From: a virus
Lineage: Duplodnaviria; Heunggongvirae; Uroviricota; Caudoviricetes
Virus record (IMG/VR): IMGVR_UViG_3300031413_000001
Length of the DNA: 64,000 nucleotides
Reading direction: 5' to 3' (one strand)
Part shown: in pieces, positions 1-64,000 of the stretch
Position numbering within the stretch: position 1 is the stretch's first letter
Layout: every line of letters begins with the position of its first letter
The notes under the pieces: generated by a model
Told to the model about the DNA's origin: nothing
The model's database searches: none
Seen by the model: only the letters and a program-made list of their open reading frames with translations
Position numbers and translations under genes: made by a program

Positions 1-2
1 CC

Positions 3-2186
3 GAAAAGGCCACCAGCGATACCGTGGACAAGTCGGGAAAGCAGGTACAGACTGGATTCAAGCGTGCCGTTGGCGGTGTCAATGAGTTTGGTGGACACCT
101 TAACAAAGCTGGTGACAAGATCAGTGGCTTTGTTAGTGCCCTTCAAAAGGGATCGCTGGGTGGCCTAGCCGGTGGTGCCGTTGACAAGGTTCTTGGCGCT
201 GTTCAGGATCGTGCTGAAAATTACCGCGAGATGATCGCAAGTGGTAATGGACAGTTCACATCCATTCAGCAGATGACCAATGCGGTCAACGAAAGCCACA
301 TGACCATGCAGGAATTGGCCAAGGCCATGAACGGCAACAGTCAGGGAACTCGCATGTTGGGCGCAGCTGATTACGCCAAGCTGACCGGTGCGGTAACCAA
401 GCAGACCAATGCCATTGGCAACATGGGCATGAACTTTGAGCAGCGTCAGGAACTCCAAGCAGCATACTTGGATACCATGGTTGGTCAGGGTAGAATCCGC
501 AACATCAATGAAAACCAGATGGTCTCCGGCATCCTTGCTTTGAAGGCAAGTTCCGAGACCACGGCCAACATCCTAGGTATGACGCGAACTGAGGCACTGG
601 CAGCCCAGAAGGAACAGGCGTCTGATCCGGCGATGGCCAATGTTCTGGCTGCCATTGGGGCCAATGGTGATCAGGCCAAGAGCATCACCGATGCGGCAGC
701 CATCTTCCAGAACCAGTTTGGTGATGTGGGTAACAAGCTGTTCAAGCAGTTGACAGCAACTGGCACGGCCACCGGTGAAGCAGCAGAGTTCGCAGCAACT
801 GATCAGCAGGCATTCCGCATGATCAAGAGCTTTGCAGACCAGGCACGCTCAGGCCAACAGATCGATCAAAAGTCCATCGCAGCGGCAATGAAGTCCTATG
901 GTGACAGCACCTTTGGATCTCAGCTGAACTTGCTCAAGGGTCAGATGTCCATCTTGGGTGTGGGTTCTCCGGCATTTGATACGTCGCTGGTTGGTGCCCG
1001 CAACGCAAGGAACATTGGATCTGGTGAGATCGCCGATCCATTGAAGGATCCTGGAACCAACGCGGAACTGGCCGTACAGGAAGCATTGAGGGCATCCGCA
1101 TCTGCGCTTCGTGAGGGCTTTGACACACTTCTAAATTCCATCTCCAACGAGTATGGTCCCCAGCTTCACAGTGCCATCATGAGCGCCATTGATATGGCAA
1201 CCAAGCTTCAACAGTGGCTACGCGGTTGGCAGGCAATGCCCGGCATAACCAGCACGATTGGTATCGCGATTGCGGGCATCGTTGGTCTGACTGGTGCTGT
1301 TGGAATGGCAACCAAATCCTTCTCGATCATTGCTGGTCTTGGTGGTTCGGTTGCCAAGATCTTTGGCGGTGGTGCCGCTGGTGCAGCAGGTCGTGGTGCA
1401 GGAGCGGGAGCCGGTGGTGCAGGTGCTGGTGCTGGTGCCGCAGGTGGAACCTTTATTCAGCGCATGAGGAATCGTATGGGTGGAACTCCCAGTGCGGGAA
1501 GCCCCGGCGGTCCTGCTGGTCCTCCAAGGCCAAACGCTGGGGCAGGAGCCGCAGCAAGTGGTGTTGGCAAGGCACTCAAGGGTAATGCGCTGATTGGCAG
1601 CATCTTTGAGAGCATTGGCTACTTTACTGGCGAAAAGGAACTTTCCATGAAGAACCTGGCCAAGTCGGGTCTTCGTGTTGGTGGCGGTGCAGTCGGTGGT
1701 GTTCTTGGATCCGTTGGTGGACCTCTGGGAACCATCGCTGGTGGTATGGGTGGCGCCTACGCTGGTGACTGGATTGGTAACAAGGTCTTTGGTGCTGATG
1801 ATCCCGGTTCGGCTGCCCGCATGGCCAAGGCTCGTCCCGATGGTCTCTATGGCGCAAACGAACTAGCTTCTAAGAGCGCCACAGGCGGCCGTAGAGACAA
1901 CAAGGAAGTCTCGCGACCACAGAGTGCTCCACCGATCAAAAACGCTTCCGATGCTACTGGGCAGCGTTCCAAGCAGGCACTCAGCCCCGAAGCAATCAAC
2001 ACTCGTATCATGGCCGCGCAGGAACTCGCTGTTGGGCACTTGAAGGCAATGCGTGAGCAGGGTGATACCCTGAATGCTCTGGTCCGTGAAGAGATCGGCG
2101 TAATGCGTGCCTATGGTGAGCGCCATGCACGTCTTCTTGAGGATGCCAACCGCAATACTAGGATGATTGCCGACAATGCAGTCTAA
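3..2186 (+). CDS. Tape-measure-like / tail-associated helical protein, 5'-truncated (frame open from window edge)
   Basis: Long Ala/Gly/Gln-rich helical protein with hydrophobic Gly-rich segments, directly upstream of portal; no stop in frame before position 24. Confidence 0.55.
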   Translation, partial: EKATSDTVDKSGKQVQTGFKRAVGGVNEFGGHLNKAGDKISGFVSALQKGSLGGLAGGAVDKVLGAVQDRAENYREMIASGNGQFTSIQQMTNAVNESHMTMQELAKAMNGNSQGTRMLGAADYAKLTGAVTKQTNAIGNMGMNFEQRQELQAAYLDTMVGQGRIRNINENQMVSGILALKASSETTANILGMTRTEALAAQKEQASDPAMANVLAAIGANGDQAKSITDAAAIFQNQFGDVGNKLFKQLTATGTATGEAAEFAATDQQAFRMIKSFADQARSGQQIDQKSIAAAMKSYGDSTFGSQLNLLKGQMSILGVGSPAFDTSLVGARNARNIGSGEIADPLKDPGTNAELAVQEALRASASALREGFDTLLNSISNEYGPQLHSAIMSAIDMATKLQQWLRGWQAMPGITSTIGIAIAGIVGLTGAVGMATKSFSIIAGLGGSVAKIFGGGAAGAAGRGAGAGAGGAGAGAGAAGGTFIQRMRNRMGGTPSAGSPGGPAGPPRPNAGAGAAASGVGKALKGNALIGSIFESIGYFTGEKELSMKNLAKSGLRVGGGAVGGVLGSVGGPLGTIAGGMGGAYAGDWIGNKVFGADDPGSAARMAKARPDGLYGANELASKSATGGRRDNKEVSRPQSAPPIKNASDATGQRSKQALSPEAINTRIMAAQELAVGHLKAMREQGDTLNALVREEIGVMRAYGERHARLLEDANRNTRMIADNAV

Positions 2187-2195
2187 CAGGACAGC

Positions 2196-2201
2196 TAAAT
2201 A
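2196..2201 (+). promoter_or_regulatory. T4-like late promoter core TAAATA (portal)
   Basis: TAAATA 27 nt before portal ATG, in the loop of ACAGC/GCTGT; same motif precedes most structural genes. Confidence 0.65.
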
Positions 2202-2227
2202 TCGCTGTACTTAATTGAAGGTAGCAG

Positions 2228-3970
2228 ATGTCCTATAAAAAGCACATGCAGGCAGTTCCACAGGCACAGCGGCTACAAGCTCAGCTGGCCCGTAATCGCG
2301 ATTCCTACTTTGATCCCACGATCGGGGGTAGCAGCGCCAACTATGCCAGTGTGTTGCCCGAAGTCTACGAAGGTTCGCCCATGCGTATTGACCGTTATGG
2401 TCAGTATGACAGCATGGACAGCGATGCGGAAGTCAATGCTGCCCTCGACATCATTGCCAACTTCTGCACCCAGAAGGACAGCAAGAGCGATGAGGTCTTT
2501 GACATCAAGTATCGGAAGGATGCATCAGAGACTGAAATTGAGATCCTGAATAACTGCCTGATGCAGTGGAGCAAGATCAACGACTTCAAGCGCAAGGCTT
2601 GGAGGATGATCCGCAACACGCTCAAGTATGGCGATCAGTTCTTCATTCGTGATCCAGAGACACTCAAGCTATTCTGGGTCTCGGCCGACAAAGTGGACAA
2701 GGTTCTTGTCAACGAGGCAGAGGGAAAGCAGCCAGAAGCTTATGTTTTCCGTGACCTAGATGTAAACTTGTCCAGCTTTACCGCAACGGCTCCTGATCAG
2801 AATGGTCAGAATCTTGTTGGCGGTGCCAGCCAGATGAACCTTCAGCGTCCCACGCGGGACATGAAGCGTTGGGGTTCGGGAAAGCCCAATGGTGGTCGCT
2901 TTGAAGGCGATCAGAGCCTAACGGCCATTGAGGCAACGCACGTGGTCCACCTGAGTCTTGGAGAGGGACTTGATGCCAACTGGCCATTTGGTACCAGCAT
3001 TCTCGAGAGCGTTTTCAAGGTATGGCGTGAAAAGGGCCTCTTGGAAGAAGCAATCATCATCTACCGAATCCAGCGTGCTCCTGAGCGTCGCGTTTTCTAC
3101 GTGGACGTCGGCGGTATGCCACTTCACAAGGTGGGCAGCTATCTGGAAAAGGTAAAGAACGAGATTCACCAGCGTCGCTATCCAAGTAGGACCGGTGGTG
3201 GTGCAAACGTTGGCGATGCAACCTACAACCCAATGAGCATGATGGAAGACTTCTTCTTTGCTCAGAGTGCTGAAGGTCGTGGTTCACGCGTTGAAACACT
3301 TCCCGCTGGTGAGAACCTTGGACAGATTGACGATCTTCGTTTCTGGACCAATAAGCTTCTGCGTGGTCTTCGTGTTCCTTCAAGCTATCTGCCAACTGGT
3401 CCGGATGATGGCATGCAGAGCTTTAACGATGGACGCGTGGGTACCGCATACATCCAGGAGTTCCAGTTTGCCCAGTATTGTAAGCGACTACAGAACCTCT
3501 TGAGCCCAGTCTTTGATGATGAGTTCAAGTTGTTTGTTCGTCGTCGCGGTTACAACATTGACAGTTCCATCTATGAGCTCAACTTCAACGAGCCAGAGAA
3601 CTTTGGTGTGTATGCCAAGATGGAGCGTGATGCAGCGGCCATCAACGTCTACACTCCACTTGCGGAAATGAAGCACTTTTCCAAGCGTTGGTTGATGATC
3701 AACAAGCTGGGCATGACCGAGGACGAGATCAACGACAACGAGCGCATGTGGCGTGAGGAAAATCGTGATGCCACGGAGGGTACTGGTGCCGAAGATGGAG
3801 CCGGTGGTGGCGGTGCAGCTGGTCTTGACGCAATTGGTATTCGCCCAGGTGACGACATGGAAGAGCTTGGCGGCGATGAAGAAGGCGGCGAGGAAATGGA
3901 CATGGGCGATGGCGGTGATGGTTCGGCCAGCCCCATTAGTGGTGATGAGTCAGCGGAGGATGAGGAATGA
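2228..3970 (+). CDS. gp20: Portal vertex protein (T4 gp20-like)
   Basis: Motifs EVNAALDII, IYRIQRAPERRVFYVDVG, EDFFFAQSAEGRGSRVETLPAGENLGQIDDL, LLRGLRVPSSYL; acidic tail. Confidence 0.95.
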   Translation: MSYKKHMQAVPQAQRLQAQLARNRDSYFDPTIGGSSANYASVLPEVYEGSPMRIDRYGQYDSMDSDAEVNAALDIIANFCTQKDSKSDEVFDIKYRKDASETEIEILNNCLMQWSKINDFKRKAWRMIRNTLKYGDQFFIRDPETLKLFWVSADKVDKVLVNEAEGKQPEAYVFRDLDVNLSSFTATAPDQNGQNLVGGASQMNLQRPTRDMKRWGSGKPNGGRFEGDQSLTAIEATHVVHLSLGEGLDANWPFGTSILESVFKVWREKGLLEEAIIIYRIQRAPERRVFYVDVGGMPLHKVGSYLEKVKNEIHQRRYPSRTGGGANVGDATYNPMSMMEDFFFAQSAEGRGSRVETLPAGENLGQIDDLRFWTNKLLRGLRVPSSYLPTGPDDGMQSFNDGRVGTAYIQEFQFAQYCKRLQNLLSPVFDDEFKLFVRRRGYNIDSSIYELNFNEPENFGVYAKMERDAAAINVYTPLAEMKHFSKRWLMINKLGMTEDEINDNERMWREENRDATEGTGAEDGAGGGGAAGLDAIGIRPGDDMEELGGDEEGGEEMDMGDGGDGSASPISGDESAEDEE

Positions 3971-4227
3971 GATTTCTAGAGATTTTGCGCGAAGACGTCC
4001 AGAGGGTTCCCGATCAGGAGGATCAGGACAACTCAAATGGTCGCTATGAGGCATCCGAGGACGAGATCACCCATCAGGACATTGGCGACACAAGGAAGCC
4101 AAAGTTGACCCTGAGGATGATCAATCGCCTCAAGAAGATTCGCAGCACCAAGAACCTTGAGATGGCCAAAAAGCAAGAGCTCCTGGGCATCATGTATGGT
4201 ATCCCAGCGGGTGACGAAGAAGTCTAA
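3967..4227 (+). CDS. Small head-module protein
   Basis: ATGA overlap with portal stop; basic RKPKLTLRMINRLKKIR segment. Confidence 0.7.
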   Translation: MRFLEILREDVQRVPDQEDQDNSNGRYEASEDEITHQDIGDTRKPKLTLRMINRLKKIRSTKNLEMAKKQELLGIMYGIPAGDEEV

Positions 4228-4508
4228 GAAAACAACTTGTCGGAAATCTTCTTAATCTGGGCGAGCTCGCGTTCGCCCAGTTTTTCTACCTGTGGACGGA
4301 ATTTGGCTTTGAATCGCTCCGCAGCCTCACCATCGAGGGCCAACAAGTCGTAGCCCTCTTCACGTAGGTGTTGAATGATTGCCACGGCAAATATGGGACT
4401 CTTTCCCATATCACTTACCATGGCATCCATTATGGGTTCGGGTTGCTCCTCACCCCTTGTCAAGGCTTTCGCGGTAGCCACGATTGCCTTGATTTTGTCA
4501 CTGTCCAT
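4224..4508 (-). CDS. Hypothetical protein
   Basis: ORF in gap of head operon, helical composition; ATG at 4508. Confidence 0.55.
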   Translation of the reverse strand: MDSDKIKAIVATAKALTRGEEQPEPIMDAMVSDMGKSPIFAVAIIQHLREEGYDLLALDGEAAERFKAKFRPQVEKLGERELAQIKKISDKLFS

Positions 4509-4560
4509 GCCCAACGCGGTTACTCCTAGGCATTACTCTTACTGGCACCAATTGTAAAAA

Positions 4561-5031
4561 TCAACCTGCGCGCTGGATTGCGATGACCTTCTTCAGACGG
4601 TCGCTGGCGCCATCGGTGTCGATGTCGCTCTGGGGTGCGGATTCCCGCGTGTCGCTGCTGATCACCTTGCGGGTGGAAGCCTTTCGAGCAGCCGGCTTGG
4701 CCTTTTCCACCGGTTCAGGACGCGGCTCTGCGACGACGACCACGCACTCGTAGTCAAAGGTGTTCTTGATCAGCGCAAACGTGGTTGCCTGATATTCCGC
4801 CGGATCACGCTTGGTGCGGTCGGGATATTCGGCGAAGAGATGATTGAGCGCATCGGTGAAGCCCTCGCCATCGGTAAATGACCACCGCTTGAGCTGCATC
4901 AGGTAGCGGACCACCGCCTGTGACTCGATATCGTCCCGTGGGCCCATCTGCAGATGTGTGAGAAAGGCAAGATCCCCGGTTTCGAGGAACTCCTTTACGT
5001 CACTGGCCAATGCTAGGTTAATTGCTACCAT
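4561..5031 (-). CDS. Hypothetical protein (early)
   Basis: RBS AAGGAG upstream and sigma70-like promoter at 5053-5080. Confidence 0.7.
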   Translation of the reverse strand: MVAINLALASDVKEFLETGDLAFLTHLQMGPRDDIESQAVVRYLMQLKRWSFTDGEGFTDALNHLFAEYPDRTKRDPAEYQATTFALIKNTFDYECVVVVAEPRPEPVEKAKPAARKASTRKVISSDTRESAPQSDIDTDGASDRLKKVIAIQRAG

Positions 5032-5052
5032 ATACGATCTCCTTAGTTGCCC

Positions 5053-5080
5053 AACGTAGCACTGGCTTCCAATTTGTCAA
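5053..5080 (-). promoter_or_regulatory. Host sigma70-type early promoter
   Basis: TTGACA-N14-GCTACGTT on minus strand. Confidence 0.6.
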
Positions 5081-5093
5081 ACGTCCCAATCAG

Positions 5094-5099
5094 TAAATA
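5094..5099 (+). promoter_or_regulatory. Late promoter core TAAATA
   Basis: Upstream of 5156 core-protein gene. Confidence 0.65.
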
Positions 5100-5155
5100 A
5101 CACATACGTTTCTGGGTGAACAGATTCCCCATATTCCTTTCGCGAAGGAGATAAA

Positions 5156-6475
5156 ATGAAGAAGACCAATCTAATGGATATCATGGAGTCGCTGAACAGC
5201 GGTGACACGGATACCGCAAGCGCCGCCCTTCACGAGTGGTTTGTTGAGCAGGGCAAGCGCGTCCAGGCTGGCATCGACGGCGTTCCCGTTGAAGAGCAGC
5301 AAATCGTAGAAAACACCGAAGATGACGTCTTTGACGCCCTCGAGGAAATCTGCGATATCATCGCTACCACTGGCGAAGAGTCCGGTGAAGTGGAGATGGA
5401 TTACGACGACAACCTGGGCAAGGTAACCTGGCAGGCTGTTCCTTATGGCTTCGCTGATCAGGCTCAGAGGGTTGCAATCCTCGATCAGCTCGAGGATAGG
5501 GCCGGTGATGTTTCTATCGTTGATTCTGGCTACTATGCAGATGATACGCGAGAGATTGGCGTCCTGTATATTGCCGGCGTTCTCGGTGACGAACAGGACC
5601 AGGCTATGATTGGTGAAGCGGGCGCAAAGGATAGTATCCTGGCAGCCAAGGCACGTCAGCAGGCTCCAGCAGCACAGACCGCTCCAGCAGCACCAGAGCC
5701 CACCGAGGCAGATTTTGATGCTGAAGAGTATGTGGATTCTGCAACTGTTGAGGAACTCCACGGCGAAGTTGAGCAGCACGCTGCTCAGACCGGTGGAACT
5801 GGACGTTTTGAATTCGAGCTCCACCCTAACAACAATACTGTGGTAGCGTATGCTCCTCTGGCTCCAGGAGCCGATGAGGATGACATGGTTCACCAGCTTC
5901 TGGGTATCGCGCAGATTCCCCCATATAGCGACTCGGTTTATTCGGGCAAGTGCATGGACGAGAACGACAACTGGTTGTTCTTCGCAGTGTTCGAGCCAGA
6001 CGAGGATGACATCGGTGGTGGTGGTGAAAACCGTCTTGGTGAATCCGAGGAAGCAGACGAGGAAGAGGACGAGAAGATTGACGAGTCCGAGGACGCGTTG
6101 ATTGCAGAGCTCAACGAGGCTTTCAAGGGTCTCGAGACTGTTTCTGACAAGCTTCAGAACCAAGAAGGTGCACAGGTTGGTGAGCAGGGCAAGGCTCCCG
6201 TCAACACCAAGGGCACGCTTCCCAGCCACAAGGGCAAGGATCGCCTAGGCGGTGACCCAGTGGAGATCAAGGGCAAGGGCCACACTGGTCACGCTATGGA
6301 AAAGTCTCCCAAGGTTGCGGACGTGAAGATTAAGAATACTGTTCAAAACGGTAAGGAAGAGCTCAAGAAGGTTGCCGACAAGGGCGACAAGAGTGCGCTT
6401 CTAAACAAGATGGACGGCAGTGTAAACACCACTAGCCCAATCAGCGGCAAGGGTGCGACCGGCCTTAAGAAGTAA
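5156..6475 (+). CDS. Acidic prohead core protein, paralog 1
   Basis: Between portal and protease; very acidic with basic C-terminus; LHEWFVE and GDKSAxLN shared with 6639-7868. Confidence 0.75.
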   Translation: MKKTNLMDIMESLNSGDTDTASAALHEWFVEQGKRVQAGIDGVPVEEQQIVENTEDDVFDALEEICDIIATTGEESGEVEMDYDDNLGKVTWQAVPYGFADQAQRVAILDQLEDRAGDVSIVDSGYYADDTREIGVLYIAGVLGDEQDQAMIGEAGAKDSILAAKARQQAPAAQTAPAAPEPTEADFDAEEYVDSATVEELHGEVEQHAAQTGGTGRFEFELHPNNNTVVAYAPLAPGADEDDMVHQLLGIAQIPPYSDSVYSGKCMDENDNWLFFAVFEPDEDDIGGGGENRLGESEEADEEEDEKIDESEDALIAELNEAFKGLETVSDKLQNQEGAQVGEQGKAPVNTKGTLPSHKGKDRLGGDPVEIKGKGHTGHAMEKSPKVADVKIKNTVQNGKEELKKVADKGDKSALLNKMDGSVNTTSPISGKGATGLKK

Positions 6476-6482
6476 GGCAAAC

Positions 6483-6510
6483 GTGGGGAGAGGCAACTCT
6501 CCCCACTTTC
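6483..6510 (+). terminator. Intrinsic terminator
   Basis: GTGGGGAGAG-GCAA-CTCTCCCCAC then TTTC. Confidence 0.75.
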
Positions 6511-6583
6511 TATATCTGAACAAGTTGAGACTCAAAAACACACGTTTTGGAGCCTTTTCCGCATAGTGGAAACAGGTTTTGAT

Positions 6584-6589
6584 TAAATA
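6584..6589 (+). promoter_or_regulatory. Late promoter core TAAATA
   Basis: Upstream of 6639 gene and head operon. Confidence 0.65.
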
Positions 6590-6638
6590 CACTGTGAACA
6601 GAGCCCGGCGATGTTCAATGTAACAAGGAGAGCAACCT

Positions 6639-7868
6639 ATGAAGACGGTAGACCTGAACAAGGTTCTCGAGATGCTCATCAATGAAGAGCAGAACGAGGC
6701 TACTGGTCTTCTACATGAGTGGTTCGTGGAGCGCAGCAAGCAGATTCACGAAGAGCTAATGTCGGAAGACAATACGCTTTCCCAGGACATCGAAGATGAC
6801 CAGGAAGCAATCGAGTCCGAGGAGTTCTACGGCGAAGCAGACGAAGATACGGATGCTGAAGGCGAAGAAGAACTTGACGGCGATGTGGACGCGGGCGACG
6901 AAATCGAAGGCGACGACACTGACGGTGAAATGGAAGGCCCAGGGGATCTATCCCCTGAAGCAGCCATTGGCGATACCATTGAGGACCTGGAAGCTGTTAT
7001 GGCTCGCCTCAAGGCAGAATTCGCAACTATCACTGGTGCAGACGTTGCAGGCGACGAAGTTGCAGGCGACGATATGGACAATGAGTTTGGTGACGAAGTC
7101 GGCGACGACGCGGAAGTTGATGAGGCATTCGATGCTTCTGCAAACGATCATGTATTCACCAAGCAGGAAGCATCTTTCGCCAAGCAGGCTTCGGCCCAGT
7201 ACCAACAGGGTACTGAAGAGGGCGAGTTTAACGCGTTCTACTTGGAAGGCGGCCAGGATGTAGAAGCTGGTTGGATCCTCTCCAGCAGCACTATTGGAAT
7301 GAGCTCGGAAGAAATTGCTTCTGAAATTGCTAAAATCCTTCACCTCAACCCAACTGCTAAGGCAGACAAGGTTGGTAAGATCCAGTTGGCAAACGGTAAG
7401 AGTGCGGTTTATGCGGCATTCGTTATCGGTGGTGACCAGATGGGTGAGAGCGACGTCGTTGAGTCGGCAGACGATTTCGATGACCTAGAAGAGTCCTGGA
7501 CGCTGGAGCCTGTAAAGGATCCAAACCTACAGGGCGGCAAGGAAATCGGCGCTGATGGCGCAAAGGTTAACCTGAACGACAAGAGCCCACTTCCTGAGCA
7601 TGACGCAGATGCGCGTGTTGGTGGAAGGGCCGTGGAGATCAAGAGCGATCATCACGAAGGTCACGAGCGCGAAGCTTCTCCCGAAGTCAAGGGCCGACCA
7701 CTCCTGAAGAACCAGGTTAAGAAGGCAACCGATGGCCGCACCAAGGTCAGCAAGGAAGGCGATAAGTCTGCCCAGCTGAACTCGAAGGCAGGTTTCGGTT
7801 CCGACAGCCCAAAGAGCCCAATTGGTCAGGCAACTGATCTTCGCGGTTCTGACTTCAAGAGGAAGTAA
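6639..7868 (+). CDS. Acidic prohead core protein, paralog 2
   Basis: RBS AAGGAG; homologous N- and C-termini to 5156-6475; directly before protease. Confidence 0.75.
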   Translation: MKTVDLNKVLEMLINEEQNEATGLLHEWFVERSKQIHEELMSEDNTLSQDIEDDQEAIESEEFYGEADEDTDAEGEEELDGDVDAGDEIEGDDTDGEMEGPGDLSPEAAIGDTIEDLEAVMARLKAEFATITGADVAGDEVAGDDMDNEFGDEVGDDAEVDEAFDASANDHVFTKQEASFAKQASAQYQQGTEEGEFNAFYLEGGQDVEAGWILSSSTIGMSSEEIASEIAKILHLNPTAKADKVGKIQLANGKSAVYAAFVIGGDQMGESDVVESADDFDDLEESWTLEPVKDPNLQGGKEIGADGAKVNLNDKSPLPEHDADARVGGRAVEIKSDHHEGHEREASPEVKGRPLLKNQVKKATDGRTKVSKEGDKSAQLNSKAGFGSDSPKSPIGQATDLRGSDFKRK

Positions 7869-7873
7869 GCACT

Positions 7874-8512
7874 ATGGCATTGGTTCTAACCGAAAAAATG
7901 AACTTTGACGAGGCCAAGTGCGTCGTCGAGGAGGGCGCAGAAGGCGTCGGTGGCAAGCCCAAGGACTTGTTCATGCGCGGCATCTTCGTCCAAGGCGGGG
8001 CAAAGAACCATAACCAGCGCGTCTATCCGGTCAACGAAATTCGTTCGGCCGTTGATAGCATCAATGAAACCCTGCGTAGGGGCGAAAGCGTCCTCGGCGA
8101 AGCAGATCATCCAGAAGAGCTAAACATCAACATCGACCGTGTCAGTCACATGATCACCGAGATGTACATGGATGGCCCCAATGGAATGGGCAAGCTGAAG
8201 ATTCTTCCAACTCCTATGGGTAACATCGTCCGCACTCTCCTGGAAAACCAGGTAAAGTTGGGCGTATCGTCGCGTGGTTCTGGTAATGTGGATGATCGTG
8301 GAAACGTCTCGGACTTCGAGATTGTAACTGTGGACATCGTAGCACGGCCATCAGCACCCGAGGCTTATCCCAAGGCAGTCTACGAGGCTCTGATGCATCG
8401 TAGGCGCGGAGCAGTCATTGAAGACCTGGCACATGCCGTACAGCATGATCCAAAGGCACAGGGACATCTTGCAAAAGAGCTCCTGAGCTGGATCAACAAC
8501 CTAAAAGCGTAA
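7874..8512 (+). CDS. gp21: Prohead protease (T4 gp21-like)
   Basis: GIFVQGGAKNHNQRVYP, LGEADHP, GVSSRGSG, DIVARPSAPEAY motifs. Confidence 0.95.
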   Translation: MALVLTEKMNFDEAKCVVEEGAEGVGGKPKDLFMRGIFVQGGAKNHNQRVYPVNEIRSAVDSINETLRRGESVLGEADHPEELNINIDRVSHMITEMYMDGPNGMGKLKILPTPMGNIVRTLLENQVKLGVSSRGSGNVDDRGNVSDFEIVTVDIVARPSAPEAYPKAVYEALMHRRRGAVIEDLAHAVQHDPKAQGHLAKELLSWINNLKA

Positions 8513-8523
8513 GGAGAAATCCA

Positions 8524-9936
8524 ATGGATAATGGATTGAATTCGCTTCTAGAGTCGGGTCTTCTCAATGAGGACACAAAAACTGCTCTAGAGGAAGCCTG
8601 GAACGCAAAGCTGGACGAGGCTCGTGCTTCTCTTCGTGAAGACGTTGAGGCACAGGTTCGCGAAGAGTTTTCGGTTCGCTTTGAAGCAGACCGTAACGAC
8701 CTAGTTGAAGCAATGGACCACATGCTTACCGATGCTGTCAAGCAGCACGCGGTTGAGTCGGTGGCTTCCACTAAGGCTCTCAACGAGGAGCGCACCAAGC
8801 TAACACAGGCCATCAAGGAGGCTCGCGCCACCTACAAGGCTAAGACTGCCGGTCATCTTCAGATGATGGAGCAGTTTGTGATGAAGCAGTTGGCAGAAGA
8901 GATCAAAGAACTCGCTGCCGATCATCGCGCAATGCAGGAACAGCGCGTTCAGCTGGCAACACAGATCTCGGAGAACAAGGCGTTCTACGAAGGTCAGCTG
9001 GCAGAGCACGCAAACAAGCTTCAGCAGTTTGTCATGACCAAGCTCTCGGAAGAGATTGGCTCGGTTAAGGCACAGGAAAAGAAGCTTGCAGAAGCCAACG
9101 TCGCTAACGCGAAGAAGCTTCGTGAACACCGCATTGCGATGAACGAGCAGACTGCTGCACGTATCAACAAGGTCGAGAGTTTTGTTCTCGAGCAGCTCAG
9201 CAAGGAAATTGGCGAACTCAACGAGGACAAGAATGCACTCGTCGACGCCCGTGTCCGCCTGATTGCAGAAAGCAAGACCAAGCTGGAAGAGACCAAGAAG
9301 GCATTCATCGCTCGCGCAAGCAAGCTGGTGGAGAGCACGATTGATTCTCAGATCCGCGGCGAACTCACCCAGCTGAAGGAAGACATCCAGGAAGCACGAA
9401 ACAATATGTTTGGTCGCCGACTGTTTGAAGCTTTCTCTGCAGAGTTCATGACCAGCTACTTGAGCGAAGGTTCGGAAGTCCGCAAGTTGCAGACGCAGCT
9501 ATCGGAATCCGCAAAGCAGCTCAATGCAGCCAACGAGATTCTGGCCGAGAGCAAGGCAGAGGTCCAGGCAAGCGCACGTCGCGCAAAGCTGGCCGAAGAG
9601 CGTGCTCAGCGTGTCCAGATTAAGAACGAACTTCTCTCCCCACTAAGTAAGGAGAAGAGGAACGTGATGGAAAGCCTTCTCGATACCGTGAAGACAGATA
9701 AGATGAAGGAAGCATTCCAGAAGTACCTTCCAACTGTCCTCAATGAGGGCATGAGGAGCGCAAACCAGGGTCGTCGCACGCTGTCTGAGACTGCTGCCGA
9801 ACCTACAAAGACGGTAGCTGTAACTGGCAACCGCGTCAACCCACTTGCTGAATCTGCCCGCGCGGAGGAAGTTGCTGTGAATAGGTCCTCGACCGAAATT
9901 GCAGAGCTACGCCGACTGGCTGGAATTGAAGAATAA
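8524..9936 (+). CDS. gp22: Prohead scaffolding protein (T4 gp22-like)
   Basis: Coiled-coil between protease and capsid; FGRRLFEAFSAEF; many L-x-E sites. Confidence 0.85.
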   Translation: MDNGLNSLLESGLLNEDTKTALEEAWNAKLDEARASLREDVEAQVREEFSVRFEADRNDLVEAMDHMLTDAVKQHAVESVASTKALNEERTKLTQAIKEARATYKAKTAGHLQMMEQFVMKQLAEEIKELAADHRAMQEQRVQLATQISENKAFYEGQLAEHANKLQQFVMTKLSEEIGSVKAQEKKLAEANVANAKKLREHRIAMNEQTAARINKVESFVLEQLSKEIGELNEDKNALVDARVRLIAESKTKLEETKKAFIARASKLVESTIDSQIRGELTQLKEDIQEARNNMFGRRLFEAFSAEFMTSYLSEGSEVRKLQTQLSESAKQLNAANEILAESKAEVQASARRAKLAEERAQRVQIKNELLSPLSKEKRNVMESLLDTVKTDKMKEAFQKYLPTVLNEGMRSANQGRRTLSETAAEPTKTVAVTGNRVNPLAESARAEEVAVNRSSTEIAELRRLAGIEE

Positions 9937-9950
9937 GGAGAAACTTACCA

Positions 9951-11192
9951 ATGACTAAGCTCTTTGAAAGCAATTGGAAGGCCACTAAGGACGCTCTTTG
10001 CGAGGGTCGTGACCTTCTGGTGAACATGGACGGTTCGGCGAACCCAAACAAGAAGAAGGTCATGGAGACCGTTCTTGAGAACACCCGCCAGGACCTCATG
10101 CGTCGCAACCCACTGATGGAGACTGCATCGGCAGGCGCAACCGCAAGCGGTAACGTCGCAACGATGAACAAGGTCATCCTTCCAGTTCTGCGTCGCGTTA
10201 TGCCTACTGTTATTGCGAACGAGATCATCGGCGTCCAGCCAATGACCGGTCCAGTTGCACAGATCCACACCCTGCGTGTTCGCTATGCGGACAACGCTGC
10301 AGGCGTGCAGGCTGGTGCAGAAGCCCTGAGCCCATACGAGATTGCTAAGGCATACTCGGGTAACGGTTCGCCAAACTTCGACGCAAACGGCAACCGCCTT
10401 CGCGTTGGCCCAGCATCGACTGCGGCACTTGAGGGTCGCGCAGGTAACCGCCTGAGCATCCAGATCCTGAAGGAAACCGTTGAAGCTCGTACGCGCAGGC
10501 TGTCGGCTCGTTGGACCTTTGAGGCTCAGCAGGACGCACAGGCTCAGCAGGGCATCGACATCGAGGCAGAGATCATGGCTGCTCTCGCACAGGAAATCAC
10601 CGCAGAAATCGATCAGGAAATCCTGAACTCGCTGCGTATGCTTCCAGGTGCGGCAACGTCCAGCTACGACCAGGCAAACGTTTCGGGTACCGCAACGTTC
10701 GTTGGTGACGAGCACGCTGCTCTCGCAGTTCTGATCAACCGTCAGGCAAACCTGATCGCACAGCGCACTCGTCGCGGTGCAGCTAACTGGATCGTCGTTT
10801 CGCCAACCGCGCTAACGATCCTTCAGTCGGCTACCACTTCGGCATTCGCTCGTACGACCGAGGGTGTGTTTGAGGCGCCAACCAACACCAAGTATGTTGG
10901 TACGCTGAACAACTCGCTTCGCGTTTACGTTGACCAGTACGCACAGGACGACACTCCAGTGCTCGTCGGCTACAAAGGCCAGGGCGAAATCGACGCAGCG
11001 GCATACTACTGCCCTTACGTTCCCCTGACCTCGTCGGGCGTTGTTATCGATCCACAGACTTTCGAGCCAGTGGTTTCGTTCATGACCCGTTATGGATATC
11101 TGGAGCTCACGAACAGCGCATCGTCGCTGGGCAACGCTGCAGACTACCTGGGTCTGGTTGCGATCAACACCGCAAACTTGAAGTTCCTTTAA
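9951..11192 (+). CDS. gp23: Major capsid protein (T4 gp23-like)
   Basis: RRVMPTVIANEIIGVQPMTGPVAQI, RRLSARWTFEAQQDAQAQQGIDIEAE, YCPYVPL, MTRYG. Confidence 0.97.
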   Translation: MTKLFESNWKATKDALCEGRDLLVNMDGSANPNKKKVMETVLENTRQDLMRRNPLMETASAGATASGNVATMNKVILPVLRRVMPTVIANEIIGVQPMTGPVAQIHTLRVRYADNAAGVQAGAEALSPYEIAKAYSGNGSPNFDANGNRLRVGPASTAALEGRAGNRLSIQILKETVEARTRRLSARWTFEAQQDAQAQQGIDIEAEIMAALAQEITAEIDQEILNSLRMLPGAATSSYDQANVSGTATFVGDEHAALAVLINRQANLIAQRTRRGAANWIVVSPTALTILQSATTSAFARTTEGVFEAPTNTKYVGTLNNSLRVYVDQYAQDDTPVLVGYKGQGEIDAAAYYCPYVPLTSSGVVIDPQTFEPVVSFMTRYGYLELTNSASSLGNAADYLGLVAINTANLKFL

Positions 11193-11240
11193 TTGGTGCT
11201 GGGGGCTTAGGCCCCCACACTTTGAGGAATCCAAAGATAG

Positions 11241-11270
11241 AAAAGGGCGACCGAAAGGCCGCCCTTTTTT
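11241..11270. terminator. Bidirectional intrinsic terminator
   Basis: AAAAGGGCGACC-GAAA-GGCCGCCCTTTTTT between convergent head operon and accessory block. Confidence 0.8.
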
Positions 11271-11287
11271 GTGAGTGAATGAAACGA

Positions 11288-11455
11288 TCAGTTCTTGGCG
11301 TTGATACGCGCCTTGATCGCTTCCTTGCTCACTTTGCCGTAACGCTTTCGCGCTTCGACGTTTTCGGCCGGCTCCGGTGGAAACGAAAAGTAGATCGCTG
11401 CCACCAGGGCAAGGAGGACGGCAATAGCCAGGATCGTGTGAAGATCCAGGTGCAT
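11288..11455 (-). CDS. Small single-pass membrane protein, 55 aa (not in ORF track)
   Basis: MHLDLHTILAIAVLLALVAAIYFSFPPEPAENVEARKRYGKVSKEAIKARINAKN; TAATG coupling to upstream gene. Confidence 0.65.
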   Translation of the reverse strand: MHLDLHTILAIAVLLALVAAIYFSFPPEPAENVEARKRYGKVSKEAIKARINAKN

Positions 11456-11826
11456 TACCAGGCCATCTTCACAGTGCGAACGCTGATATCCAGCGAGGCA
11501 GCGATCTGCTCGTCGGAGACCTGGGCGTTACGCATGGCCTTGATCATCACGTTCTGCGCCTCGGTGGGCAGCGGATCAGCCGAGGTCTCGACCGGGCCAC
11601 CATCGGTTGCCGTGGTCGTTGCCGACTGGACAGCTTCCTTGGCCTTGGCCACGAACTCACCCGACTCCACGCCGGCCTTGATCTTGTTGGCATAGCCTGC
11701 CAGCGAACCGAAGACGTTGGCCACAGCCGGAACGACCATTGCCTTCACCATCGAGACTGCCTGGCTTGTCTCTTCCGTTGCGGCAGCCGAGAGATCGACT
11801 GCGGCCTTCTGTGTCTTTTCGAACAT
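11455..11826 (-). CDS. Protein with C-terminal helix-turn-helix
   Basis: RBS AAGGAGG; C-terminal SDEQIAASLDISVRTV. Confidence 0.65.
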   Translation of the reverse strand: MFEKTQKAAVDLSAAATEETSQAVSMVKAMVVPAVANVFGSLAGYANKIKAGVESGEFVAKAKEAVQSATTTATDGGPVETSADPLPTEAQNVMIKAMRNAQVSDEQIAASLDISVRTVKMAW

Positions 11827-11848
11827 AATATGCCTCCTTGCTTGACTC

Positions 11849-11876
11849 AATGTAGCTGACTGGGGCCCAAAGTCAA
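11849..11876 (-). promoter_or_regulatory. Sigma70-type early promoter
   Basis: TTGACT-N14-GCTACATT. Confidence 0.6.
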
Positions 11877-11885
11877 GTCGTTATT

Positions 11886-12434
11886 TTAGACGATGAAATG
11901 AATGCCAATACCAATAAGGCACAAGCCGCCCAGGACTTCTGCCCATTTGCCCCAATGAGCACCCAACAGGGCACCAGCGCGGTAACCAAACACACAGAGC
12001 ACTCCCGTGATCAGGCCTATCAGGGTGGCCGCCAGTAGCAGCGGAAAGCCTAACAGTGGTAGCGTGATACCAGCAGCGATGCCATCTACACTGGTGGCCA
12101 TTGCGGAGCTCAGAAGCCCCAGGAACGCCAGGACGACCCCCTCAGGTCGTGGTGGCTGTCCAGTTAGCGGATCTTTGTTTCTGCTCTCCCAGAGCATCTT
12201 ACCGCCGAGCATGACCAGCATCGTGCAGGCAAGATAGGGAGCAATATCCTTCCACTCTTCCAGAATGTCACCAACTACCCATCCAACGATGATTGCCAGT
12301 GCATGGAGAGATCCAAAGACCAATCCTGTCCAGAGTGCGTTGCGCCATTTGTGCGACGTTCCTGCGCCACGACAAATCGACACGGCGAAGCCATCAGCGG
12401 AAAGCGCCAAGGCCAATAGGATGAGGGTCAGCAT
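11886..12434 (-). CDS. mntP: Manganese efflux pump MntP (YebN/DUF204)
   Basis: LALSADGFAVSICRG, ATSVDGIAAG, AEVLGGLCLIGIG; multiple TM helices. Confidence 0.85.
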   Translation of the reverse strand: MLTLILLALALSADGFAVSICRGAGTSHKWRNALWTGLVFGSLHALAIIVGWVVGDILEEWKDIAPYLACTMLVMLGGKMLWESRNKDPLTGQPPRPEGVVLAFLGLLSSAMATSVDGIAAGITLPLLGFPLLLAATLIGLITGVLCVFGYRAGALLGAHWGKWAEVLGGLCLIGIGIHFIV

Positions 12435-12469
12435 ACGATCTGGTTAACATGCTGGCGCCGTGGGGACGA

Positions 12470-12475
12470 TATTTA
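12470..12475 (-). promoter_or_regulatory. Late promoter core TAAATA (mntP)
   Basis: TATTTA on plus strand, 35 nt upstream of mntP ATG. Confidence 0.5.
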
Positions 12476-12480
12476 GTCAC

Positions 12481-12511
12481 AAAAAAGGGCGACCCGAAGG
12501 CCGCCCTCTTT
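12481..12511 (-). terminator. Intrinsic terminator after OMP gene
   Basis: AAAAAAGGGCGACC-CGAA-GGCCGCCCTCTTT; near copy of 11241-11270. Confidence 0.75.
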
Positions 12512-12528
12512 CTGGTATTCCGCTTGGA

Positions 12529-13047
12529 TTAGAAGCGGAAGCCGAAGCCTGCCATGACCTGGTCACGACCGCCGAAGTTGCCTTCGTACTCGGTGCGGCG
12601 ATACTCGCCGGTCAGGTACGTCTTCTGGGTCAGAGCGAACTCTGCACCACCGCCGAAGCGAACGCCCTCGAGATTGGTGTGACCACCAAAGCCCTCGACG
12701 CGAGTCGTTGCGTAGCCGACCTTGCCGAACAGCATGGTGCGGGGAGCGACCACGTAGCCGACGCGAGCCGAAGCTGCCAGGTCACGCGATGCCTTCAGGC
12801 CGTAGCCCTTGATGGACGAGTCCTCGAGCGAGACCTCACCACCGATGACTGCGCCACGGTATGCGAAGTCGTAGCCGGCGACGCCGCCGTATGCGACGTC
12901 TTCTGCGTCCATGTAGTTGTCATAGCCGACAGTTGCGCCGATGCGCGGACCGGTGAAGGCCGAGTCATCGCGGGCGTCCTGTGCCATAGCGGGTGCAGCA
13001 ACCATAGCTGCGAGTGCGGCGATAGCCGCGAGTGCAATCTTCTTCAT
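12529..13047 (-). CDS. Outer-membrane beta-barrel protein (OmpA/Omp25-like porin family)
   Basis: Signal peptide MKKIALAAIAALAAMVAAPAMA; amphipathic beta strands; C-terminal beta-signal GFGFRF. Confidence 0.85.
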   Translation of the reverse strand: MKKIALAAIAALAAMVAAPAMAQDARDDSAFTGPRIGATVGYDNYMDAEDVAYGGVAGYDFAYRGAVIGGEVSLEDSSIKGYGLKASRDLAASARVGYVVAPRTMLFGKVGYATTRVEGFGGHTNLEGVRFGGGAEFALTQKTYLTGEYRRTEYEGNFGGRDQVMAGFGFRF

Positions 13048-13082
13048 GAACTGGAATCCTTTTTTGTTCATCGTTAGAATGT

Positions 13083-13090
13083 TATTTATA
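13083..13090 (-). promoter_or_regulatory. Perfect T4 late promoter TATAAATA (OMP gene)
   Basis: TATTTATA on plus strand, 35 nt upstream of ATG 13047. Confidence 0.7.
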
Positions 13091-13136
13091 CACGGCAGGC
13101 CGTTTAGAGCAACATTAGAATTGCCTTTGAGTTGGC

Positions 13137-13736
13137 TTAGGGTGTAGGTGTTGTATTTAGAGCACTCCTAATGGAGCCCAGATCCACCATACTCTCTACA
13201 TCCAGGACCATTCGGGCACGGAGAGCCTGCTGGCGATCCATCATCCCAAACATTCCGTTGAACTCTCGAAACGTCCTCGTCTTCACACCCAGCTGCCTGA
13301 GCTGCGCGCGAGCTTCCATAACGCGGTCCATATCCACCCAGTTGCTTCCCTCGGAAGGCTTGAGTTTGATGATGTACTCAATGTTGTCGATGACACCCTT
13401 GCCGTGCATGACGTCAATGAATGTGGGAGCAGACTTCATGGTCTTCTCAGCCTCACTCTTCAACGCAATGTTCTTCAGAAAGCTGCCGATATCAATGGCA
13501 CCGGTTTCCTTCTCGACCATCTCAACCTCAACAATCTCCCAGCTGTCGGGAAGATTGTGATTGGCGTTGACGTTCCACTGTTGGCGGTATCGGAGGAAAA
13601 AGGAGATCGCGCTTTCGGCACTGGATTGCTTTTTCCAAGTTGTGCCATCATCGGCAAAACGAGAATAGCGAGGATCACCATTCCAAAACTTGTTGGTCAG
13701 CTTGTCACGAACTTTAAAGAGCTTTTTACTGGCCAT
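13137..13736 (-). CDS. Hypothetical protein, paralog of 23582-24187
   Basis: N-terminal FKVRDK...GTTWK; TGATG coupling. Confidence 0.7.
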   Translation of the reverse strand: MASKKLFKVRDKLTNKFWNGDPRYSRFADDGTTWKKQSSAESAISFFLRYRQQWNVNANHNLPDSWEIVEVEMVEKETGAIDIGSFLKNIALKSEAEKTMKSAPTFIDVMHGKGVIDNIEYIIKLKPSEGSNWVDMDRVMEARAQLRQLGVKTRTFREFNGMFGMMDRQQALRARMVLDVESMVDLGSIRSALNTTPTP

Positions 13737-14074
13737 CAGCACTTCCCCACTGGGGTCATGCGCGCCAAGCCATGAGGATCATCCTCGCTGGTCTGAATCT
13801 CGCCGTTGTCTTCTTCGGTTTCCATCCGCTGACGCGAGATGTTTTCCTTTACCTTCTCTTCCACGAAGTCACGATGTTCTTCAGGCAAACAGGCAAGTAG
13901 TTCACCGGTGACCGTGCTGAGTGCAATCAGCATTTGATTCTGTGCGAGCGTTACGTCCAGATCGTCGCCATACTTGTCAATCAGCATCTGGACAATTTGG
14001 CTGATTGCGGACATGCCAGCCTGCGAAGCTTCATCAAGCTTCTCGGCCAACTCTTGGTCAATTTCGTCGGACAC
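13736..14074 (-). CDS. Small acidic hypothetical protein
   Basis: Coupled ORF in minus-strand block. Confidence 0.65.
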   Translation of the reverse strand: MSDEIDQELAEKLDEASQAGMSAISQIVQMLIDKYGDDLDVTLAQNQMLIALSTVTGELLACLPEEHRDFVEEKVKENISRQRMETEEDNGEIQTSEDDPHGLARMTPVGKC

Positions 14075-14137
14075 TTTCTACTCCACCGGAGAACTATTAC
14101 TCCTGGGTGTAGTTGGTGTACGCCTTACCCGTCGATA

Positions 14138-15175
14138 TTAGAATCCATATTTCTTGCGGCGGATCAGTTCCTGCAGAACGTGCTCAGCATAGCGGCTGTA
14201 ATCGTCCTCGTCGTCGTCGTAATCCGTATAGGAAGTCCTGACGTACTCGTACTCACCGTAGCGATTACGAGCAGCAACCATGCCCTTTCGAGCAGCGATC
14301 GTGTGAGCAATCTGCTCACGCTCGTGGTCGCTTCGGGTGTTGTTCATGGCATCAAGCAGGTACTTGATGGGAGCCTTGTGAAGCCACTCGTTGAACTGAT
14401 CTTGCTTTTCCTGTTCCTGAAGACGAGAAGCCATTTCCGGCAGACTCATCACATCATCGGGATCCAGAGCCTTGCAAGCCTTGAAGTCGATGCTGATCTT
14501 GTTCTTGGTGATCGTGGCACAGGGATTGGTAACGCCCATACCAGCGAGTGCCTTGCACATGAACCGGTCCCAGTCTCCCAGGGCCGTGATGTCATCGTTT
14601 CGCTGCACCTTCTGAACAAGGTCGATCAAGATCGCTCCCCACGCTTGCGCGAAGTCGCCGGTCTTTTCCTTGATCGCATCGTTCCGCATGGCGTTTTGTT
14701 TTGCCACGCTCTCAACATTCCGCTGGTGCTGAGCCATGATGCTTTTGTTGGCTTTCTCACATTCGCGGAGTTCCTGACGGACCGGAGCCAGATCTATATC
14801 GCCGCTGAGCTTGACCGCGCTGACCATCTTCTTCAAGATGCTGAGCACCAGTTCATTCTCAGGTTTGATGCCCTCGGTCATGATGGCCTGTAGCTCATGA
14901 GGATTTACATCAATTGCCTGACCGATCTCCTCATAGCGGGGATCCACGTAAACGGCACGGAGAAGCGGCTCACGAGGAGGGGAGACTTCCGCGCTGCTAT
15001 TGGCGTGCTTGAGTGCCTTGTAGCTTTCATTCAAGGTCGTGAGTGTGCCAGGATTGGTGGCGTTGGTTTGCCCTTTGGGCTTTGCCTTTTCCTTATCCTT
15101 TTGGTTGGTCTTCACTCTCGATCCCTTGAGCTGTAGAGCTTTCAGGATAGCAGCCTTCTGGTCATCGTCAACCAT
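14138..15175 (-). CDS. Hypothetical coiled-coil protein (possible HTH-like segment)
   Basis: TAATG-coupled; IGQAIDVNPHELQAIMTEGIKP segment is only weakly HTH-like. Confidence 0.65.
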   Translation of the reverse strand: MVDDDQKAAILKALQLKGSRVKTNQKDKEKAKPKGQTNATNPGTLTTLNESYKALKHANSSAEVSPPREPLLRAVYVDPRYEEIGQAIDVNPHELQAIMTEGIKPENELVLSILKKMVSAVKLSGDIDLAPVRQELRECEKANKSIMAQHQRNVESVAKQNAMRNDAIKEKTGDFAQAWGAILIDLVQKVQRNDDITALGDWDRFMCKALAGMGVTNPCATITKNKISIDFKACKALDPDDVMSLPEMASRLQEQEKQDQFNEWLHKAPIKYLLDAMNNTRSDHEREQIAHTIAARKGMVAARNRYGEYEYVRTSYTDYDDDEDDYSRYAEHVLQELIRRKKYGF

Positions 15176-15678
15176 TATTCCTCGTCCTCGTCCAACATGG
15201 AGCGGTCACCCAACTTGTGGTAGACGTCCCAGTGCTTTACCTTCAGAAGTTCTTTCTCACTATCACTTAGCTTCTCGAGAGCAAAGCGACGCATCTCAAT
15301 CTCATCCTTGCTTTCAGGATCAGGCACGAATGTGTTCACGCTGGTTTCAACAATCATCAACCGCAAGCTGTTGGGGTCAATGCCCGATGGACCACAGTTG
15401 GAACGAACGCTCCTCATGTGGCTCATGATCACCGTCATGTTTGCCTCAAAGTGCTTGACGTCAAAAGGATTGTCGCTGATCTTCAAGTTGATGTTGGAGC
15501 CATACTCGTAGTCATCGTCATCATCCCAGCCGTGACCAACCGTTGGACGAGTCCTCCGCGCAATAGCACGAAGGCGAGCCCTAGGATCTTCTGGTGGGCG
15601 AAGTGATTCTAGGTACTTCCAGGTTCCCTCGCGGGTCTTGCCCTGGATAACGTAGAACTTTCCCTCTTTGAATGACAT
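15175..15678 (-). CDS. Hypothetical protein with C-terminal ALxKL motif
   Basis: RRFALEKLSDSEKELL shared with 24230-24670 and 24667-25068. Confidence 0.7.
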   Translation of the reverse strand: MSFKEGKFYVIQGKTREGTWKYLESLRPPEDPRARLRAIARRTRPTVGHGWDDDDDYEYGSNINLKISDNPFDVKHFEANMTVIMSHMRSVRSNCGPSGIDPNSLRLMIVETSVNTFVPDPESKDEIEMRRFALEKLSDSEKELLKVKHWDVYHKLGDRSMLDEDEE

Positions 15679-15702
15679 CAGCAATCCCTCATGGGAAGCC
15701 GG

Positions 15703-16359
15703 TCACCTCAAGATGGCCGCCGGCTTCCAGTTCCGAGTCCAATGCTCATCGGTTTGAACATGACCCTTTCGAACATACTTTGCAACATTGTCGGCGAAAT
15801 TGTCATTATGGAAACGCTCTGTCAATTGCATCACGAAACCTTCGCGGGCAGGACCGAGTGCGCTGGGTTGCCGGATGGCTTCATCAAACCACTGAGTTAT
15901 CTCGCGAACACTTCCAAACACACCACGGAACAGCAGAGGAACGGTCAGGAAACCAGCCTGCTCGGCAAACAACGTGCGCTCATCCAGGCTCATCCAGTAG
16001 TCGTCCTCGCGGACGTTGAAGACCCTGTAGGTTTCATCTTCCTTCAGGGGATCGTATTGGATGCTGTGAATTCCATAGAGGTCTTCCCCATACGTGAACA
16101 CGTTCGCGTTTACGTTAAGGGTCTTCCAGGCATGATGCTTTTTGACCATAGCGAACCAGCCCTGTGTGGCCGGCTGACCGGTGGAGCGCGCAAAGACATC
16201 ACCTTGCCAGAGACAGGTGTTGCCACCGTCTAGCTTTTCGCTGATACCCACTTCCACGCCCACAAAGCGTTCGGGGTTCTGATGAGTGCTGTCATCGCGG
16301 TGGACTTCCGGAGATGCCACCCAATGTGGACTCGACGGATATTTGGGAGGATGAATCAT
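15703..16359 (-). CDS. RNA ligase (ATP-dependent nucleotidyltransferase family)
   Basis: KYPSSPH, EKLDGGN (motif I), EGFV, KYVRKGHVQTDEHW. Confidence 0.85.
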   Translation of the reverse strand: MIHPPKYPSSPHWVASPEVHRDDSTHQNPERFVGVEVGISEKLDGGNTCLWQGDVFARSTGQPATQGWFAMVKKHHAWKTLNVNANVFTYGEDLYGIHSIQYDPLKEDETYRVFNVREDDYWMSLDERTLFAEQAGFLTVPLLFRGVFGSVREITQWFDEAIRQPSALGPAREGFVMQLTERFHNDNFADNVAKYVRKGHVQTDEHWTRNWKPAAILR

Positions 16360-16679
16360 AGTCCAGTCGACTTTCGGAACTTCTCGAACTCTCCCTCAAC
16401 CCAATCCTTCATCTCTTGAAGATAGGAGTTGGTATCGTGACCAAAGAACTTCTTGGTCTTGCGGAATATCGAGCGGGCTTCAGTACCCCATTCGGTTTCG
16501 TGATTGATGGAATAATAGCTGGAGTGAGCAGTGAGCTCGCCGATCTTTTGCTGGCCCACGTAACATGCCAGCAGAATGCGGGGTGAATCATCACCATGAA
16601 CCGGCGGTGCAGGATCCTGTTGACCAAACGTGCCGTCCCAGCCAACCGAACCAACGTCTTTCCAGACAAACTGCGTCAC
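16356..16679 (-). CDS. Hypothetical protein
   Basis: GTG start with AGGAG RBS; ATGA overlap with ligase. Confidence 0.65.
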   Translation of the reverse strand: MTQFVWKDVGSVGWDGTFGQQDPAPPVHGDDSPRILLACYVGQQKIGELTAHSSYYSINHETEWGTEARSIFRKTKKFFGHDTNSYLQEMKDWVEGEFEKFRKSTGL

Positions 16680-16683
16680 GTCT

Positions 16684-16728
16684 GATCTCCTTTCCACACC
16701 TGTTTAGCGTGGAAAGGAGATCTGTCAA
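16684..16728 (-). promoter_or_regulatory. 14-bp perfect inverted repeat spanning a promoter spacer and an RBS
   Basis: GATCTCCTTTCCAC (16684-16697) / GTGGAAAGGAGATC (16709-16722); TTGACA-N14-GCTAAACA on minus strand (16701-16728). Confidence 0.6.
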
Positions 16729-17189
16729 CAGCCTCGGAGCATGATGATCGTTTGTTCGACCATTTTGTCCAAGTCATCGAAGACTGGAACGTGCTGCATC
16801 ATTGCCGTTTGTTCAATGATATCAAAGCGTCGTGCATAATTGGGGTGGGTTCCGCACATCAATCCACCGACACGGATGCGCTCCATTGCGCTTCCATATT
16901 CCATCAGGGTGATGGGGCAGAGAGTCTCGCTGGGAAACCAAAAGAGGTTGAACTGACAGATCCGGAGCGCGTGGTATTCCCAGCGGATCTGAATGCGGGA
17001 CAGTTCTGCCCCTGCACTCATATCAAAGTCCGCACGACGCGGATTGTAGACAACAGCATCGGTTTCCGCTGCGATACGTTCCGCAACAGCCAGTTGCCAA
17101 TCGGCGCAATCCGAAATGCCGCCGGCCAGAAAGATGCTCTTCTGAAACGGGTGTTCCAGCTTTTCAGGGCTGGTGATGATCCGGCCCAT
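16725..17189 (-). CDS. Nucleoside 2-deoxyribosyltransferase-like protein
   Basis: SIFLAGGI, DWQ, YNPRR, QIRWE, FWFPSETLCPITLMEYG. Confidence 0.8.
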   Translation of the reverse strand: MGRIITSPEKLEHPFQKSIFLAGGISDCADWQLAVAERIAAETDAVVYNPRRADFDMSAGAELSRIQIRWEYHALRICQFNLFWFPSETLCPITLMEYGSAMERIRVGGLMCGTHPNYARRFDIIEQTAMMQHVPVFDDLDKMVEQTIIMLRGC

Positions 17190-17785
17190 TATACGAGGTT
17201 CACCAGCTGGCGATAGGGCGCACCATCGAATACATCGCGAGCCGACGTTTCGATTTCACGAACCAGCTTTTGCAGGACGTCGACCTTGAAGCCACGCTGC
17301 ACGAAGCCATCAACGGCCCACTTCACGCAATAGTCGCTGGCAACGCCCATTACTTCGATGGTCGAAGTGGTGGCCTTCATGTCTTCGAAGAACTTGTCAC
17401 GCGCCCAGGTCACCGTTGGGTTGCGATCGCCATAACCGGTATTGCCGATCAGGACGTCGTCATCTTCCCACATCGAGAACACACCTTTGATCAGATCGAG
17501 CGTTGCGATATCACCGCTGACCAGTGAGGGGTTGAACACGTTGGCATGGCCGAACGTTCCACGAACACAGTGGATTGGAAATTGCTTGCTTTCGGGGAGA
17601 TCGAAGTAGGTTGCCTGGTAGTGCGTGTCGTATGTGAACAACACACCCGAGTATTCATCGGGGTCGAGATTTGCCAGGAACTTGATCCCAGGAACGATGA
17701 TGTCTTCGGCGCCGGCTACATAGAGTGCGCCATCGGGCATCACGAAATCATACTGGGTATCGACGACAACTAGGAACTTTTTCAT
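17189..17785 (-). CDS. pncA: Nicotinamidase (isochorismatase family)
   Basis: VVVDTQYDF, DGALYVAGA, DTH, HCVRGT, GVASDYCV catalytic Cys. Confidence 0.88.
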   Translation of the reverse strand: MKKFLVVVDTQYDFVMPDGALYVAGAEDIIVPGIKFLANLDPDEYSGVLFTYDTHYQATYFDLPESKQFPIHCVRGTFGHANVFNPSLVSGDIATLDLIKGVFSMWEDDDVLIGNTGYGDRNPTVTWARDKFFEDMKATTSTIEVMGVASDYCVKWAVDGFVQRGFKVDVLQKLVREIETSARDVFDGAPYRQLVNLV

Positions 17786-17789
17786 ACAG

Positions 17790-17889
17790 TCCTCCAACTT
17801 TCATTGAGGTGTTTGGGGTGGTAGTTCAACCTTTCGATTAACTACCACCCCTATTTAACCATTATGGCACACTACACCAGTTTTGTCAA
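17790..17889 (-). promoter_or_regulatory. pncA leader: early and late promoters plus two GAAA hairpins
   Basis: TTGACA (17884-17889) N17 CATAAT; TAAATA (17852-17857); 12-bp stem 17815-17851; second hairpin covers the GGAGG RBS. Confidence 0.55.
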
Positions 17890-18338
17890 CCGGCGAACTC
17901 CGTGATGCCCAGGAACTCGCTAACATCCTGACCCAGCGTGACGTGAATCAGATCATGCCCACGCGTCATGTGCTGGTGATTGGGCGTGTCATCGTCGGTT
18001 TCCGATGAGCTCCAGATCTCCGCAGTGGAAACCTTGAACAGGAGACCGCGGGACTCAAAGCCGGCCAGCTTCTTCATCTTGACGCGATTGCGCTTTCCGC
18101 CGTCCAGCAGACCACGATCCTTGCCCTCACTGGTGTCCCAGTAGCCGCGCTCCTTGAGCACGTCGTCGGGGATGATGCTGCCCTCGCTGACGTAGCAGGC
18201 GACTTCGCCCTCGATCCAGCGGTAGTTGCCATCGTCGTCCTTGTTTGCGATGACCCGATGGCCCTCGCTGGTCGTCACGATGGAGAGCTTTTCGCCGTAA
18301 GGCTCAACCTTGGTTACTGTCTGGATGGTCGCGGTCAT
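17886..18338 (-). CDS. Stand-alone OB-like domain resembling the N-terminus of DRB0094-type RNA ligases
   Basis: GEVACYVSEGSIIP, RVKMKKLAGFESRGLL, GQDVSEFLGI pattern; no ligase catalytic motif. Confidence 0.55.
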   Translation of the reverse strand: MTATIQTVTKVEPYGEKLSIVTTSEGHRVIANKDDDGNYRWIEGEVACYVSEGSIIPDDVLKERGYWDTSEGKDRGLLDGGKRNRVKMKKLAGFESRGLLFKVSTAEIWSSSETDDDTPNHQHMTRGHDLIHVTLGQDVSEFLGITEFAG

Positions 18339-18507
18339 TGTTCTTCAGCCTTTCCAATTCTTGTCGATTGCGTTCGTTGCGATCCTTGAGGTCCGCAATG
18401 TAGAGATCCATATAGGCTCTGTGCTGACCTGTATAGAAGCCGGTTGCAAAGACTGCACCCATTATCAAGATCGTTAGGGCCAGGAACATTAAGAACGGAA
18501 TGTCCAT
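18304..18507 (-). CDS. Small membrane protein
   Basis: MDIPFLMFLALTILIMGAVFATGFY TM helix then coiled coil; TAATG coupling. Confidence 0.6.
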   Translation of the reverse strand: MDIPFLMFLALTILIMGAVFATGFYTGQHRAYMDLYIADLKDRNERNRQELERLKNNDRDHPDSNQG

Positions 18508-18770
18508 TACTGGTTGTCCAACCAATTCATGAAGCTGTGGATGCCGCCGCGCATCATCCGGCCCTTGATCTGCCAGGTTCCCTTGGTGGGATAGAACTGG
18601 ATCTTCATCTGGCCCTTGACGATATTCCATGTGCCGTTGGGATCGGGCGTCAGACTGTCGACTTTGGCGCGAACGTCCTCGATCATCGAGCCTGCCTGAG
18701 TGCTCCGGGCCTTGCGCTGCTCGCGCTGCATATCCTTCATATCATTGAAGATATCGCCCATATCACCCAT
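18507..18770 (-). CDS. Hypothetical protein
   Basis: Coupled ORF; IQFYPTKGTW. Confidence 0.7.
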   Translation of the reverse strand: MGDMGDIFNDMKDMQREQRKARSTQAGSMIEDVRAKVDSLTPDPNGTWNIVKGQMKIQFYPTKGTWQIKGRMMRGGIHSFMNWLDNQ

Positions 18771-19375
18771 TAGCTGTCTCCGTGCTCGACCTTGAACTCA
18801 TCGGGAAAATGCTCCTCGACCAGATCATGTATTACAGCAGGAACCCAACGTTTCCAACCATCATCTCGCGTTACGAGAAACTGGCGGAGTTCAGTGGCGC
18901 TGGGAACGTAGTTCTGCGTACGGTCGACCAGATGAAGCTGCCGAAACACACCGTTGGGCATGTAACGCTGGATGAACTCATCGGGCTGATCGTCAGCCGG
19001 CGAACCACACTCCTTGTTGAAGTAGCGACCACGATACCAAATGGCATCGGCGGGCGAACCAGTGAAGTAATCGGTGGGCTCGGGAAGTCCCATGCCGCGC
19101 ACCTTCTTCAGCAGGTAGTCGCACCACTCATTGGTGTCGCGGGTTGCACCAAGGTCGGCCACTGGGACCAGCTTGACACGCTCGCCGTAGATCCGCTTCC
19201 ACATCTGCATCCGCACTTCAACGGAGAATGGGTTGCTGATGCTGATTGGCTTGTCGGCCGAACCACAGGCGAGGATCACCTCATCGTAGTTGGCCGTCAT
19301 GATGTTGGCGATGCCCGTGTGGCCGAGGTGAACCGGCTGAGTACGCATCGCTGCCCATGCAACGCGCCGCGTCAT
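18770..19375 (-). CDS. nadM: Nicotinamide/nicotinate mononucleotide adenylyltransferase (NadM-type)
   Basis: RTQPVHLGH (HxGH), GSADK...NPFS...R, SATELR. Confidence 0.85.
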   Translation of the reverse strand: MTRRVAWAAMRTQPVHLGHTGIANIMTANYDEVILACGSADKPISISNPFSVEVRMQMWKRIYGERVKLVPVADLGATRDTNEWCDYLLKKVRGMGLPEPTDYFTGSPADAIWYRGRYFNKECGSPADDQPDEFIQRYMPNGVFRQLHLVDRTQNYVPSATELRQFLVTRDDGWKRWVPAVIHDLVEEHFPDEFKVEHGDS

Positions 19376-20091
19376 TACGCACCACCCTGCTGGCCGTAGC
19401 GACCTGCGATTTCCCACTGAGCATCGCTCTGCAGCTTGCTGGCCTTTTCGTTGACGCGCTTGAGCTCTGCGCGAAGGTAGATCAGCTCACCCTCCATTGC
19501 AAAGTACCGCTCTTCGCGCTCATATGCTGCCAGGCCCTGCATCATGAGTTCGAAGTGGTTGAAGGCCATTGGATACTTGGCCGCCAGTGCCTCGATGGGC
19601 AGTTCCAGATGAAGATCCGCGATGGGGAGACGCTTGATCTCCTGAATGTCATCACCGGCCGCCAGCGTGTTGACCTGACCCGGCGTCAGTACCGCATAGT
19701 AGCAGACGTTGGTCACGTGGGCCCTGGTGTCCGTCCGGGCGTTTGCACGAACGTCGAACAGCTTGAGCTGCTCCGGATACAGCTTGACCGAGAGTTCCTC
19801 CATTGCCTCACGCATCGCGCATTCCAGGGAGTTCTCACCCTCGTGGAATTCATCAGCGATGTACTTGAGATTCAGAAGCTTGTCGGCCACTGCGCGAGCC
19901 AGCTTCATCTCTTCGGTCTGACCCTCTTCGACGAATCGCGCTTCCATGAAGCCGCCCGGCAAGCTGTCGAAACCGGGATAGACCCACGCACCATCGCTCC
20001 GAACGCCGATGATGATTTCCTTCGCCACCGGGTCGATCAGCAGAAGTGTTGCGGTTGTGCTGGTTGCACGGAATGGATAGATGTATGCCAT
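19375..20091 (-). CDS. Nudix hydrolase (ADP-ribose pyrophosphatase-like)
   Basis: LPGGF, ECAMREAMEEL Nudix box, RTDTRAH, AGDD, MAFNH. Confidence 0.85.
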   Translation of the reverse strand: MAYIYPFRATSTTATLLLIDPVAKEIIIGVRSDGAWVYPGFDSLPGGFMEARFVEEGQTEEMKLARAVADKLLNLKYIADEFHEGENSLECAMREAMEELSVKLYPEQLKLFDVRANARTDTRAHVTNVCYYAVLTPGQVNTLAAGDDIQEIKRLPIADLHLELPIEALAAKYPMAFNHFELMMQGLAAYEREERYFAMEGELIYLRAELKRVNEKASKLQSDAQWEIAGRYGQQGGA

Positions 20092-20274
20092 TTAAGCCTC
20101 CTGTATGGTGAGCCGATGGCAGCAAATATCCACCTTGGCCCAAGTTGCGCCGTTCCAAGCCTTAAAGGCTTCTTCGTATGTCGTAAACGGTCCGTAGCTT
20201 TCCTGAGTGCCCTGTTCAAGCACTAAAAAGTCCGTGTTGGTGTAAATTCCGCCCTGAACCAAAAACATGCTCAT
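20092..20274 (-). CDS. Small DUF4170-like protein
   Basis: VQGGIY...ESYGPFTTYEEAFKAW...VD pattern; ATGA coupling. Confidence 0.5.
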   Translation of the reverse strand: MSMFLVQGGIYTNTDFLVLEQGTQESYGPFTTYEEAFKAWNGATWAKVDICCHRLTIQEA

Positions 20275-20609
20275 CTCCGCATTAGCTTCTCGAGCATTAA
20301 GTCCTGCTTCACCCTTTTTACAACCTGTTCCGGGTCTTCGAGCCACTCTTTGAGCTTTAGGGCAACTGCGGCAGTCACTGCGTCCTTGACATCAATCTCC
20401 GCTTCCTTGCAGAGCTTCTTCAAATCCTTGGTGTCCTGCTGATTCAGCCCAACCATGACCGTGACGTCGCGATCCCTGCCGGAAAGCCAACTGGTGTGCG
20501 TCAACGTGGTCTTGCAATGGATACACTTTCCATTGCTGCCGTAGAGCTGGTTGCGTGTCATCTTGGCATTGCACGTGGGCGACGTACAGCCAAAGAGTGG
20601 ATTCGCCAT
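20271..20609 (-). CDS. Zinc-ribbon protein
   Basis: CTSPTC ... CIHC. Confidence 0.65.
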   Translation of the reverse strand: MANPLFGCTSPTCNAKMTRNQLYGSNGKCIHCKTTLTHTSWLSGRDRDVTVMVGLNQQDTKDLKKLCKEAEIDVKDAVTAAVALKLKEWLEDPEQVVKRVKQDLMLEKLMRR

Positions 20610-20824
20610 CAGTCCGCTTTGACTGAAATCGAAATGTCGTTGAGCTTGGCCGGAACGTACTGGTTGTCCATGTAGCCCGTGGTCGTGCTGTCACTGATGT
20701 TCAGCTTGAACTCCTCGGGCTTGACATCAATCTCGTGAGTGGCCGCCATATGCTGGACGAGGATCTCACGGATTGCTGCTTCATCGAACGTGTAGGTTGT
20801 GGTTGTCTTGACCAGTCCGACCAT
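20609..20824 (-). CDS. Hypothetical protein
   Basis: RBS GGAGGAAGAG; coupled ORF. Confidence 0.65.
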   Translation of the reverse strand: MVGLVKTTTTYTFDEAAIREILVQHMAATHEIDVKPEEFKLNISDSTTTGYMDNQYVPAKLNDISISVKAD

Positions 20825-20836
20825 CTTCTCTTCCTC

Positions 20837-21049
20837 CTAATAGACCACTGTGAATGAGGGTTCGGCACAGACATCAAACTTTCGATGTCGCATACTGTCA
20901 ATGAGAATCTTGGCTTGCTTTTGGGTCAGCCAAGTGGCATCCTCTTTGACAGTCGTGAACGGCCCGGTGTTTCCTCGAATCCAGCTTGAGTGACCACAGT
21001 ACCACTCTCTGGGTTCACCTAGCTTGAAGACGAGATGTTTGCCCTTCAT
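20837..21049 (-). CDS. Hypothetical protein
   Basis: ATGA overlap with pncB stop. Confidence 0.6.
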   Translation of the reverse strand: MKGKHLVFKLGEPREWYCGHSSWIRGNTGPFTTVKEDATWLTQKQAKILIDSMRHRKFDVCAEPSFTVVY

Positions 21050-22359
21050 ACGAACACCGGGGCATCCTTCATGCCGTCTGCACCAAAGATCTTCCTGTAG
21101 CGGTCGACTTCCTTTTCGGGGCCAGTGGCCTTGGTGTAATTGTCGCTCAGCTTGACCGCGGGATGACCGTCAGCTTCAACGACCTTACAGACCAGCGAGA
21201 GCGGATCCAGCGAATGCTCCCCACGCGGATGGCAGCCCTTGAAATCGTTGGTAAGCATCGTGCCCCAACCAAAGCCAACGGTGACCTGATCCTTGTAGGT
21301 GTTCCACAGTTCGATGATGTTGTCGACGTCCAGACCATCGCTGAAGAGAACCAGCTTTTTCTTGGCGTCAACGCCCATCAGCTTCCACCAAGCAATCAGT
21401 TCCTCGGTGGCCGCATGGGGCTCCTTGCTGTCGGGACGGAAACCACGCCACTGACTGATCCACTGCGGTGCATCCTTCAAGAACTGTGTGGTTCCAAAAG
21501 TGTCCGGCAATGCGACCAGGAGGTTGCCCGAATACTCGTTCTGCCACTGCTTCAGCACCTCGTACTGGACAGCCTTCAGATCTTCGTCCTTGCCGCCCAT
21601 TCCGGCCTTGATTGCCGTCAGGGTCATGGGCAGTTCGTGTGCGTTGGTGCCGATTGCCTCAAGGCCCAACTCGGAAGCCAGGTAAGCGTTGCTGGTGCCT
21701 GCAAAGCCATCGCCGAGGACTTCCTTTGCTGCGCTGACCGCCCATTCCTGCCAGAGAAAACTGTGGCGACGACGGGTGCCCATATCGGACAGTCCCTTGA
21801 CGCCCGCGGCCTTGATGCTTTGCAGCTTGCCCCACAGTTTGGTCTTGGCACACGAGTAGAGAACGTCGAGTTCGAACTTGCTCAGGTCGGCCAGTGCTGC
21901 GCGGGTCTTGAGTTCCGAGACGATCGAAAGCGCGTGGATTTCCCACAAGCTGGTGATCATCCAGGGACCGGTGAACCGGAGAACGTAGTCGCCATCACTG
22001 TTCTTGCTGAGTTCATATTCGGGCAAGTGGAGCCGGCGAAGATGGTCGATGAACGCTGGCTTGAAGATGCGCTCCTGACCATAGAATGTCGCACCCTGGA
22101 GCCAGATCAGTTCCTTGGGCGTGAACCGCAAAGTGCGAACATGATCCAGCTGGGCGCGGAGTTCTGCTTCGTCGATGATCTTGCCGAGATTCACGGACTT
22201 GGTCCGGTTCTTCAACTGCAAGGTGATCACGTGCATGGGGTAACGCTCATGAATGAACTGGAGCATCAGCAGCTTGTAGAAATCGTCGTCGAGAAGCGAG
22301 CGCACGATGGGATCCATGCGCCAGTTATGATTGTGGGCGCGTGTTGCGAGATCGACCAT
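21046..22359 (-). CDS. pncB: Nicotinate phosphoribosyltransferase
   Basis: SLLDDDFYKLLMLQ, DMGTRRRHS, GTSN, GTNAHE, LPDTFGT, RPDS, FSDGL, KLSDN; proteobacterial PncB type rather than Nampt. Confidence 0.93.
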   Translation of the reverse strand: MVDLATRAHNHNWRMDPIVRSLLDDDFYKLLMLQFIHERYPMHVITLQLKNRTKSVNLGKIIDEAELRAQLDHVRTLRFTPKELIWLQGATFYGQERIFKPAFIDHLRRLHLPEYELSKNSDGDYVLRFTGPWMITSLWEIHALSIVSELKTRAALADLSKFELDVLYSCAKTKLWGKLQSIKAAGVKGLSDMGTRRRHSFLWQEWAVSAAKEVLGDGFAGTSNAYLASELGLEAIGTNAHELPMTLTAIKAGMGGKDEDLKAVQYEVLKQWQNEYSGNLLVALPDTFGTTQFLKDAPQWISQWRGFRPDSKEPHAATEELIAWWKLMGVDAKKKLVLFSDGLDVDNIIELWNTYKDQVTVGFGWGTMLTNDFKGCHPRGEHSLDPLSLVCKVVEADGHPAVKLSDNYTKATGPEKEVDRYRKIFGADGMKDAPVFV

Positions 22360-22423
22360 TGGAGCCTCCTATTCAGTTACAAGTGGTGCGATAGCAGGTC
22401 TCCCCACTATCGCAACCAGTTTG

Positions 22424-23509
22424 TTAGGCCTGGGCTGCGGTTGCAGCCTCAAGGGCAGGAGAAACAGCCTGCGGCCGACCCGATGCGTCCAAGACGCTCG
22501 AGGGGACGAACAGCCGATTGTCGATTTCCGACAGCGCCGCGTAACGGTCGTGGATCTTGTTCTGGATGTTGACCGGGTTCATGCGCTTGAACCACGTTGC
22601 GCCGACCCGCGTGACGACCGAGTTGAACACCTGCATGGCGCGCTCGTCATCGACCAGTTCCAGTGCATCACGAACCTGGCCAACGCTGGTGTCGCTGCTG
22701 ATCACCCGATTGTCCTGCAGGATATCCGAGATCGCGTTGATCATCAGGTCCCATTCCAGGTAGCTGGCACCCAGCTGGGCTTCGTCACCTGCGCTGATAC
22801 CCAGACCATCGGTTGGCGTTGCGCGCCACGTGGTCTCGGGAACGCCCACGTACTTGCTGATGAACGGAACTTCCCAGCTCTTCAGAAGCGACTGGATGGG
22901 CGAGAGGTCACCCACATCACCGTGTAGCGTCCAGAAGCCGGCAGCCAGTTCCGAGAAGTTGTCGGTGCTTGCGACCAGTCCGCGCTCCGCGGCAGCGAGA
23001 TTGTACAGCGTGACCATCCGGAGACGTGCGCGAACATTGCCGCGACGGATCTTGATCGCCGTGGTCTCTTCCTCGGCAAAGACCAGATCGGGATCGACGA
23101 TCGCCTGCGTCTTCAGCGTTGCCTCGTAGAGGAGACCCAGATCAACGTGCTGGTGTTCCAGGCCCAGTGCCATGCAGGCCTCGATGCCGCTCTGCGTTTC
23201 TGCGGGATCCTGCTTGATCGGCATCGTAACACCGATGACACGCCATTCAGCGCGCTTGAACAGTGCCGCGGTCAGTGCCGAGTCAACACCGCCGCTCATG
23301 CCCAGCACGACCGTCGAGATGTTGTTCTCTTCGCGATACTTGACCAGGCGGGCCACGATATCGTCGGCCAGGTCGGCCAGCTGAACTTCTGTGGGGAAAT
23401 GGCCCTGATTGATCTGAAGGGCCAGTTGATTCTCAAACCAGGGGCTCAGAGCGCCGATGTTGTTTTGGCGCGAGAGGTCGAGAATTGGAAAGCGTAGTGT
23501 ATCGTTCAT
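22424..23509 (-). CDS. nadE: NH3-dependent NAD+ synthetase
   Basis: LGMSGGVDSA PP-loop, NVRARLRM, STDNFSE, GFWTLHGD, PTDGL; no glutaminase domain. Confidence 0.92.
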   Translation of the reverse strand: MNDTLRFPILDLSRQNNIGALSPWFENQLALQINQGHFPTEVQLADLADDIVARLVKYREENNISTVVLGMSGGVDSALTAALFKRAEWRVIGVTMPIKQDPAETQSGIEACMALGLEHQHVDLGLLYEATLKTQAIVDPDLVFAEEETTAIKIRRGNVRARLRMVTLYNLAAAERGLVASTDNFSELAAGFWTLHGDVGDLSPIQSLLKSWEVPFISKYVGVPETTWRATPTDGLGISAGDEAQLGASYLEWDLMINAISDILQDNRVISSDTSVGQVRDALELVDDERAMQVFNSVVTRVGATWFKRMNPVNIQNKIHDRYAALSEIDNRLFVPSSVLDASGRPQAVSPALEAATAAQA

Positions 23510-23581
23510 GTGCCTTACCTTTCGATAGGTTTTATGGTCCAACAGGATCGCGACCGGAATCCGTTCCTGCTATGCTGTTAC

Positions 23582-24187
23582 TTATACATCCGAGATATCC
23601 TCCACGTCAACATCCGTCTCAACAAAGTTTTGAATGTCGAGACTGACTATGGGAACATCAGTGGGAAGGGCCAGCCGGAATAGCATGGCGGCCTTCCGAT
23701 CCTTGAACGCAACCGCAAGCCCACGAGTGTTGGCTTTTCGGTAGTCCTTGTTCATCTTCAGCTTGCTGTCACGGAGTTGCATCATAAATGATTCCTCCCA
23801 TGCAGCCGACTTGTTATGCTTGAATGGAACGAGAAGCAGCCACGACCACGCATCCTGCTGGTCATCCTTTTCGATCCGCTTAATCAGATCTGAAAAACTG
23901 CTGCCATACTTGTCTGCGAGGTCGTTGAAGCGGCGCTCCTTCTCGATAAAGTCGGCGAGCACCGTTGTGTTGCCCACCGTTTCCTTTACGATGATCTCGA
24001 TGATCACGACGTCTCGGTCAGGCAGTGTTTTATCAGAATTGCGTGACCAACTGGCCGTGCCCAGGCTGTTCTTGAGGTGCCCAAGATTGTTCCAAGTCTT
24101 ACCAGTCTTGGACCAGCCACCACCGGCAGTACGATACAGCCCGGATGTCTGATCCTTTACCTTATAGACCTTGATCTCGTCGCTCAT
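23582..24187 (-). CDS. Hypothetical protein, paralog of 13137-13736
   Basis: YKVKDQ...GKTWN; C-terminal FKDRKAAMLFRL. Confidence 0.7.
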   Translation of the reverse strand: MSDEIKVYKVKDQTSGLYRTAGGGWSKTGKTWNNLGHLKNSLGTASWSRNSDKTLPDRDVVIIEIIVKETVGNTTVLADFIEKERRFNDLADKYGSSFSDLIKRIEKDDQQDAWSWLLLVPFKHNKSAAWEESFMMQLRDSKLKMNKDYRKANTRGLAVAFKDRKAAMLFRLALPTDVPIVSLDIQNFVETDVDVEDISDV

Positions 24188-24229
24188 CCAGGACTCCTTT
24201 GCCCTGGTCTAGCAGAAACCAACTCGCTG

Positions 24230-24670
24230 TCAAGTGTTGTGGTTTTTGACCTTGTTATAGATGGATAGGTTCGTCACACCTAGGGCGATGATCTCATCCT
24301 GCGTCAGCTTCTTCAGCGCCTTTTCACGAAGGTGCTCGCGACGTGCATCCGGATCAAACTCCACAGGCGTGGTCTCCATGGTCAGTTCCAAGTCCACCAA
24401 TTCCACAGTAGAACTGGAATCCAAGCCCTCTTTGATGCCATAGAACAGCGTCATAGCCCTATCCAGCGGCATGTTGCTCAGGTTTGTGGCATCGCGAATG
24501 TCCTCGACACCGGCCCAACCATCATGGCCTCGGAGGCTGGAACCCTTGGTGTCGTAATCGTAATCCTTGCTGGCCTTTCGCTGATAGAAGTAGAGTTGGC
24601 GTGCTTCCTTGTCATATCCCCAAACGGTTTTGATCAAGATGACGCGGCGCTTTTCAACAGTCTTGGTCAT
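24230..24670 (-). CDS. Hypothetical protein, tandem paralog
   Basis: C-terminal REKALKKLTQDEIIALGV...YNKVKNHN. Confidence 0.7.
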   Translation of the reverse strand: MTKTVEKRRVILIKTVWGYDKEARQLYFYQRKASKDYDYDTKGSSLRGHDGWAGVEDIRDATNLSNMPLDRAMTLFYGIKEGLDSSSTVELVDLELTMETTPVEFDPDARREHLREKALKKLTQDEIIALGVTNLSIYNKVKNHNT

Positions 24671-25068
24671 GCGTTGTGGTACTTGGTCTTGATGTACGTG
24701 GCGACGCTGACGATACCCAGCGCCTTGATGTCCCGTTCGGTCAGCTTGTTGAGCGCAATCCTCTGGCGCATTTCCTTGAACTCGCCCTCAACGGCATCCA
24801 GAAGATCTTCGGTTTCAATGGTGGTTTGAACGCGCACCATTTCCACTTCTTCTTCATCAAAGTACTCTTGAAAGCTGGTAAAGAGCGCCATCTGAGTGTC
24901 GATGGAATTGTCCGTGATATCCATTGCCTCATCGAGGGTGTATGCGGTGGTAACACGCCAACCACCCTCACCATTCTCCCAAGCGTTGCCCAGGTACACA
25001 TACTCGCTGTCAGAGGAGTCCAAGTAGCGAATAGCCGTGATAGTCTTGTTGGTGGTTGTTGTGCTCAT
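24667..25068 (-). CDS. Hypothetical protein, tandem paralog
   Basis: C-terminal RIALNKLTERDIKALGI...YIKTKYHN; ATG 25068. Confidence 0.7.
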   Translation of the reverse strand: MSTTTTNKTITAIRYLDSSDSEYVYLGNAWENGEGGWRVTTAYTLDEAMDITDNSIDTQMALFTSFQEYFDEEEVEMVRVQTTIETEDLLDAVEGEFKEMRQRIALNKLTERDIKALGIVSVATYIKTKYHNA

Positions 25069-25126
25069 AGGATTGCCCTTCCGTTCACACCTTTTTATGC
25101 AGGGGCGAACGGAAAGGTCGATATTG

Positions 25127-25357
25127 ATGTTTGGATTAAGTGGTGTGCGCTGCGGTGTCTGCGGCATGGCCTTTGAGCACAAGGACTACAGCAAGGGGCA
25201 GCATGGTGAGGCAATCTACTGGGCCGATCCAGCACTCAGTCCCCACACGGATGTCAAGGTAAACTTCTGCGGTGTCATGCACTCTTTTGAGTGGCACAAG
25301 GCCAAGATGGAGGCCGGCAAGAACATCACTCAGGACAACGATCAGTCTGCTGTCTAA
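25127..25357 (+). CDS. Small putative Zn-binding protein
   Basis: CGVC ... CGVMH; GGAAAGG RBS. Confidence 0.5.
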   Translation: MFGLSGVRCGVCGMAFEHKDYSKGQHGEAIYWADPALSPHTDVKVNFCGVMHSFEWHKAKMEAGKNITQDNDQSAV

Positions 25358-25400
25358 TGCCCTGCTAGTGTTCAATTAGTGCCGCACCGGCCCCATCCCA

Positions 25401-26801
25401 TCAGAGGAACACGCGCCAGTAGCCTGGCATGTAGTCCCCCGAAACTGCGTCAACCCAGGTCTCCCCGGTCCAGCGAAGCTGCTTTCCACTTCGACTGTTG
25501 AGGACGACGAATTGGTTGGTGGTCGCTGATGCATCAAAGCTCACGACCCACTTTCCATTCTTGTATTCCACGATGTCATTGGTTGATGCTTCCAGATCAT
25601 TCCATTCGGGAACAGCCTGGAGGTCATCTGCCAAGAGATACCTCTGACCCTCTTGGGCCTCGGGAACAGCACCACGACCAGGAGCATGACCGGCATTGGG
25701 ATCAACCATGCCGTCGATGGTCTGAAGTGTGTTGATGGGAAGCGTCTCACTATCTGGGGTCCACCATAGCTTGTTGGGCTGTGTGGGGTGGAAACCAAAG
25801 ATGCCTGCCATATCAGTATCATGATCATCCATGTCTGCGGTAGTCTTTAGACGGAACTGACTGACACCGGGACGGAATGCTCCATAGCGTTCAATAAGTG
25901 GCTTCCAGCTGAGAACGTTGCCCTGGTCATCATGCTCATTTCCATGCTCGGTTAGAAGCGTGGCGTAGAACTGTGGAAGACCATTCTCGTACTCAACATC
26001 AACTCGTGCCTGATGATTGCCCGGCGTTACGATAACGCGAGCATGATCATCCTTGGCACTGAAGTTGTATCCACCACCCTGTTCAGCTTGGTAGTTGTCG
26101 GCGTTGTCCATCATGCCAATGTTCATGACAATCTGATGGATGATGTTCTGGCGCTTGATCTTGGCCGGTGGGCTGAGCCAGATGGGCATCTTAAAGCTGA
26201 GTGTGGAAATCTCAATGTCATCGTCGGTGCCAATTGGCATCTCACGGTTGGTCCACTGAATGTCATCACCCAACAACTCAACAACCGTTAGACTTCCCCA
26301 GTCCACTGGGTTATCACCGGTCTGAAGGTCGATGCTGGGGTTGAACAAGATCAGGACCTGCTCCATGAACTGATGCTTCTGTAGTTCATTGGAAGTCCAG
26401 ATGTTTACCCTCATGGTGATATCGTAGGGAATGGCCATGTAGGTTTCCACACTGTAGGTGGCACCCAGCTGGTCTGTGTACTTTCCAGTAGCGGGATCAA
26501 TGGCCCTTTCCCACACGTTGCTGGTGCGAACGTGATTGGGAGTCTGACGCCTCTCAGCGCTCTGACGGATGCTGGTCATCTCGCAGGAAATCTGCGGGGT
26601 GCTCAGGATGGTATTTTCACTTCCGTTTCTCAGGATGTGGCCAATCTGTCGATTCTTGCTGGCAAGTTTGACAGGAAAGTACCGGCGAGTGCGGACCCCA
26701 TTGGAGTCCACACCGCTTTCATATTGAAAACCTTCGAAGATACGGCAGAATTGCATCCAGTAACGGCGCATCTGCCCATCATACCAATAATCCAGGGCCA
26801 T
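25401..26801 (-). CDS. gp15: Tail sheath stabiliser / tail completion protein (gp15-like) with C-terminal extension
   Basis: YWYDGQMRRY, PYDITMRVNIWT, EQVLILFNP, FKMPIWLSPP; position next to neck genes. Confidence 0.75.
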   Translation of the reverse strand: MALDYWYDGQMRRYWMQFCRIFEGFQYESGVDSNGVRTRRYFPVKLASKNRQIGHILRNGSENTILSTPQISCEMTSIRQSAERRQTPNHVRTSNVWERAIDPATGKYTDQLGATYSVETYMAIPYDITMRVNIWTSNELQKHQFMEQVLILFNPSIDLQTGDNPVDWGSLTVVELLGDDIQWTNREMPIGTDDDIEISTLSFKMPIWLSPPAKIKRQNIIHQIVMNIGMMDNADNYQAEQGGGYNFSAKDDHARVIVTPGNHQARVDVEYENGLPQFYATLLTEHGNEHDDQGNVLSWKPLIERYGAFRPGVSQFRLKTTADMDDHDTDMAGIFGFHPTQPNKLWWTPDSETLPINTLQTIDGMVDPNAGHAPGRGAVPEAQEGQRYLLADDLQAVPEWNDLEASTNDIVEYKNGKWVVSFDASATTNQFVVLNSRSGKQLRWTGETWVDAVSGDYMPGYWRVFL

Positions 26802-26810
26802 GTTGATTCC

Positions 26811-27257
26811 TTAAAAGTTGAGCTTTCCAGTGGAGAACAAAACGCCCTCACTGGTGCGGCGACGGGTCAGACCTGGAAGAACCTTGCCATCACCCTTGTT
26901 CCAGCGAAGCATCTGATTATCAACCTGGTCATAGTGACCACCGTTGAGAACCTTCAAGAGAGTGCTCTTCTTGAATGCGCCCGAACCAATGTTGTAGACA
27001 AAGGCAACCAGAGCATCGAACTGATCCTGCGTGAGTGGAACCTTCACGCTTTCATTGATCGTCTTCTCAAACTGCGCGAGGTCGCTGTTCAGGAAGCCAA
27101 TTGCCTGTGCTTCAGTGCAGACCTGACCCTTCTTGACACCCTTGGTGGTACCGTAGCCAATGGTCCAAACCTTTGCTGGGCAAAGATACGCACCAGGCTT
27201 GAAGCCCTCAAAGTGCTTGATAAGTTCCAGTCCCTTTTTGCCGATCTTCATAACCAT
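26811..27257 (-). CDS. Phage lysozyme (GH24 muramidase)
   Basis: LIKHFEG, YLCPAKVWTIGYG, QFDALVAFVYNIG, GLTRRR. Confidence 0.93.
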   Translation of the reverse strand: MVMKIGKKGLELIKHFEGFKPGAYLCPAKVWTIGYGTTKGVKKGQVCTEAQAIGFLNSDLAQFEKTINESVKVPLTQDQFDALVAFVYNIGSGAFKKSTLLKVLNGGHYDQVDNQMLRWNKGDGKVLPGLTRRRTSEGVLFSTGKLNF

Positions 27258-27268
27258 ATCTGTTCTCC

Positions 27269-28375
27269 TTAAAAATCTGCCTTTGGCTTTGCGGCCTTGG
27301 ACAGCATGACCTTCTCCTGAACTTCTTTGCCGCCGATGATGTTGGTGTTGTTATTGTTGATAAAGCTCTGAAGGATGCGGTGTGCGGCCGACCACTTCTT
27401 CCTGAGATCAACTTCACGACGCTGCCATACTCCGCCATCACCACCCTGTGGTTGGCCAAACATGTCAGTCTTTTCTCCCACATACTGATAGAGAACGTGG
27501 GGTTCCATTCCCGTGTGGAGAAACCAATCATCGTTCTTGGCTTCATCGGGAAAGCTCGTGCCCGTTGCTGCCAGCTTGGCACCATTGGGTGGATTGCCGT
27601 CGCCGGCAAAGATCCAGGGATATTGCTTTCCCTGCTCATCACCGGGCACAACGTAGAAGTGCTGGGTCTCAAAGTTCCTCATGGGAACCTCACGCTCAGC
27701 TTGCTCAACCAGTGCATCACTAATGTTGGTGTTAAAGGGCAGATCGCTGATAATGCTCCTCAGATCCCAACCGCTGTCATCAACTTCTGCATCCAAGATC
27801 TGCTTGTATTCCTGGCTGTCAGTGAGTGGCTTTACCTTGACGCGGAAGATATGAGGGCGCCAAGTCTGCGACCAACCACCAGCGGCACGGTTGACATCCT
27901 GTACCACATAATACTTGTTGACGGCCGGCATATCGTCGTCCAACAGGGCATCGTCACGCAAGTGGGGAAACTCCAGGACGTCACCGCTCATCAGCTTTCG
28001 ATTGATCTTTTCCAGCACCTCATTGATGTGGAACTCAAGATAGATGGTGTCCGCTTCCAAGAAGAGACCAAACTGCCTGATGTCAAACTCAGTGTCCTGC
28101 ATGTTGTAGGCAACGCGGAACTCATAAACGTTGGGGTCATAGGCACGATCGCGGTTTTCTAGAAAGAACAAGTCCTGGATCTGGCGTACACCCTTGGCCT
28201 TGCTCTTGGAATTGCTGGGGTTGGTGGCATCATTCTGCTCACCCTGATCGATCACACCCACATACTTGTGGACGAGGCACTCAACACCACCGATACGAAA
28301 CATCTCTCGTACCTGATCGTCGATGAACTTGTAGTCGTCATTCTTGTGACGATCCCACATCTGCATCATAGCCAT
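27269..28375 (-). CDS. gp14: Neck / head-tail connector protein (gp14-like)
   Basis: QDLFFLENRDRAYD, DIRQFGLFL, GDVLEFPHL; divergent from gp13-like. Confidence 0.7.
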   Translation of the reverse strand: MAMMQMWDRHKNDDYKFIDDQVREMFRIGGVECLVHKYVGVIDQGEQNDATNPSNSKSKAKGVRQIQDLFFLENRDRAYDPNVYEFRVAYNMQDTEFDIRQFGLFLEADTIYLEFHINEVLEKINRKLMSGDVLEFPHLRDDALLDDDMPAVNKYYVVQDVNRAAGGWSQTWRPHIFRVKVKPLTDSQEYKQILDAEVDDSGWDLRSIISDLPFNTNISDALVEQAEREVPMRNFETQHFYVVPGDEQGKQYPWIFAGDGNPPNGAKLAATGTSFPDEAKNDDWFLHTGMEPHVLYQYVGEKTDMFGQPQGGDGGVWQRREVDLRKKWSAAHRILQSFINNNNTNIIGGKEVQEKVMLSKAAKPKADF

Positions 28376-28397
28376 AGAGATCTCCTTAACTGCTCTG

Positions 28398-28424
28398 TAT
28401 TTACCCGTGATTCTGGCTTAAATA
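28398..28424. promoter_or_regulatory. Back-to-back late promoters
   Basis: TATTTA (28398-28403) and TAAATA (28419-28424) between divergent neck genes. Confidence 0.7.
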
Positions 28425-28449
28425 ACTGGGTAGCTAATGGAGGACCCCA

Positions 28450-29202
28450 ATGCAGACTCAGCGTGAACTCCTAATCAAGGAAGTGTACCGTCGCCTTGGT
28501 GGCGGTATGGTCAAGATCGAACTAACGCCGGAGCACTATGAAGATGCTCTGGACTTTGCCCTCGCGACATATCGTCAGCGTTCCAGCAACAGCGTGGAAG
28601 AGCGCTTTACCTACTTGGAACTTCAGCCCGATCAGAGTGAATACATTCTGCCCAACGAGGTAATTGAAGTACGTCAGATTCTCCGCGCAGGCAATGGCGG
28701 AGCAGTATCTGGCGTGGGTGCAGACTTTGAGCCCTTTGCGGCCAGCGTCAACAACAGCATCATGCTTGGAAATGGAAAAGCAGGCGGAACATCCAGCCTG
28801 GTAACCTACGAGCTATTCACGGGCTTTCAGGAACTGGTTGGCACGATGTTTGGTTTCCACATCATGTTCAACTGGCATCCAACCCGTCATCGCCTAGACA
28901 TCATGCGTAAGCCTGTTGCCAAGGAAACTGTCATGTTGTGGATTTACAACCATCGTCCAGATGAGCTGATCCTAACGGACCCATATGCACGTCCCTGGAT
29001 CCTCCGCTTTACCACCGCTCAGGCCAAGGTAATGCTGGGTGAGGCACGTAGTCGCTTTGGCACGTTCGTTGGTCCTCAGGGTGGTACCACGTTGAATGGT
29101 GATGCTCTGAAGTCCGAGGGACAGATGGAGATGGATAACTTGCTGTTGGAGATTGCCAATAGCGTTGAACAGAGTGTGGGCTACGGCTTCTTGTTTGGTT
29201 AA
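28450..29202 (+). CDS. gp13: Neck protein (gp13-like)
   Basis: RRLGGGMVKIEL, LGEARSRF...GPQGGTTLNGD. Confidence 0.85.
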   Translation: MQTQRELLIKEVYRRLGGGMVKIELTPEHYEDALDFALATYRQRSSNSVEERFTYLELQPDQSEYILPNEVIEVRQILRAGNGGAVSGVGADFEPFAASVNNSIMLGNGKAGGTSSLVTYELFTGFQELVGTMFGFHIMFNWHPTRHRLDIMRKPVAKETVMLWIYNHRPDELILTDPYARPWILRFTTAQAKVMLGEARSRFGTFVGPQGGTTLNGDALKSEGQMEMDNLLLEIANSVEQSVGYGFLFG

Positions 29203-29426
29203 GAGCCAAATGTCTCTGAATATCTCTGACCCATATAATGAGCTACACCTAGGTGCTACTTGGATATTAGAAGTTGCATGATTTCGGGATAGCCCCTTCC
29301 AGCGGGCTGAACCGGAATAACATGGAAACGTCCAACATTCAATTAACAACTAAGTGGCGCGACTTTTCTTATCTTCCGCTAAGAAAAGTCTTTTGAAATT
29401 TTGCCTGAGGGAGATGGGCGCCCTGG

Positions 29427-29454
29427 TTGACAGGCCCCGGTCCTGTGCTACGGT
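29427..29454 (+). promoter_or_regulatory. Sigma70-type early promoter
   Basis: TTGACA-N14-GCTACGGT. Confidence 0.6.
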
Positions 29455-29473
29455 TACCTCGAAAGGGGTAGCT

Positions 29474-29938
29474 GTGGCCAAGATCGTATATCCGGAACGT
29501 CGTATGCGGGACGAGCATCCCTGGACGATCTTCAACACCATCCGACACCTTCAGATGCTGAACTTTCTAGCTGAGCATTTTGACGCGTGGATCACGCCTT
29601 CGGATATAGGAAAGCACCTCTACAGCAACTGGGACGGTCTTTCGGTTCGTGACTACATTTTGGTCACCGAGGCCAAGATCTCCTTTCCGCTCCGATTTCT
29701 AAAATGCAACCACTACATCAGTGAACGCTTGGAGCGACCCGGCTCTCGATCGCCCGATTGGGCGGTTCCCCAACCCATGGATGAGTACCAGGCCCGTACC
29801 CTGTTGAGTATTGAAGTTTCCAGGGCAATTGGTCCGGATGCCCAAGCGGCTTGCAGGGATCAGATGGATCGTCTCTGGGGAAAGTGGATTGGCCGAAAAG
29901 AATACGACATCTCCAAATATCTGGTTGACGACGAATAG
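29474..29938 (+). CDS. Hypothetical protein
   Basis: GTG start after GAAAGGGG RBS and downstream of promoter (track start 29354 lies upstream of the promoter). Confidence 0.6.
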   Translation: MAKIVYPERRMRDEHPWTIFNTIRHLQMLNFLAEHFDAWITPSDIGKHLYSNWDGLSVRDYILVTEAKISFPLRFLKCNHYISERLERPGSRSPDWAVPQPMDEYQARTLLSIEVSRAIGPDAQAACRDQMDRLWGKWIGRKEYDISKYLVDDE

Positions 29939-29952
29939 TCTGGTGTTATGTT
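29925..29952 (+). promoter_or_regulatory. Sigma70-type early promoter
   Basis: TTGACG-N14-GTTATGTT. Confidence 0.55.
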
Positions 29953-29984
29953 CTGAACATCGGAACGCAAAAGGAGATCGGGCA

Positions 29985-30575
29985 ATGCTTACACTGGAAC
30001 TCAAGCGGCAGTTTTCAAGCCTCGCAGCCCAGCTGAGCCCCGAAAATCTCTCCTGCGATGGTGAACTCTCGCGGGCCAAGATTGCATCGCGCCACCGGGC
30101 ACTGACCAAACAGTGGAAGGCCCTGGAAAAGGCAGCAGGTCAAACGGTCTCCGAGGACGAGACGTACAACTGGATAAAGGAGCTCGACGAAGCAGCCCGC
30201 CAGGATCGACTCGCCGAACAGGCCGCGCAGCCACAGAACCCACTGGTTCGCTGGGGCAACCCGGGAGTTTGGGTTCGTGAGGGCAAGAACAAGATGTCCG
30301 CATATTACATCCACAATGCCAAGCTCAAGGGCAGCATCAAGTTCGCGGGCATCGATATGAACGCCAACGCGGTCGACGAATACGTTCTCTACAGTGAGTT
30401 CGCCCATTACATTGATCGAAAGGAAGAGGTTGGTCGTTATGATTCTCTCGATGCAGCAGTCGCCGCTGGCGAATTGTATCTCTCGACCATCAACCTCGAA
30501 TCGCTCCAGGCGGCCCTCCCACAGTATCGACCGGAGAATCTCCAGCGACTCCTCGACCGGCTTCCGGCGGCGTAA
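29985..30575 (+). CDS. Hypothetical phage protein (LSPENLxCDGE motif)
   Basis: AAGGAG RBS; ATG 29985. Confidence 0.7.
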   Translation: MLTLELKRQFSSLAAQLSPENLSCDGELSRAKIASRHRALTKQWKALEKAAGQTVSEDETYNWIKELDEAARQDRLAEQAAQPQNPLVRWGNPGVWVREGKNKMSAYYIHNAKLKGSIKFAGIDMNANAVDEYVLYSEFAHYIDRKEEVGRYDSLDAAVAAGELYLSTINLESLQAALPQYRPENLQRLLDRLPAA

Positions 30576-30720
30576 GGAAGACCTAATCCGGATCTACAGC
30601 GATCCGGAAGTTCTCTCCGAAGACCTGACGTTCTTCTTCAGGGTCTACATTCTCGCAACGCTGGCGTTCTTGCTTTTCTTGCTTTGACAGTCCGCGTCTA
30701 ATTCTATACGAAAGCGGATT

Positions 30721-31194
30721 ATGGCACAGGCAATGGACTTTGTCCGGATCAATTCCAAAAGCTACAAGGTGTGGCGAATCCTCCAGGCAAGTGGCGTGTG
30801 GGGACAAGTCTACCGTGACCGCGAGGAACGCCTTCGAAACTATCGAAGCGCGATCATCTTTCCCGAGCAGCTTCTAGGATTGAACCAGACCCAGTTGTTC
30901 ATCACCACGATTGGTTCCATGACCCTGAATACCCGCACGGTCTCAGTCGCGTCCGTTGACAACAAGCATCTTCAGTTGCACGGCGGCACGGTTTCCCACT
31001 ACAATGAAATCTATGAGTGGGAAGGTGAGAACAACGGCTCCGAAGCCCTCAAGGGCATGACGATTGGCACCATCAATCATGATCCCGACCGCTACTTCAG
31101 CAGTGGGTCCAATACGCCATTCTCGGACTTGAACTTGTTTTCCAGCAAGCGCGATGCGGTCAAGATGGCGCAGGGTATCATCAGCCGCTTCTAA
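30721..31194 (+). CDS. Hypothetical protein
   Basis: ORF with phage-like codon use. Confidence 0.6.
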   Translation: MAQAMDFVRINSKSYKVWRILQASGVWGQVYRDREERLRNYRSAIIFPEQLLGLNQTQLFITTIGSMTLNTRTVSVASVDNKHLQLHGGTVSHYNEIYEWEGENNGSEALKGMTIGTINHDPDRYFSSGSNTPFSDLNLFSSKRDAVKMAQGIISRF

Positions 31195-31254
31195 GTGGTT
31201 GACACACTGGTGTCCTGTGTTAGTGATACCTACGAACAAACAAAAGGAGGCTTC

Positions 31255-31752
31255 GTGGCCAAGGATCTTTACGCATACTGCCTGGTTCGCACGGACCTCC
31301 CCTCCCTGGGCGCAGGCAAGGCCATCGCTCATGGAATGCACGCCGGCAATCAGATGACCTGGCTCGAGGTTGCGGTTCCGCTGATGAAGGGCGAAGAGCC
31401 CAACGCGGACGTGATCCTCTGGTCCAATCAGGCACGAGGCTTTGGTACGACCATCGCGCTGGGCGACAAGAACCAGCTGGATCTCAAGACCGTCCAGGCG
31501 GTCGTGGATGCAGCGAAGAAAATGGGCTTCGTCGCAGACGTGGTCGTTGATACGTCCTACCCCTACTTGGTGGACAAGGAGATCGTCCCCCTGATGAAGG
31601 ACGATGTTCACACGCCCAACTATCCGCCGATCCCTGGTCCTCCAGGGTTCATGGTGTGCTTCCGTCGCGAGATCACCACCGCCTACGTTTTCGGTGACAA
31701 GGCAGAGCTGGAAGTTCTGTTGCGCCGGTTCGGCCTCTATCCCAATGATTGA
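31255..31752 (+). CDS. Peptidyl-tRNA hydrolase 2 (PTH2)-like protein
   Basis: CLVRTDL...GKAIAHGMHAG resembles PTH2 VVRxDLxMxxGKxAAQxxHA; GTG with AAGGAGG RBS; TTGACA promoter at 31199. Confidence 0.6.
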   Translation: MAKDLYAYCLVRTDLPSLGAGKAIAHGMHAGNQMTWLEVAVPLMKGEEPNADVILWSNQARGFGTTIALGDKNQLDLKTVQAVVDAAKKMGFVADVVVDTSYPYLVDKEIVPLMKDDVHTPNYPPIPGPPGFMVCFRREITTAYVFGDKAELEVLLRRFGLYPND

Positions 31753-32068
31753 GGACGGTCCCGAGGACATCGCATCTAGGTTGCGCGGCGTCATAGTCAT
31801 TCCGGTGAACGATGGTGCTGGGCTCCTGGATGGCAAGGACACCTTCACCCGGGACTTTGGCGATCAGGGCACGTTGCAGAATCGAGCAGCGGACATGATC
31901 GACCAGCTGATCGCTGGCAATGCTCTTCCTTGGAGTGAGGTCAACTCACTTTGTTTGGAACTGCAGGAACCAGCTGATCCTCTGGGAATAGGCAAAACCT
32001 ACGTGGTGCCCATCCGGAACAAGGCATCGTGGATGATCCATGATCTCCGACAAAAACTGGAATACTGA
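31745..32068 (+). CDS. Hypothetical protein
   Basis: Overlaps the upstream stop. Confidence 0.55.
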   Translation: MIEDGPEDIASRLRGVIVIPVNDGAGLLDGKDTFTRDFGDQGTLQNRAADMIDQLIAGNALPWSEVNSLCLELQEPADPLGIGKTYVVPIRNKASWMIHDLRQKLEY

Positions 32069-32118
32069 CACGTAACACCAGAGTTTGCTAATCTCACTGA
32101 AAATGAGGTGAGAATAGC

Positions 32119-32781
32119 ATGGTTCAAGTTGTTGGGATCCTTGGGTTCAAGGGTTCCGGAAAAGACACCGCTGGTGAATACCTAGTGCGTGAGCATGGGT
32201 TCGTAGTTGAGAGTTTTGCCAATCCACTGAAGGATCTGATCTCCGCAGTCTTTGGCTGGGATCGGGCCCTGCTGGAAGGCAATACCACAGACAGTCGTGC
32301 ATGGCGTGAGACGCCCGATCCTTGGTGGGAAGCCAAGCTGGACTGGCACAACAATGCCGGCTCCTACTTGGGACGCTTTACACCCAGGGTTGCGATGCAA
32401 TACATTGGCACCGACGTTCTCCGAAATCACTTTGACACCAATCTCTGGATCAAGAGCTTGGAGTACCGACTTCAGGGAAAAGACCGCGTGGTCGTTACTG
32501 ATTGCCGCTTTCCCAATGAGTGCAAGCTGATTCGTGACAATAATGGTCTTCTGTTCCGCGTAAGGCGTGGTCCGGAGCCCGAGTGGTTTACTTCTGCCCA
32601 AGCGGCAGCAATGGGAAGCGAACCAGCCAGGATGAACATGGCAACGCTTTATCCAGGTGTTCATATCTCAGAGTGGGCGTGGTTGGCCGAGGATGTGCTA
32701 ACTATCAAGAACGACAGCACGATCAGCACTCTATATGGGAATGTATCATGGATGATGAACAACCATTTCAAGACGTCCTAA
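32119..32781 (+). CDS. Deoxynucleoside monophosphate kinase
   Basis: GFKGSGKDT P-loop, FANPLKD, TPRVAMQYIGT, VVTDCRFPNE. Confidence 0.9.
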   Translation: MVQVVGILGFKGSGKDTAGEYLVREHGFVVESFANPLKDLISAVFGWDRALLEGNTTDSRAWRETPDPWWEAKLDWHNNAGSYLGRFTPRVAMQYIGTDVLRNHFDTNLWIKSLEYRLQGKDRVVVTDCRFPNECKLIRDNNGLLFRVRRGPEPEWFTSAQAAAMGSEPARMNMATLYPGVHISEWAWLAEDVLTIKNDSTISTLYGNVSWMMNNHFKTS

Positions 32782-33356
32782 AGGGCAACATCTGCTTGAG
32801 CGGTGGAGCCAAGGGCTCTGATGCTCAGTGGGGAATGAATGCTGGTCGCGATGGACAGAGTGTGATCCACTGGTCCTTTGATGGACACCGTCATCACGTG
32901 GCCGAGCAAGAGATTGTTCGCCTAAGTGAGGAACAGCTACAGAAGGCCGATCCTGCGCTCAAGCAGGCAAGCAAGACGCTGAAGCGTGCCTGGCCTGGAA
33001 GGCGTTCCGTGACTGTTACCGCACTTCTAAGACGCAATTGGTACCAGGTCCAGTGGGCCGAGTCGCTCTATGCAGTCTCCACAATCAACAAGCGAAATCT
33101 AGTAGATGGTGGAACTGGCTGGGCGGTTCAGATGTTTCTTGACCGTCATGCGGCTCTTGCCCAGTTTGAACCACTTCCCTGCTACGTCTATGATCAGGTT
33201 CAGGAATGTTGGTTTCAGTGGGTTGGTGGATGGAAGAAGATTGAAGTTCCTCCCAAGCCACAGGGCATTTGGGCAGGAATTGGAACCCGTGAACTCAATG
33301 ACGCAGGCAAGTGGGCCATCCGAAACCTCTTTGGTTGGGAGCGTCCAACCAACTGA
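32748..33356 (+). CDS. SLOG (DprA/YspA-like) Rossmannoid protein
   Basis: SGGAKGSD, LLRRNWYQV, DGGTGWAVQM. Confidence 0.6.
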   Translation: MDDEQPFQDVLKGNICLSGGAKGSDAQWGMNAGRDGQSVIHWSFDGHRHHVAEQEIVRLSEEQLQKADPALKQASKTLKRAWPGRRSVTVTALLRRNWYQVQWAESLYAVSTINKRNLVDGGTGWAVQMFLDRHAALAQFEPLPCYVYDQVQECWFQWVGGWKKIEVPPKPQGIWAGIGTRELNDAGKWAIRNLFGWERPTN

Positions 33357-33424
33357 TTTCAATTTAGTCAAAGAAAGAGTTGGTTCACCTAGCGTTTAAC
33401 ACCAGTGTCCTTTCGCAAGTTGGA

Positions 33425-33430
33425 TAAATA
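33425..33430 (+). promoter_or_regulatory. Late promoter core TAAATA (sheath)
   Basis: 38 nt upstream of ATG 33469. Confidence 0.7.
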
Positions 33431-33468
33431 CTGACAACGAAATCCACCATTTGCGAAGGGGCTGGAAC

Positions 33469-35880
33469 ATGGTATATCCTCTAGTGTCGCCAGGTACATC
33501 AGTTACCGTAACCGACGAATCCTACTACGCATCGGCTGGCGAAGGCACTGTTCCGCTGATCATCATCGGCACCCACGAATACAAGACGCTTCCTTCGGGT
33601 GGCGGTGTGGCAGAGGGAACCCTGCCGGAGAACGCGAACAAGCTGTATCCTATCACAAGTCAGCGCGAACTCCTCCAGACCTTTGGTAATCCAATTTTCT
33701 ACAAGAAGAACGGCACTTCCGTTCACGGCTACGAGCTCAACGAGTTTGGTCTCCACGCTGCTTACCAGTATCTTGGTATTGCAAATCGCGCTTATGTGAT
33801 TCGCGCTGCGATCGACTATGCTCAGCTGATGCCAAAGGCAACTGCACCACGTGCAGAAGCTGCTCACGGTACCAACTGGCTCGATACTGCCAACAACACT
33901 TGGGGTATCTACGAATACTCGGGTAGCGAGTGGATTGAGCGTGATCTCTATGTTGTCGAAGGCAGTGACCTGGACAGCAATCTTCCTGCTGAAAGCGAGC
34001 AGGTTGCTGGTCAGAAGCCACCGGTTGCAAACCTTGGCCTAGAGAATGACCTGGCAATGGTCGTCGCATATTCCAAGAAGACTCTCTACCAGAAGGCTGG
34101 CGGAGCATGGTTGGTTGTTGGTGGTGATGCTTGGGCAGCGGCAAAGGCCGCAAGCCAGGGCGGAACTGCACCAAGCCTAACCTACAACGCTTTCCGTCCT
34201 GAGACGGCAACTGTTGGTGACATTCTCGTTCTCGAGACTCCAGCGGTTGTGACTTCGATCTCCTCGGCAGCTACTTGGTTGCTGAAGACATTCAACGTCA
34301 GCAACGGTTCTTGGACTGAGACTCTGGTCCCCATTTACAGCACCGGCAAGCAGAGCACGCTGAGCAAGACCACTGGCGCAGTTTATCTGAGCCACGAACC
34401 AAAGACTGCGGTATTTGAGTTCCGCAAGTATGATGGTTCGGCATGGGTTGGTCTTGGTGAGGAAGTAAGTTCCGACGAGCCAACGAGCGATCCAGAAGAG
34501 GGCACGCTTTGGTACAACAATGCCAACATCGTGGTCAACATCAAGGTTGCTGCAAGTGATGGTACTTGGGTTCCCTATCGTAGCCTCCACACTGCCACTG
34601 ACATCAACGGTGTCATCCTCGCAGGCAGTGCACCAACCAGCCAGAGCACTGGTGCTCCACTGGTTGAGAACGATCTGTGGGTTGACACTTCCGATGCAGA
34701 GAACTTCCCCAAGATGTTCCGTCGCACGAAGAATGTCTGGAAGGCAATCAACACTGAGAACAACATTGACGCAGTCGATGGTATTGCTTTTGGTGAGTCT
34801 TCGACAACCAGCGCACTGAACTTTGCTACTGGCATGAAGCTGTTCGATCTTGAAGCATCGACCAATGACGTCAAGCAGTATGTGGGTGGACGTTGGACCA
34901 ACGTTTCGGGCTATCAGCAGAATGGCGTTCCATTCTTTGGTCGCAAGGCACAGAGGCAGATGATTGTTACCCAGCTTGCTGGTACTCTCTCCAGCAACGA
35001 AGACATTCGCGCTGAAACCATCTACTTCAACCTCCTGGCAGCACCTGGCTACATCGAGTTGATCGATGAAATGGTAACGCTGAACACCGACATGAAGGAA
35101 GTTTCTTTCATCGTTGGTGATACCCCAGCACGCTTGAAGCCAACTGGCGTTGAGATTCAGAAGTTCGCAACCAATGCTGCCAACGGCAACACTGAGCAGG
35201 GCGTCTCGACTTTCAACCCATACGTTGGTCTCTATTACCCATGGGGCTTGAGCACCAACGTTGATGGCGCAGAGATCATGGTTCCACCGAGCACGATTGC
35301 TCTCAGGACCCTGGCCTACAATGACAGCATCAGCTATCAGTGGATGGCACCAGCTGGTTTCACCCGTGGTCTGGTCACCAACGCATCGAGCGTGGGTTAC
35401 TTGGACGATCAGGGTGAGTTCAAGGCAGCGATGCTGAACAACGGCCAGAGGGATCTGCTCTACAATAACAAGATCAACCCAATTGCGTACATTCCAAACC
35501 GTGGTCTGGTTGTCTATGGTCAGAAGACCAGGCACAACTTGGATACCTCGCTGGATCGTATCAACGTTGCACGTTTGATCAACTACCTGCGTTACAACTT
35601 GGACAACATCTCGAAGCCATTCCTCTTTGAGCCAAATGACTTCCAGACGCGTGATTCGGTCAAGACGACCTTTGAACGCTTCCTCGCTGATCTTGTGGGC
35701 CTTCGCGGTCTATATGACTTTGTGGTTGTCTGCGATGACTCCAACAACACGCCGGAACGCATCGACCGTCATGAGCTGTGGGTGGATATCGCTATCCAGC
35801 CGGTTCAGGCAATCGAGTTCATCTACATTCCAGTCCGCATTGTGGCAACTGGTGATGATTTGGGTCAGCTCTTCCAGTAA
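33469..35880 (+). CDS. gp18: Tail sheath protein (gp18-like)
   Basis: LVSPGTSVTVTDES, WMAPAGFTRG, NKINPI, LDRINVARL, FLFEPND, EFIYIPVR. Confidence 0.95.
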   Translation: MVYPLVSPGTSVTVTDESYYASAGEGTVPLIIIGTHEYKTLPSGGGVAEGTLPENANKLYPITSQRELLQTFGNPIFYKKNGTSVHGYELNEFGLHAAYQYLGIANRAYVIRAAIDYAQLMPKATAPRAEAAHGTNWLDTANNTWGIYEYSGSEWIERDLYVVEGSDLDSNLPAESEQVAGQKPPVANLGLENDLAMVVAYSKKTLYQKAGGAWLVVGGDAWAAAKAASQGGTAPSLTYNAFRPETATVGDILVLETPAVVTSISSAATWLLKTFNVSNGSWTETLVPIYSTGKQSTLSKTTGAVYLSHEPKTAVFEFRKYDGSAWVGLGEEVSSDEPTSDPEEGTLWYNNANIVVNIKVAASDGTWVPYRSLHTATDINGVILAGSAPTSQSTGAPLVENDLWVDTSDAENFPKMFRRTKNVWKAINTENNIDAVDGIAFGESSTTSALNFATGMKLFDLEASTNDVKQYVGGRWTNVSGYQQNGVPFFGRKAQRQMIVTQLAGTLSSNEDIRAETIYFNLLAAPGYIELIDEMVTLNTDMKEVSFIVGDTPARLKPTGVEIQKFATNAANGNTEQGVSTFNPYVGLYYPWGLSTNVDGAEIMVPPSTIALRTLAYNDSISYQWMAPAGFTRGLVTNASSVGYLDDQGEFKAAMLNNGQRDLLYNNKINPIAYIPNRGLVVYGQKTRHNLDTSLDRINVARLINYLRYNLDNISKPFLFEPNDFQTRDSVKTTFERFLADLVGLRGLYDFVVVCDDSNNTPERIDRHELWVDIAIQPVQAIEFIYIPVRIVATGDDLGQLFQ

Positions 35881-35892
35881 GGCAAAAACGAG

Positions 35893-35918
35893 GTGGGGAG
35901 CGGAAACGCTCCCCATTT
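35893..35918 (+). terminator. Intrinsic terminator
   Basis: GTGGGGAGCG-GAAA-CGCTCCCCAT-TT. Confidence 0.7.
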
Positions 35919-35938
35919 CCATGAGTGGCAGATTTATA

Positions 35939-35967
35939 TTGAGTGTGAGCATCAACATATCTATAAG
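35939..35967 (+). promoter_or_regulatory. Sigma70-type promoter for the non-coding region
   Basis: TTGAGT-N17-TATAAG with no protein gene until 36559. Confidence 0.55.
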
Positions 35968-35972
35968 TGAGA

Positions 35973-36505
35973 ACAGGCGCTGAGGAACGCAAGTTCCTGA
36001 ACCCATAATGCAGCCAAGGGTGACTGGGATGTGTGCTGACACATAAAGGTATTGCCCGGGTGGCTCCGGGGGTTGGCTGCAAAGCTGGAAGTGCCCAGCT
36101 AAGGTGCAACGAGGCGGTAATACTGTCTCTAGGAGTCCGGCAGCTTTTAGCTGTCTCGGGTGGTAGATAGCGGGAATGACTCCCCTGCATCCCTTTCTAG
36201 GCGCGCGTGGAAGGGGTTAGTAGTTTCGCCGGCGAGCCAAAACCGGAAGAAACGAATAAAAGCGATGGAGCAGGCCCTGGTCATCAGTCTCCGGCCTTTG
36301 GTATCGCTCTACCACCTCAGATCGAGTCCTAGCGGACGTTGACATTGGGGGGCCAAGCGTAACTGCCCCACCGGTGCGTGGAAGATGAAAGGCATAGTCT
36401 TCTGTAGGCTGGGTGTGCCAAGTACAACATCCGTTCAAACCCCGCGTGAGGGCATGGCAGACCAGTTTCCCAAGCGCACCCAGGGAGACTACGGTCTCCC
36501 TGGAC
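35973..36505 (+). ncRNA. Candidate large structured non-coding RNA (~530 nt), family not recognised
   Basis: Nested long-range helices 36009-36017/36073-36081, 36159-36167/36308-36316, 36129-36134/36327-36332, 36261-36266/36303-36308, 36409-36418/36474-36483; GCAA and cUACGg tetraloop hairpins; no credible ORF. Confidence 0.7.
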
Positions 36506-36546
36506 CCATATGACACCTTTTACTTTGACTTTTCCCAAGCCTGTGT

Positions 36547-36552
36547 TAAATA
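36547..36552 (+). promoter_or_regulatory. Late promoter core TAAATA
   Basis: Just upstream of 36559 gene. Confidence 0.5.
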
Positions 36553-36558
36553 GGAACA

Positions 36559-36858
36559 ATGGAAAAGGAAATGACCGAGGTAGAAGCGTTCTACCAAGAT
36601 GTCTCAGATCTGCTGGGCATCGAAAGCAACTACGAATACAACCGCTACACCGTTGGTGGAAAGTATTTGACCCGCTGGAACAATCGCAAGCCCGGAAACG
36701 GCCGCTTCGAGGGTTACGGCCTTATCCGGTTCTTTGGACCGGACGTTATTCACGTGGCGATCAATCATCCCATACAGATGAGTGGAAGCTACACCAGCAA
36801 GGCCGAGGTTCTCGAGGTCTTGAAAAAAGCTCTTGACGAAGGCAAAACGGCTTCGTAA
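36559..36858 (+). CDS. Hypothetical protein (alternative start 36571)
   Basis: TRWNNRKPGNGRFEGYGLIRFFG; sits between the ncRNA candidate and the Ro60 gene. Confidence 0.7.
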   Translation: MEKEMTEVEAFYQDVSDLLGIESNYEYNRYTVGGKYLTRWNNRKPGNGRFEGYGLIRFFGPDVIHVAINHPIQMSGSYTSKAEVLEVLKKALDEGKTAS

Positions 36859-36870
36859 GTAGAGCACCCA

Positions 36871-36969
36871 GGGAAGGCAACGCTTTCCCAATGGATCGAT
36901 ACAATTCCGGTCTTCATGTCAGAGACCAACCTTGCTCGTGGGTTCACGAGCCGAACTAGGAGTACGATC
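36871..36969 (+). promoter_or_regulatory. Structured leader of the Ro60 gene
   Basis: Hairpins 36871-36889, 36909-36927, 36934-36951; closing stem 36894-36898/36965-36969 encloses the AGGAG RBS. Confidence 0.4.
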
Positions 36970-36970
36970 A

Positions 36971-38653
36971 ATGAGCACCTACACCAAGGTTTTGGCTGGC
37001 GCAATCGCGCCTCAGGCAACCCCGCAGTCGCAGCCCATCCCCGGCCGTGAGGCAGAGATGGCACAGAACGCTGATGGTGGCTTCACCTTCACCATCAGCC
37101 CCTGGGATCAGCTCGACCGATTCCTGATCCTCGGAACCGAGGGCGGCACCTATTACACCAAGGAGCAGGCACTCACCGTGCAGAACGCCCAGAATGTGCT
37201 TCGGCTCATCGGGACCGACGGTGTGCGCGTGGTCAATCGTGTAGTGGAGATCAGCGATGCAGGTCGCGCCAACAAGAACGACCCCGCGTTGTTCGTGCTG
37301 GCGCTGGCTTCGGCAAGCGATGACGAGGCAACTCGTAAGGCTGCACTGGCGGCTCTCCCCAAGGTGGCTCGCATCGGCACCCACTTGTTCCACTTCGCGG
37401 CCTTCGTGGATGGAATGCGTGGTTGGGGTCGTGCGCTCAAGCGCGCTGTAGCCAACTGGTATCTCGAGATGCCCCTGGATCGTCTGGCCAACCAGGCAAT
37501 CAAGTATCAGTCGCGTGATGGCTGGTCGCACCGCGACATGCTGCGCTTGGGTCACCCCAAGGCAGACAATGCGGAGCGCGAGGCAATCCTGCGCTGGATG
37601 AGCGGTGGCATGACTGCCGTTCAGGGTTCCGACTACGTGTATGGTTCGGACGTAATGGATAACAAGGTGGTGATGCACCGCAGCAATGCGAGCAGCATCC
37701 TTCACCCGCAGATCCAGGCGTTTGAGGCTGCAAAGGTCGCAACCAAGGCATCGGAGATCATCAAGTTGATCCAGGATGCTGATCTGTCCCGCGAGGCAAT
37801 CCCCACCCAGTTCCTCAATGAGGCCAAGGTGTGGGAGGCATTGTTGCAGAACATGCCCCTCAACGCAATGATCCGCAACCTCGGCAAGATGAGCTCCGTT
37901 GGACTGATCTCGCCCATGAGCGCCGCAGAGAAGTTGGTCAAGGCCAAGCTCAGCGATGCTGATGTAATCCGCAAGTCTCGCCTCCACCCCATGGCGATCC
38001 TCTCGGCTTTTCTGACCTACGGGTCGGGCAAGGGCGTGAAGGGTTCCAATGTCTGGCCGGTGTCGCGTAGCGTTGTGGATTCCCTGGATCAGGCCTTCTA
38101 TGGTTCGTTCAAGAACGTGGTTCCCACGGGCAAGAACACCATGTTGGCACTGGACGTTTCGGCGTCCATGACCTGGGAGAACTGCGCTGGCATCCAGGGA
38201 CTGACCCCCAGGGTTGGTTCGGCTGCCATGGCGTTGATCACCGCTAACGTAGAGAGCAGCTACGAGTTCATGGCTTTTACCAGCGGCAACGGTGGCATCA
38301 GCGAGCTCAAGATCTCCCCGCGCCAGCGGTTGGACGATGTGGTCAACACCATCAATCGCATGTCGATGGGTGGAACGGACTGCGCGCTCCCCATGGTTCA
38401 CGCACTGAATGCCAAGCTGCCCGTGGAGTCGTTTGCGGTTTACACCGACAACGAGACCTGGGCTGGCCGCATCCAGCCGAGTGAGGCACTGAAGAAGTTC
38501 CGCAACAGCATGGGCATCCCTGCCAAGCTGGCCGTTGTGGGCATGACCTCGACCGGATTCAGCATTGCTGATCCCAGGGACGCGGGCATGATGGACTTTG
38601 TTGGCTTCGATGCTTCGGCACCGGCCATCATGGCAGACTTCTTCCGCAACTAA
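36971..38653 (+). CDS. rsr: TROVE-domain Ro60/Rsr RNA-binding protein with vWA domain
   Basis: RFLILGTEGGTYY, KYQSRDGWSHRDMLRLGHP, MIRNLGKM, SRLHPM, LDVSASM and TDNETW (MIDAS). Confidence 0.95.
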   Translation: MSTYTKVLAGAIAPQATPQSQPIPGREAEMAQNADGGFTFTISPWDQLDRFLILGTEGGTYYTKEQALTVQNAQNVLRLIGTDGVRVVNRVVEISDAGRANKNDPALFVLALASASDDEATRKAALAALPKVARIGTHLFHFAAFVDGMRGWGRALKRAVANWYLEMPLDRLANQAIKYQSRDGWSHRDMLRLGHPKADNAEREAILRWMSGGMTAVQGSDYVYGSDVMDNKVVMHRSNASSILHPQIQAFEAAKVATKASEIIKLIQDADLSREAIPTQFLNEAKVWEALLQNMPLNAMIRNLGKMSSVGLISPMSAAEKLVKAKLSDADVIRKSRLHPMAILSAFLTYGSGKGVKGSNVWPVSRSVVDSLDQAFYGSFKNVVPTGKNTMLALDVSASMTWENCAGIQGLTPRVGSAAMALITANVESSYEFMAFTSGNGGISELKISPRQRLDDVVNTINRMSMGGTDCALPMVHALNAKLPVESFAVYTDNETWAGRIQPSEALKKFRNSMGIPAKLAVVGMTSTGFSIADPRDAGMMDFVGFDASAPAIMADFFRN

Positions 38654-38666
38654 GACAGCGTAGAGG

Positions 38667-38691
38667 AGGGCTCGGGAAACCGGGCCCTTTT
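38667..38691 (+). terminator. Intrinsic terminator
   Basis: AGGGCTCGG-GAAA-CCGGGCCCT-TTT. Confidence 0.8.
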
Positions 38692-38744
38692 CCATGACTA
38701 CCGAGGAAGCTCTGGTAGTTAACCTTGTGCATTAATCCACCGGA

Positions 38745-38750
38745 TAAATA
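38745..38750 (+). promoter_or_regulatory. Late promoter core TAAATA (tail tube)
   Basis: 34 nt upstream of tube ATG. Confidence 0.7.
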
Positions 38751-38784
38751 ACTGGTAACAGTTTATTCTGGAGGATCGAGCACC

Positions 38785-39369
38785 ATGGCCGAGACACTAT
38801 CAAAGTTTGGCGTACCACTTGGCGGCGGCTCAGGCCGTGGTGGTCTGCTTCAGCTCAAGTACAAGTACCGTTTCCGCGTTCGCGTAATCAACTTCGGACC
38901 AATCGCCGGTGGACTTGACTTCACCCAGCAGGTTCAGAGCGCAAGCAAGCCCAAGATCAGCCACGAACCAGTGGAAGTTCATAGCTACAACAGCACTGCC
39001 TACTATGCTGGTAAGCACAAGTGGGACAGCATCAATATCACCCTGAAGGATGATATGACCAACAACATCGCAAAGATGGTTGGTCACCAGCTGCAGAAGC
39101 AGATGAACCACTTGGAGCAGACTGCATTCGCAGCCGGCATCAACTACAAGTTCGTCACCATCATTGAGAGCATGGACGGCGGCAACGACACGGTTGTTGA
39201 AACCTGGACCCTAGAGGGTTGCTTCCTCGAGAACGTTGAGTTCAGTGAACTTGAGTACTCGGAGAGTGGTTTCCAGACGGTCGCTCTGACGATTCGTTAC
39301 GACAACGCAACGCTGGCTGATGGTCTGATGACCGCACTGCCAGAGCTGATCCCAGGTCGTCGAGTCTAA
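38785..39369 (+). CDS. gp19: Tail tube protein (gp19-like)
   Basis: KYRFRVR, YAGKHKWDSINITLKDD, WTLEGCF, LTIRYDNA. Confidence 0.9.
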   Translation: MAETLSKFGVPLGGGSGRGGLLQLKYKYRFRVRVINFGPIAGGLDFTQQVQSASKPKISHEPVEVHSYNSTAYYAGKHKWDSINITLKDDMTNNIAKMVGHQLQKQMNHLEQTAFAAGINYKFVTIIESMDGGNDTVVETWTLEGCFLENVEFSELEYSESGFQTVALTIRYDNATLADGLMTALPELIPGRRV

Positions 39370-39374
39370 TCTAG

Positions 39375-40430
39375 ATGGTTGATTCGGCCACAGGCTCTCG
39401 GAGCGGAGATTCCAACGGCAATCAGATAATGCTTGCTGACAGTCACACCGCTGCGAACACCTTTGGTCTTACCGGTGCTCAGTTTCTAAACGTTCCCAAG
39501 TCCAGGTTCCTATTCTACGTTAAGTTCCATCGAAGCCAAGCCCAAGAGGCAACTGGCGTCGGGGCTGACTGGGATAAGACCCTGGGCTTGACCGTTAAGA
39601 ACGTTGATCGCCCTCGCCTTCAGTTTAAGACAGAAACGCTCAATCAGTACAACCGCAAGAGGGTCATTCAGACCTCACAGGACTTTGAACCCATTCAGTT
39701 CAGATTCCACGACACAGTTGCTGAATCAGTTCAAAAGATGTTCGTTGATTACTATCAGTATTACTATGGAAACAGCTATCAGGAAGATGGCGGTACCAGC
39801 GTATATGATATCGTAACTGGCGAAGTTCACAACATGGGAAAGTGGGGATTCCATCCTCCCATGGCAGCACAGAACTACGGCTACTTTTTCAGTCACATCA
39901 CAGTCTATCAGCTATTTGGTGGACAAGTCAGCCAGTTCGATCTTATCAACCCCAAGGTCCGCGACTTCAATCCAGATGATTTTGATGTCTCGGCCAACGG
40001 TGCTGGTGAGATTCAGATGAGTTTTGAATACGAGAATATCGTATATTACCAGACGATGCCAGTTACCGATGAGCTCATCGCGGAAATGGGATTGGATCGC
40101 GGCCAGTATTGGGACGTTGAGACACCCGGCTATGATGGAGCCACATATGGAACCGGCAAGGGAAGCCCCGCCGGTAGCATTGGAAATGCCATCGGTAACG
40201 CACTCACACAGAACCTTGCCAGCTTGGTAACGGGCCAGGGCACACAAAGCGTTGGCGGTATCGTGTCGGGCATCGCTGGGCAGTTTGATGCAAATCGTGG
40301 TCTGGCTGTTGGTAAGACGGCCGTCACAAGTTTGAAGAACCTAGTTAGTGGAAACACCAGCAGTGCCAAACAGGGTATCCAGGGCCTGCTAAAGGGAACG
40401 CTATTTGGATCGCCCGGAAAGTTCTTTTAA
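39375..40430 (+). CDS. Tail tube-like baseplate / tube initiator protein (gp48/gp54-like)
   Basis: VDRPRLQFKTETLNQYNRKR, FHDT, FEYE tube-fold pattern; Gly-rich C-terminus. Confidence 0.65.
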   Translation: MVDSATGSRSGDSNGNQIMLADSHTAANTFGLTGAQFLNVPKSRFLFYVKFHRSQAQEATGVGADWDKTLGLTVKNVDRPRLQFKTETLNQYNRKRVIQTSQDFEPIQFRFHDTVAESVQKMFVDYYQYYYGNSYQEDGGTSVYDIVTGEVHNMGKWGFHPPMAAQNYGYFFSHITVYQLFGGQVSQFDLINPKVRDFNPDDFDVSANGAGEIQMSFEYENIVYYQTMPVTDELIAEMGLDRGQYWDVETPGYDGATYGTGKGSPAGSIGNAIGNALTQNLASLVTGQGTQSVGGIVSGIAGQFDANRGLAVGKTAVTSLKNLVSGNTSSAKQGIQGLLKGTLFGSPGKFF

Positions 40431-40867
40431 TGGCGTTCTACAATCAAGGTATCTTCCAGCCCAAGAATCCAGAGAAGTATGTGGGCGCTGGTGCGATCAC
40501 ATATCGTTCCGCTTGGGAATTGACCTTTATGAATCTTTGCGATCAGCACCCCTACATCATGCAGTGGGCTTCTGAGAGTTTGAAGATTCCCTATCAGGAT
40601 CCCTTTACGGGAAAACTTCGCACCTACATTCCAGACTTCATGATCCTCTATTACATTCCCAGCACGGGTCAGAAAAAGCTGGAACTCGTAGAGATCAAGC
40701 CAATGAGCCAGAGCGTGCCCGAAAGCGCCCGTTCCAAAAAGGATCAGGAAGCAGTTATCTTGAATGAGGCAAAGTGGAAGGCAGCCCAGCAGTGGTGTCG
40801 TGCCCACGGAGCAACGTTCCGTGTGATGACTGAAAACCAGCTGTACCGCCAGGCAGGAAAGAAGTAA
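40430..40867 (+). CDS. gp4: Head completion nuclease (gp4-like, TnsA-type PD-(D/E)xK)
   Basis: YRSAWE, WASE..IPY, YIPDF, VEIKP, N.AKWKAA..WC. Confidence 0.9.
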   Translation: MAFYNQGIFQPKNPEKYVGAGAITYRSAWELTFMNLCDQHPYIMQWASESLKIPYQDPFTGKLRTYIPDFMILYYIPSTGQKKLELVEIKPMSQSVPESARSKKDQEAVILNEAKWKAAQQWCRAHGATFRVMTENQLYRQAGKK

Positions 40868-40868
40868 C

Positions 40869-41375
40869 ATGACCAAGGCAATCACAGATGAATTGGGTCT
40901 TCCAAGCCTTCAGGATGCTCTAAAGGAAGTTGCCGGTGAGATCGCCGAGCATGAGGAGCAGAACGAAGCCGTGGACAGCATGGCCAACGCACTTCAGACA
41001 ATGAACGTGGGAGCCATCCAGCGTGCCGCTGATAGCACGGGTACCGATGAGCATATTGAGGAAGCTGACGTCATCTATGACGCCGCTATGACTGCCCACA
41101 AAGACCTGATGGATCTGGGATTCAACATTGAACCCAAGCACGCAGGTGCCAACGCATTCACTCCAGGCTTGAAGGCACTGGAAATTGCCTTGAAGGCAAG
41201 TCAGAGCAAGAACAAAGCCAAGATGGATCGCATCCGCAGCATCATGGATCAGGAAGAGCACAAGCGAAAAGCTGGTGAGGGTGTGGAAGATGGCGAGATC
41301 ATTGAAAACACCGGTGGATCGGTAACGGCCAGTCGAAGCGACATCATGGCCAAGATTCGCAACGGGGAAATCTAA
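40869..41375 (+). CDS. Possible terminase small subunit
   Basis: Helical DLMDLGFNIEPKHAG protein in the packaging region; assignment mainly positional. Confidence 0.4.
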   Translation: MTKAITDELGLPSLQDALKEVAGEIAEHEEQNEAVDSMANALQTMNVGAIQRAADSTGTDEHIEEADVIYDAAMTAHKDLMDLGFNIEPKHAGANAFTPGLKALEIALKASQSKNKAKMDRIRSIMDQEEHKRKAGEGVEDGEIIENTGGSVTASRSDIMAKIRNGEI

Positions 41376-41385
41376 CACCTTTCAA

Positions 41386-41391
41386 TAAATA
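41386..41391 (+). promoter_or_regulatory. Late promoter core TAAATA
   Basis: Upstream of 41421 gene. Confidence 0.6.
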
Positions 41392-41420
41392 GGAGAAACT
41401 CCTAGTTGAGAGGCGCGCCC

Positions 41421-42128
41421 ATGAAATCTTTCTATCATTATCTGGCTGAGTCGGCAAAGATTTACAAGTATCGCGTCAAGACTGTGGTTCAGATTGATGA
41501 CCAATTTGTTGCCACACTCCAGCACGCTCTCTTCAAGTACGACATCAAGAGTGTTGGCAAGTCCAAGAAGCTGATGGCTCAGAGGGTTCCTCTGGACTTT
41601 GGCGAGTTTCCCATGGCAGAAATCTATATCCTGGATATCGAGACTGGCGTACCCGCTAGCTCGTACATTCTTGCAACTGAGCTACGTCAGGCTCTTCAGC
41701 TACAGGAAAACATGCTGGTTGTCCGTGGTGAGAATGAGCCAATTGAGATTGAAGCACAGAAGATTGAAGAGATCCACAAGGACGATGAACACCTTGCTCT
41801 CTTGAATGACCCGGAGTTCTCCGAGGCTCAGCAGCCCAAGGAAGTTGCCTACGGTGACGCCTACAACAAGAAGTTCCTGAACTTTCTAGCACAGAAGAAG
41901 GCGGACAAGGAAGCAATTCCTGTTCCTGCTATCGAGGAAGTCAAGAAGGTTTCCAAGTTCAACTGGTTGAACAAGATTGACACAACGGTTGCAGATGACT
42001 TCAACGCGCATCTGGATACCGTTAAGCCAGTTCACGTAAACTCCAAGAAGGCAGGAGTCAAGGCTGAGAAGCCCAACCTAACTGCCAACCATGGCAACTA
42101 TGACGAGACCGTCAAGAGGAAGGGCTAA
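41421..42128 (+). CDS. Hypothetical virion/head protein
   Basis: MKSFYHYLAES start (L-x-E site); late promoter. Confidence 0.65.
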   Translation: MKSFYHYLAESAKIYKYRVKTVVQIDDQFVATLQHALFKYDIKSVGKSKKLMAQRVPLDFGEFPMAEIYILDIETGVPASSYILATELRQALQLQENMLVVRGENEPIEIEAQKIEEIHKDDEHLALLNDPEFSEAQQPKEVAYGDAYNKKFLNFLAQKKADKEAIPVPAIEEVKKVSKFNWLNKIDTTVADDFNAHLDTVKPVHVNSKKAGVKAEKPNLTANHGNYDETVKRKG

Positions 42129-42131
42129 ATC

Positions 42132-45358
<3,227 letters not shown>

Positions 45359-45373
45359 GCACCGCGTTTTCGC

Positions 45374-45379
45374 TAAATA
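45374..45379 (+). promoter_or_regulatory. Late promoter core TAAATA
   Basis: 24 nt upstream of 45404. Confidence 0.6.
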
Positions 45380-45403
45380 CCGCAACTTAGTGGAGGAAAG
45401 CGC

Positions 45404-48400
45404 ATGAGTTCACTGTTCGACAGTCTCAGTGATGAGCTATTCCAGATTCTCAAGGGTTCTGGCAAAACACTGACGCTGTTTGGAAGCGACGGTAACAAAA
45501 CCTATGACCCCAAGAAGGCGCGACGTGTCTTCGCCGTTCCCGGCAACCTAATGGTCTCCATCACGGAGGCAGGATCGGATAGTGAAGTAAAGCTGTACCT
45601 GAGCCAGAGCACGGACGTGGAGGAGATTGCTCCTCTTATCCAGACTCTTCGTCAGGTTACAACCCGCTTCAATGTTCTGTTCAACGTTCGAAAGTTTGAT
45701 CGTGAACTCAAGCCCAAGGACTTTGCCTATCAGGTCAACATGACCGAGGCGGCAATGTTTGGTAGCACCAAGACCAGCTATCAGAAGTTTGGTCCCACAA
45801 AGCTGATGGTTCGTCACACTTCCCCCGTTCGCGAGGGCGTCATTGGTGCAAGGGGAAGGAATATCCTCAGCATGTTCGTTGAAACAGCCGAGGGTGAGAG
45901 ATTCAGGTTTCCTGCCAATCACTTGAGTGGCGGTCGCGCGTTTGCCCAGCATATCAATCAGGGTGGAAAAGCCCATGATGAAGTTGGAACGCAGATCGCT
46001 CAGCTGGCACTTGAAGCAATCCAGCTGGCCTCCACAGCCCGCTACATGCACTATTCTCGTAAGACGTTAGGTGAAGAGGCAATGGCCATTCGTCCAACTA
46101 TCAAGAATCGCGTTCTCGAGATTCGTCAAGCCTTCAGTGGCTTGTCACGACCACGTGGTTACGCTCGCGTAACGGAAGCTGGCCTTCCCATGCTGCAAAA
46201 CACACTTCTAGAGGGAGTGAATGATGAGGAAGCTCGTCTTGCCACTCTACTCCAGATTGATTCCAACCATGCACTGGCCGAGGCTTTGAAGCCAGTGGCT
46301 ATACTAACTTTGGGTGAAAATATGACCAACACGAACAATCTGTTCCAAGGTGTCATCGCATTGGAAGATGCCGCCGCAGATGCTCTCGTTGAAGCACTTG
46401 CGGATGAGTATGGCCACGATGTATCGGCACTGAATCGTTCTTCGGGACTTCTTTCCTTTACTGAGGAAGCAGCATTCCAGGACGCACAGACTTACTTGGA
46501 TACCGTCCAGGAAAGCTACATGATCAATGAAGAGAACGCCATCATTTCGGCAACTCGTCAGTGGTACCAGGATCGCTTTGACGATTCTGACTACGAGCAG
46601 ACCGGTGGTATGGACAAGGACGTTGCCAAGGGTGAGGATGAACTCATCGCTGGTGTCACGGCCATCGTGCAGGGTCACATCGACATGCCCGACTTTCCAG
46701 AGCGCGGCTTCAACTTTTCCAAGGCAGCAGATGCCACGGTAAAGGCACGAAGCTACCTGGATCTTTTCGTTGCTCAGCACAAGCTGGCAAACGCTGCCAC
46801 GCTGAACTTTGTCAGCGGCATCATCGACAAGATGGCCGAGGGCAAGAAGCTGGCACCAATTGAGACTTTCATTGCCAACACTCTCGTTAAGGCACTTGAC
46901 GACGATCTTGGTATGAACGAGGGAACGGTTGATGAGAGCATGACTGACTGGGATGCCAGCCAGGGTGATCGCAATGACACGGACTTCAACATCCAGTATG
47001 TTCTGCAGGATCTATCCGCTGAGGAAGTTCTAAACTACAGCGGCAACGAGCACGTGGTAATGGGCGATGACCCACGCGAGTTCGATGCTCTGAGCCGTAA
47101 GGAACTGGTAGCCAATGCCCGCAGCCTGATCTTCAGTCAGCTGGAGGGAATGGGAACCGACGATCTTCCAATGAGCGACGCAGCTTTCCAGAAGGAAGCA
47201 GAAGCTTTTGTGGATGAGCATGTGGTCCCATATGTAAGCCAGAAGGGTTTCGAACTCAATGAGGACGACCTAACTGAGTTTGCGGCGTTTGATGACAAGC
47301 CCGAACACCACGGTATCGCAGCTGGCTCCAATGTTGCAACTGACTTGGGTGCAGGTCGTGTGATCTCCATCGAGGGTGATATCGCGACAATCGAGTTCCT
47401 GAACGGTTCGACCAAGACCCTCCACGTCGATGACATGGACTTGGTTGAAGGCTTCAGCAATGTGGCCGAGGAAGCAGAGCTTAACGAGTGGTTTGGCAGC
47501 TTTAAGCCCGAGAACGTTTTGTCTCGTTCTGAGGAAGACGATGAGTCTGATATCAATCACGTTCTTGGTGGACGCGTCAAGCAGGAAAAGCAGCCCAGGA
47601 TGTGGAAGGACCACATGGACGAGGCTTCCGGGTCGATGTACCACAGCGTGTTCACCAAGCTGGAAGATGGTTCGTGGGCACATCACTTTGATGCCGATGA
47701 CGCTGAAGATGCCAAGGATGAAGTCCGTAGCTTGAAGAACATGGGCGAAAAGTCCATTGTGATCAAGGTTCCCAAGGACCAGGCCGATTGGACTTCCATC
47801 AACCCCAATGAGTTCGTTCAGCAGCACATCGCTGGAAAGAAGTCCTCGCAGACTCTTCCAGTTGATGAGGCATACGGAAACAAGGCTCCAACGTTCCAGG
47901 CTTGGATTGAGTACAATGGCGAAGAGGATGTTGAAGTCGACGTAGAGTATTACTATGACGATGATCGTCCCGTCATTGACGAGATCAAGGTCAAGAGCAC
48001 TGGTGAGACGATTGAATACAGCACGTTGAGCCAGCATGATCAGGACTACCTGTACAATGGTGCTTCTGAGGATGCTGCTGATCGTGACGCACATGAGCGC
48101 AGCTATGCAGACGATGCCAAGAATGACGATGCTATGATGGATCGCATGTATGGCGAGTCTGAGGAACTGGATGAGCTGTCGCAGGACAAGGTCACCAATT
48201 ACTTTAGCCGCGCAGCCGGTGAACGTGGACGTGCAGAACGCAATGGTGATGAGGGCAAGGTTGGCCGTCGTGATCGTGGTCTGAACATGGCGTTCAAGAA
48301 GATGCGCGAAGATGACGAGGAGGTTCTTGGTGGAGATCTTGGTCAGGACTTGATTGATGACACCAAGGTCAACGAGGCACCCCAGGATGTCTTTGCTGGC

Positions 48401-48571
48401 TATGATGATCAGATGCTGAAGACCAAGCTCAGGATGGCTCGTGAGAACCCAGAATACGCCCAGTACGCAGAGCAGCTACAGACTGAGCTCAGCCGTCGTG
48501 GCGTAACGGAGGAAGCAATCTTCCAGGAGGAACTAGACGACCTTCTGAAGAACGCAATGTTCCGTCACTAA
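45404..48571 (+). CDS. Large acidic putative internal head/virion protein (1055 aa)
   Basis: N-terminal GERFRFPANHLSGGRAFAQHI; many (L/V/I)-x-E sites; shares a module with 42132-43730. Confidence 0.7.
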   Translation: MSSLFDSLSDELFQILKGSGKTLTLFGSDGNKTYDPKKARRVFAVPGNLMVSITEAGSDSEVKLYLSQSTDVEEIAPLIQTLRQVTTRFNVLFNVRKFDRELKPKDFAYQVNMTEAAMFGSTKTSYQKFGPTKLMVRHTSPVREGVIGARGRNILSMFVETAEGERFRFPANHLSGGRAFAQHINQGGKAHDEVGTQIAQLALEAIQLASTARYMHYSRKTLGEEAMAIRPTIKNRVLEIRQAFSGLSRPRGYARVTEAGLPMLQNTLLEGVNDEEARLATLLQIDSNHALAEALKPVAILTLGENMTNTNNLFQGVIALEDAAADALVEALADEYGHDVSALNRSSGLLSFTEEAAFQDAQTYLDTVQESYMINEENAIISATRQWYQDRFDDSDYEQTGGMDKDVAKGEDELIAGVTAIVQGHIDMPDFPERGFNFSKAADATVKARSYLDLFVAQHKLANAATLNFVSGIIDKMAEGKKLAPIETFIANTLVKALDDDLGMNEGTVDESMTDWDASQGDRNDTDFNIQYVLQDLSAEEVLNYSGNEHVVMGDDPREFDALSRKELVANARSLIFSQLEGMGTDDLPMSDAAFQKEAEAFVDEHVVPYVSQKGFELNEDDLTEFAAFDDKPEHHGIAAGSNVATDLGAGRVISIEGDIATIEFLNGSTKTLHVDDMDLVEGFSNVAEEAELNEWFGSFKPENVLSRSEEDDESDINHVLGGRVKQEKQPRMWKDHMDEASGSMYHSVFTKLEDGSWAHHFDADDAEDAKDEVRSLKNMGEKSIVIKVPKDQADWTSINPNEFVQQHIAGKKSSQTLPVDEAYGNKAPTFQAWIEYNGEEDVEVDVEYYYDDDRPVIDEIKVKSTGETIEYSTLSQHDQDYLYNGASEDAADRDAHERSYADDAKNDDAMMDRMYGESEELDELSQDKVTNYFSRAAGERGRAERNGDEGKVGRRDRGLNMAFKKMREDDEEVLGGDLGQDLIDDTKVNEAPQDVFAGYDDQMLKTKLRMARENPEYAQYAEQLQTELSRRGVTEEAIFQEELDDLLKNAMFRH

Positions 48572-48580
48572 GGAGTAGGA

Positions 48581-48608
48581 AGCGGGTATCAGGAAACTGG
48601 TATCCGCT
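48581..48608 (+). terminator. GNRA hairpin after 1055-aa gene (no U tract)
   Basis: AGCGGGTATCAG-GAAA-CTGGTATCCGCT. Confidence 0.45.
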
Positions 48609-48737
48609 CCATCCATGAATATAGACTCTGGTGTGCCAATCCTATATACCAGAAATGTGGCCGGGTTGCTGGACACACTGGAGCGGAAAAAGTTCACATT
48701 TTGCCAGTTCTATTTTGCGTTCTGGACGCCAGAATGT

Positions 48738-48745
48738 TATAAATA
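48738..48745 (+). promoter_or_regulatory. Perfect T4 late promoter TATAAATA (SSB gene)
   Basis: 114 nt upstream of gp32-like ATG. Confidence 0.7.
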
Positions 48746-48859
48746 GAACAGTAACAAAGCGGGAATGCTTCGTTGCTTAGAGATTCTTCCGCAAAGAGGA
48801 ATCCACTAACCAAAACAATGGCTCAAAAATAGCCCAATAAAGATAAGGGACCAACCCAA

Positions 48860-49906
48860 ATGGCAACTCTCGACGAAATCCGTGCAAAGCTTCTAGCGCA
48901 GAACACGAAGGCCGAAGGCGGCAACCGCAACGGCGGTGACAACTCCATGTATCCTTTCTGGAACGTTCCTGAGGGCGGATCTTCGATGATTCGCTTCCTC
49001 CCAGACGGTGATCCCAACAACACATTCTTCTGGGCCGAGCGACTGGTCATCAAACTTCCTTTCCAGGGAGTCAAGGGTGAGCACGACCGCGAGGTACTAG
49101 TCCAGGTTCCCTGCATGGAAATGTACGGCGAAACTTGCCCCATCTTGGCCGAGACTCGTCCATGGTGGAAGGATGATTCCTTGCAGCCACTGGCACGCAA
49201 GTATTGGAAGAAGAAGTCTTACTTGTTCCAGGGCTTTGTCGTACAGAGCGGCTTCGAGGAAAAGGAAACCCCAGAGAATCCAATCCGTCGCTTCATGATC
49301 AACACCAGCATCTTCGACATCATCAAGAGCTCCTTGATGAACCCAGAGATGGAAGACCTGCCCACCGACTACGTCGCTGGCCGCGACTTCAAGCTGGTCA
49401 AGACCACGAAGGGTGGCTTTGCCAACTACAGCACCAGCAACTGGTCGTTCAAGACCCGCTCGCTGAGCCCTGCTGAAGCTGGTGCAATCGAGACTCATGG
49501 TCTGAACAACCTGAAGGACTTCCTGCCTGCCAAGCCAACCGCTGAGCAGCTTGAGGCAATCAAGGAAATGTTCCAGGCATCGGTCAACGATGAAGCTTAC
49601 GATCCTGCACGTTGGTCGCAGTTCTACAAGCCTTCGGGCGGTGGCAACTGGAACAACAATTCAGCAGGCAACACCGGCGGTAACGCAGGTGGAAACGCTG
49701 GTGGTTACTCGGCTCCTGCTCCGGCAGCACCCCAGGCTCCAGCAGCTGATCCCTTCGCCGCAATGCAGCGCGCCGCACAGGCAGCACCTGCTCCGGCACA
49801 GGAGTCCGCTCCTGCCCCCGCTCCAGCAGCACGTCCTGCTGGCACTCCTGATGCTTCGGAAATCCTCCGCCGCATCAAGGAAAAGCAGGCTGGCATGAAC
49901 GGCTAA
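48860..49906 (+). CDS. gp32: Single-stranded DNA-binding protein (gp32-like)
   Basis: IRFLPDGD, VPCMEMYGETCPIL, YWKKKSYLFQGFV, GRDFKLVKT.KGGFANYSTS. Confidence 0.88.
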   Translation: MATLDEIRAKLLAQNTKAEGGNRNGGDNSMYPFWNVPEGGSSMIRFLPDGDPNNTFFWAERLVIKLPFQGVKGEHDREVLVQVPCMEMYGETCPILAETRPWWKDDSLQPLARKYWKKKSYLFQGFVVQSGFEEKETPENPIRRFMINTSIFDIIKSSLMNPEMEDLPTDYVAGRDFKLVKTTKGGFANYSTSNWSFKTRSLSPAEAGAIETHGLNNLKDFLPAKPTAEQLEAIKEMFQASVNDEAYDPARWSQFYKPSGGGNWNNNSAGNTGGNAGGNAGGYSAPAPAAPQAPAADPFAAMQRAAQAAPAPAQESAPAPAPAARPAGTPDASEILRRIKEKQAGMNG

Positions 49907-49913
49907 GCTAAAT

Positions 49914-49943
49914 GTGGGGAGAGGAAACTCTCCCCACACCTTT
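49914..49943 (+). terminator. Intrinsic terminator
   Basis: GTGGGGAGAG-GAAA-CTCTCCCCAC-ACCTTT. Confidence 0.7.
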
Positions 49944-50071
49944 CTACTCCAACAAGATCGTCCTGGTGGTCGCTACTATGCGGGTGTGTCATGCCGCGCG
50001 ACTCGGAGGACTGCCGATGTGAAAAGTCGGTGATGGCACTATATCTCCAGAATAGAAAGAGAACGGCAAAC

Positions 50072-51178
50072 ATGAAGCCAGTTGATCTATCAAAGTTCCG
50101 CAAGGATATCACAAAGGGCCTAGACGGTATCTCCGTTGGCTTTAACGATCCCAAGTATTGGGTTTCGACGGGCAACTTTGCCCTAAACTACGCTGTCAGT
50201 GGTGACTTCACCAAGGGTATTCCTCTGGGCAAAGTGACGATGTTCGCCGGCCAGTCGGGCTCGGGCAAGAGCTATCTCGCTTCGGGTAACTTGGTAAAGA
50301 ACGCACAGGATCAGGGCTACTTTGTAGTTCTCATCGACAGCGAGAACGCACTTGATTCGGACTGGCTCACGGCACTAGACGTGGATGTCAGCGAAGACAA
50401 GCTGCTGAAGATTAACGCTGCGATGATTGATGACGTGGCAAAGATCATCAGTGATTTCATGAAGTCCTTTAAGGGAACATACGCGAGCACTCCTCGCGAT
50501 GAGCGCCCCAAGGTTCTCTTCATCGTTGACTCCCTGGGTATGCTTCTCACGCCAACGGACGTCAACCAGTTTGAAGCTGGTGAAATGAAGGGCGACATGG
50601 GTCGCAAGCCCAAGGCCCTGAATGCACTGGTTCGTAACTGCGTCAATATGTTTGGTGAGTGGGACATTGGTCTGGTTTGCACCAACCACAGCTACGCAAG
50701 CCAGGATATGTTTGACCCCGATGACAAGATCACTGGTGGTCAGGGCTTCATCTACGCTTCCTCGATTGTGCTCGCAATGCGTAAGCTCAAGTTGAAGGAA
50801 GACGAAGACGGCAACAAGACCACAACGGTCAATGGTATTCGCTCTCAGATCAAGATCATGAAGACGCGATACAACAAGCCGTTCGAGACTGTTGAGCTTC
50901 GTATTCCATGGGACAGCGGTCTGGATCCCTACTCGGGTCTTCTGGACATGTTCGAGGCAAAGGGCCTGTTCACCAAGGATGGTAACAAGCTCAAGTACAT
51001 CGCACTTGATGGCTCGGAGACCAAGAAGTTCCGCAAGCAGATTGATCACGATATCCTGGATATGGTGATGCTTGAGTTCCCCACCCACATGGAACGCAAG
51101 GAAGAAGCAAAGCGGGCTGAAAAGGAAGCAGAACTGGCAGCAATGGCTGCCCAGGATGCTGCGGAGAATGAAGACTAA
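50072..51178 (+). CDS. uvsX: RecA-like recombinase UvsX
   Basis: GQSGSGKS Walker A, LIDSENA, IVDSLGML, GDMGRKPKAL, KTRYNKP. Confidence 0.93.
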   Translation: MKPVDLSKFRKDITKGLDGISVGFNDPKYWVSTGNFALNYAVSGDFTKGIPLGKVTMFAGQSGSGKSYLASGNLVKNAQDQGYFVVLIDSENALDSDWLTALDVDVSEDKLLKINAAMIDDVAKIISDFMKSFKGTYASTPRDERPKVLFIVDSLGMLLTPTDVNQFEAGEMKGDMGRKPKALNALVRNCVNMFGEWDIGLVCTNHSYASQDMFDPDDKITGGQGFIYASSIVLAMRKLKLKEDEDGNKTTTVNGIRSQIKIMKTRYNKPFETVELRIPWDSGLDPYSGLLDMFEAKGLFTKDGNKLKYIALDGSETKKFRKQIDHDILDMVMLEFPTHMERKEEAKRAEKEAELAAMAAQDAAENED

Positions 51179-51420
51179 TGAGCAACGAGAGCAAACTGGT
51201 TGTAGAGCTCTGGGACTTCTTCAGGGATCAGCTGCCCGCCGGCAAACGCCAAGCCGGTGCAGCTCATCTCCTGAGGTTGTTTGAGGAGTATGGTTTCGAA
51301 ATCGACCACGAGGATATCGAGGGCGAGGACGAATACTTGGACGAGGCAATCGAGCACCTGCATGATAACGATCATGATGATGACGAACTCGGCTACAATG
51401 ACGATTACGACCGTCACTGA
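51178..51420 (+). CDS. Small acidic hypothetical protein
   Basis: TAATG-coupled to uvsX. Confidence 0.7.
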   Translation: MSNESKLVVELWDFFRDQLPAGKRQAGAAHLLRLFEEYGFEIDHEDIEGEDEYLDEAIEHLHDNDHDDDELGYNDDYDRH

Positions 51421-51427
51421 ATATTGA

Positions 51428-51466
51428 ATCGGTAGCTCTCACCTGTTTAGTGTGGGGGCTACCGAT
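51428..51466. promoter_or_regulatory. 15-bp inverted repeat upstream of uvsY
   Basis: ATCGGTAGCTCTCAC / GTGGGGGCTACCGAT with loop CTGTTTAGT. Confidence 0.5.
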
Positions 51467-51479
51467 CATAGGAGCAAGA

Positions 51480-51971
51480 ATGAGCAATAAGTGGTATTCA
51501 AGGGTAACGGCCGTTCCAGGAGATTACACTCCCCTGGTCGACGCTATTGTTCACTTTGAGACTGAACTGGAAGAGGCTCGATTCGAGACCAAACTAAAGG
51601 GAAGTCTCGAGAAGGCCAGCAGTCGTCTGCCAGGCATCACGACCCTTCGCTTTGGTCAACTTCAGGAAGTTGAATCCATCTTGCGGTATCTTGAGATTCG
51701 CATGACTGAAATCAAGGGCGCAGTGTTCAAGAAGTATTTTGAGCACTATCAGAAAAGTCTGAGCGCTCGTGAGGCAGCCATGTATGCGGATGCTGATGCC
51801 AAGGTGATCGAGATCGCACTCTTGATCAACCAGATTGCACTGGTACGCAACCAGTATCTCGCCATCATGAAGGGTCTCGATGCTAAGAACTGGCAGATCA
51901 GCAACTTGACAAAGTTGAAGGCTGCTGGCTTCGAGGACTACTCCGTTGATGACAATTACGCTCCTCGCTAA
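51480..51971 (+). CDS. uvsY: Recombination mediator UvsY-like
   Basis: Helical protein after uvsX; LSAREAAMYADAD, IMKGLDAKNWQI. Confidence 0.75.
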   Translation: MSNKWYSRVTAVPGDYTPLVDAIVHFETELEEARFETKLKGSLEKASSRLPGITTLRFGQLQEVESILRYLEIRMTEIKGAVFKKYFEHYQKSLSAREAAMYADADAKVIEIALLINQIALVRNQYLAIMKGLDAKNWQISNLTKLKAAGFEDYSVDDNYAPR

Positions 51972-52000
51972 CGCGCTCTGAACGTATTGTCAAACACAGG

Positions 52001-52028
52001 AAAAGCGGGCAGAAATGTCCGCTTTTTT
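52001..52028 (+). terminator. Intrinsic terminator
   Basis: AAAAGCGGGCA-GAAA-TGTCCGCTTTTTT. Confidence 0.8.
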
Positions 52029-52040
52029 CCATGTCTGACG

Positions 52041-52068
52041 TTGACAACAAGGCGTGCCCGGCTATGCT
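52041..52068 (+). promoter_or_regulatory. Sigma70-type early promoter
   Basis: TTGACA-N14-GCTATGCT. Confidence 0.6.
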
Positions 52069-52102
52069 ATGGACACATAGACGCAATAGATCGGGAGCGC
52101 GT

Positions 52103-53287
52103 ATGAAGGTGACGGTAAACCGCGGGGACTGGGCTGGCCAGACCATTCGCGGAAAGGTGTTTGAGTTCGTCCGTGGACTCTCGATGGGGCAAAAGGGCCC
52201 GTTCATCACGGTCGATGGCAGCAACACCATGCAGGACAATGACAAGCCCTTCCCGGCTCGGTCGTTTCGGGTGTTCGTTTCCGATCTCTCGGACTTCACG
52301 CTCGAAGATCCAAACGCTGATGTGTTCGCAGAGCGTATGCGGCGCAGCTTCAAGGAAAGCGCAGACCCCGCGCTGCTGAAGTTCGTTCCCGGCGAGGACC
52401 TGATCGAGCAAGTGGAAGAGCGCGGACATACGGTTCCGGCATCCGCTGAGCCCGAAACCAACGAGCAGATCAAGGATCGAATCGCAGAGCGCTTTAAGAT
52501 CCTGAGCAGCCTGAGCCTCGACGTTGCACGTGGCAACATCAAGGGAATGGTCGTCAGCGGTGCATCGGGTGTTGGCAAGAGCTTTGAGGTCGAGGCCGCC
52601 CTCAATCGGGACAGCCTGATCGACAAGCTGAGCTTCAATGCAGACGCAAACGATCAGGACTCGCGGCGTATGACTCGTGAGCGGGACTTCAAGCCCCGCT
52701 ACAATATCGTCAAGGGCTACAGCACGGCGCCGGCTCTCTACAATACGCTCTACGAGTACAGCGAGGCGCGTGAAACGCTGGTGTTCGATGACTGCGACAG
52801 CGTGTTGGGTGACGAGACCTCGCTGAACATCCTGAAAGCGGCCCTCGACACTTCGGGCAAGCGGCTGATCAGCTGGCGCAACAGTGGCCGAAACAACGGC
52901 AGCGATGCGCCCAATCAGTTCGAGTTCAAGGGCAGCGTGATCTTCATCACCAACATTAACTTCGAGAAGATCGTTGACAAGGGCACTGCCCGATTGGCTC
53001 CCCACTTGGAGGCCATCATGTCGCGTTGCTTGTATCTCGATCTCACGATCGACACGATCCGCGAGAAGCTTTGCCGGATCGACTACGTGGCACGTGATCT
53101 CCGGATGCTCGAGAAGCAGTTCAAGCTGGAGCCGGATCAGGTCGAAGAGGTGCTGGACTTCACGCACCAGTACGCCAAGCGGTTCCGGGAGCTCAGCTTG
53201 CGTAAGGTCGGCCAGCTGGCAAGCCTGCGTATGGGACAGCGGGACTGGCATCGGGTCGCGGAAGTCACGTTGTTGAAGCAGCGATGA
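52103..53287 (+). CDS. AAA+ P-loop ATPase
   Basis: GASGVGKS Walker A, LVFDDCD Walker B, IFITN sensor, SRC arginine finger. Confidence 0.85.
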   Translation: MKVTVNRGDWAGQTIRGKVFEFVRGLSMGQKGPFITVDGSNTMQDNDKPFPARSFRVFVSDLSDFTLEDPNADVFAERMRRSFKESADPALLKFVPGEDLIEQVEERGHTVPASAEPETNEQIKDRIAERFKILSSLSLDVARGNIKGMVVSGASGVGKSFEVEAALNRDSLIDKLSFNADANDQDSRRMTRERDFKPRYNIVKGYSTAPALYNTLYEYSEARETLVFDDCDSVLGDETSLNILKAALDTSGKRLISWRNSGRNNGSDAPNQFEFKGSVIFITNINFEKIVDKGTARLAPHLEAIMSRCLYLDLTIDTIREKLCRIDYVARDLRMLEKQFKLEPDQVEEVLDFTHQYAKRFRELSLRKVGQLASLRMGQRDWHRVAEVTLLKQR

Positions 53288-53727
53288 ACTTGCACGCCGT
53301 GGGAATGTTGTCGGTCAGTGAGGTCGACAGCTTCCACCGCCATCGTTACGTGGACGACCTGGAGGATTGGGACCCCTCCAGGTCATTTTATGCCGAGATT
53401 GGCAGCATCTTTGGCATGACGCTTGGCTACAATGAGGACACCAGCAAGGACGCCGAGATTCTCCGGCGCGTGGGCGAAGCCTGTCAAGGTGACTGGTGGT
53501 GGACTTGGGACGAGTACCAGGTGGTTGAAACGAACCCAGTGCATCACAACGTCGAGGTCATAGATGTGTGGCGTCGAGTGTGGTTCCATTTTGACAGCAA
53601 GGACGATGCGATGCTATCCCGAATCACAGTAAGTGATTTGAGGAACGCGCGGTATGCTGACAGTGGAAGAATGCCTAAAGGAGTTGAATCTTCTAGCCAG
53701 CATCCCCCGGAAGGACCAACAGGGTAA
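53284..53727 (+). CDS. Hypothetical protein (F..xDAML motif family)
   Basis: ATGA coupling; WFHFDSKDDAMLSRI. Confidence 0.6.
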   Translation: MNLHAVGMLSVSEVDSFHRHRYVDDLEDWDPSRSFYAEIGSIFGMTLGYNEDTSKDAEILRRVGEACQGDWWWTWDEYQVVETNPVHHNVEVIDVWRRVWFHFDSKDDAMLSRITVSDLRNARYADSGRMPKGVESSSQHPPEGPTG

Positions 53728-54331
53728 CGTCTACGAGATAACCAATACGTGGGACCGTCGCTTTATCGAGGACGTGTCAAGCCACGCGGCGGCCGGACAA
53801 GCGATCAGCACCGCGCAGGGAGAGCTGGCGATCAAATTGATCCAGCGTTACCGCGACCATCTGGTGCAGATTGGCATCGTGGCCCAGTCGGTTGACCTGT
53901 TGATTCAAACGCCCCACTACGCACAGCCTCCCTATCAGAGCACCAACCTTCCCCGTGAGGTCCGATACGCCGGCGATAACAAGCTGGTCTTTCGCTGCAA
54001 ATTCAACAGTGGTGTGATCGAGGATATCAAAAAGCTCAAGGGAGGAAATCACTTTGCCTCTCTTCAGTACCCCACTTTCAATCGAGACCACAAGCTCTGG
54101 ATCGTGGACGTGAATGCCAACAACTGGGAAAAGGCCATGGACGTTATCAAGCGGCACAAGTTCGCTTTTGATGACCAAGTGACCAATTATTTTCTTGAGG
54201 TCTCCAACAGTTTGAGTCAAAAGTCCTCGGTAAGCGTAGAGGGTGATCAGATGACCGTAGTGGTCAGAAACGATGACTTCTTGGCCGCGTGGATTTCTGG
54301 AGTAGCTTCGTTGGAGAATTTGAATGTTTGA
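53654..54331 (+). CDS. Protein with HARP-like domain
   Basis: FRCKFNSGVIEDIKKLKG...FNRDHKLWIV pattern; coupled to SNF2-like gene. Confidence 0.5.
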   Translation: MLTVEECLKELNLLASIPRKDQQGNVYEITNTWDRRFIEDVSSHAAAGQAISTAQGELAIKLIQRYRDHLVQIGIVAQSVDLLIQTPHYAQPPYQSTNLPREVRYAGDNKLVFRCKFNSGVIEDIKKLKGGNHFASLQYPTFNRDHKLWIVDVNANNWEKAMDVIKRHKFAFDDQVTNYFLEVSNSLSQKSSVSVEGDQMTVVVRNDDFLAAWISGVASLENLNV

Positions 54332-55859
54332 CACACAGACGCTTCCGGCCAGTCCGGAACTGGCTCGCCGTCTCCTTGCATTCAGTCAGATGAATGGTCT
54401 GGTCTTTGATGAAAAGCTGGCAGACCTTGCCTCACAGGATCTGCTGGACATTCGCGATCTCGCGGACAAGCCTTGGAAGTTTGATCCCTTGATGGTAAAT
54501 GCCCTCCAGCACGTACAGGACTGGCGTGGACGAGCAATGCTACTGGAGAGCGGTAACGATCGCAGTCGGGTGGTTGCTCTCGCCAATGCTGCTCTACGGG
54601 GCGGCAAGACGCTAATCCTGGCACAACCAACCTTTTACTCTCAGTGGGCTGAACTAGTCCGCAAGGCATGGCCGGATGCCAAGATCAGCATCTTTGGAAA
54701 CCCCCGATATGCACCCAAGGATGCCACGTATCCTGAGGGGCTGGACTTCTGCGATCGTCCCGACTTGGATGCCGACTTTCTGATCACCAGCTATGGCGGG
54801 GTGATCTGGCACGATCTGATCGAACGCCTGGACGCCAATCAAACCATCGTGGAAGAACTAGACCACGTTGGAAGCATCAACTACAAATGGAAGGACGCAG
54901 TCGATGGCTTATTTCATGAGATGCCCGCTCCTCTGTTTATTCAAAACATCCACAACTTGCCCAACGACACTGGCCGTGACAATATGGCCAGCTTGCAAAT
55001 CAGTGGCAGCAAGGCAATCCAGTACCTTGGACAAATCGTCCATGGGCTGATGTGGGCAGGACTATCTGTTACTAGGCCACTGGTTGCTGGATCCATGCGG
55101 GACGTGGAAGGCTACTTGACTGAGAAGGCCTACGAGGGTGCTGACATGTTGGGCATCCTAAACATCATGGGTGTCAGCAGTCACCTGATCTCAACCAACG
55201 AAAGCAAGACCAATCTTGTCTTCTTTGATGACACCATCTCCAATCTCCGCATCGACGTCCTGAACCGAAAGGAAAGTGGACTCAATCGCATGGTGGAGCG
55301 GGAAGAGGATTTGGAGCGCACCAGCGACCTCAGCATCTCCCAGCTAGTGTGGCATGCCCTGAACGGCGACAGTGTCAAACAGGAGCTCATTGGCGGCCTA
55401 CGAACTAATCAGTGGGCAAACCTCAAGTCTCAGCATTTGAAGACGATCCACACCAATCTGACCAACAAGATGTCCCACAGCCTCTTCCTCGTGGAGAATC
55501 AGGATTTGAAACGGAACCTCCGTCTTCAGCTGGGTCCACTGATTGAGGATTATAGCACGGCTCCCGATCTATCCTACTTGGTTGCCCGATATCACTACCC
55601 CAATCATTCCACGTATGGGATGAGCATGATCCAGATGACCAACATTCGACGGCTGGGAAACATGATCGTGACACTGGATGATCTGATTGAACAGCCATCC
55701 CTCTTGGAGTCATCCAACTTCTTGTTCCTCCCCGAGTGGCCTCTTGACCGTGATGTCTATGAAGCCATCAAGGCGGCTGCGGAAGCCAGCGGCACCCGAT
55801 TGGTGACCAGCGTTCTAAACGGAACCTTTGAGCAAATAATTCACGCTCAACTTCAGTAA
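54324..55859 (+). CDS. Degenerate SNF2/SF2 helicase-fold protein, probably ATPase-dead
   Basis: GRAMLLESGNDRSR in place of GxGKT; KTLILA...QW; LITSY; IVEELDH in place of DExH. Confidence 0.55.
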   Translation: MFDTQTLPASPELARRLLAFSQMNGLVFDEKLADLASQDLLDIRDLADKPWKFDPLMVNALQHVQDWRGRAMLLESGNDRSRVVALANAALRGGKTLILAQPTFYSQWAELVRKAWPDAKISIFGNPRYAPKDATYPEGLDFCDRPDLDADFLITSYGGVIWHDLIERLDANQTIVEELDHVGSINYKWKDAVDGLFHEMPAPLFIQNIHNLPNDTGRDNMASLQISGSKAIQYLGQIVHGLMWAGLSVTRPLVAGSMRDVEGYLTEKAYEGADMLGILNIMGVSSHLISTNESKTNLVFFDDTISNLRIDVLNRKESGLNRMVEREEDLERTSDLSISQLVWHALNGDSVKQELIGGLRTNQWANLKSQHLKTIHTNLTNKMSHSLFLVENQDLKRNLRLQLGPLIEDYSTAPDLSYLVARYHYPNHSTYGMSMIQMTNIRRLGNMIVTLDDLIEQPSLLESSNFLFLPEWPLDRDVYEAIKAAAEASGTRLVTSVLNGTFEQIIHAQLQ

Positions 55860-55876
55860 AACCTCGATTTTCTTGG

Positions 55877-55882
55877 TAAATA
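55877..55882 (+). promoter_or_regulatory. Late promoter core TAAATA (uvsW)
   Basis: Upstream of uvsW, followed by GCCCTACTG/CAGTAGGGC hairpin. Confidence 0.5.
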
Positions 55883-55996
55883 GAGAGCGGTGAATCTGCT
55901 CTCCAGTTATATTGACGTAGCCCTACTGGACTCTGTATTCTGGAGCATACAGTAGGGCTTTCCTACGACCCGCAAAAACAGAACATAAGGGGTCGC

Positions 55997-57490
55997 ATGA
56001 CAATCAAGAAATGCAAACTCGTCATCCATGACGAGGTAAACGCCAGCTTCGAAGACTTGGACCCAAAGACGCGCCGTGAGTGCAATGCGGCTCTAAAGTT
56101 CTTCATTCACGCCGCACGTCACATGCCTGCTTTCAAGCTGGGTCGGTGGGATGGTTGCGTGAGCTTTTTCGCCATCAATGGCAACACCTATGTGAACCTT
56201 CTCGACAAGGTTCTGGATATCGTAATCAACAATGGTTACGAGATTGAGATCCAGGATCATCGCGTTGCGCGGACTTTTGAGTTCCCCTACGTGGATGAGG
56301 ATTACATCGCAAACAACGCTCCCAATCCAGTGTGGCCCAAGGGTCACCCGGCTGAGGGCGAACCAATCACCCTGCGTGATTACCAGGTGGAGATCATCCG
56401 AGCCTTCTTGGAGAATCCACAAAGCATTCAAGAGATTGCAACTGGTGCAGGTAAGACGCTCTTGACGGCAACGCTCAGTCACTTGTGCGAGGCGCACGGT
56501 AGGACGATCATCATCGTTCCCAACAAGAGCCTCGTGGATCAGACTGAGAGCGACTACAAGAATCTTGGTCTTGATGTGGGCGTCTACTATGGCGACCGCA
56601 AGGAGTATGGAAAGAAGCACACAATCTGCACTTGGCAGAGTCTTGCCATCATGGACAAGAACAGCAAGAAGCAGACGCTGAAGCCAACCCAGCAGGACAT
56701 TGACACGTTCACCAAGGACGTGGTTGCCATCATGGTCGACGAAACCCACATGGCCAAGGCTGACCAGCTGAAGAGCCTGCTTTGCGGACCATTCGCCAAC
56801 GTTCCAATTCGTTGGGGCTTGACAGGTACGGTTCCCAAGGAAGAGCACGAGTTCACCAGCATTTTGAGCGGACTGGGTCCGGTTGTAAACCGCCTGGCCG
56901 CAAGTGATCTAATGGACATGGGTGTGCTGAGCAATCTTCACATCGATATTCTCCAGCTCATGGACACTGTGGAGTTTGACAACTTCCACGAGGAAAACAA
57001 CTTCCTGGTCACTGATCCCAATCACTTGGATTGGATTTCGGAGTTTGTCAACAAGACTGCTTTGACGGGCAACACCCTGGTACTGATCAACAGGATTGAG
57101 ACTGGAAAGCAACTTGCAGAACGTCTCCCGGATGCAAAGTTCGTCTATGGTAGCAGCAAGGCGGCAGACCGAAGTGATGCCTATGAGGAGATTGGTCAGG
57201 GAACAAACTTGGTCGTTATCGCCTCCTATGGTGTTGCGGCAGTTGGCATCAACATTCCACGAATCTTCAACCTGATCCTCTTGGAGCCGGGCAAGAGCTT
57301 TGTGCGAATCATTCAGAGCATTGGTCGTGGTATTCGTAAGGCAAAGGACAAGGACTTTGTTCAGGTCTATGATATCGCATCCACTTGCAAGTTCAGTGCC
57401 AAGCACGTCACTGAGCGAAAGAAGACTTATAAGGCCGCCAACTACCCCTACAAGGTAACAAAGGTCGATTACATCAAGGACCTCTCCTAA
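55997..57490 (+). CDS. uvsW: UvsW-like SF2 DNA helicase
   Basis: LRDYQ, ATGAGKT, VDETH, GLTGT, IQSIGRGIR. Confidence 0.92.
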   Translation: MTIKKCKLVIHDEVNASFEDLDPKTRRECNAALKFFIHAARHMPAFKLGRWDGCVSFFAINGNTYVNLLDKVLDIVINNGYEIEIQDHRVARTFEFPYVDEDYIANNAPNPVWPKGHPAEGEPITLRDYQVEIIRAFLENPQSIQEIATGAGKTLLTATLSHLCEAHGRTIIIVPNKSLVDQTESDYKNLGLDVGVYYGDRKEYGKKHTICTWQSLAIMDKNSKKQTLKPTQQDIDTFTKDVVAIMVDETHMAKADQLKSLLCGPFANVPIRWGLTGTVPKEEHEFTSILSGLGPVVNRLAASDLMDMGVLSNLHIDILQLMDTVEFDNFHEENNFLVTDPNHLDWISEFVNKTALTGNTLVLINRIETGKQLAERLPDAKFVYGSSKAADRSDAYEEIGQGTNLVVIASYGVAAVGINIPRIFNLILLEPGKSFVRIIQSIGRGIRKAKDKDFVQVYDIASTCKFSAKHVTERKKTYKAANYPYKVTKVDYIKDLS

Positions 57491-57990
57491 TGAAGATTCT
57501 CACAACCGAAAATACCACCTTTGAGATGAACAACATCCCAGACGAAGTGGAAGACATCCGGTATTGTGTTCTAGACTACAGTGATCAGGCAAATATTGAT
57601 TACATCTTTATTCCATTGTTGTTTCTAGAATCCTTCAACAGTCCAGCTGTTGATCTACGATTGGGAAAGCATAGGATTCAAATGCCCATGGACTGGAGCA
57701 TTGTGATTGGGGATAAGAACTCGGGCGATCTCGAGATTCTATCTTTGAAGCAGCTCAATGACCGTGAGTTTGATGCCTTTGCAATCAACCCCATCAATGG
57801 CTACATGCCACACTTTCATGACATTGAAATCATGAACGTGTTTCCAGATGTCAAGTGGTACTTTCCCAAGCTGAAGTATGGTCATATCCTGGCCGCTCCA
57901 CTTGATGACAGTCCCAATCCTCAGTGTGCCTTCTTTGTCAAGGACACCAATAAGATTCCAGAACACTTGGACATCACGCAGTTGGTGTAA
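57490..57990 (+). CDS. Hypothetical protein coupled to uvsW
   Basis: TAATG coupling; LFLESFNSPA, VKWYFPKLK. Confidence 0.75.
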   Translation: MKILTTENTTFEMNNIPDEVEDIRYCVLDYSDQANIDYIFIPLLFLESFNSPAVDLRLGKHRIQMPMDWSIVIGDKNSGDLEILSLKQLNDREFDAFAINPINGYMPHFHDIEIMNVFPDVKWYFPKLKYGHILAAPLDDSPNPQCAFFVKDTNKIPEHLDITQLV

Positions 57991-58277
57991 TGGGAAAAGT
58001 CTTATTCCTACCGGGCGTTGATCCAGATCCACCGACCAGAAGTGAGTTGGTGGATCTGGCATCCGAGTTGGTCCTTCAGTGCGTCATAGACGTATTCAAC
58101 GAACAGCGAATGAACCCCACGCACCTGGCCATCTGGCTTCGTGCGATTCGTGATTACTTCTGGAAGCAGGAGATCAAGGTGGAGTTTCGTCGCTTCCGTG
58201 AAGAAGACCTTCAGCGGTGGCGCACTCATTGGCGGGAGCAGGCTTTCCGAGATATTGAGAGTAGGCGTCCTCGTTAA
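57990..58277 (+). CDS. Hypothetical protein
   Basis: TAATG coupling. Confidence 0.6.
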   Translation: MGKVLFLPGVDPDPPTRSELVDLASELVLQCVIDVFNEQRMNPTHLAIWLRAIRDYFWKQEIKVEFRRFREEDLQRWRTHWREQAFRDIESRRPR

Positions 58278-58312
58278 TTGACGTTCCTGGTGCAACCACG
58301 TTAGGGTTGGGT

Positions 58313-58561
58313 ATGACAGTTCAGCGCATCGCCCAACCCTATGTGGTCTTTTGGAAACATGATGACAGCCAGGCTCAGATTTTGCGCGAATGGTGCCTTG
58401 ATAATCTGGTAAATCATTATGTGGTGTTCTCGGCTGAGAGCAGGGAAACGTATTTGATCGACCTATTAGAGCCCACGCATGAAAAGATGGGTCAGACATC
58501 AATCTTTATGTTTGATTGTCCCAAAGATGCGATGCTCTTCAAACTAACGTGGGGAGGATAA
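58313..58561 (+). CDS. Small protein with C-terminal DAMLFKLTWG motif
   Basis: Motif shared with 61487-61801, 53284-53727, 23582-24187. Confidence 0.65.
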   Translation: MTVQRIAQPYVVFWKHDDSQAQILREWCLDNLVNHYVVFSAESRETYLIDLLEPTHEKMGQTSIFMFDCPKDAMLFKLTWGG

Positions 58562-59089
58562 ATGGCAAAGAAGCCAACTAAGTCCGTAGTTGAGAAGGCT
58601 CCAAAGAAGCCCAGTCTCGATATCAAGGATGAGATGTATCATACCGAACGAAAGGACTTCAACTGGCTCTCCAAGCAGCCAGAGGAAATGGCCAAGACCT
58701 TCAGTCCCCTGATCGCTATGAAATGGTTTAGTGTCAGCAGCATTGAACCCGAGCATTACATCTGGATGGTCAATGAGTTCCTGAACAAGGACTTTTGGGA
58801 CTACAGCAAGCATCCCGATCTTTGCTGGCGTATCCTGGCTGCAATTGGCAAGGGACGCCGTGATGGTGACCGAACGCATGGCTGGATCAATCTTGCCAAC
58901 AAGCGGAAGACTGTCAGCAAGGTCAATGCCGTTTTTCTAAAACTCTATCCGCAGCTCAATGATGAGGAACTGATGATCCTCAGGGGAAAGTATGATGCGG
59001 ACTCTTTCAAGCAACTTTTGCGCGATCTGACCATCGACGAAAAAGAAGCCAAGGATCTCCTAACAGAGTTTAAGAAAACAAATGGTTGA
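58562..59089 (+). CDS. Clamp-loader small subunit-like (gp62-like)
   Basis: FSPLIAMKWFS, YIWMVNEFLN, KHPDLCW, HGWI pattern. Confidence 0.5.
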   Translation: MAKKPTKSVVEKAPKKPSLDIKDEMYHTERKDFNWLSKQPEEMAKTFSPLIAMKWFSVSSIEPEHYIWMVNEFLNKDFWDYSKHPDLCWRILAAIGKGRRDGDRTHGWINLANKRKTVSKVNAVFLKLYPQLNDEELMILRGKYDADSFKQLLRDLTIDEKEAKDLLTEFKKTNG

Positions 59090-59816
59090 TGCAACGGAAA
59101 AGCCCAAGCGGGCCAAGAAGGTCAAGGTAATTGAGGTCAAGCCCATTACCTATCCATGCTCTTTCTGCAAAAAGGAGTTTGCCCGCGAGAGCTCCTTTAT
59201 CAATCATATGTGTGAGAAAAAGCGCCGATGGCTTTGGCGCGATGAACGGTACATCAGGATTGGCTTCATGGCCTTTCAGATGTTCTATACCCTGAGCGTT
59301 CGTAGCAAAAAGGAAAAGAGCTACGAAGAGTTCATGGAAAGCCAGTACTTCACAGCATTCACAAAGTTTGGCCGATACGTTGAGCACATCAATGGTATCG
59401 AGGTTCAGGGCTTTGTGGAGATGCTGATCAAGAACAACATCAAGTTAGACGATTGGACCAACGAAGCTTGGTACGAGAGCTGGACGCGTGAGCTGGCCAA
59501 AAAGGAAGATCCGGCCAAGGCCATTGAACGCAACATTCTCCTCATGGAGCAATGGGGTCGAGACACTGGTGAGAACTGGATTGACTTCTTTAGAAAGGTC
59601 AGCACGGCTCAGGCAACTCTCTGGATCAGGAAGGGACGTATCAGTCCCTGGCTTTTGTTCAGTGGTGTTGGTCACGCGCTATTTGACAGAATGAGCGACG
59701 AGCAATTAACGATGGTAAAAGAGTGGATCAATCCTCTGTTTTGGAATTCCAAGATCCGGGACAACAAGGAAGAGGTTGATATGATCCGCATGATATTGGA
59801 ATCAGCAGGCGTATGA
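59082..59816 (+). CDS. Zinc-finger replication-module protein
   Basis: CSFCKKEFARESSFINHMC; WIRKGRISPW. Confidence 0.65.
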   Translation: MVDATEKPKRAKKVKVIEVKPITYPCSFCKKEFARESSFINHMCEKKRRWLWRDERYIRIGFMAFQMFYTLSVRSKKEKSYEEFMESQYFTAFTKFGRYVEHINGIEVQGFVEMLIKNNIKLDDWTNEAWYESWTRELAKKEDPAKAIERNILLMEQWGRDTGENWIDFFRKVSTAQATLWIRKGRISPWLLFSGVGHALFDRMSDEQLTMVKEWINPLFWNSKIRDNKEEVDMIRMILESAGV

Positions 59817-60460
59817 CAGTAGATGATATCAGAAAACTTCAAGCATTGTCCGGTTCAGGAGTGCAGCTTTCAAAGAGCATGATGTCCCAGGCTCTGGGAT
59901 TGACTGAAGATGAGCTCAGGGAAAATGAGCGCATGTGGCAAGAGGAAAACTTGCGCCGTGATGCGGACATTGAATACAAGCGAGCCTACAACAAGGCACG
60001 TTTGGAAGCACTGACAACGCTGTTCCCTCGTGGTCACGACCACATTCAAAATATCGACAAGATGGTTGAGATTGCCCGCGATGATCAGCTGAATCCACTG
60101 TATGAGCAGACGCTCCGGGATTTTGATGATGCCAAGCTGGCAATGAGTCGCGCCGCCAACAAGCTGGCCCAAGCGGTCAAGCTCACTGACAGCGACAAGC
60201 TCAGTGAGATGTCCAAGCTGGATGACTACTCAACAGTCTATGCCAAGAGCGGCGGCATTGGTGCCATGCTGGGAAGCAAGGGCGCAAGCTCAATCAGCGG
60301 CAGTCATGGTCCAGTGGGACCCACCGGCGTCCCAGGACCTCCTGGGGCTCAGGGAGTCCGTGGACCTTCTGGTCCTCCAGGACCTCCGGGACCAATCGGT
60401 CCTGCTGGTCGAACCTCAGTTCAGATGTTTCTGGACTGGTTCCTAGCCCGCAATAAGTAG
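59813..60460 (+). CDS. Collagen-repeat protein with portal-like N-terminal motif
   Basis: LGLTEDELRENERMWQEEN matches the portal C-terminus; about 12 Gly-X-Y triplets near the C-terminus. Confidence 0.75.
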   Translation: MTVDDIRKLQALSGSGVQLSKSMMSQALGLTEDELRENERMWQEENLRRDADIEYKRAYNKARLEALTTLFPRGHDHIQNIDKMVEIARDDQLNPLYEQTLRDFDDAKLAMSRAANKLAQAVKLTDSDKLSEMSKLDDYSTVYAKSGGIGAMLGSKGASSISGSHGPVGPTGVPGPPGAQGVRGPSGPPGPPGPIGPAGRTSVQMFLDWFLARNK

Positions 60461-60464
60461 AAGT

Positions 60465-60827
60465 ATGAGCGACACAAACTTCTACCCCTCGATGTATGGT
60501 GGTCCGCTTCGTCACAACGCGGCGGACACCAACAAGACTCCTTCTGCCCAGGCAGCCGCTGACAAGTTCAAGCAGGCAAGTCGTGTGATTGGCGGCCTCA
60601 AGGCCCAGAATGCCCACACGCGAACCGTTGAGGTAGATGGCGAGTACCACACCTTCCCCACAGCTGAGTATGTCAGTCAGATGGAGACCCAGCTCAAGGA
60701 TGCACGAAACAAGATTCGTGACCTTGAGACCCGTCAGGGACGCCTTGTTCGAAACAACAACAAGGTGATGGAAAAGCTTCGTTCGATTGAACAGGAACTG
60801 GCTAACAAAATTGACATCCGACCCTAA
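60465..60827 (+). CDS. Small coiled-coil protein
   Basis: C-terminal heptads. Confidence 0.7.
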   Translation: MSDTNFYPSMYGGPLRHNAADTNKTPSAQAAADKFKQASRVIGGLKAQNAHTRTVEVDGEYHTFPTAEYVSQMETQLKDARNKIRDLETRQGRLVRNNNKVMEKLRSIEQELANKIDIRP

Positions 60828-60846
60828 GCAATCGTAGTCTGGAACT

Positions 60847-61473
60847 ATGAGCCATAGAATTCCAGACATTGACATCGACTTCAAGGACCGTGATGCGGCC
60901 CTCGAGGAATTGCTTCACATTCCAGCAAGTCGATTGGACAAGGGTGACCTCGTCAAGCACAACGTTGGTGTGTACTTTCAAAGTATCCCAACGGACCCAC
61001 TGACTGGCTTGGCCTCCATTCCCTATAAGGAAGCGGAAGCGCGAAACTACTTCAAAGTGGACTTTCTAAACCTGAAACTCTACAATGAAGTACAGAGTGT
61101 TGCCCACATGGACAAGCTGATGTCCATGGAGCCCGTTTGGGATTTGCTGGAAGACGAGGACTTTGTCAGCACGTTGTTCCATCTTGGTAACTGGGCAGAG
61201 CTTACAGCGGCCTACAAGCCAAGAAGCGTTATGGAACTTGCAATGGTCCTGGCTGTGATTCGTCCGGGAAAGCAACACCTGATGGGGCTTCCCTTTGATG
61301 AGTTGGAAAAGGATATCTGGAATGTGGATCCAGATGCTGATGACGACTACATGTTCAAAAAGGCCCACGCGGTTTCCTACGCTTACGCGGTGGTCGTTCA
61401 GATAAATCTGAAAGTTGAGGCCCTCTTTGCGGAACCGGCAATACCAGAACACGATCAGACAACGGGGAGTTGA
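60847..61473 (+). CDS. Miniature DnaE (Pol III alpha)-like nucleotidyltransferase core
   Basis: PDIDIDF, KHNVGVY, KVDFLNL, AVIRPG, FKKAHAVSY; lacks PHP and C-terminal domains. Confidence 0.8.
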   Translation: MSHRIPDIDIDFKDRDAALEELLHIPASRLDKGDLVKHNVGVYFQSIPTDPLTGLASIPYKEAEARNYFKVDFLNLKLYNEVQSVAHMDKLMSMEPVWDLLEDEDFVSTLFHLGNWAELTAAYKPRSVMELAMVLAVIRPGKQHLMGLPFDELEKDIWNVDPDADDDYMFKKAHAVSYAYAVVVQINLKVEALFAEPAIPEHDQTTGS

Positions 61474-61486
61474 TCACTGGCTAGAC

Positions 61487-61801
61487 GTGGAAGTCTTTTC
61501 CACTATCTATCCTGAGCCTCAACGACTCTACAGCGTTCCAGTCACAATACTGGAGCCCCAGGAATTGCTCCTAGATCAGGGTAGATTTGCTTTGTATGTG
61601 AACACCATGCAAGAGCATGTGGTGACGTTTCCAATGACCGGAAACACTATGATCTGTTTCAACGAAAAACTTCAATGGATTGAGCAGAACGTCAAAGGCA
61701 ACTGGTCCTTCAACGTCTCAATGCAGCATGTAAATGAGGGCAGTACCAGCTGGTCGTTTGCCAACTTGCAGGAAGCAGTATTGTTCAAGCTGACGTTTTA
61801 G
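61487..61801 (+). CDS. Hypothetical protein (EAVLFKLTF family); start uncertain
   Basis: WIEQNVKGNW...FANLQEAVLFKLTF. Confidence 0.6.
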   Translation: MEVFSTIYPEPQRLYSVPVTILEPQELLLDQGRFALYVNTMQEHVVTFPMTGNTMICFNEKLQWIEQNVKGNWSFNVSMQHVNEGSTSWSFANLQEAVLFKLTF

Positions 61802-62163
61802 AGCTGCTTTCGAACAAGCTGAATCTGGCGACGCTTGACGCGCTTTACCATAACGGTATCAAGGCTCACACTTGGTCCCTGAATGATCTCAAAATCACTG
61901 GTGATAAAGGATTTCAAGTATGGACGAAAGATCGTCCAGCGATCCTTTAGTGTGACGTTGATGGGCATCTGGCGGTTTGTTTCCCACCACCACTCATCAC
62001 CAAGCTGAAGAAACAGCTTCTTGTGGTCTTCGTCTGGGAGACTGTTGTAGATATACATTGATGTGATCTGACTGTCCGAGTTACCAATGATACCCAGGTA
62101 GTCTTGCTCGAGATATCGACCAAGCGTCAGAAATGGAAACTTTTCAAGCTGTGGAAGATTCAC
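61798..62163 (-). CDS. Hypothetical protein
   Basis: GDEWWWETNRQMPIN; own TAAATA promoter. Confidence 0.7.
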   Translation of the reverse strand: MNLPQLEKFPFLTLGRYLEQDYLGIIGNSDSQITSMYIYNSLPDEDHKKLFLQLGDEWWWETNRQMPINVTLKDRWTIFRPYLKSFITSDFEIIQGPSVSLDTVMVKRVKRRQIQLVRKQL

Positions 62164-62182
62164 TTAGCGACCCTAACCCTTA

Positions 62183-62201
62183 CTAAATACTGCATATTTA
62201 G
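62183..62201. promoter_or_regulatory. Palindromic overlapping late promoters
   Basis: CTAAATA-CTGCA-TATTTAG between divergent genes. Confidence 0.6.
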
Positions 62202-62233
62202 CCCAGCCAGAATGGGCATCCTGAGGGGACAGC

Positions 62234-63058
62234 ATGACCGTATTCTTGTACGAAGTTAAGAGAAAGGTTGAGTTGACCCTCCGCGAGTCTGCTGGCACAG
62301 TGAATTGGAACCTCCCCATGAACAGCAATGACTTCAGGGTCTTCAAAGACTCCCACAATACCATTGAGTTCGTGGTCCGCAACACTGATCGAAAACCAAT
62401 TAACCTGATGGGCCGGAGCGTACAGATCAACCTGTATGACCAACGAACGTCCAAGCTGATGTTCAACTCCAAGCTCAGGATCACCAATGAGGCCAAGGGT
62501 ATCGCAGTTCTTGATATCACACCCGATGTAACGGCCGATTGGTTTATCCAGACTTACAGCTACAGCGTCGTAGTTACCAACAGTGATGGTTCGCGTCACA
62601 TGCTCTATGTGGATGAGCATGAGGGACAGCGTGGGTTCTTTGAGCTCTCCCAGGGTCCAAAGTTTGATCCCTTTCCCAGCTATGAAGTTGAATGGGAAGC
62701 ACTCATGCAGACCGCCGAGACGCCCAACAACACACGGACAAGCTACCGCTACTCATCGGCCTTTCCTGGCAGTCTACAGCGCAATAACACCGCAGGACTT
62801 CACAGTGCCGTGGTCTATCTGGAAAACTTCAGCGGAGAGTTGAAGATTCAGGGATCCGTTGAAGAGGGAGACCCCGCGGAAAGTGACTGGTACGACATTC
62901 AGGTGTTAGAGTTCGATAAGACTACAGGATTGCAAAACGTTTCCTGGGAAGCCAATTTGATGTGGGTGCGATTCTTCGTCCGCAGCAATGGCGACAATCA
63001 CTATGACGCGCTCGACGTCAACACGGGCAAGATCACCAAACTGGTGTTTAGAAATTGA
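62234..63058 (+). CDS. Putative virion structural protein (beta-rich, BppU-N-like)
   Basis: IEFVVRNTDRKPINL, YSYSVV; late promoter. Confidence 0.55.
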   Translation: MTVFLYEVKRKVELTLRESAGTVNWNLPMNSNDFRVFKDSHNTIEFVVRNTDRKPINLMGRSVQINLYDQRTSKLMFNSKLRITNEAKGIAVLDITPDVTADWFIQTYSYSVVVTNSDGSRHMLYVDEHEGQRGFFELSQGPKFDPFPSYEVEWEALMQTAETPNNTRTSYRYSSAFPGSLQRNNTAGLHSAVVYLENFSGELKIQGSVEEGDPAESDWYDIQVLEFDKTTGLQNVSWEANLMWVRFFVRSNGDNHYDALDVNTGKITKLVFRN

Positions 63059-63115
63059 CGTCCTAGATCGAATTGTCCTATACTGGGACATACCGATCAG
63101 AATAAGAGGCCGTAA

Positions 63116-64000
63116 ATGCCCGGAATTGACTATGAAAAGCGGTACCGCGATTATGCGCGGTTCACCCCTGCTATCTCTGAAATGTACACCCGCTATGTGG
63201 TGAACGAAAACCCCAAGCGTGAGCCACCCGTCTCGCGTGAGGCACTGAACTTTCTCGATCCAGAGACTGGTTTGTTCTATCTGCCTTGCAGCCTTTACTC
63301 GGCTGGTCAGGCAGCAAAGAGTGCCAGTGGTGCCCATCGAACTGACATGGTCACCGGGCGTGATAAAAGCCACACCACGATCCTAGGCGATAGTGGTGGG
63401 TTCCAGATCCAGACTGGCGCCATCAAGTTCAAGGGTGATGAAACCCGCGACCGCATGATGAAGTGGATGGAAAAGAACTGCGATTGGAGCATGATTCTGG
63501 ACTTTCCAACGGGTGGTATTGGCATGGGAACAATCCCAGATCACTACGATCGCTTGACGTCTCCGCTGGATCCTGAGATCCCCGACAGCGGCAACAGTGA
63601 AGCACTTACGGAGTTGATCCTGAAGAATGGTGGTGATCCAACAGATCATGATCAGCAGATGTTCTACACCTGTATGTTGCAGACCATCATCAACAACGAT
63701 TACTTTATCAAGCACAGGACTCCTGGCGCAACGAAGTTTCTCAATGTTGTTCAGGGCCGGAATGCCGAAGAAAGCAAGATCTGGTACGAGAATGTCAAGC
63801 ACTATCCTCTAGAGGGATGGAGCCTTGCAAGTCATCACAAGGAAAACTTTGAGATGACATTGGGTCGCATTATCAATATGCGAGACGACAACTTGCTGGC
63901 AGACCGGGACTGGATGCACTTTCTCGGTGTTGGCAAGTTCCAGCACGGTTGCATCTACACCACGATCCAGCGACAGGTTCGTGAGCAGATCAATCCCAAC
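63116..64000 (+). CDS. tRNA-guanine transglycosylase (TGT/DpdA)-fold protein, 3'-truncated; not in ORF track
   Basis: Manual translation is open to the window end: LGDSGGFQI, SMILDFP, NVVQG, MHFLGVG. Confidence 0.75.
   Translation, partial: MPGIDYEKRYRDYARFTPAISEMYTRYVVNENPKREPPVSREALNFLDPETGLFYLPCSLYSAGQAAKSASGAHRTDMVTGRDKSHTTILGDSGGFQIQTGAIKFKGDETRDRMMKWMEKNCDWSMILDFPTGGIGMGTIPDHYDRLTSPLDPEIPDSGNSEALTELILKNGGDPTDHDQQMFYTCMLQTIINNDYFIKHRTPGATKFLNVVQGRNAEESKIWYENVKHYPLEGWSLASHHKENFEMTLGRIINMRDDNLLADRDWMHFLGVGKFQHGCIYTTIQRQVREQINPN

Follow-up and report, generated by a model that had tools for sequence, protein, structure and literature searches.

Several gene sets that restore or supply NAD+ in phage-infected cells have been described. 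NARP1 is defined by Adps and Namat, and NARP2 by Nampt and Nmnat, the latter represented by NadV and NatV of vibriophage KVP40 (Osterman et al. 2024, bioRxiv 10.1101/2024.02.11.579819). NARP3, which combines PnuC with NadR, was published in 2026 (PMC13464706). [quoted passage not shown] Among cellular routes, that of Francisella tularensis, as far as it is summarized in PMC3376133, which cites Sorci et al. 2009, leads via NadE* and NadM from NaMN to NMN and then to NAD.

The window, that is, the whole stretch of 64,000 nucleotides that we analyzed (IMG/VR virus record IMGVR_UViG_3300031413_000001), belongs to a jumbo myovirus, with genes for the portal, major capsid protein, sheath and terminase; the major capsid protein is 86% identical to its counterpart in Sinorhizobium phage Phosso. 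An earlier note on this DNA had named six genes, namely, those for PncA, a NadM-type adenylyltransferase, a Nudix hydrolase, PncB, NadE and an NDT-like protein. Family profile matches place all six, co-oriented, where the note had put them (Table 1); the NAD genes all share the minus strand, and the start coordinates given in the note are their low ends. All reading frames of the cluster are intact. The 150-aa protein probably represents half of a split RNA ligase and not an NAD enzyme; the second half is the nucleotidyltransferase domain encoded beyond the NDT-superfamily protein, which aligns with positions 135-332 of the 342 in phrog_24030.

Table 1. Genes and RNA elements of the NAD locus, with positions in the window.
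Feature	Position	Strand	Description
Type-B leader RNA	23510..23590	-	5' of nadE; alignment, model R2
nadE	22424..23509	-	ATG at 23509; 361 aa; single-domain (ammonia-type) NAD synthetase family
pncB	21046..22359	-	nicotinate phosphoribosyltransferase, alphaproteobacterial type
Four small ORFs	20092..21049	-	70, 71, 112, 84 aa; last is DUF4170; some kept in clade
Nudix hydrolase	19375..20091	-	NrtR / NadM-Nudix ADP-ribose clade (by profile and fold)
NadM-type (archaeal-type) NMN/NaMN adenylyltransferase	18770..19375	-	201 aa; motifs and profiles
87-aa ORF	18507..18770	-	71-79% identity in several clade members
150-aa protein	17886..18338	-	resembles N-terminal domain alone of DRB0094-type RNA ligases
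Sigma-70-like promoter and type-A leader RNA	17786..17889	-	5' of pncA; model R1
Divergent nicotinamidase (PncA-like, isochorismatase-fold)	17189..17785	-	triad, metal site, PDB profile matches
NDT-superfamily protein	16725..17189	-	PF15891 3e-16
RNA ligase nucleotidyltransferase domain	15703..16359	-	PF09414 6e-17; context, not NAD enzyme

In none of the four core enzymes do the catalytic residues vary among 9-13 clade homologues (40-80% identity). In the PncA-like protein, these residues are the triad D13, K104 and C157 and the metal site D57, H59 and H76 (D-H-H); the likely start codon of the gene is the ATG at 17785, with GGAGG in front, and every best match of the family profile in PDB is a nicotinamidase. 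PncB contains the NAPRTase_N and NAPRTase domains, scores 441 bits with NF003704 (cut-off 379) and is about 60% identical to the PncB of A. tumefaciens (1ybe, 532 bits); we propose that it was derived from the host lineage. It is the single NAPRTase-family gene in each related genome, and judged by these profiles, the phosphoribosyltransferase is of the PncB type and not of the Nampt type, in agreement with the earlier note. NadM carries the invariant motifs RxxPxHxGH and PSATExR (HxGH and SxTxxR), matches NF002243 at 1.5e-13 and has its best PDB matches among archaeal NMNATs (1f9a, 1ej2). NadE, which has the P-loop motif SGGVDS and is extended by ~90 aa at its C terminus, matches Pfam NAD_synthase (5e-40) and the TIGR00552 domain model (132 bits, cut-off 63.7). 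The scores of PncA (NF008623), NadM and NadE are all below the NCBIfam equivalog cut-offs, so we infer the exact substrates.

The genes for PncA, NadM, PncB and NadE lie together in at least 16 contigs of IMG/VR, in orders that differ between contigs and include a compact pncB-nadE-nadM-pncA operon, which argues that the clustering is not due to chance. Two cultured phages, Phosso and Atu_ph07, carry the same gene set. In the relative L018, a canonical bacterial PncA (NF008623, 199 bits, above the cut-off) occupies the spot of the divergent one, and among the relatives, NadE is swapped between three non-orthologous types; these two replacements support the assigned functions. The search of a near-identical contig of ~417 kb (G001, 90% complete) for Nampt, Prs/Adps, PnuC and NadR detected none of these, and hence the cluster is the only NAD route found there. 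The lack of a PRPP synthetase, which had been reported for the window, extends to G001, Phosso and Atu_ph07: PF13793, the PRPP synthetase/Adps domain, was not found in these three genomes, and the same search detected it in 14 of 14 control genomes. Phosso and Atu_ph07 also encode a PnuC and NadR-like pair outside the NAD cluster.

New here are two related, structured leader RNAs in front of nadE and pncA, which went unremarked in the first reading of the sequence. The type-B leader of nadE, with the late-promoter-like GTATAAGTA, has a covarying hairpin (GGAU..GGUCGC, in which a G is bulged) and a second hairpin, CCUAUCGAAAGGUAAGG, that is predicted to sequester the Shine-Dalgarno sequence. 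The leader comes after the late-promoter-like TATAAGTA, with a perfect TATAAATA in Phosso. The promoter of pncA is sigma-70-like (TTGACA-17-TGcCATAAT) and is followed by the type-A leader (MFE -31 kcal/mol, z = -5.6), which consists of an outer stem, an inner hairpin (UAAUC-loop-GGUUG, in which an A is bulged) and a further hairpin, CCUCAAUGAAAGUUGGAGG, likewise predicted to sequester the Shine-Dalgarno sequence. In the type-B alignment A8 (11 sequences), 95% of the cells are paired, compared with 85% after shuffling (0/500), and covariation scores 0.338 versus 0.149; pairing in slid controls is 31-40%. At the nadE leader, model R2 reaches 76 bits, and at the pncA leader, model R1 reaches 112 bits, the sole R1 site in the ~417 kb of G001; the models cross-detect each other's sites, and the motif occurs in G001 only at these two. 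Each leader stays in place where the downstream coding sequence is swapped. The two leaders are related, and their structure is backed by covariation. As candidate riboswitches or RNA operators able to hide the ribosome-binding site, they probably gate the translation of nadE and pncA.

We consider it moderately probable that the operon rebuilds NAD+ from nicotinamide by a deamidating, leader-gated route and so upholds NAD+ under NADase immunity or other cleavage. In this scheme, in which the activities, the order of substrates, the regulation and the counter-defense role are all putative, PncA would convert nicotinamide to nicotinate, from which PncB would make NaMN with host-made PRPP. The NadM-type adenylyltransferase and NadE would complete NAD+ by adenylylation and amidation, in either order. 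The Nudix hydrolase would split ADP-ribose into AMP and ribose-5-phosphate, and the leader RNAs could hide the ribosome-binding sites of nadE and pncA. Both inputs of the scheme, nicotinamide and ADP-ribose, arise when NAD+ undergoes glycohydrolysis, so that the likeliest benefit would be NAD+ kept available in the face of a host NADase or other cleavage. In that sense, the operon would act like the NARP pathways, yet it belongs to none of them.

It is possible, although we would not call it probable, that the genes are instead a general auxiliary metabolic set that provides more NAD+ for a long and costly infection by a ~420-kb phage, with its demands from NAD-dependent DNA ligase and redox metabolism, or allows the use of environmental nicotinamide or nicotinate, with no specific link to NADase immunity. 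The likely hosts, Rhizobiaceae, possess PncA, PncB, NadD and NadE of their own, and the phage genes might do no more than increase the flux. The NAD-dependent DNA ligase LigA, encoded by G001, Phosso and Atu_ph07, is a non-defense reason for a phage to want NAD+, and the position of the cluster amid late structural genes, with the nadE leader behind a late-promoter-like element, is no obvious fit to early counter-defense. Li et al. 2024 (PMC11662467) present clusters of this kind in the first place as a means of independent NAD+ provision, and NARP-like genes are common in bacterial chromosomes, suggesting housekeeping roles (PMC11724313). However, LigA, the sole phage NAD+ consumer found, releases NMN and not nicotinamide; this NMN needs NadM alone, leaving PncA and the ADP-ribose hydrolase unexplained. 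Searches of the three genomes for ADP-ribosyltransferase (PF03496) and SIR2 (PF02146) found neither, and hence no phage enzyme that would generate nicotinamide. The putatively regulatory leaders suggest a conditional rather than a constitutive need.

If the operon does rebuild NAD+ from nicotinamide, its last two steps can be ordered in two ways. The proposed route from Nam via NA and NaMN to NAD+ given in the earlier note holds, but NaAD as a set intermediate does not, given that NaMN to NMN to NAD is equally open with a NadM-type enzyme (PMC3376133). In the latter, Francisella-like order, NadE would act as an NMN synthetase and NadM would convert NMN to NAD+. The cluster has a NadM-type enzyme where a NadD-type NaMN adenylyltransferase was not found, NadM enzymes often prefer NMN, and NadM can be partnered by an NMN synthetase as well as by an NAD synthetase (PMC3376133). 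The phage NadE falls into the short NadE subgroup, and its profile rates Francisella 3fiu (122.5 bits) almost level with C. jejuni 3p52 (126.6) and P. horikoshii 2e18 (124.4). We nevertheless regard this order as unlikely. The archaeal and Acinetobacter NadM accept NaMN (PMC3376133), and single-sequence searches with the phage protein rank the NAD synthetase of C. jejuni first (87 bits, versus 71 for 3fiu). Furthermore, three non-orthologous NadE types occur at the same position or within the same genome set, the substitutes in relatives being canonical PRK00768-type and glutamine-dependent PRK13981-type NAD synthetases, which argues that the conserved step would be NaAD to NAD.

The NatV protein of KVP40 is a NadM-Nudix fusion. 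In such bifunctional enzymes (slr0787, FtNadM, NatV), NadM is N-terminal to Nudix; here, there are two genes, Nudix followed by NadM. Profile and fold matches support the homology of these genes to the fused enzymes, and the phage Nudix would be the split-off, reversed-order counterpart of their Nudix domain. The earlier note had it act on ADP-ribose, and both profile and fold indeed assign it to the ADP-ribose-binding clade, closest to NrtR with bound ADPR and the NadM-Nudix ADPRases. It appears quite unlikely that, rather than feeding ribose-5-phosphate, this enzyme works independently on immunity or RNA, whether by breaking down immune signals derived from ADP-ribose, by detoxifying ADP-ribose, by trimming NAD(H) or by taking off NAD caps. 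In favor of such a role, the enzyme has unusual additions, namely, an insertion of ~35 aa within its otherwise intact catalytic box and a 55-aa C-terminal helix; NudC and Dcp2 are among the fold neighbors, with slightly weaker scores; and phage enzymes have been reported that both break down ADPR-based signals and supply NAD synthesis (bioRxiv 10.64898/2026.05.28.727677). Against this stand the top matches themselves, the translational coupling to NadM, whose likely ATG overlaps the Nudix stop codon by 1 nt, and the adjacency of Nudix to NadM and PncA in 3 of the 3 cultured or near-complete genomes. A chance neighborhood or decayed, functionless host-derived passengers, which the scores of several enzymes below curated cut-offs might suggest, are effectively refuted by the intact frames, the invariant catalytic residues, the in-place replacement by functional analogues and the retention of the cluster across phages with proteins only 40-60% identical.

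The resulting NAD+ route differs from NARP1 and NARP2, as the earlier note had held; its count as a 'third' NAD-reconstitution design was overtaken by NARP3. With NARP1 and NARP3, it shares the supposed purpose, NAD+ restoration during infection. Unlike NARP1, the cluster has no Prs-like Adps and no Namat, and ADP-ribose is predicted to be hydrolyzed, not pyrophosphorylated; unlike NARP3, G001 lacks PnuC and NadR, the pair that Phosso and Atu_ph07 carry additionally. With NARP2, the route shares nicotinamide and PRPP at the start and an adenylyltransferase, here of the NadM type, at the end, and with KVP40 NatV, the presence of both NadM and Nudix domains. However, the cluster has no Nampt, and the amide would be removed and then re-added by PncA, PncB and NadE, in four steps versus two; NadM and Nudix are encoded separately, in reverse order.

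The idea itself was anticipated by Li et al. 2024 (PMC11662467), in both the jumbo-phage Preiss-Handler clusters and the proposed countering of NAD+ depletion, and the present cluster resembles theirs in grouping nicotinate-route NAD+ genes on jumbo phages. It differs in the NadM-type enzyme in place of NadD, the nicotinamidase that makes nicotinamide the entry point, the stand-alone ADP-ribose-type Nudix in the conserved core, the two conserved leaders before nadE and pncA, and the likely hosts, of the soil Rhizobiaceae type rather than gut bacteria.

Salvage pathway I of bacteria (PncA-PncB-NadD-NadE), which NrtR, a repressor that senses ADP-ribose, often controls, has the same chemistry, and the PncA triad and metal site, PncB and NadE are all present in the phage, with NadM replacing NadD. 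The phage Nudix, although of the NrtR-related clade, retains its catalytic box and lacks a winged-helix DNA-binding domain, and control in the phage is apparently at the RNA level. With the Francisella route, the cluster shares NadM, a short single-domain NadE and the lack of NadD, but phage relatives have canonical NAD synthetases in the place of NadE. The leaders resemble the class I (nadA motif) and class II (pnuC motif) NAD+ riboswitches in being cis-acting on NAD-pathway genes; the class II riboswitch also involves the ribosome-binding site. Unlike these, neither phage leader has a credible match in Rfam 15, even at E <= 10, and what is conserved in them is a stem that contains a U-G pair and a bulged purine and is capped by a variable loop, an architecture more like that of a protein operator; with the stems conserved and the loop variable, a protein-bound operator fits no less well than a metabolite riboswitch.

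Every gene that the earlier note had assigned to a four-enzyme deamidating NAD+ rebuilding cluster with an added Nudix hydrolase is found on the minus strand of the window, and its observation as a whole, covering genes, motifs and clustering, is confirmed. The coordinates of the cluster and of neighboring features are summarized in the table.

Features of the NAD cluster and its surroundings in the window
Feature	Position	Strand	Details
nadE	22424-23509	-	ATG 23509 behind AAGG; Pfam NAD_synthase 5e-40; SGGVDS P-loop; TIGR00552 132 bits (cut-off 63.7)
Inverted repeat	22365-22423	-	GCGATAG..CTATCGC, in the nadE-pncB gap, immediately before the pncB ribosome-binding site
pncB	21046-22359	-	NF003704 441 bits (cut-off 379); both NAPRTase domains
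Four small ORFs	20092-21049	-	one is DUF4170
DUF4170 protein	20092-20346	-	84 aa; Pfam 3e-15
Nudix	19375-20091	-	
NadM-type adenylyltransferase	18770-19375	-	NF002243 1.5e-13; best PDB matches archaeal NMNATs
87-aa ORF	between the NadM-type gene and the 150-aa ligase-like gene	-	
150-aa ligase-like protein	17886-18338	-	apparent half of a split RNA ligase
PncA-like hydrolase	17189-17785	-	ATG 17785 behind GGAGG
NDT-superfamily gene	16725-17189	-	PF15891 3e-16
113-aa ORF	16356-16697		insertion, absent from G001
218-aa protein	15703-16359	-	apparent half of a split RNA ligase
Variation hot spot	16353-17891		compared with 9637-11137 of L015 (G001)

The genes of the window include those for portal, T4-type major capsid protein, tail sheath, tube, terminase, UvsX and helicase. 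The capsid protein shares 86% identity with its counterpart in Sinorhizobium phage Phosso (469 kb) and 69% with the one in Agrobacterium phage Atu_ph07 (490 kb). G001, a 416,714-bp IMG/VR contig that is 90% complete according to CheckV, contains 67% of the 31-mers of the window and is ~98% identical to it in the cluster flanks. Together, these similarities indicate that the window is part of the genome of a jumbo myovirus of ~420 kb, whose host is probably Rhizobiaceae-like, and G001 was used as a stand-in for the full genome in whole-genome searches. No tRNA genes were found in the window, and a megablast search of GenBank phages with the cluster gave no match. The two ~98% identical phages differ at a hot spot around pncA, where the middle third of the gene is mosaic (73% amino acid identity, with the catalytic residues kept) and G001 has ~270 nt of extra sequence upstream of the pncA promoter. 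The similarity of the 150-aa protein to DRB0094/phrog_968-type RNA ligases is confined to their N-terminal ~110 positions, and in the 218-aa protein only the nucleotidyltransferase part is matched (PF09414; positions 135-332 of 342 in phrog_24030); these apparent ligase halves flank pncA and the NDT-like gene in all members of the clade.

The enzymatic activities of the cluster proteins are inferred from family membership and catalytic residues, which were aligned with homologs gathered from IMG/VR loci. PncA-like homologs of 44-79% identity share an invariant Asp-Lys-Cys triad (D13, K104, C157) and invariant metal ligands (D57, H59 and H76), and the top PDB matches of the family profile are all nicotinamidases, namely, that of P. 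horikoshii (1im5, 2e-17), M. tuberculosis PncA and yeast Pnc1. The NadM motifs RxxPxHxGH and PSATExR are likewise invariant, as is the Nudix signature GE..A.RE..EE, even though a variable insertion of ~35 residues splits the box. The Nudix profile and AlphaFold model (pLDDT 82) best match the ADP-ribose-bound Nudix domain of NrtR (3gz8), the NrtR-like proteins 2fml and 3i9x, as well as the ADP-ribose pyrophosphatase domain found in NadM-Nudix enzymes from Francisella and Synechocystis (2qjt, 2r5w, 2qjo); thus, the Nudix and NadM genes, in which the probable NadM start (ATG 19375) has one base in common with the Nudix stop, correspond to the NadM-Nudix fusion split in two and reversed in order. 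The Nudix protein carries, besides the in-box insertion (residues 49-84), a 55-residue C-terminal helix (residues 179-235) that members of the leader-bearing clade have but Phosso, Atu_ph07 and the related locus L026 lack. PncB, with 532 bits and about 60% identity to the solved A. tumefaciens enzyme (1ybe), derives, by this similarity, from the host lineage. The NDT-like protein (model pLDDT 88) belongs to a family with mostly viral members; its nearest structure is the uncharacterized structural-genomics protein 4mcj, and it is only distantly related to TIR, Rcl/DNPH1, MilB and true NDTs.

The strongest evidence in the analysis is the conservation of the pathway. The order nadE-pncB-(small ORFs)-Nudix-NadM-(87 aa, 150 aa)-PncA-NDT is repeated in no fewer than 12 IMG/VR contigs, 160-480 kb in length, with proteins 40-80% identical to those of the window, and the DUF4170 gene is kept between pncB and Nudix in several relatives. 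A PncA-profile search yielded 26 viral loci, in most of which PncA adjoins a NadM-type gene and pncB and nadE lie within 10 kb, though the order of the genes varies; at one locus they form a compact pncB-nadE-nadM-pncA operon that lacks Nudix. The four genes thus recur together across phages, in shuffled as well as identical orders, and the proposed deamidating route is widespread among giant phages. Phosso has the same cluster as the window, and Atu_ph07 has a Nudix-NadM-PncA block, with pncB 3 kb and nadE 85 kb away. Individual genes are replaced: in locus L018, a canonical bacterial nicotinamidase (NF008623, 199 bits; cut-off 174) occupies the position of the divergent PncA behind the same leader, and NadE comes in at least three non-orthologous types, the short one of the window, the canonical PRK00768 type of Phosso (381 bits) and the two-domain glutamine-dependent PRK13981 type of Atu_ph07, L021, L026 and L032. 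A second, divergent NadE paralog (342 aa; TIGR00552, 101 bits) is encoded in G001 at ~252.5 kb, far from the cluster (L014 1399-2427). Selection evidently acts on the steps of the pathway rather than on particular genes, for which the in-place replacements are unusually clean comparative evidence.

What the pathway is for can be approached from its inputs. NAD+ depletion is among the commonest bacterial anti-phage strategies, and to our knowledge, only three phage routes of NAD+ rebuilding have been shown by experiment. G001, Phosso and Atu_ph07 all encode an NAD-dependent DNA ligase, so that a general supply of NAD is a serious alternative to counter-defense. LigA releases NMN, which NadM alone could recycle, yet a nicotinamidase and a putative ADP-ribose hydrolase are present, and these would fit the two products of NAD+ glycohydrolysis; the gene content thus mildly favors a response to NADase activity over simple ligase support. 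Among phage NAD+ consumers, neither PF03496 ADP-ribosyltransferases nor SIR2 were detected in G001, Phosso and Atu_ph07, the single find being a macro domain in Atu_ph07, with models (PF03496, SIR2, Macro) that might miss T4 Alt-like enzymes. The window had been noted to lack a PRPP synthetase, and neither this gene nor an Adps-like one is found in these three genomes. Phosso and Atu_ph07 additionally contain PnuC adjoining a NadR-like NMNAT (L056 2758-4713 in Phosso; gp586/gp587 in Atu_ph07), a NARP3-like pair outside the cluster, and therefore hold two NAD routes; neither gene was found in the 90% complete G001. On balance, a counter-defense role is plausible, and we consider it about as probable as general NAD supply. 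The cultured lytic pairs in the clade, Atu_ph07 on A. tumefaciens C58 and Phosso on S. meliloti, allow a direct test.

The NadM-type enzyme allows two orders of the last steps: NaMN to NaAD to NAD, with NadM taking NaMN, as in archaea and Acinetobacter, or NaMN to NMN to NAD, with NadE as an NMN synthetase, as in Francisella (PMC3376133). The latter order is the less probable one: the phage NadE belongs to the short subgroup, and its profile scores the Francisella enzyme (122.5 bits) nearly equal to those of C. jejuni (126.6) and P. horikoshii (124.4), but relatives use canonical NAD synthetases in place of the phage NadE, and for this reason the NaAD route is favored.

Control of the cluster apparently lies with two leader RNAs dedicated to it. 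In the 88-nt gap upstream of pncA, a sigma-70-like promoter, TTGACA-17-TGcCATAAT, matches 11 of 12 positions; scans with sigma-70 and terminator consensuses showed no overall enrichment, and this single promoter is relied upon because its hexamers are conserved in relatives. The type-A leader, 3' of the promoter, consists of an outer stem, an inner hairpin UAAUC-loop-GGUUG with a bulged A, and a hairpin, CCUCAAUGAAAGUUGGAGG, in which the Shine-Dalgarno sequence pairs with an upstream CCUC (MFE -31 kcal/mol, z = -5.6). The alignment of seven distinct homologs contains four compensatory pairs. The type-B leader, upstream of nadE, is preceded by a late-promoter-like GTATAAGTA, of which Phosso has the perfect form TATAAATA, and shares the type-A architecture, with a hairpin RAUC-loop-GGUY with a bulged purine followed by CCUAUCGAAAGGUAAGG. 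Across 11 type-B sequences, 95% of cells are paired, compared to 85% in shuffles (0/500 reach it) and 31-40% in slid controls, and the covariation score is 0.338 against 0.149. The two leaders are related, as the covariance models of type A (R1) and type B (R2) each detect sites of the other type; in G001, each finds its own site only, and within the window, the Shine-Dalgarno hairpin occurs only at pncA and nadE.

In Phosso and in the divergent contigs L048 and L051, nadE is immediately preceded by a weaker copy of the leader, with both sides of the Shine-Dalgarno hairpin changed together (CCCAU/GUGAGG); nadE of Atu_ph07 has no leader. When IMG/VR was scanned for the pattern of the type-B Shine-Dalgarno hairpin, 55 loci were returned, among which, judged by R2 score and downstream gene, the only new true sites upstream of nadE are L086 and L112. 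Matches of ~25 bits to R2 were rejected as seeded chance hits that lack an NAD gene in their vicinity. The leader is kept when the downstream gene is swapped, for canonical PncA in L018 and for glutamine-type NadE in L021 and L032. Neither leader has a match in Rfam, and the U-G pair, being invariant, speaks for an element that acts as RNA and not as DNA. A conserved stem with a bulged purine under a variable loop would be expected of a protein-bound operator no less than of an aptamer for a metabolite. If regulatory, the leaders would be a rare case of structured RNA control of a phage metabolic or counter-defense module and could explain how the phage avoids wasteful NAD+ synthesis.

It is possible, although we regard it as rather unlikely, that the leaders constitute a new class of cis-regulatory RNA for phage NAD+ rebuilding, which would restrict translation of nadE and pncA to times of NAD+ destruction. 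They would then act either as a riboswitch for a metabolite of the pathway (NAD+, NaMN, nicotinamide or ADP-ribose) or as an operator for a phage protein, for which the ADP-ribose-binding Nudix of the cluster, with its added C-terminal helix, is a possible candidate. Counter-defense would in that case be inducible, sparing the constitutive over-production reported for NARP2.

Among the known systems, the cluster is neither NARP1 (Adps and Namat) nor NARP2 (Nampt and Nmnat), as the earlier note had maintained; G001, Phosso and Atu_ph07 each have a single NAPRTase-family gene and, hence, no Nampt or Namat. Nor is it NARP3 (PnuC and NadR; PMC13464706). A November 2026 review gives only NARP1 and NARP2 as demonstrated pathways (PMC13728456), our literature search found no experimental work on PncA, PncB and NadE together with phage, and the NAD pathway was not recognized in the Atu_ph07 paper. 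The chemistry is that of bacterial salvage pathway I, but with NadM instead of NadD. The closest published relatives are the Preiss-Handler clusters (pncB-nadD-nadE) of "NAD-jumbo phages", whose authors suggested a counter-defense role but did not test it (PMC11662467). The interpretation of the earlier note is supported in part: the gene set and the proposed non-NARP1/2 route stand, whereas the novelty is narrowed by these published clusters. An NAD cluster on a jumbo phage is known, and that of the window is a variant distinguished by the PncA feed, the dependence on NadM, the split ADP-ribose hydrolase and the apparent control by a leader pair.

What the first reader, a model, noticed from the sequence alone, without database searches (positions are those of the whole stretch)
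35939..36505. Unrecognised ~530-nt ornate non-coding RNA between tail sheath and Ro60
Seen: after the sheath terminator comes TTGAGT-N17-TATAAG and then ~530 nt with no credible ORF in an otherwise gene-dense genome. Perfect long-range helices: TGCAGCCAA/TTGGCTGCA (36009/36073), GGTGGTAGA/TCTACCACC (36159/36308), CTAGGA/TCCTAG (36129/36327), AGCGAT/ATCGCT (36261/36303), CTGGGTGTGC/GCGCACCCAG (36409/36474) and GT(G)CAAC/GTTGAC (36104/36338). These nest into multi-branch domains. Local hairpins: AGGAAC-GCAA-GTTCCT, ATGTGT-GCTG-ACACAT, AGCTGG/CCAGCT, GAGGCGGT/ACTGTCTC, GAAGAT/GTCTTC, and a terminal CCAGGGAGAC-TACG-GTCTCCCTGG (UNCG loop). A self-complementary TCGCCGGCGA (36226-36235) could mediate dimerisation. 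I could not match it to tmRNA, RNase P, 6S, SRP or group I/II introns. Inference: a new large phage ncRNA in the size class of ROOL/GOLLD/OLE.
Basis: partly seen in the sequence, partly recalled or inferred. Interest (0 to 1): 0.9.

Follow-up and report, generated by a model that had tools for sequence, protein, structure and literature searches.

The report
New pseudoknotted jumbo-phage non-coding RNA
The gene-free gap after the tail-sheath gene of this ~417-kb phage makes a real, abundant, intricately folded RNA of about 350 bases; its first ~135 bases belong to a widespread phage RNA family that is not in Rfam and whose function is unknown.

Summary
Window 35881-36558 is non-coding and carries a conserved structured RNA on the + strand. 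Rfam 15 gives no match.

- **Structure.** Covariation is strong. In the 5' core, 43 of 47 pairs covary over 38 distinct sequences. In the 3' domain, 27 of 40 pairs covary over 11 sequences. A 4-bp pseudoknot keeps Watson-Crick pairing through three sequence variants.
- **Expression.** Four metatranscriptome runs were laid on the window. Three hold one contig ending at 35983/4 and 36315/6, and the fourth a shorter one (35988-36273). None covers the sheath gene or the 3' part. The abundant RNA is therefore about 335-350 nt, not about 530 nt.
- **The 3' part.** The stretch 36339-36503 is a separate, patchily distributed module.
Two of the six long-range helices and the "dimerisation palindrome" are not supported.
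- **Distribution.** The ~135-nt core occurs once per genome in 7 of 8 complete huge-phage records searched (8 of 10 records in all) and in many smaller phages. Most copies lie nowhere near Ro60, and 37 other Ro60-bearing phage loci lack it. It is therefore not a Ro60-specific Y RNA.
- **Best reading.** It is a stand-alone RNA made from its own promoter that most likely acts in trans, through a conserved pseudoknot pocket that binds an unknown partner.

This scan found the same family earlier on other DNA (e1-5372765, e1-5388040). New RNA family, interest 0.75.

The parts
35894..35915 (+). Hairpin ending the tail-sheath transcription unit, followed by TTCCATGAGT. It lies upstream of the RNA and is not part of it.
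   Evidence: Sequence; terminator-like scan. The same hairpin-plus-motif element follows Ro60 and occurs elsewhere in the genome (L002).
35939..35967 (+). Sigma-70-type promoter of the RNA: -35 TTGAGT (35939-35944), 17-nt spacer, -10 TATAAG (35962-35967). The predicted start is about 35973-35976.
   Evidence: Sequence. TTG and TA are invariant in 6 homologues. Equivalent TTGnnn-N17-TAnnnT boxes precede the core in most jumbo-phage copies. The strict consensus scan did not call it.
35973..36325 (+). The RNA itself, about 350 nt, with inferred ends. The part seen directly as RNA contigs is 35983/4-36315/6.
   Evidence: One contig per run in 4 metatranscriptomes: three span 35983/4-36315/6 and one spans 35988-36273. 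All are 100% identical, with no loose ends and no cover of the flanks. 17 RNA runs hold 65-100% of its words. The ~10 nt added at each end are inference from the promoter position and the usual end loss of RNA-seq libraries.
35977..36107 (+). Domain 1, the family-defining core. P1 is 35977-81/36103-07, P2 35983-88/35993-98, P3 36009-18/36072-81, P4 36030-34/36039-43, P5 36056-59/36066-69 and P6 36084-88/36095-99. Near-invariant joining strands are UGAACCCAUAA, GGUGACUGGG and UAAAGGUA.
   Evidence: Covariance model R1. It gave 47 hits, 38 distinct, and 65 hits over 65 loci deduplicated by core sequence. 91% of cells are paired and 43 of 47 pairs covary. The covariation score is 0.66, against 0.16 shuffled and 0.06-0.07 slid. 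Coordinates.
36002..36005 (+). Pseudoknot 5' strand, CCCA, in the P2-P3 joining strand.
   Evidence: It pairs with 36025-36028. All 65 sequences keep 4 Watson-Crick pairs. The variants CCUA:UAGG (L128 Phosso, L190) and CCUC:GAGG (L161) are compensatory.
36025..36028 (+). Pseudoknot 3' strand, UGGG, just inside P3. With P3 it forms an H-type pseudoknot.
   Evidence: It overlaps by 1 nt the 3-bp P4a predicted by RNAalifold, which never covaries.
36111..36155 (+). Linker hairpins P7 (36111-17/36123-29) and P8 (36139-36155).
   Evidence: P7 has 7 of 7 pairs covarying in the family alignment (helix 8). P8 covaries weakly among 6 relatives.
36158..36316 (+). Domain 2, clade-specific. Closing helix P9 (36158-64/36310-16) encloses hairpins P10, P11, P12 and P13.
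   Evidence: Model R2 finds it only in 11 close relatives. 97% of cells are paired and 27 of 40 pairs covary. The covariation score is 0.60, against 0.27 shuffled and 0.08-0.14 slid.
36318..36326 (+). CAGAUCGAG. Its GAUCG is invariant in all 10 full-length relatives and sits immediately after P9, at the likely 3' end. Its role is unknown.
   Evidence: Alignment; contig ends at 36315/6. The heptamer itself is not over-represented in the window.
36339..36503 (+). It contains the hairpin 36380-36402, a possible helix 36409-18/36474-83 and the terminal UNCG hairpin 36480-36503. It begins with a TTGACA box.
   Evidence: It is shared only with L048, L051 and L188, with compensatory changes in two hairpins. 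It is absent from L005, L006, L082 and L256. It is not covered by any of the 4 RNA runs laid.
36525..36552 (+). Promoter of the 99-aa gene: TTGACT-N16-TAAATA, ending 6 nt before the ATG, which implies a leaderless-type start.
   Evidence: It is conserved, as TTGAC(A/T/G)-N16/17-TAAATA, in at least 8 of the 10 relatives printed.
36559..36858 (+). orf99, a small conserved protein of unknown fold family. It is a possible protein partner of the RNA, by inference from gene linkage only.
   Evidence: It has 39 homologues and no Pfam family, and an invariant basic loop TRWNNRxPGxGRF. The model is alpha-beta3-alpha with pLDDT 80, with no significant fold match. It follows the RNA in 10 of 10 assessable relatives with domain 2, including L082, where the order is sheath-RNA-orf99-tube without Ro60.
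36932..38653 (+). Ro60/Rsr homologue (TROVE plus vWA domains). It is a neighbour and is not shown to belong to the RNA.
   Evidence: Pfam PF05731 1.9e-40 and PF25045 2.1e-57. The core RNA is absent within 4 kb of Ro60 in 37 other phage loci.

Best explanation
Window ~35973-36325 (+) encodes a discrete, abundant non-coding RNA of about 350 nt.

**How it is made**
- It is transcribed from its own sigma-70-type promoter, placed directly after the tail-sheath terminator.
- It sits between two late genes, sheath and tube. These two are the only genes in the window preceded by the late-type GATAAATA box.

**How it is built**
- Domain 1 is a ~135-nt core: closing helix P1, hairpin P2, and a 10-bp helix P3 that carries hairpins P4 and P5, followed by hairpin P6.
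- An H-type pseudoknot (CCCA:UGGG) locks domain 1 together, and the joining strands are almost invariant.
- This core defines a widespread phage RNA family that Rfam does not hold.
- Domain 2 is a ~160-nt four-hairpin unit closed by P9. It is found only in the closest clade.
- Three of the four contigs end at P9, just before the invariant GAUCG. There is no intrinsic terminator there, so the 3' end is probably made by processing.

**How it most likely works (inferred, not shown)**
- It is a stable trans-acting RNA.
- Its conserved pseudoknot pocket binds one conserved partner, either a host macromolecule or a small ligand.
- The clade-specific 3' domain adapts it, possibly as the docking site for the tightly linked 99-aa protein.
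- Ro60 is a neighbour by insertion into the same sheath-tube hotspot, not the RNA's defining partner.

**Sub-confidences**
- Real conserved structured RNA: 0.97.
- Discrete transcript of about 350 nt: 0.85.
- Trans-acting binder of a conserved partner: about 0.45.
For: **Structure**
- RNAalifold on 10 full-length relatives gives 92 pairs, 52 with compensatory changes.
- Domain 1: 43 of 47 pairs covary over 38 distinct sequences, far above the shuffled and slid controls.
- Domain 2: 27 of 40 pairs covary.
- The pseudoknot keeps 4 Watson-Crick pairs in 65 of 65 sequences through three sequence variants.
- The region is non-coding: all indels are non-multiples of 3 and no frame stays open.

**Expression**
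- In 4 metatranscriptomes from 4 study codes, the window stretch 34400-38000 is covered by one contig over the RNA: 35983/4-36315/6 in three runs and 35988-36273 in the fourth.
- Word depth is 2.9-13.2 over the RNA. It is 0 over the sheath part and over 36336-37060, and 2-3.8 over short Ro60 pieces.
- DNA contamination would have covered the flanks as well.
- 17 RNA runs hold 65-100% of the core's words. With the 680-nt query, RNA runs held only 35-41% of the words while DNA runs held up to 100%.

**Promoter**
- It is conserved in relatives.
- The late-type box GATAAATA occurs only before sheath and tube.

**Independence from Ro60 and from downstream genes**
- The core lies in sheath-tube gaps that lack Ro60.
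- It also lies behind ParB-like genes in smaller phages.
- orf99 has its own promoter.

**Copy number and range**
- One copy per record in 8 of 10 jumbo-phage records searched, and none in the other two.
- No true copy in one genome each of 185,579 prokaryote species under a strict pattern.
- 45 further copies in metagenome contigs.
Against: - No partner or ligand has been identified, so the trans-acting binder model is inference from anatomy and distribution.
- The contigs are assemblies. They cannot give exact ends, strand or relative levels, and many of the RNA runs may belong to one or a few sampling campaigns (2019 leaf litter and phyllosphere).
- The 5' contig end (35983/4) lies after the 5' strand of P1. 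Either ~10 nt are lost in library making (assumed here) or the RNA is processed there.
- In smaller phages the core sits 5-30 nt before the DNA polymerase start and is followed by a U-rich tract. That arrangement fits a cis-acting element better.
- The family set is biased. Most members were fetched with a pattern that fixes two of the conserved strands.
Confidence: 0.55

Rival explanations
1. The primary transcript is the ~530-560-nt RNA the reader proposed. It would run through module E1 to the strong UNCG hairpin at 36480-36503. The ~350-nt species would be its stable processed core, or E1 would be a second small RNA made from the TTGACA box at 36339.
For: - There is no intrinsic terminator between 36316 and 36480.
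- E1 is structured, and two of its hairpins covary among 4 lineages.
- E1 ends in a 10-bp GC-rich hairpin.
Against: - None of the 4 RNA runs laid covers 36336-37060. RNA runs hold only the core's share of words.
- E1 is absent from L005, L006, L082 and L256, which keep the core and domain 2.
- The terminal hairpin is not followed by a U-run.
Confidence: 0.2
2. It is the RNA partner of the adjacent phage Ro60, a giant functional analogue of Y RNA. It would tether Ro60 to a nuclease or present structured RNAs to it.
For: - It lies about 600 nt upstream of Ro60 on the same strand. That meets the rule that bacterial and phage Y RNAs lie within 4 kb on the same strand (PMC4201824).
- No YrlA-like or tRNA-like RNA exists anywhere in the window.
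- The neighbouring gaps hold only terminator and promoter elements.
- Ro60 follows the RNA in several relatives.
Against: - The core occurs mostly without Ro60 nearby: L082 and the L058, L080, L116, L091 types, and the ParB/PolA phages.
- 37 other Ro60 phage loci lack it. There Ro60 sits among tRNAs with YrlA-sized tRNA-like hits instead.
- No tRNA-like domain is found, and no GNCGAA motif near the 5' end was seen by eye in the alignment.
Confidence: 0.12
3. The core is a cis-acting sensor or attenuator, a riboswitch-like aptamer or protein operator. It would control transcription or translation of what lies downstream. The jumbo-phage form would be a leader for orf99, Ro60 and tube.
For: - Junction nucleotides are near-invariant and there is a pseudoknot, as in aptamers.
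- In 12 of 65 loci the core, closed by a long P1 and a U-rich tract, ends 5-30 nt before a family-A DNA polymerase start.
Against: - In this window the contigs stop about 240 nt before orf99.
- orf99 and tube have their own promoters.
- Downstream genes differ widely across the family.
- In jumbo phages 170-700 nt of further structured RNA separate the core from the next gene.
Confidence: 0.1
4. It is an RNA-only multimeric assembly (cage, ring or filament), as recently shown for GOLLD, ROOL, OLE and the manA motif.
For: - It is phage-encoded, ornate, abundant and of unknown function, like GOLLD and ROOL.
- Cryo-EM precedents exist (PMC12286853; bioRxiv 10.64898/2026.07.01.735769).
Against: - No conserved self-complementary loop was found.
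- No homology to those families.
Confidence: 0.08
5. It is a ribozyme, self-cleaving or otherwise, whose cleavage sets the observed ends.
For: - It has a compact pseudoknotted core with invariant nucleotides.
- In three of the four runs the contig begins at 35983/4, exactly at the first base of P2, and ends at the end of P9 (36315/6).
Against: - No match to any ribozyme family in Rfam.
- The ~10-nt shortfall at the ends is what RNA-seq libraries usually lose.
- P1, which would be cut off, covaries.
Confidence: 0.05

Closest known systems
GOLLD and ROOL RNAs (Rfam RF01998, RF03087)
   Same: They are large, many-helix, pseudoknot-containing non-coding RNAs carried by phages. They are made as separate transcripts, are abundant, and have unknown function.
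   Different: - No sequence or structure match, even at E up to 10.
- This RNA is smaller: about 350 nt against about 580-800 nt.
- It is built as a widespread ~135-nt core plus exchangeable 3' modules.
- It is not next to tRNA genes; the window has none.
- No evidence of multimer contacts.
Bacterial and phage Y RNAs (YrlA/Yrn1), partners of Ro60/Rsr
   Same: It is encoded on the same strand within 1 kb of a Ro60 gene, is non-coding and structured, and is separately expressed.
   Different: - No tRNA-like D/T-arm domain.
- No GNCGAA motif near the 5' end.
- It is 3 times longer.
- The family is mostly found without Ro60, and most Ro60 phages lack it.
Riboswitch aptamers with pseudoknotted multi-helix junctions
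   Same: The core is of similar size (110-135 nt), has near-invariant joining strands and a pseudoknot. In small phages it sits directly before a gene start and has a U-rich tract.
   Different: - No ligand is known.
- No Rfam riboswitch matches.
- In this window the RNA has its own promoter, ends well before the next gene, and accumulates as a discrete RNA.
Unnamed candidate structured RNAs of viruses and phages (PMC10690425, over 10,000 candidates from IMG/VR)
   Same: It has the same source data (IMG/VR) and is the same type of object, so this family may be among those candidates.
   Different: - The paper's text mentions neither sheath, ParB, jumbo phages nor DNA polymerase leaders.
- Its tables were not available to check.
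- No name, structure or expression data are known for this family.

Membership tests
Any Rfam 15 family (includes tmRNA, RNase P, 6S, SRP, group I/II introns, GOLLD, ROOL, OLE, raiA, HEARO, ribozymes, riboswitches) | Score at or above the family's gathering threshold with its covariance model | tested here: not met
   - No match in the whole window at gathering thresholds.
- At E up to 10 on 35800-36700 there are only chance-level hits: an sroE-like hit on the sheath terminator and two microRNA models.
- No match over the motif in 14 homologous loci.
Y RNA (YrlA type) | tRNA-like domain with D and T arms | tested here: not met
   ARAGORN finds no tRNA-like gene in the window. There is no Rfam tRNA hit. 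In other Ro60 phage loci, tRNA-model hits of 120-129 nt lie just upstream of Ro60.
Y RNA (YrlA type) | GNCGAA(N0-1)G motif near the 5' end, the presumed Ro60 contact (PMC4201824) | tested here: not met
   It is absent from the first 150 nt of the RNA. The only similar strings, (A/U/G)CGAAUA in domain 2 and GAUCG(A/G) at the 3' end, do not fit the motif or its position. This was checked by eye, not with a model.
Y RNA (YrlA type) | Co-occurrence with a Ro60 gene within 4 kb on the same strand | tested here: inconclusive
   This is met in this window and several relatives. It is not met for most family members, and 37 other Ro60 loci lack the core.
Y RNA (any type) | Physical binding to Ro60 | not testable with these tools
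   This needs Ro60 immunoprecipitation or gel-shift experiments.
GOLLD / ROOL class (ornate phage RNAs forming homo-oligomers) | Homology to the family model, and conserved intermolecular contacts | tested here: not met
   No model match. The one self-complementary string proposed is an intramolecular helix arm whose sequence varies. Oligomeric state itself cannot be tested here.
New family defined here (core model R1) | P1-P6 architecture with the CCCA:UGGG-type pseudoknot and the strands GAACC(C/U)(A/C)UA, GAC(U/G)(G/A)GG and AAAGGUA | tested here: met
   The window scores 171 bits, E about 1e-44. All helices and the pseudoknot are present at 35977-36107.
Riboswitch | Ligand-dependent structure coupled to an expression platform | not testable with these tools
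   Only anatomy can be judged. There is no expression platform next to a gene in this window. There is a terminator-like U-tract before PolA in small phages.

The most novel reading that the evidence does not exclude
The ~135-nt pseudoknotted core is a new ligand-binding aptamer class. In small phages it would gate DNA polymerase expression in cis. In jumbo phages it would be made as an abundant free RNA that soaks up a host signal or defence molecule in trans, acting as an RNA counterpart of the protein "sponges" that phages use against nucleotide-based immunity.
Probability: 0.1. Interest if true: 0.95.

Novelty: categorically new. Interest (0 to 1): 0.75.

Why it matters
Few large, intricately folded bacterial or phage RNAs are known, and almost every one has led to new biology or remains a prominent puzzle (GOLLD, ROOL, OLE, raiA).

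- **What is new here.** This is an RNA family with very strong covariation and a proven pseudoknot. It has near-invariant joining strands and occurs once per genome in phages from about 15 kb contigs to 600-kb genomes. Direct evidence from environmental RNA shows that the jumbo-phage version accumulates as a discrete molecule while a major late gene next to it is not detected.
- **Why it is tractable.** The modular build, with a universal core plus swappable 3' domains, makes experiments easier. So do the tightly linked 99-aa protein and a cultivable carrier, Sinorhizobium phage Phosso.
- **What it corrects.** It removes the tempting idea that this RNA is simply the Y RNA of the phage Ro60.
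- **Caveat on novelty.** The general category, ornate phage RNAs of unknown function, has precedents. The family itself has none that I could find.

Tried and rejected
- **Similar DNA in cultured phages.** blastn of the gap against 50,697 phage records found nothing. Sequence identity is too low outside the close clade, so covariance models were needed.
- **Domain 2 outside the close clade.** Model R2 found no hits in about 80 other loci. More distant family members carry other 3' sequences.
- **Core near other Ro60 genes.** None was found in 37 loci.
- **Core in four other cultured jumbo phages.** Atu_ph07, PA5oct, 121Q and CBB have no hit.
- **Core in prokaryote genomes.** 5 pattern hits were all chance. 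The pattern was strict, so diverged prophage copies could be missed.
- **Y RNA in the gaps flanking Ro60.** Only terminator hairpins, a late-type box and ribosome-binding sites are there.
- **orf99 fold.** No PDB match at E <= 0.001. The only AlphaFold-cluster match at E <= 0.001 is one unnamed 84-aa protein with 35% identity. dsRBD-like rows at E about 2 are not evidence.
- **AGATCGR as a repeated signal.** It is not over-represented: 23 observed against 19 expected.
- **Extra tertiary pairs.** My column-pair scan was too permissive with G-U pairs and gave nothing usable beyond the pseudoknot.
- **Literature.** Five searches found no description of this RNA. The supplementary tables of PMC10690425 were not available.
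- **Parts of the window without RNA contigs** (sheath, 36336-37060). These serve only as an internal control against DNA contamination, not as proof that those parts are silent.
Full report
**1. What is in the window**

The window comes from a phage of about 417 kb. The nearest record is IMG/VR UViG_3300031088_000008, which is 100% identical over the gap. Its tail sheath is about 52% identical to those of Sinorhizobium phage Phosso and Agrobacterium phage Atu_ph07.

The gene order is as follows:

| Coordinates | Feature |
|---|---|
| 33451-35880 | tail sheath |
| 35881-36558 | 678-nt gap |
| 36559-36858 | 99-aa ORF (orf99) |
| 36932-38653 | Ro60 (TROVE and vWA domains) |
| 38785-39369 | gp19-type tail tube |

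The gap has no Rfam match at gathering thresholds anywhere in the window. At E up to 10 there are only chance-level hits. There is no tRNA or tmRNA.

Folding energy is only modestly better than shuffled sequence: z = -2.4 on the + strand and -1.85 on the - strand. Energy alone would not make the case.

**2. Homologues and covariation**

Ro60-anchored loci and a motif scan of IMG/VR gave five diverged relatives of the gap: L005, L006, L007, L048 and L051. They are about 72% identical in DNA while Ro60 is 68-85% identical in protein. More relatives came later: L082, L143, L188/L189, L256 and L271.

- RNAalifold on 10 full-length sequences predicts 92 pairs, 52 with compensatory changes.
- No reading frame is kept, and all indels are non-multiples of 3.
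- The ORFs in the region have no Pfam hit.

The RNA divides into two domains:

- **Domain 1** (35977-36107) contains P1 to P6.
- **Two linker hairpins**, P7 and P8, follow.
- **Domain 2** (36158-36316) is closed by P9 and holds four hairpins (coordinates).

**3. A widespread family**

A covariance model of domain 1 (R1) found the following:

- 47 matches in IMG/VR loci
- 45 in metagenome contigs
- others reached through tube-anchored loci and whole records
- 65 matches over 65 loci deduplicated by core sequence

On 38 distinct sequences, 91% of cells are paired and 43 of 47 pairs covary. The covariation score is 0.66, against 0.16 for shuffles and 0.06-0.07 for slid partners. That alignment was fitted to the model, which favours the structure, but the margin is very large.

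A pairing between the P2-P3 joining strand and the strand just inside P3 forms an H-type pseudoknot with P3. All 65 sequences keep four Watson-Crick pairs. The three variants CCCA:UGGG, CCUA:UAGG (Phosso and L190) and CCUC:GAGG (L161) are compensatory.

There is a caveat. Most members were fetched with a pattern that fixes parts of these strands. The informative variants come from loci found by other routes.

Domain 2 (model R2) exists only in 11 close relatives. There 27 of 40 pairs covary and 97% of cells are paired.

**4. Where the family sits**

- In jumbo phages the core follows the sheath gene and precedes the tube gene. A variable set of genes lies between, and usually there is no Ro60.
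- It was found once per record in 8 of 10 jumbo-phage records searched, and not at all in the other two, G008 (77% complete) and G009.
- Among five cultured jumbo phages only Phosso has it.
- In smaller phages it follows a ParB-like gene: 15 of 38 upstream ORFs that are not sheath.
- In 12 of 65 loci it ends 5-30 nt before a family-A DNA polymerase start, closed by a long P1 and a U-rich tract.
- 37 other Ro60-bearing phage loci lack it. There Ro60 lies among tRNAs, with tRNA-model hits of 120-129 nt just upstream, which are probably YrlA-type Y RNAs.
- A strict pattern scan of one genome for each of 185,579 prokaryote species gave only five chance hits.

**5. Expression**

Seventeen metatranscriptome runs (leaf litter, phyllosphere, soil) hold 65-100% of the words of 35984-36316. 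With the whole 680-nt gap as query, RNA runs held only 35-41% of the words while DNA runs held up to 100%.

Four RNA runs from four study codes were laid on 34400-38000. Each gave one contig over the RNA:

| Run | Contig | Length (nt) | Word depth |
|---|---|---|---|
| X12 | 35984-36315 | 332 | 13.2 |
| X13 | 35984-36316 | 333 | 4.4 |
| X15 | 35983-36315 | 333 | 11.1 |
| X20 | 35988-36273 | 286 | 2.9 |

All four contigs are 100% identical to the window and have no loose ends. Nothing covers the sheath part or 36336-37060, and only short low-depth pieces lie over Ro60.

DNA carry-over would have covered the flanks, so this is RNA. It is a discrete species, more abundant or more stable than the neighbouring late mRNA.

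Contigs cannot give exact ends or the strand. I infer about 10 nt more at each end. That places the 5' end at the start predicted from the promoter (about 35973-35976) and the 3' end in the invariant GAUCG just after P9. Strand assignment rests on the promoter, on G-U pairs in the helices and on the strand-specific model hits.

**6. Promoters**

- The RNA has TTGAGT-N17-TATAAG (35939-35967). Its TTG and TA are invariant in relatives. Similar boxes precede most jumbo-phage copies.
- The late-type box GATAAATA occurs only twice in 64 kb, before sheath and before tube.
- orf99 has its own TTGACT-N16-TAAATA box ending 6 nt before its ATG. This box is conserved in at least 8 of the 10 relatives printed.

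The RNA and orf99 are therefore separate units set among late genes. That they are expressed early is inference.

**7. The 3' 165 nt**

The stretch 36339-36503 (module E1) is structured and is shared with L048, L051 and L188. It is absent from L005, L006, L082 and L256, and it is not in the RNA contigs.

Relatives carry yet another module (E2) that the window lacks. Neither module matches Rfam. The region downstream of the core is a mosaic of RNA modules.

**8.

- Four of six long-range helices hold.
- CTAGGA/TCCTAG and GT(G)CAAC/GTTGAC are not kept in homologues, and their 3' arms lie beyond the RNA's end.
- TCGCCGGCGA is an arm of P12. Its sequence changes in relatives while pairing is kept, so it gives no support for dimerisation.

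**9. Function**

Shown:

- It is a conserved fold with a pseudoknot.
- It has its own promoter.
- It accumulates as a discrete RNA.
- It occurs at most once per jumbo-phage record searched.
- It is independent of Ro60 across the family.
- It is tightly linked to orf99 in the domain-2 clade: 10 of 10 assessable loci, including L082, where the order is sheath-RNA-orf99-tube without Ro60.

Inferred:

- The near-invariant joining strands around the pseudoknot form a pocket for one conserved partner. The carriers are very diverse phages (GC 36-68%), so the partner is more likely a conserved host molecule or a small ligand than a phage protein.
- The 3' domain is a clade-specific adaptor, possibly for orf99.

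orf99 has an invariant basic loop and an alpha-beta3-alpha model without any informative fold match.

The small-phage arrangement before DNA polymerase keeps a cis-acting, aptamer-like role open for the core. I rate the trans-acting binder model at about 0.45. The rivals are:

| Rival | Probability |
|---|---|
| Longer primary transcript | 0.2 |
| Ro60 partner | 0.12 |
| Cis-regulator | 0.1 |
| Multimeric assembly | 0.08 |
| Ribozyme | 0.05 |

**10. Comparison and novelty**

The closest in kind are GOLLD and ROOL, which are phage-borne, ornate and of unknown function, but there is no homology to them.

It fails the tested Y RNA features: no tRNA-like domain, no 5' GNCGAA motif, and no consistent Ro60 linkage (PMC4201824).

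Five literature searches found no description. The family might be among the unnamed candidates of PMC10690425, whose tables I could not read.

The same family was noted earlier in this scan on two other genomes (e1-5372765, e1-5388040). I re-derived the family, the pseudoknot and the Ro60 independence myself, and I added the RNA-level evidence.

**Verdict:** a real, new RNA family.

Noticed in passing
window 36525-36858: orf99 belongs to a small family of 39 proteins of 85-100 aa with no Pfam family. It has an invariant basic loop, TRWNNRxPGxGRF. Its promoter-like box TTGAC(A/T/G)-N16/17-TAAATA ends 5-9 nt before the ATG in at least 8 of the 10 relatives printed, which suggests a leaderless mRNA.
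   Followed up: partly
window 33423-33430 and 38743-38750: GATAAATA occurs only twice in 64 kb, about 25-40 nt before the sheath and tube starts. It is probably the T4-like late promoter box of this phage.
   Followed up: partly
window 35894-35935 and 38663-38700; L002 1498-1608: A GC-rich terminator hairpin followed by TTCCATGA(G/C)T recurs after sheath, after Ro60 and at a distant place in the genome. It is a repeated end-of-unit element.
   Followed up: no
window 36932-38653: The phage Ro60 has no recognisable YrlA-type or tRNA-like RNA anywhere in the 64-kb window, so its RNA partner, if any, is unknown. In other Ro60 phages the gene sits in tRNA arrays with 120-129-nt tRNA-model hits just upstream (L016 3603-3722 and 3728-3856).
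   Followed up: partly
L007 ~2630-2930; L048, L051, L256, L188 (alignment): A further conserved structured module (E2, starting AGATCGAAGAGCCGATG) lies downstream of the core RNA in relatives. It is absent from this window and has no Rfam match.
   Followed up: partly
L084 7073-7200, L072, L229, L245, L205 and others: In smaller phages the order is ParB-like gene, then the core RNA closed by a long P1 plus a U-rich tract, then a family-A DNA polymerase start within 5-30 nt. This arrangement suggests cis control of the polymerase.
   Followed up: partly
sheath-tube interval in relatives (L005, L007, L147/G006, PA5oct L129): The interval between sheath and tube is an insertion hotspot. It holds Ro60, orf99, a 215-aa ORF, a 345-aa ORF, or a Hef-like homing endonuclease in PA5oct, and it spans from 0.7 to over 6 kb.
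   Followed up: no
L161 2841-2921 (-): An mmgR/suhB-type sRNA (RF00519, 59 bits) lies about 500 nt downstream of that phage's core copy. This hints at an alphaproteobacterial host and at capture of a host sRNA.
   Followed up: no

What the first reader, a model, noticed from the sequence alone, without database searches (positions are those of the whole stretch)
35939..38691. Candidate system: large ncRNA + small protein + Ro60/Rsr inserted between sheath and tube
Seen: in T4-like phages sheath and tube are normally adjacent. Here a terminator-bounded 2.8-kb insert holds the ncRNA candidate, a 99-aa unknown and a full TROVE-vWA protein. Established: Ro60/Rsr binds Y RNAs (about 100-130 nt) through a bulged helix, works with PNPase and RtcB-linked RNA repair, and occurs in some phages. 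No canonical Y RNA or tRNA is visible; only a weak GTCCGG (36135) / TTGAC (36339) pair resembles the Ro site. Inference: a Ro60 RNP with an atypically large RNA partner that could act as scaffold, decoy for host RNases or toxins, or packaged RNA.
Basis: partly seen in the sequence, partly recalled or inferred. Interest (0 to 1): 0.8.

Follow-up and report, generated by a model that had tools for sequence, protein, structure and literature searches.

The report
New phage RNA beside Ro60 cassette
Between the tail-sheath and tail-tube genes of this roughly 420-kb phage lie a real, intricately folded RNA of about 540 bases from an undescribed phage RNA family and a separate small-protein plus Ro60 cassette, but related phages keep or lose each part independently, so the big RNA is probably not Ro60's dedicated partner.

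Summary
Tail sheath (33451-35880) and tube (38785-39369) are separated by a terminator-bounded block: a gene-free 680 bases, a 99-aa ORF and a full TROVE+vWA Ro60.

The gene-free stretch is a genuine structured RNA gene with its own sigma-70-like promoter. It is conserved in all 11 close relatives and Phosso, has no conserved ORF, and shows heavy compensatory change.

Its first 135 nt (35972-36106) belong to a pseudoknotted family with no Rfam 15 match and none in the papers searched. I found 42 distinct members. There was exactly one copy in each of the 29 whole records searched, and none among the 11 strict-pattern hits in 185,579 prokaryote genomes.

The 'one system' reading is mostly not supported.
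- Most members sit between sheath and tube, or inside tRNA arrays, in phages with no Ro60.
- Atu_ph07 keeps the small ORF and Ro60 without the RNA.
- Two relatives keep the RNA and small ORF without Ro60 at that locus.
- The small protein family (222 clusters) also occurs far from both.

The only RNA element tied strictly to Ro60 is a hyperconserved ~70-nt leader just upstream of it.

Earlier follow-ups of this scan reached the same conclusion on other genomes; I re-tested it here. The RNA's function remains unknown.

The parts
35891..35920 (+). Intrinsic terminator of the tail-sheath gene (GGGGAGCG-GAAA-CGCTCCCC followed by TTTCC)
   Evidence: Sequence. The hairpin-plus-U shape drew a weak chance sroE match. 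The terminator scan found the same hairpin on the opposite strand. Hairpin kept with compensatory changes in relatives.
35939..35967 (+). Sigma-70-like promoter of the RNA gene: -35 TTGAGT (35939-35944), 17-nt spacer, -10 TATAAG (35962-35967)
   Evidence: TTG and TA positions are invariant in the 9-sequence alignment A1. The consensus scan did not list it (it misses the T at position 6 of the -10), so the assignment is inferred.
35972..36106 (+). 5' core domain of the RNA, a member of the new pseudoknotted phage RNA family: P2 hairpin, UGAACCCAUAA, P3, GGUGACUGGGAUG, P4, UAAAGGUA, P5, P3', P6. Pseudoknot CCCA 36002-36005 with UGGG 36025-36028.
   Evidence: Model R1 scores 113.2 bits, E 1e-19. 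Covariation over 42 members: 91.9% of cells paired against 59.6% in shuffles; pseudoknot pair C:G in 21 and U:A in 21, no mismatch.
36107..36335 (+). Central domain of the RNA (six further hairpins, conserved GUAGUU, ACGAAUA and GAUCG stretches), shared by the window clade and recognisable in Phosso
   Evidence: RNAalifold on 9 sequences covering the 5' and central domains together: 73 pairs, 44 with compensatory changes.
36345..36510 (+). 3' extension domain ending in the conserved hairpin CCAGGGAGACUACGGUCUCCCUGG (36482-36505). It is lacking in L007 and L009, not conserved in L011 and L027, and has no U-tract, so the 3' end is not defined.
   Evidence: 38 predicted pairs, 20 with compensatory changes in 5 sequences. 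Absence in L007 and L009.
36525..36553 (+). Sigma-70-like promoter of the small ORF / Ro60 unit (TTGACT, spacer, TGTTAAATAG)
   Evidence: Only match to the pattern TTGAC-N15-18-TAAATAG in 64 kb (expected 0.01). Conserved in relatives, where the same promoter type also drives a second RNA.
36559..36858 (+). 99-aa protein of an unnamed, widespread phage family (motif RWNNRxPGNGRFEGxG)
   Evidence: Homologues directly upstream of Ro60 in Phosso and Atu_ph07. 222 clusters at E<=0.001. No Pfam or PHROG hit. Alpha-beta5-alpha model, pLDDT 76.5.
36893..36962 (+). Hyperconserved structured leader of Ro60: GAUCGA, hairpin 36909-36927, hairpin 36934-36951, CGAA, then a Shine-Dalgarno (36958-36962) paired with upstream UCC or CCUU
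   Evidence: Nearly invariant in 9 relatives whose Ro60 proteins are only 70-85% identical. The exact 18-mer is found only in Ro60-bearing window-clade loci and is absent from Ro60-less L052 and L066. Fold (z -1.4, weak on its own).
36971..38653 (+). Ro60/Rsr orthologue (TROVE ring plus vWA domain with MIDAS DxSxS at D395-S397-S399)
   Evidence: Pfam. PDB 2NVO 7.6e-119, 1YVP 5.9e-111. The MIDAS residues are invariant among clade orthologues.
38668..38695 (+). Intrinsic terminator after Ro60 (GGGCTCGG-GAAA-CCGGGCCC then TTTTCC)
   Evidence: Sequence.
38742..38750 (+). GGATAAATA, a T4-late-promoter-like motif before the tube gene. The only other copy in the window is before the sheath gene (33422-33430).
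   Evidence: 2 matches in 64 kb, expected 0.13. Promoter function is inferred.

Best explanation
The block holds two separate modules that happen to be neighbours.

Module 1 is a stand-alone RNA gene. A sigma-70-type promoter starts transcription near 35973. The transcript is a highly structured RNA of about 345 nt (core) to 540 nt (with the 3' extension).
- Its first 135 nt form the pseudoknotted core of an undescribed, phage-restricted RNA family.
- The family is single-copy in every record searched.
- It is an old resident of the sheath-tube gap in a wide group of jumbo myoviruses. In smaller tRNA-rich phages it sits inside tRNA arrays as a roughly 170-nt RNA with a closing stem.
- I infer that it acts in trans as a stable folded RNA, either as a scaffold or decoy that engages the host tRNA or RNA-processing machinery, or as a self-assembling RNA like GOLLD and ROOL. 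It does not need a phage Ro60.

Module 2 is an accessory cassette acquired in one sub-lineage ('clade A'). It has its own promoter, then the small protein, a structured leader, Ro60 and a terminator.
- Ro60 most likely works as in other phages and bacteria, as an RNA-binding ring that teams with small Y-like RNAs and host exonucleases.
- Its best candidate cognate RNA element here is its own hyperconserved leader, which could be an autoregulatory operator or a Y-like RNA.

Shown: the RNA structure, the family, the distribution and the independent losses. Inferred: transcription start and end, trans action, and every functional statement about Ro60, the leader and the small protein.
For: - The RNA is real. 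It is conserved without an ORF, and 44 of 73 and 20 of 38 predicted pairs carry compensatory changes.
- The family is real. 51 of 54 strict-pattern hits in IMG/VR are members, giving 42 distinct sequences. Covariation score is 0.823 against 0.203 in shuffles, and sliding the partners drops pairing to about 40%.
- There is one copy in each of the 29 whole records searched.
- None of the 11 pattern hits in 185,579 prokaryote genomes passes the model.
- There is no Rfam match and nothing in the papers searched.
- Independence from Ro60. The order sheath-RNA-tube without Ro60 occurs in L046, L051, L055, L058, L063, L068, L070, L079, L084 and L088. Members lie within about 250 nt of same-strand tRNA genes in L046, L047, L050, L056, L061, L065 and L069. 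TROVE is absent from the near-complete records G006, G012, G017 and G019.
- Independent losses on the sheath tree. Atu_ph07 lacks the RNA, and L052 and L066 lack Ro60 while keeping the RNA and small ORF. A 7-row clade B has the RNA only.
- The small protein sits far from both the RNA and TROVE in G009, G015 and G019.
- The leader is nearly invariant and confined to Ro60-bearing loci.
- Promoter types differ. The insert carries -35/-10 promoters, while sheath and tube carry GGATAAATA.
Against: - Adjacency of the RNA and Ro60 is kept in 14 loci of clade A, across sheath C-terminal identities of about 50-87% among the loci treed. An unrelated 105-kb phage (G008) also has the RNA 3.4 kb upstream of Ro60 on the same strand.
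- The long forms of the RNA (345-850 nt) are confined to clade A, the lineage that carries the cassette. Clade B forms are about 140-300 nt.
- L052 and L066 are short contigs, so Ro60 could lie elsewhere in those genomes.
Transcript ends and abundance are therefore unverified.
- The trans-acting role is pure inference.
Confidence: 0.6

Rival explanations
1. In clade A the ancestral 135-nt core RNA was extended by central and 3' domains. These now serve as a giant Y-RNA-like scaffold for Ro60, perhaps together with the small protein.
For: The RNA, small ORF and Ro60 are co-oriented and adjacent in 14 clade-A loci. Long RNA forms occur only in clade A. The central domain carries a conserved ACGAAUA stretch that recalls the CGAA motif of bacterial and phiLo Y-like RNAs (PMC4201824; PMC12135203). 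G008 independently places the RNA 3.4 kb upstream of Ro60.
Against: L066 and L052 keep the long RNA and the small ORF with no Ro60 at the locus. Atu_ph07 keeps Ro60 and the small ORF with no RNA anywhere in its 490 kb. The proposed Ro-binding helix is not conserved. The strict motif GNCGAA(N0-1)G is not met. Co-inheritance inside one clade counts as a single evolutionary event.
Confidence: 0.2
2. Ro60's true partner is a small Y-like RNA, not the large RNA. It is either the hyperconserved ~70-nt leader just upstream of Ro60 (released as an RNA or bound in cis for autoregulation) or one of the YrlA-like, permuted-tRNA-like elements in the phage's tRNA array.
For: The leader is nearly invariant in 9 relatives. 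It has two hairpins and GAUCGA / GCCGAA motifs, lies on the same strand directly 5' of Ro60, and occurs only in Ro60-bearing loci. Thermus phage phiLo Yrl1 and Yrl2 were defined the same way, as CGAA-containing structures upstream of Ro60, and they bind Ro60 (PMC12135203). Full-length YrlA-model hits of 31-39 bits, with a T-arm / acceptor-like stem / D-arm order, occur in the tRNA arrays of G001-G004 and are not called as tRNAs.
Against: No match reaches the YrlA gathering score of 69 bits. Similar hits of about 30 bits occur in the Ro60-less phages G019 and G007, and in control genomes. The leader shows little covariation because it hardly varies. Its fold z-score is only -1.4. Phosso-type leaders differ in sequence.
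Confidence: 0.35
3. The RNA is a cis-acting element of the late tail operon, for example an antitermination, processing or translational-control leader for the downstream tube gene, rather than a free RNA.
For: In clade B the core lies 120-200 nt upstream of the tube gene on the same strand. The position between the sheath terminator and the tube gene is kept over wide divergence.
Against: In the window and its clade a further promoter, and one to three genes with their own terminator, lie between the RNA and the tube gene. In smaller phages the same core is a closed ~170-nt unit inside tRNA arrays, with its own closing stem and U-tract and no adjacent tail gene. The tube gene has its own GGATAAATA motif.
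Confidence: 0.08

Closest known systems
GOLLD and ROOL RNAs (Rfam RF01998, RF03087)
   Same: They are large, ornate RNAs with many pseudoknotted or junction nucleotides conserved. They are carried by phages and often sit next to tRNA genes. Their peripheral domains vary, and no protein partner or function is established.
   Different: There is no sequence or structure match to either model, even at E<=10. The core here is much smaller (135 nt). The family was not found in bacterial genomes or prophages by the strict pattern, whereas GOLLD and ROOL also occur in bacterial chromosomes (own knowledge). Self-assembly was not tested here.
Bacterial and phage Y RNAs with Ro60/Rsr (Yrn1, YrlA/YrlB RF02553, phiLo Yrl1/Yrl2)
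   Same: The RNA is encoded within 1 kb upstream of Ro60 on the same strand, it is structured, and it has a CGAA-containing conserved stretch. Phage Ro60 with adjacent RNAs is an established pairing (PMC4201824, PMC12135203).
   Different: The RNA is 3-5 times larger. There is no YrlA model match in the window, no T-arm / D-arm tRNA mimic, and no conserved bulged Ro-binding helix. The family is mostly found in genomes without Ro60.
T4 stable RNAs rnaC and rnaD (species 1 and 2)
   Same: They are small stable RNAs of unknown function encoded inside a phage tRNA cluster, as are the short members of this family.
   Different: Model R1 finds nothing in the whole T4 genome. The sequences are unrelated.

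Membership tests
Ro60 / Rsr (TROVE + vWA) | TROVE (HEAT-repeat ring) domain | tested here: met
   PF05731 at 1.7e-40, residues 32-346.
Ro60 / Rsr (TROVE + vWA) | C-terminal Ro60-type vWA domain with MIDAS DxSxS | tested here: met
   PF25045 at 2e-57, residues 390-557. D395, S397 and S399 are invariant in clade orthologues.
Ro60 / Rsr (TROVE + vWA) | Full-length similarity to structurally solved Ro60/Rsr | tested here: met
   2NVO at 7.6e-119 over residues 4-559; 1YVP at 5.9e-111.
Y RNA / YrlA (RF02553) | Match to the YrlA covariance model at or above the gathering score (69 bits) | tested here: not met
   No hit in the window even at E<=10 over 35700-39000, or E<=1 over all 64 kb.
Y RNA / YrlA (RF02553) | Conserved bulged 5'/3' helix that binds Ro60 | tested here: not met
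No other conserved 5'/3' closing helix was found for the long RNA.
Y RNA / YrlA (RF02553) | tRNA-like T-arm and D-arm module; GNCGAA(N0-1)G motif | tested here: not met
   ARAGORN and Rfam find no tRNA-like element. The conserved stretch is A-N-CGAAUA, which lacks the flanking G residues.
Y RNA / YrlA (RF02553) | Encoded within 4 kb of Ro60 on the same strand | tested here: met
   The RNA at 35972-36510 and Ro60 at 36971-38653 are both on the + strand.
Y RNA / YrlA (RF02553) | Physical binding to Ro60 | not testable with these tools
   Needs RIP, CLIP or EMSA.
   113.2 bits over all 134 model positions. The window sequence was in the seed alignment, so its match is partly by construction. Members not in the seed (L047, L054, L060, L067, L076, L089 and others) score 43-77 bits.
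GOLLD / ROOL | Match to RF01998 or RF03087 | tested here: not met
   No match at E<=10 in 35700-39000, nor in relatives.
T4 rnaC / rnaD | Homology to the T4 stable RNAs | tested here: not met
   R1 finds nothing in T4.

The most novel reading that the evidence does not exclude
The 135-nt pseudoknotted core has about 30 near-invariant junction nucleotides and is kept as exactly one copy in very different virulent phages, either in tRNA arrays or in the tail-gene gap. It could be a new functional RNA class with a biochemical activity of its own: a ribozyme, a ligand- or protein-binding core, or a self-assembling particle. In clade A its added domains might recruit Ro60 and the small protein, which would make this the first giant Ro60 RNP.
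Probability: 0.2. Interest if true: 0.9.

Novelty: new variant of a known kind. Interest (0 to 1): 0.62.

Why it matters
Large RNA families with a complex conserved core are rare, and such families have in the past turned out to be ribozymes, riboswitches or RNA machines. This one has a pseudoknotted core with about 30 near-invariant nucleotides. It occurred as one copy in every phage record searched, and the strict pattern found no member in cellular genomes. It is encoded by at least one cultured phage (Sinorhizobium phage Phosso), so its function can be tested directly.

The locus also offers a natural experiment. Close relatives exist with the RNA only, with the RNA and small protein, with the small protein and Ro60, and with all three. 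That allows a clean test of whether phage Ro60 uses a large RNA, a small leader-derived RNA or neither.

For annotation, the result shows that at least one annotated Phosso CDS (395) lies inside an RNA gene.

Tried and rejected
- **Rfam.** Gathering and E-value scans of the window, Phosso, Atu_ph07 and four relatives gave only chance hits to terminator hairpins.
- **BLASTN against 50,697 phage records.** The intergenic region and two short family members gave no match, not even Phosso. BLASTN is therefore too insensitive for this family.
- **Exact 20-mer search.** In metagenomes it added one new relative (L027) and one chance hit (L026). In prokaryote genomes it found nothing.
- **T4 rnaC/rnaD as relatives.** Rejected. 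PA5oct and CBB also lack the RNA.
- **Small protein.** No Pfam or PHROG family. Foldseek against PDB gave nothing at E<=0.001. The best VIA-align Z was 6.2 or lower, within the chance range, and the top rows were a mix of alpha/beta folds (Mediator Med17, an immunity protein, hibernation factors, HisRS anticodon-binding domains). The Atlas returned only viral hypothetical proteins. A look-up of one distant relative gave contigs too short to use.
- **Complex prediction of Ro60 with the small protein.** No verdict (score 0.00). This is neither support for binding nor evidence against it.
- **YrlA-like hits in tRNA arrays.** Inconclusive, because Ro60-less phages give similar scores.
- **Supplement of PMC10690425.** Not held as text, so I could not check whether the family is among its 10,000 candidates.
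- **Reading the gap as a decayed gene.** Rejected. tblastn with the neighbouring small proteins of Phosso and Atu_ph07 gave nothing, and no ORF is shared among relatives.
Full report
**What is there**

The window comes from a jumbo myovirus. A 416,714-bp IMG/VR record (G001) holds the region at 99.9% nucleotide identity. The nearest cultured relatives are Sinorhizobium phage Phosso (469 kb) and Agrobacterium phage Atu_ph07 (490 kb).

The plus strand reads, in order:
- the tail sheath gene (33451-35880) with a hairpin-plus-U terminator (35891-35920);
- 680 bases without a gene;
- a 99-aa ORF (36559-36858);
- a 112-base spacer;
- Ro60 (36971-38653; TROVE 1.7e-40, Ro60-type vWA 2e-57, and 7.6e-119 to D. 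radiodurans Rsr) with its own terminator (38668-38695);
- the gp19-like tube gene (38785-39369).

No tRNA and no Rfam family is found anywhere in the 64 kb.

**The gene-free stretch is a structured RNA gene**

Ten IMG/VR contigs and one further metagenome contig carry the same gene order. These are 416-465-kb genomes or fragments of such genomes, with sheath proteins 75-99% identical.

Their gaps match the window's at nhmmer E-values of 1e-37 to 1e-56, yet share no ORF. One relative has no ORF of 60 aa or more in the region at all.

The alignment shows a conserved TTGxxx-N17-TAtAAg promoter (window 35939-35967). It also shows a hyperconserved block, GGTGACTGGGaTGTGTGCTGACACATAAAGGTAT, and many hairpins that change sequence while keeping pairing.

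RNAalifold predicts 73 pairs in the roughly 360-nt core (5' plus central domains), 44 of them with compensatory changes. It predicts 38 pairs in the 3' extension, 20 of them compensatory. On its own the window sequence folds only modestly better than shuffles (z -2.5), so the comparative evidence carries the case.

Phosso has a recognisable homologue (L001, about 4270-5050) that ends in a canonical terminator. The annotated Phosso CDS 395 lies inside it.

**The first 135 nt belong to a wide, undescribed family**

I tested this independently.

A degenerate pattern built from the residues shared by the window and Phosso gave 54 hits in IMG/VR. Of these, 51 are true members, giving 42 distinct sequences.

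The core order is P2 hairpin, UGAACCYAUAA, P3, GGUGACURGGAUG, P4, UAAAGGUA, P5, P3', and P6 with a GAAUUNAC-type loop.

The pattern allowed Y and R to vary independently. Even so, every member pairs CCCA with UGGG or CCUA with UAGG (21 and 21, no mismatch). This defines a pseudoknot.

Over 42 sequences:
- 91.9% of cells are paired, against 59.6% in shuffles;
- the covariation score is 0.823 against 0.203;
- sliding the partners by 1-3 columns drops pairing to about 33-46%.

A caveat: the invariance of the pattern residues themselves is by ascertainment.

The same pattern in 185,579 prokaryote genomes gave 11 hits, none of which passes the model. This is both a control on the pattern and evidence that the family is phage-restricted, at least for members that match this strict pattern.

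Each of the 29 whole records searched has exactly one copy. Atu_ph07, PA5oct, CBB and T4 have none, and T4 rnaC and rnaD are unrelated. I found no description of the family in Rfam 15 or in the papers searched.

**Distribution of the three parts**

The RNA, the small ORF and Ro60 occur in these combinations:
- **(a) sheath-RNA-tube, with neither Ro60 nor the small ORF.** L046, L051, L055, L058, L063, L068, L070, L079 (a complete 607-kb genome), L084 and L088. Here the RNA is about 140-300 nt.
- **(b) inside tRNA arrays of 40-160-kb phages.** A roughly 170-nt RNA with a closing stem and a U-tract.
- **(c) sheath-RNA-small ORF-tube, without Ro60.** L052 and L066.
- **(d) all three parts.** The window clade, Phosso, G013 and G016.
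- **(e) small ORF overlapping Ro60, with no RNA anywhere in 490 kb.** Atu_ph07.
- **(f) RNA 3.4 kb upstream of Ro60, among tRNA genes.** An unrelated 105-kb phage, G008.

TROVE is absent from four of the six near-complete RNA-bearing records.

A maximum-likelihood tree of the sheath C-terminal half gives two groups:
- Clade A holds 15 rows, all with the small ORF. Atu_ph07 (no RNA), L052 (no Ro60, nested beside Phosso) and L066 (no Ro60, sister to the window clade with 100/100 support) all fall inside it.
- Clade B holds 7 rows with the RNA only.

The simplest history is as follows. The RNA is ancestral to the sheath-tube gap. The small-ORF-plus-Ro60 cassette entered in the ancestor of clade A. 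After that, Ro60 was lost at least once or twice and the RNA once, each time without the others.

The small protein belongs to a large unnamed family (222 clusters at 50% identity). In G009, G015 and G019 it lies tens to hundreds of kb from both the RNA and any TROVE gene.

**What is tied to Ro60**

The roughly 70 bases just upstream of Ro60 (36893-36962) are almost invariant in nine relatives whose Ro60 proteins are only 70-85% identical. They contain GAUCGA, two hairpins and GCCGAA, and an upstream UCC or CCUU that can pair with the Shine-Dalgarno sequence. The element occurs only in Ro60-bearing window-clade loci.

In Thermus phage phiLo, the Y-like RNAs were defined as CGAA-containing structures upstream of Ro60, and they bind it (PMC12135203). 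This leader is therefore a better candidate for a cognate Ro60 RNA element, or for an autoregulatory operator, than the large RNA. That is inference, and the Phosso-type leaders differ in sequence.

The YrlA model also gives full-length hits of 31-39 bits inside the tRNA arrays of G001-G004. These have the order T-arm, acceptor-like stem, D-arm. They are below the 69-bit cut-off, and Ro60-less phages give hits of about 30 bits as well, so they remain inconclusive.

**Expression signals**

The RNA and the small ORF each carry a -35/-10-type promoter. GGATAAATA, which resembles the T4 late promoter, occurs only twice in 64 kb, before the sheath and the tube genes. This fits an insert transcribed under a different programme from the flanking late genes, but promoter use is inferred.

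**Mechanism**

I commit to two neighbouring modules at a confidence of 0.6.
- The first is a stand-alone, trans-acting, stable RNA of a new family that does not depend on phage Ro60. Its links to tRNA arrays, its T-arm-like P6 stacked on a closing stem, and its highly conserved junction core suggest that it engages the host tRNA or RNA-processing machinery, or has an activity of its own.
- The second is an accessory Ro60 cassette with its own leader.

It keeps about 0.2, because long forms and the cassette coincide on the tree. That coincidence is a single evolutionary event, and L052 and L066 argue against it.

A cis-regulatory role for the RNA gets about 0.08.

**Novelty and score**

Phage Ro60 is known. 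The small protein and the leader are new members or details. The RNA family appears undescribed and resembles GOLLD and ROOL only in kind.

Other follow-ups of this scan reached the same view on related genomes (e1-5388038, e1-5418385, e1-5372765), and my tests agree.

Interest is 0.62. This is a real and testable new RNA class, but the headline 'giant Ro60 RNP' is not supported.

Noticed in passing
L012:5655-5830, L005:5670-5860, L008:4945-5120, L011:4965-5140, L027:3075-3260 (absent from the window): A second conserved non-coding element lies directly after the first RNA in six relatives. It starts AUAGAUCGAAGAGCCGAUGAUGGUGGGUUAUC, contains CUGACUCAGUAACGUGGAAACAGACUUCGGUCUGCCUAGGGAG and CCCGGUCCACC, and is driven by the same TTGACA-N17-TAAATAG promoter type. 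There is no Rfam match.
   Followed up: partly
G001:C1:352715-352832 (-) = L028:1501-1618; also L037, L038: YrlA-model hits of 31-39 bits (below the cut-off) lie inside the phage tRNA arrays. They have the order T-arm / acceptor-like stem with ACCA in the loop / D-arm, and ARAGORN does not call them as tRNAs. Similar hits of about 30 bits occur in Ro60-less phages.
   Followed up: partly
L001:4754-4999 (Phosso CDS 395, XYS97552.1): This annotated 81-aa TTG-start 'hypothetical protein' lies wholly inside the Phosso homologue of the RNA and is probably not a gene.
   Followed up: partly
window 4386-4466 (-): A weak partial match to the RNA model (11.6 bits, E 1.5) consists of a hairpin followed by GAACCCAUAAUG, the same words as at the start of the RNA core, downstream of a TTGACA.
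   Followed up: no
window 36321-36325, 36894-36898; relatives' RNA2 starts: The palindrome-containing word GAUCG(A) recurs at the 3' end of the RNA core (invariant), at the start of the second RNA of relatives, and at the start of the Ro60 leader. It could be a shared start, processing or pairing site.
   Followed up: no
L008:5222-5926, L011:5279-5926, L001:5114-5791: An extra gene of 215-235 aa, of unknown family, lies between the RNA(s) and the small ORF in L008, L011 and Phosso. It is absent from the window.
   Followed up: no
G015:C1:245866-246588 and 247694-247757 (-): The 607-kb phage that has the RNA between sheath and tube without Ro60 carries a weak TROVE-like gene 162 kb away. A partial YrlA-model hit (30.7 bits) lies 1.1 kb upstream of it on the same strand.
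   Followed up: no
L065:9072-9491 (+): A tRNA-rich 66-kb phage contig that carries the short RNA form also encodes a tmRNA with tag ANDETFALAA.
   Followed up: no
window 33422-33430 and 38742-38750 (+): GGATAAATA occurs only twice in 64 kb, each about 20-35 nt upstream of the sheath and tube start codons. It is a likely late-promoter word of this phage group.
   Followed up: partly
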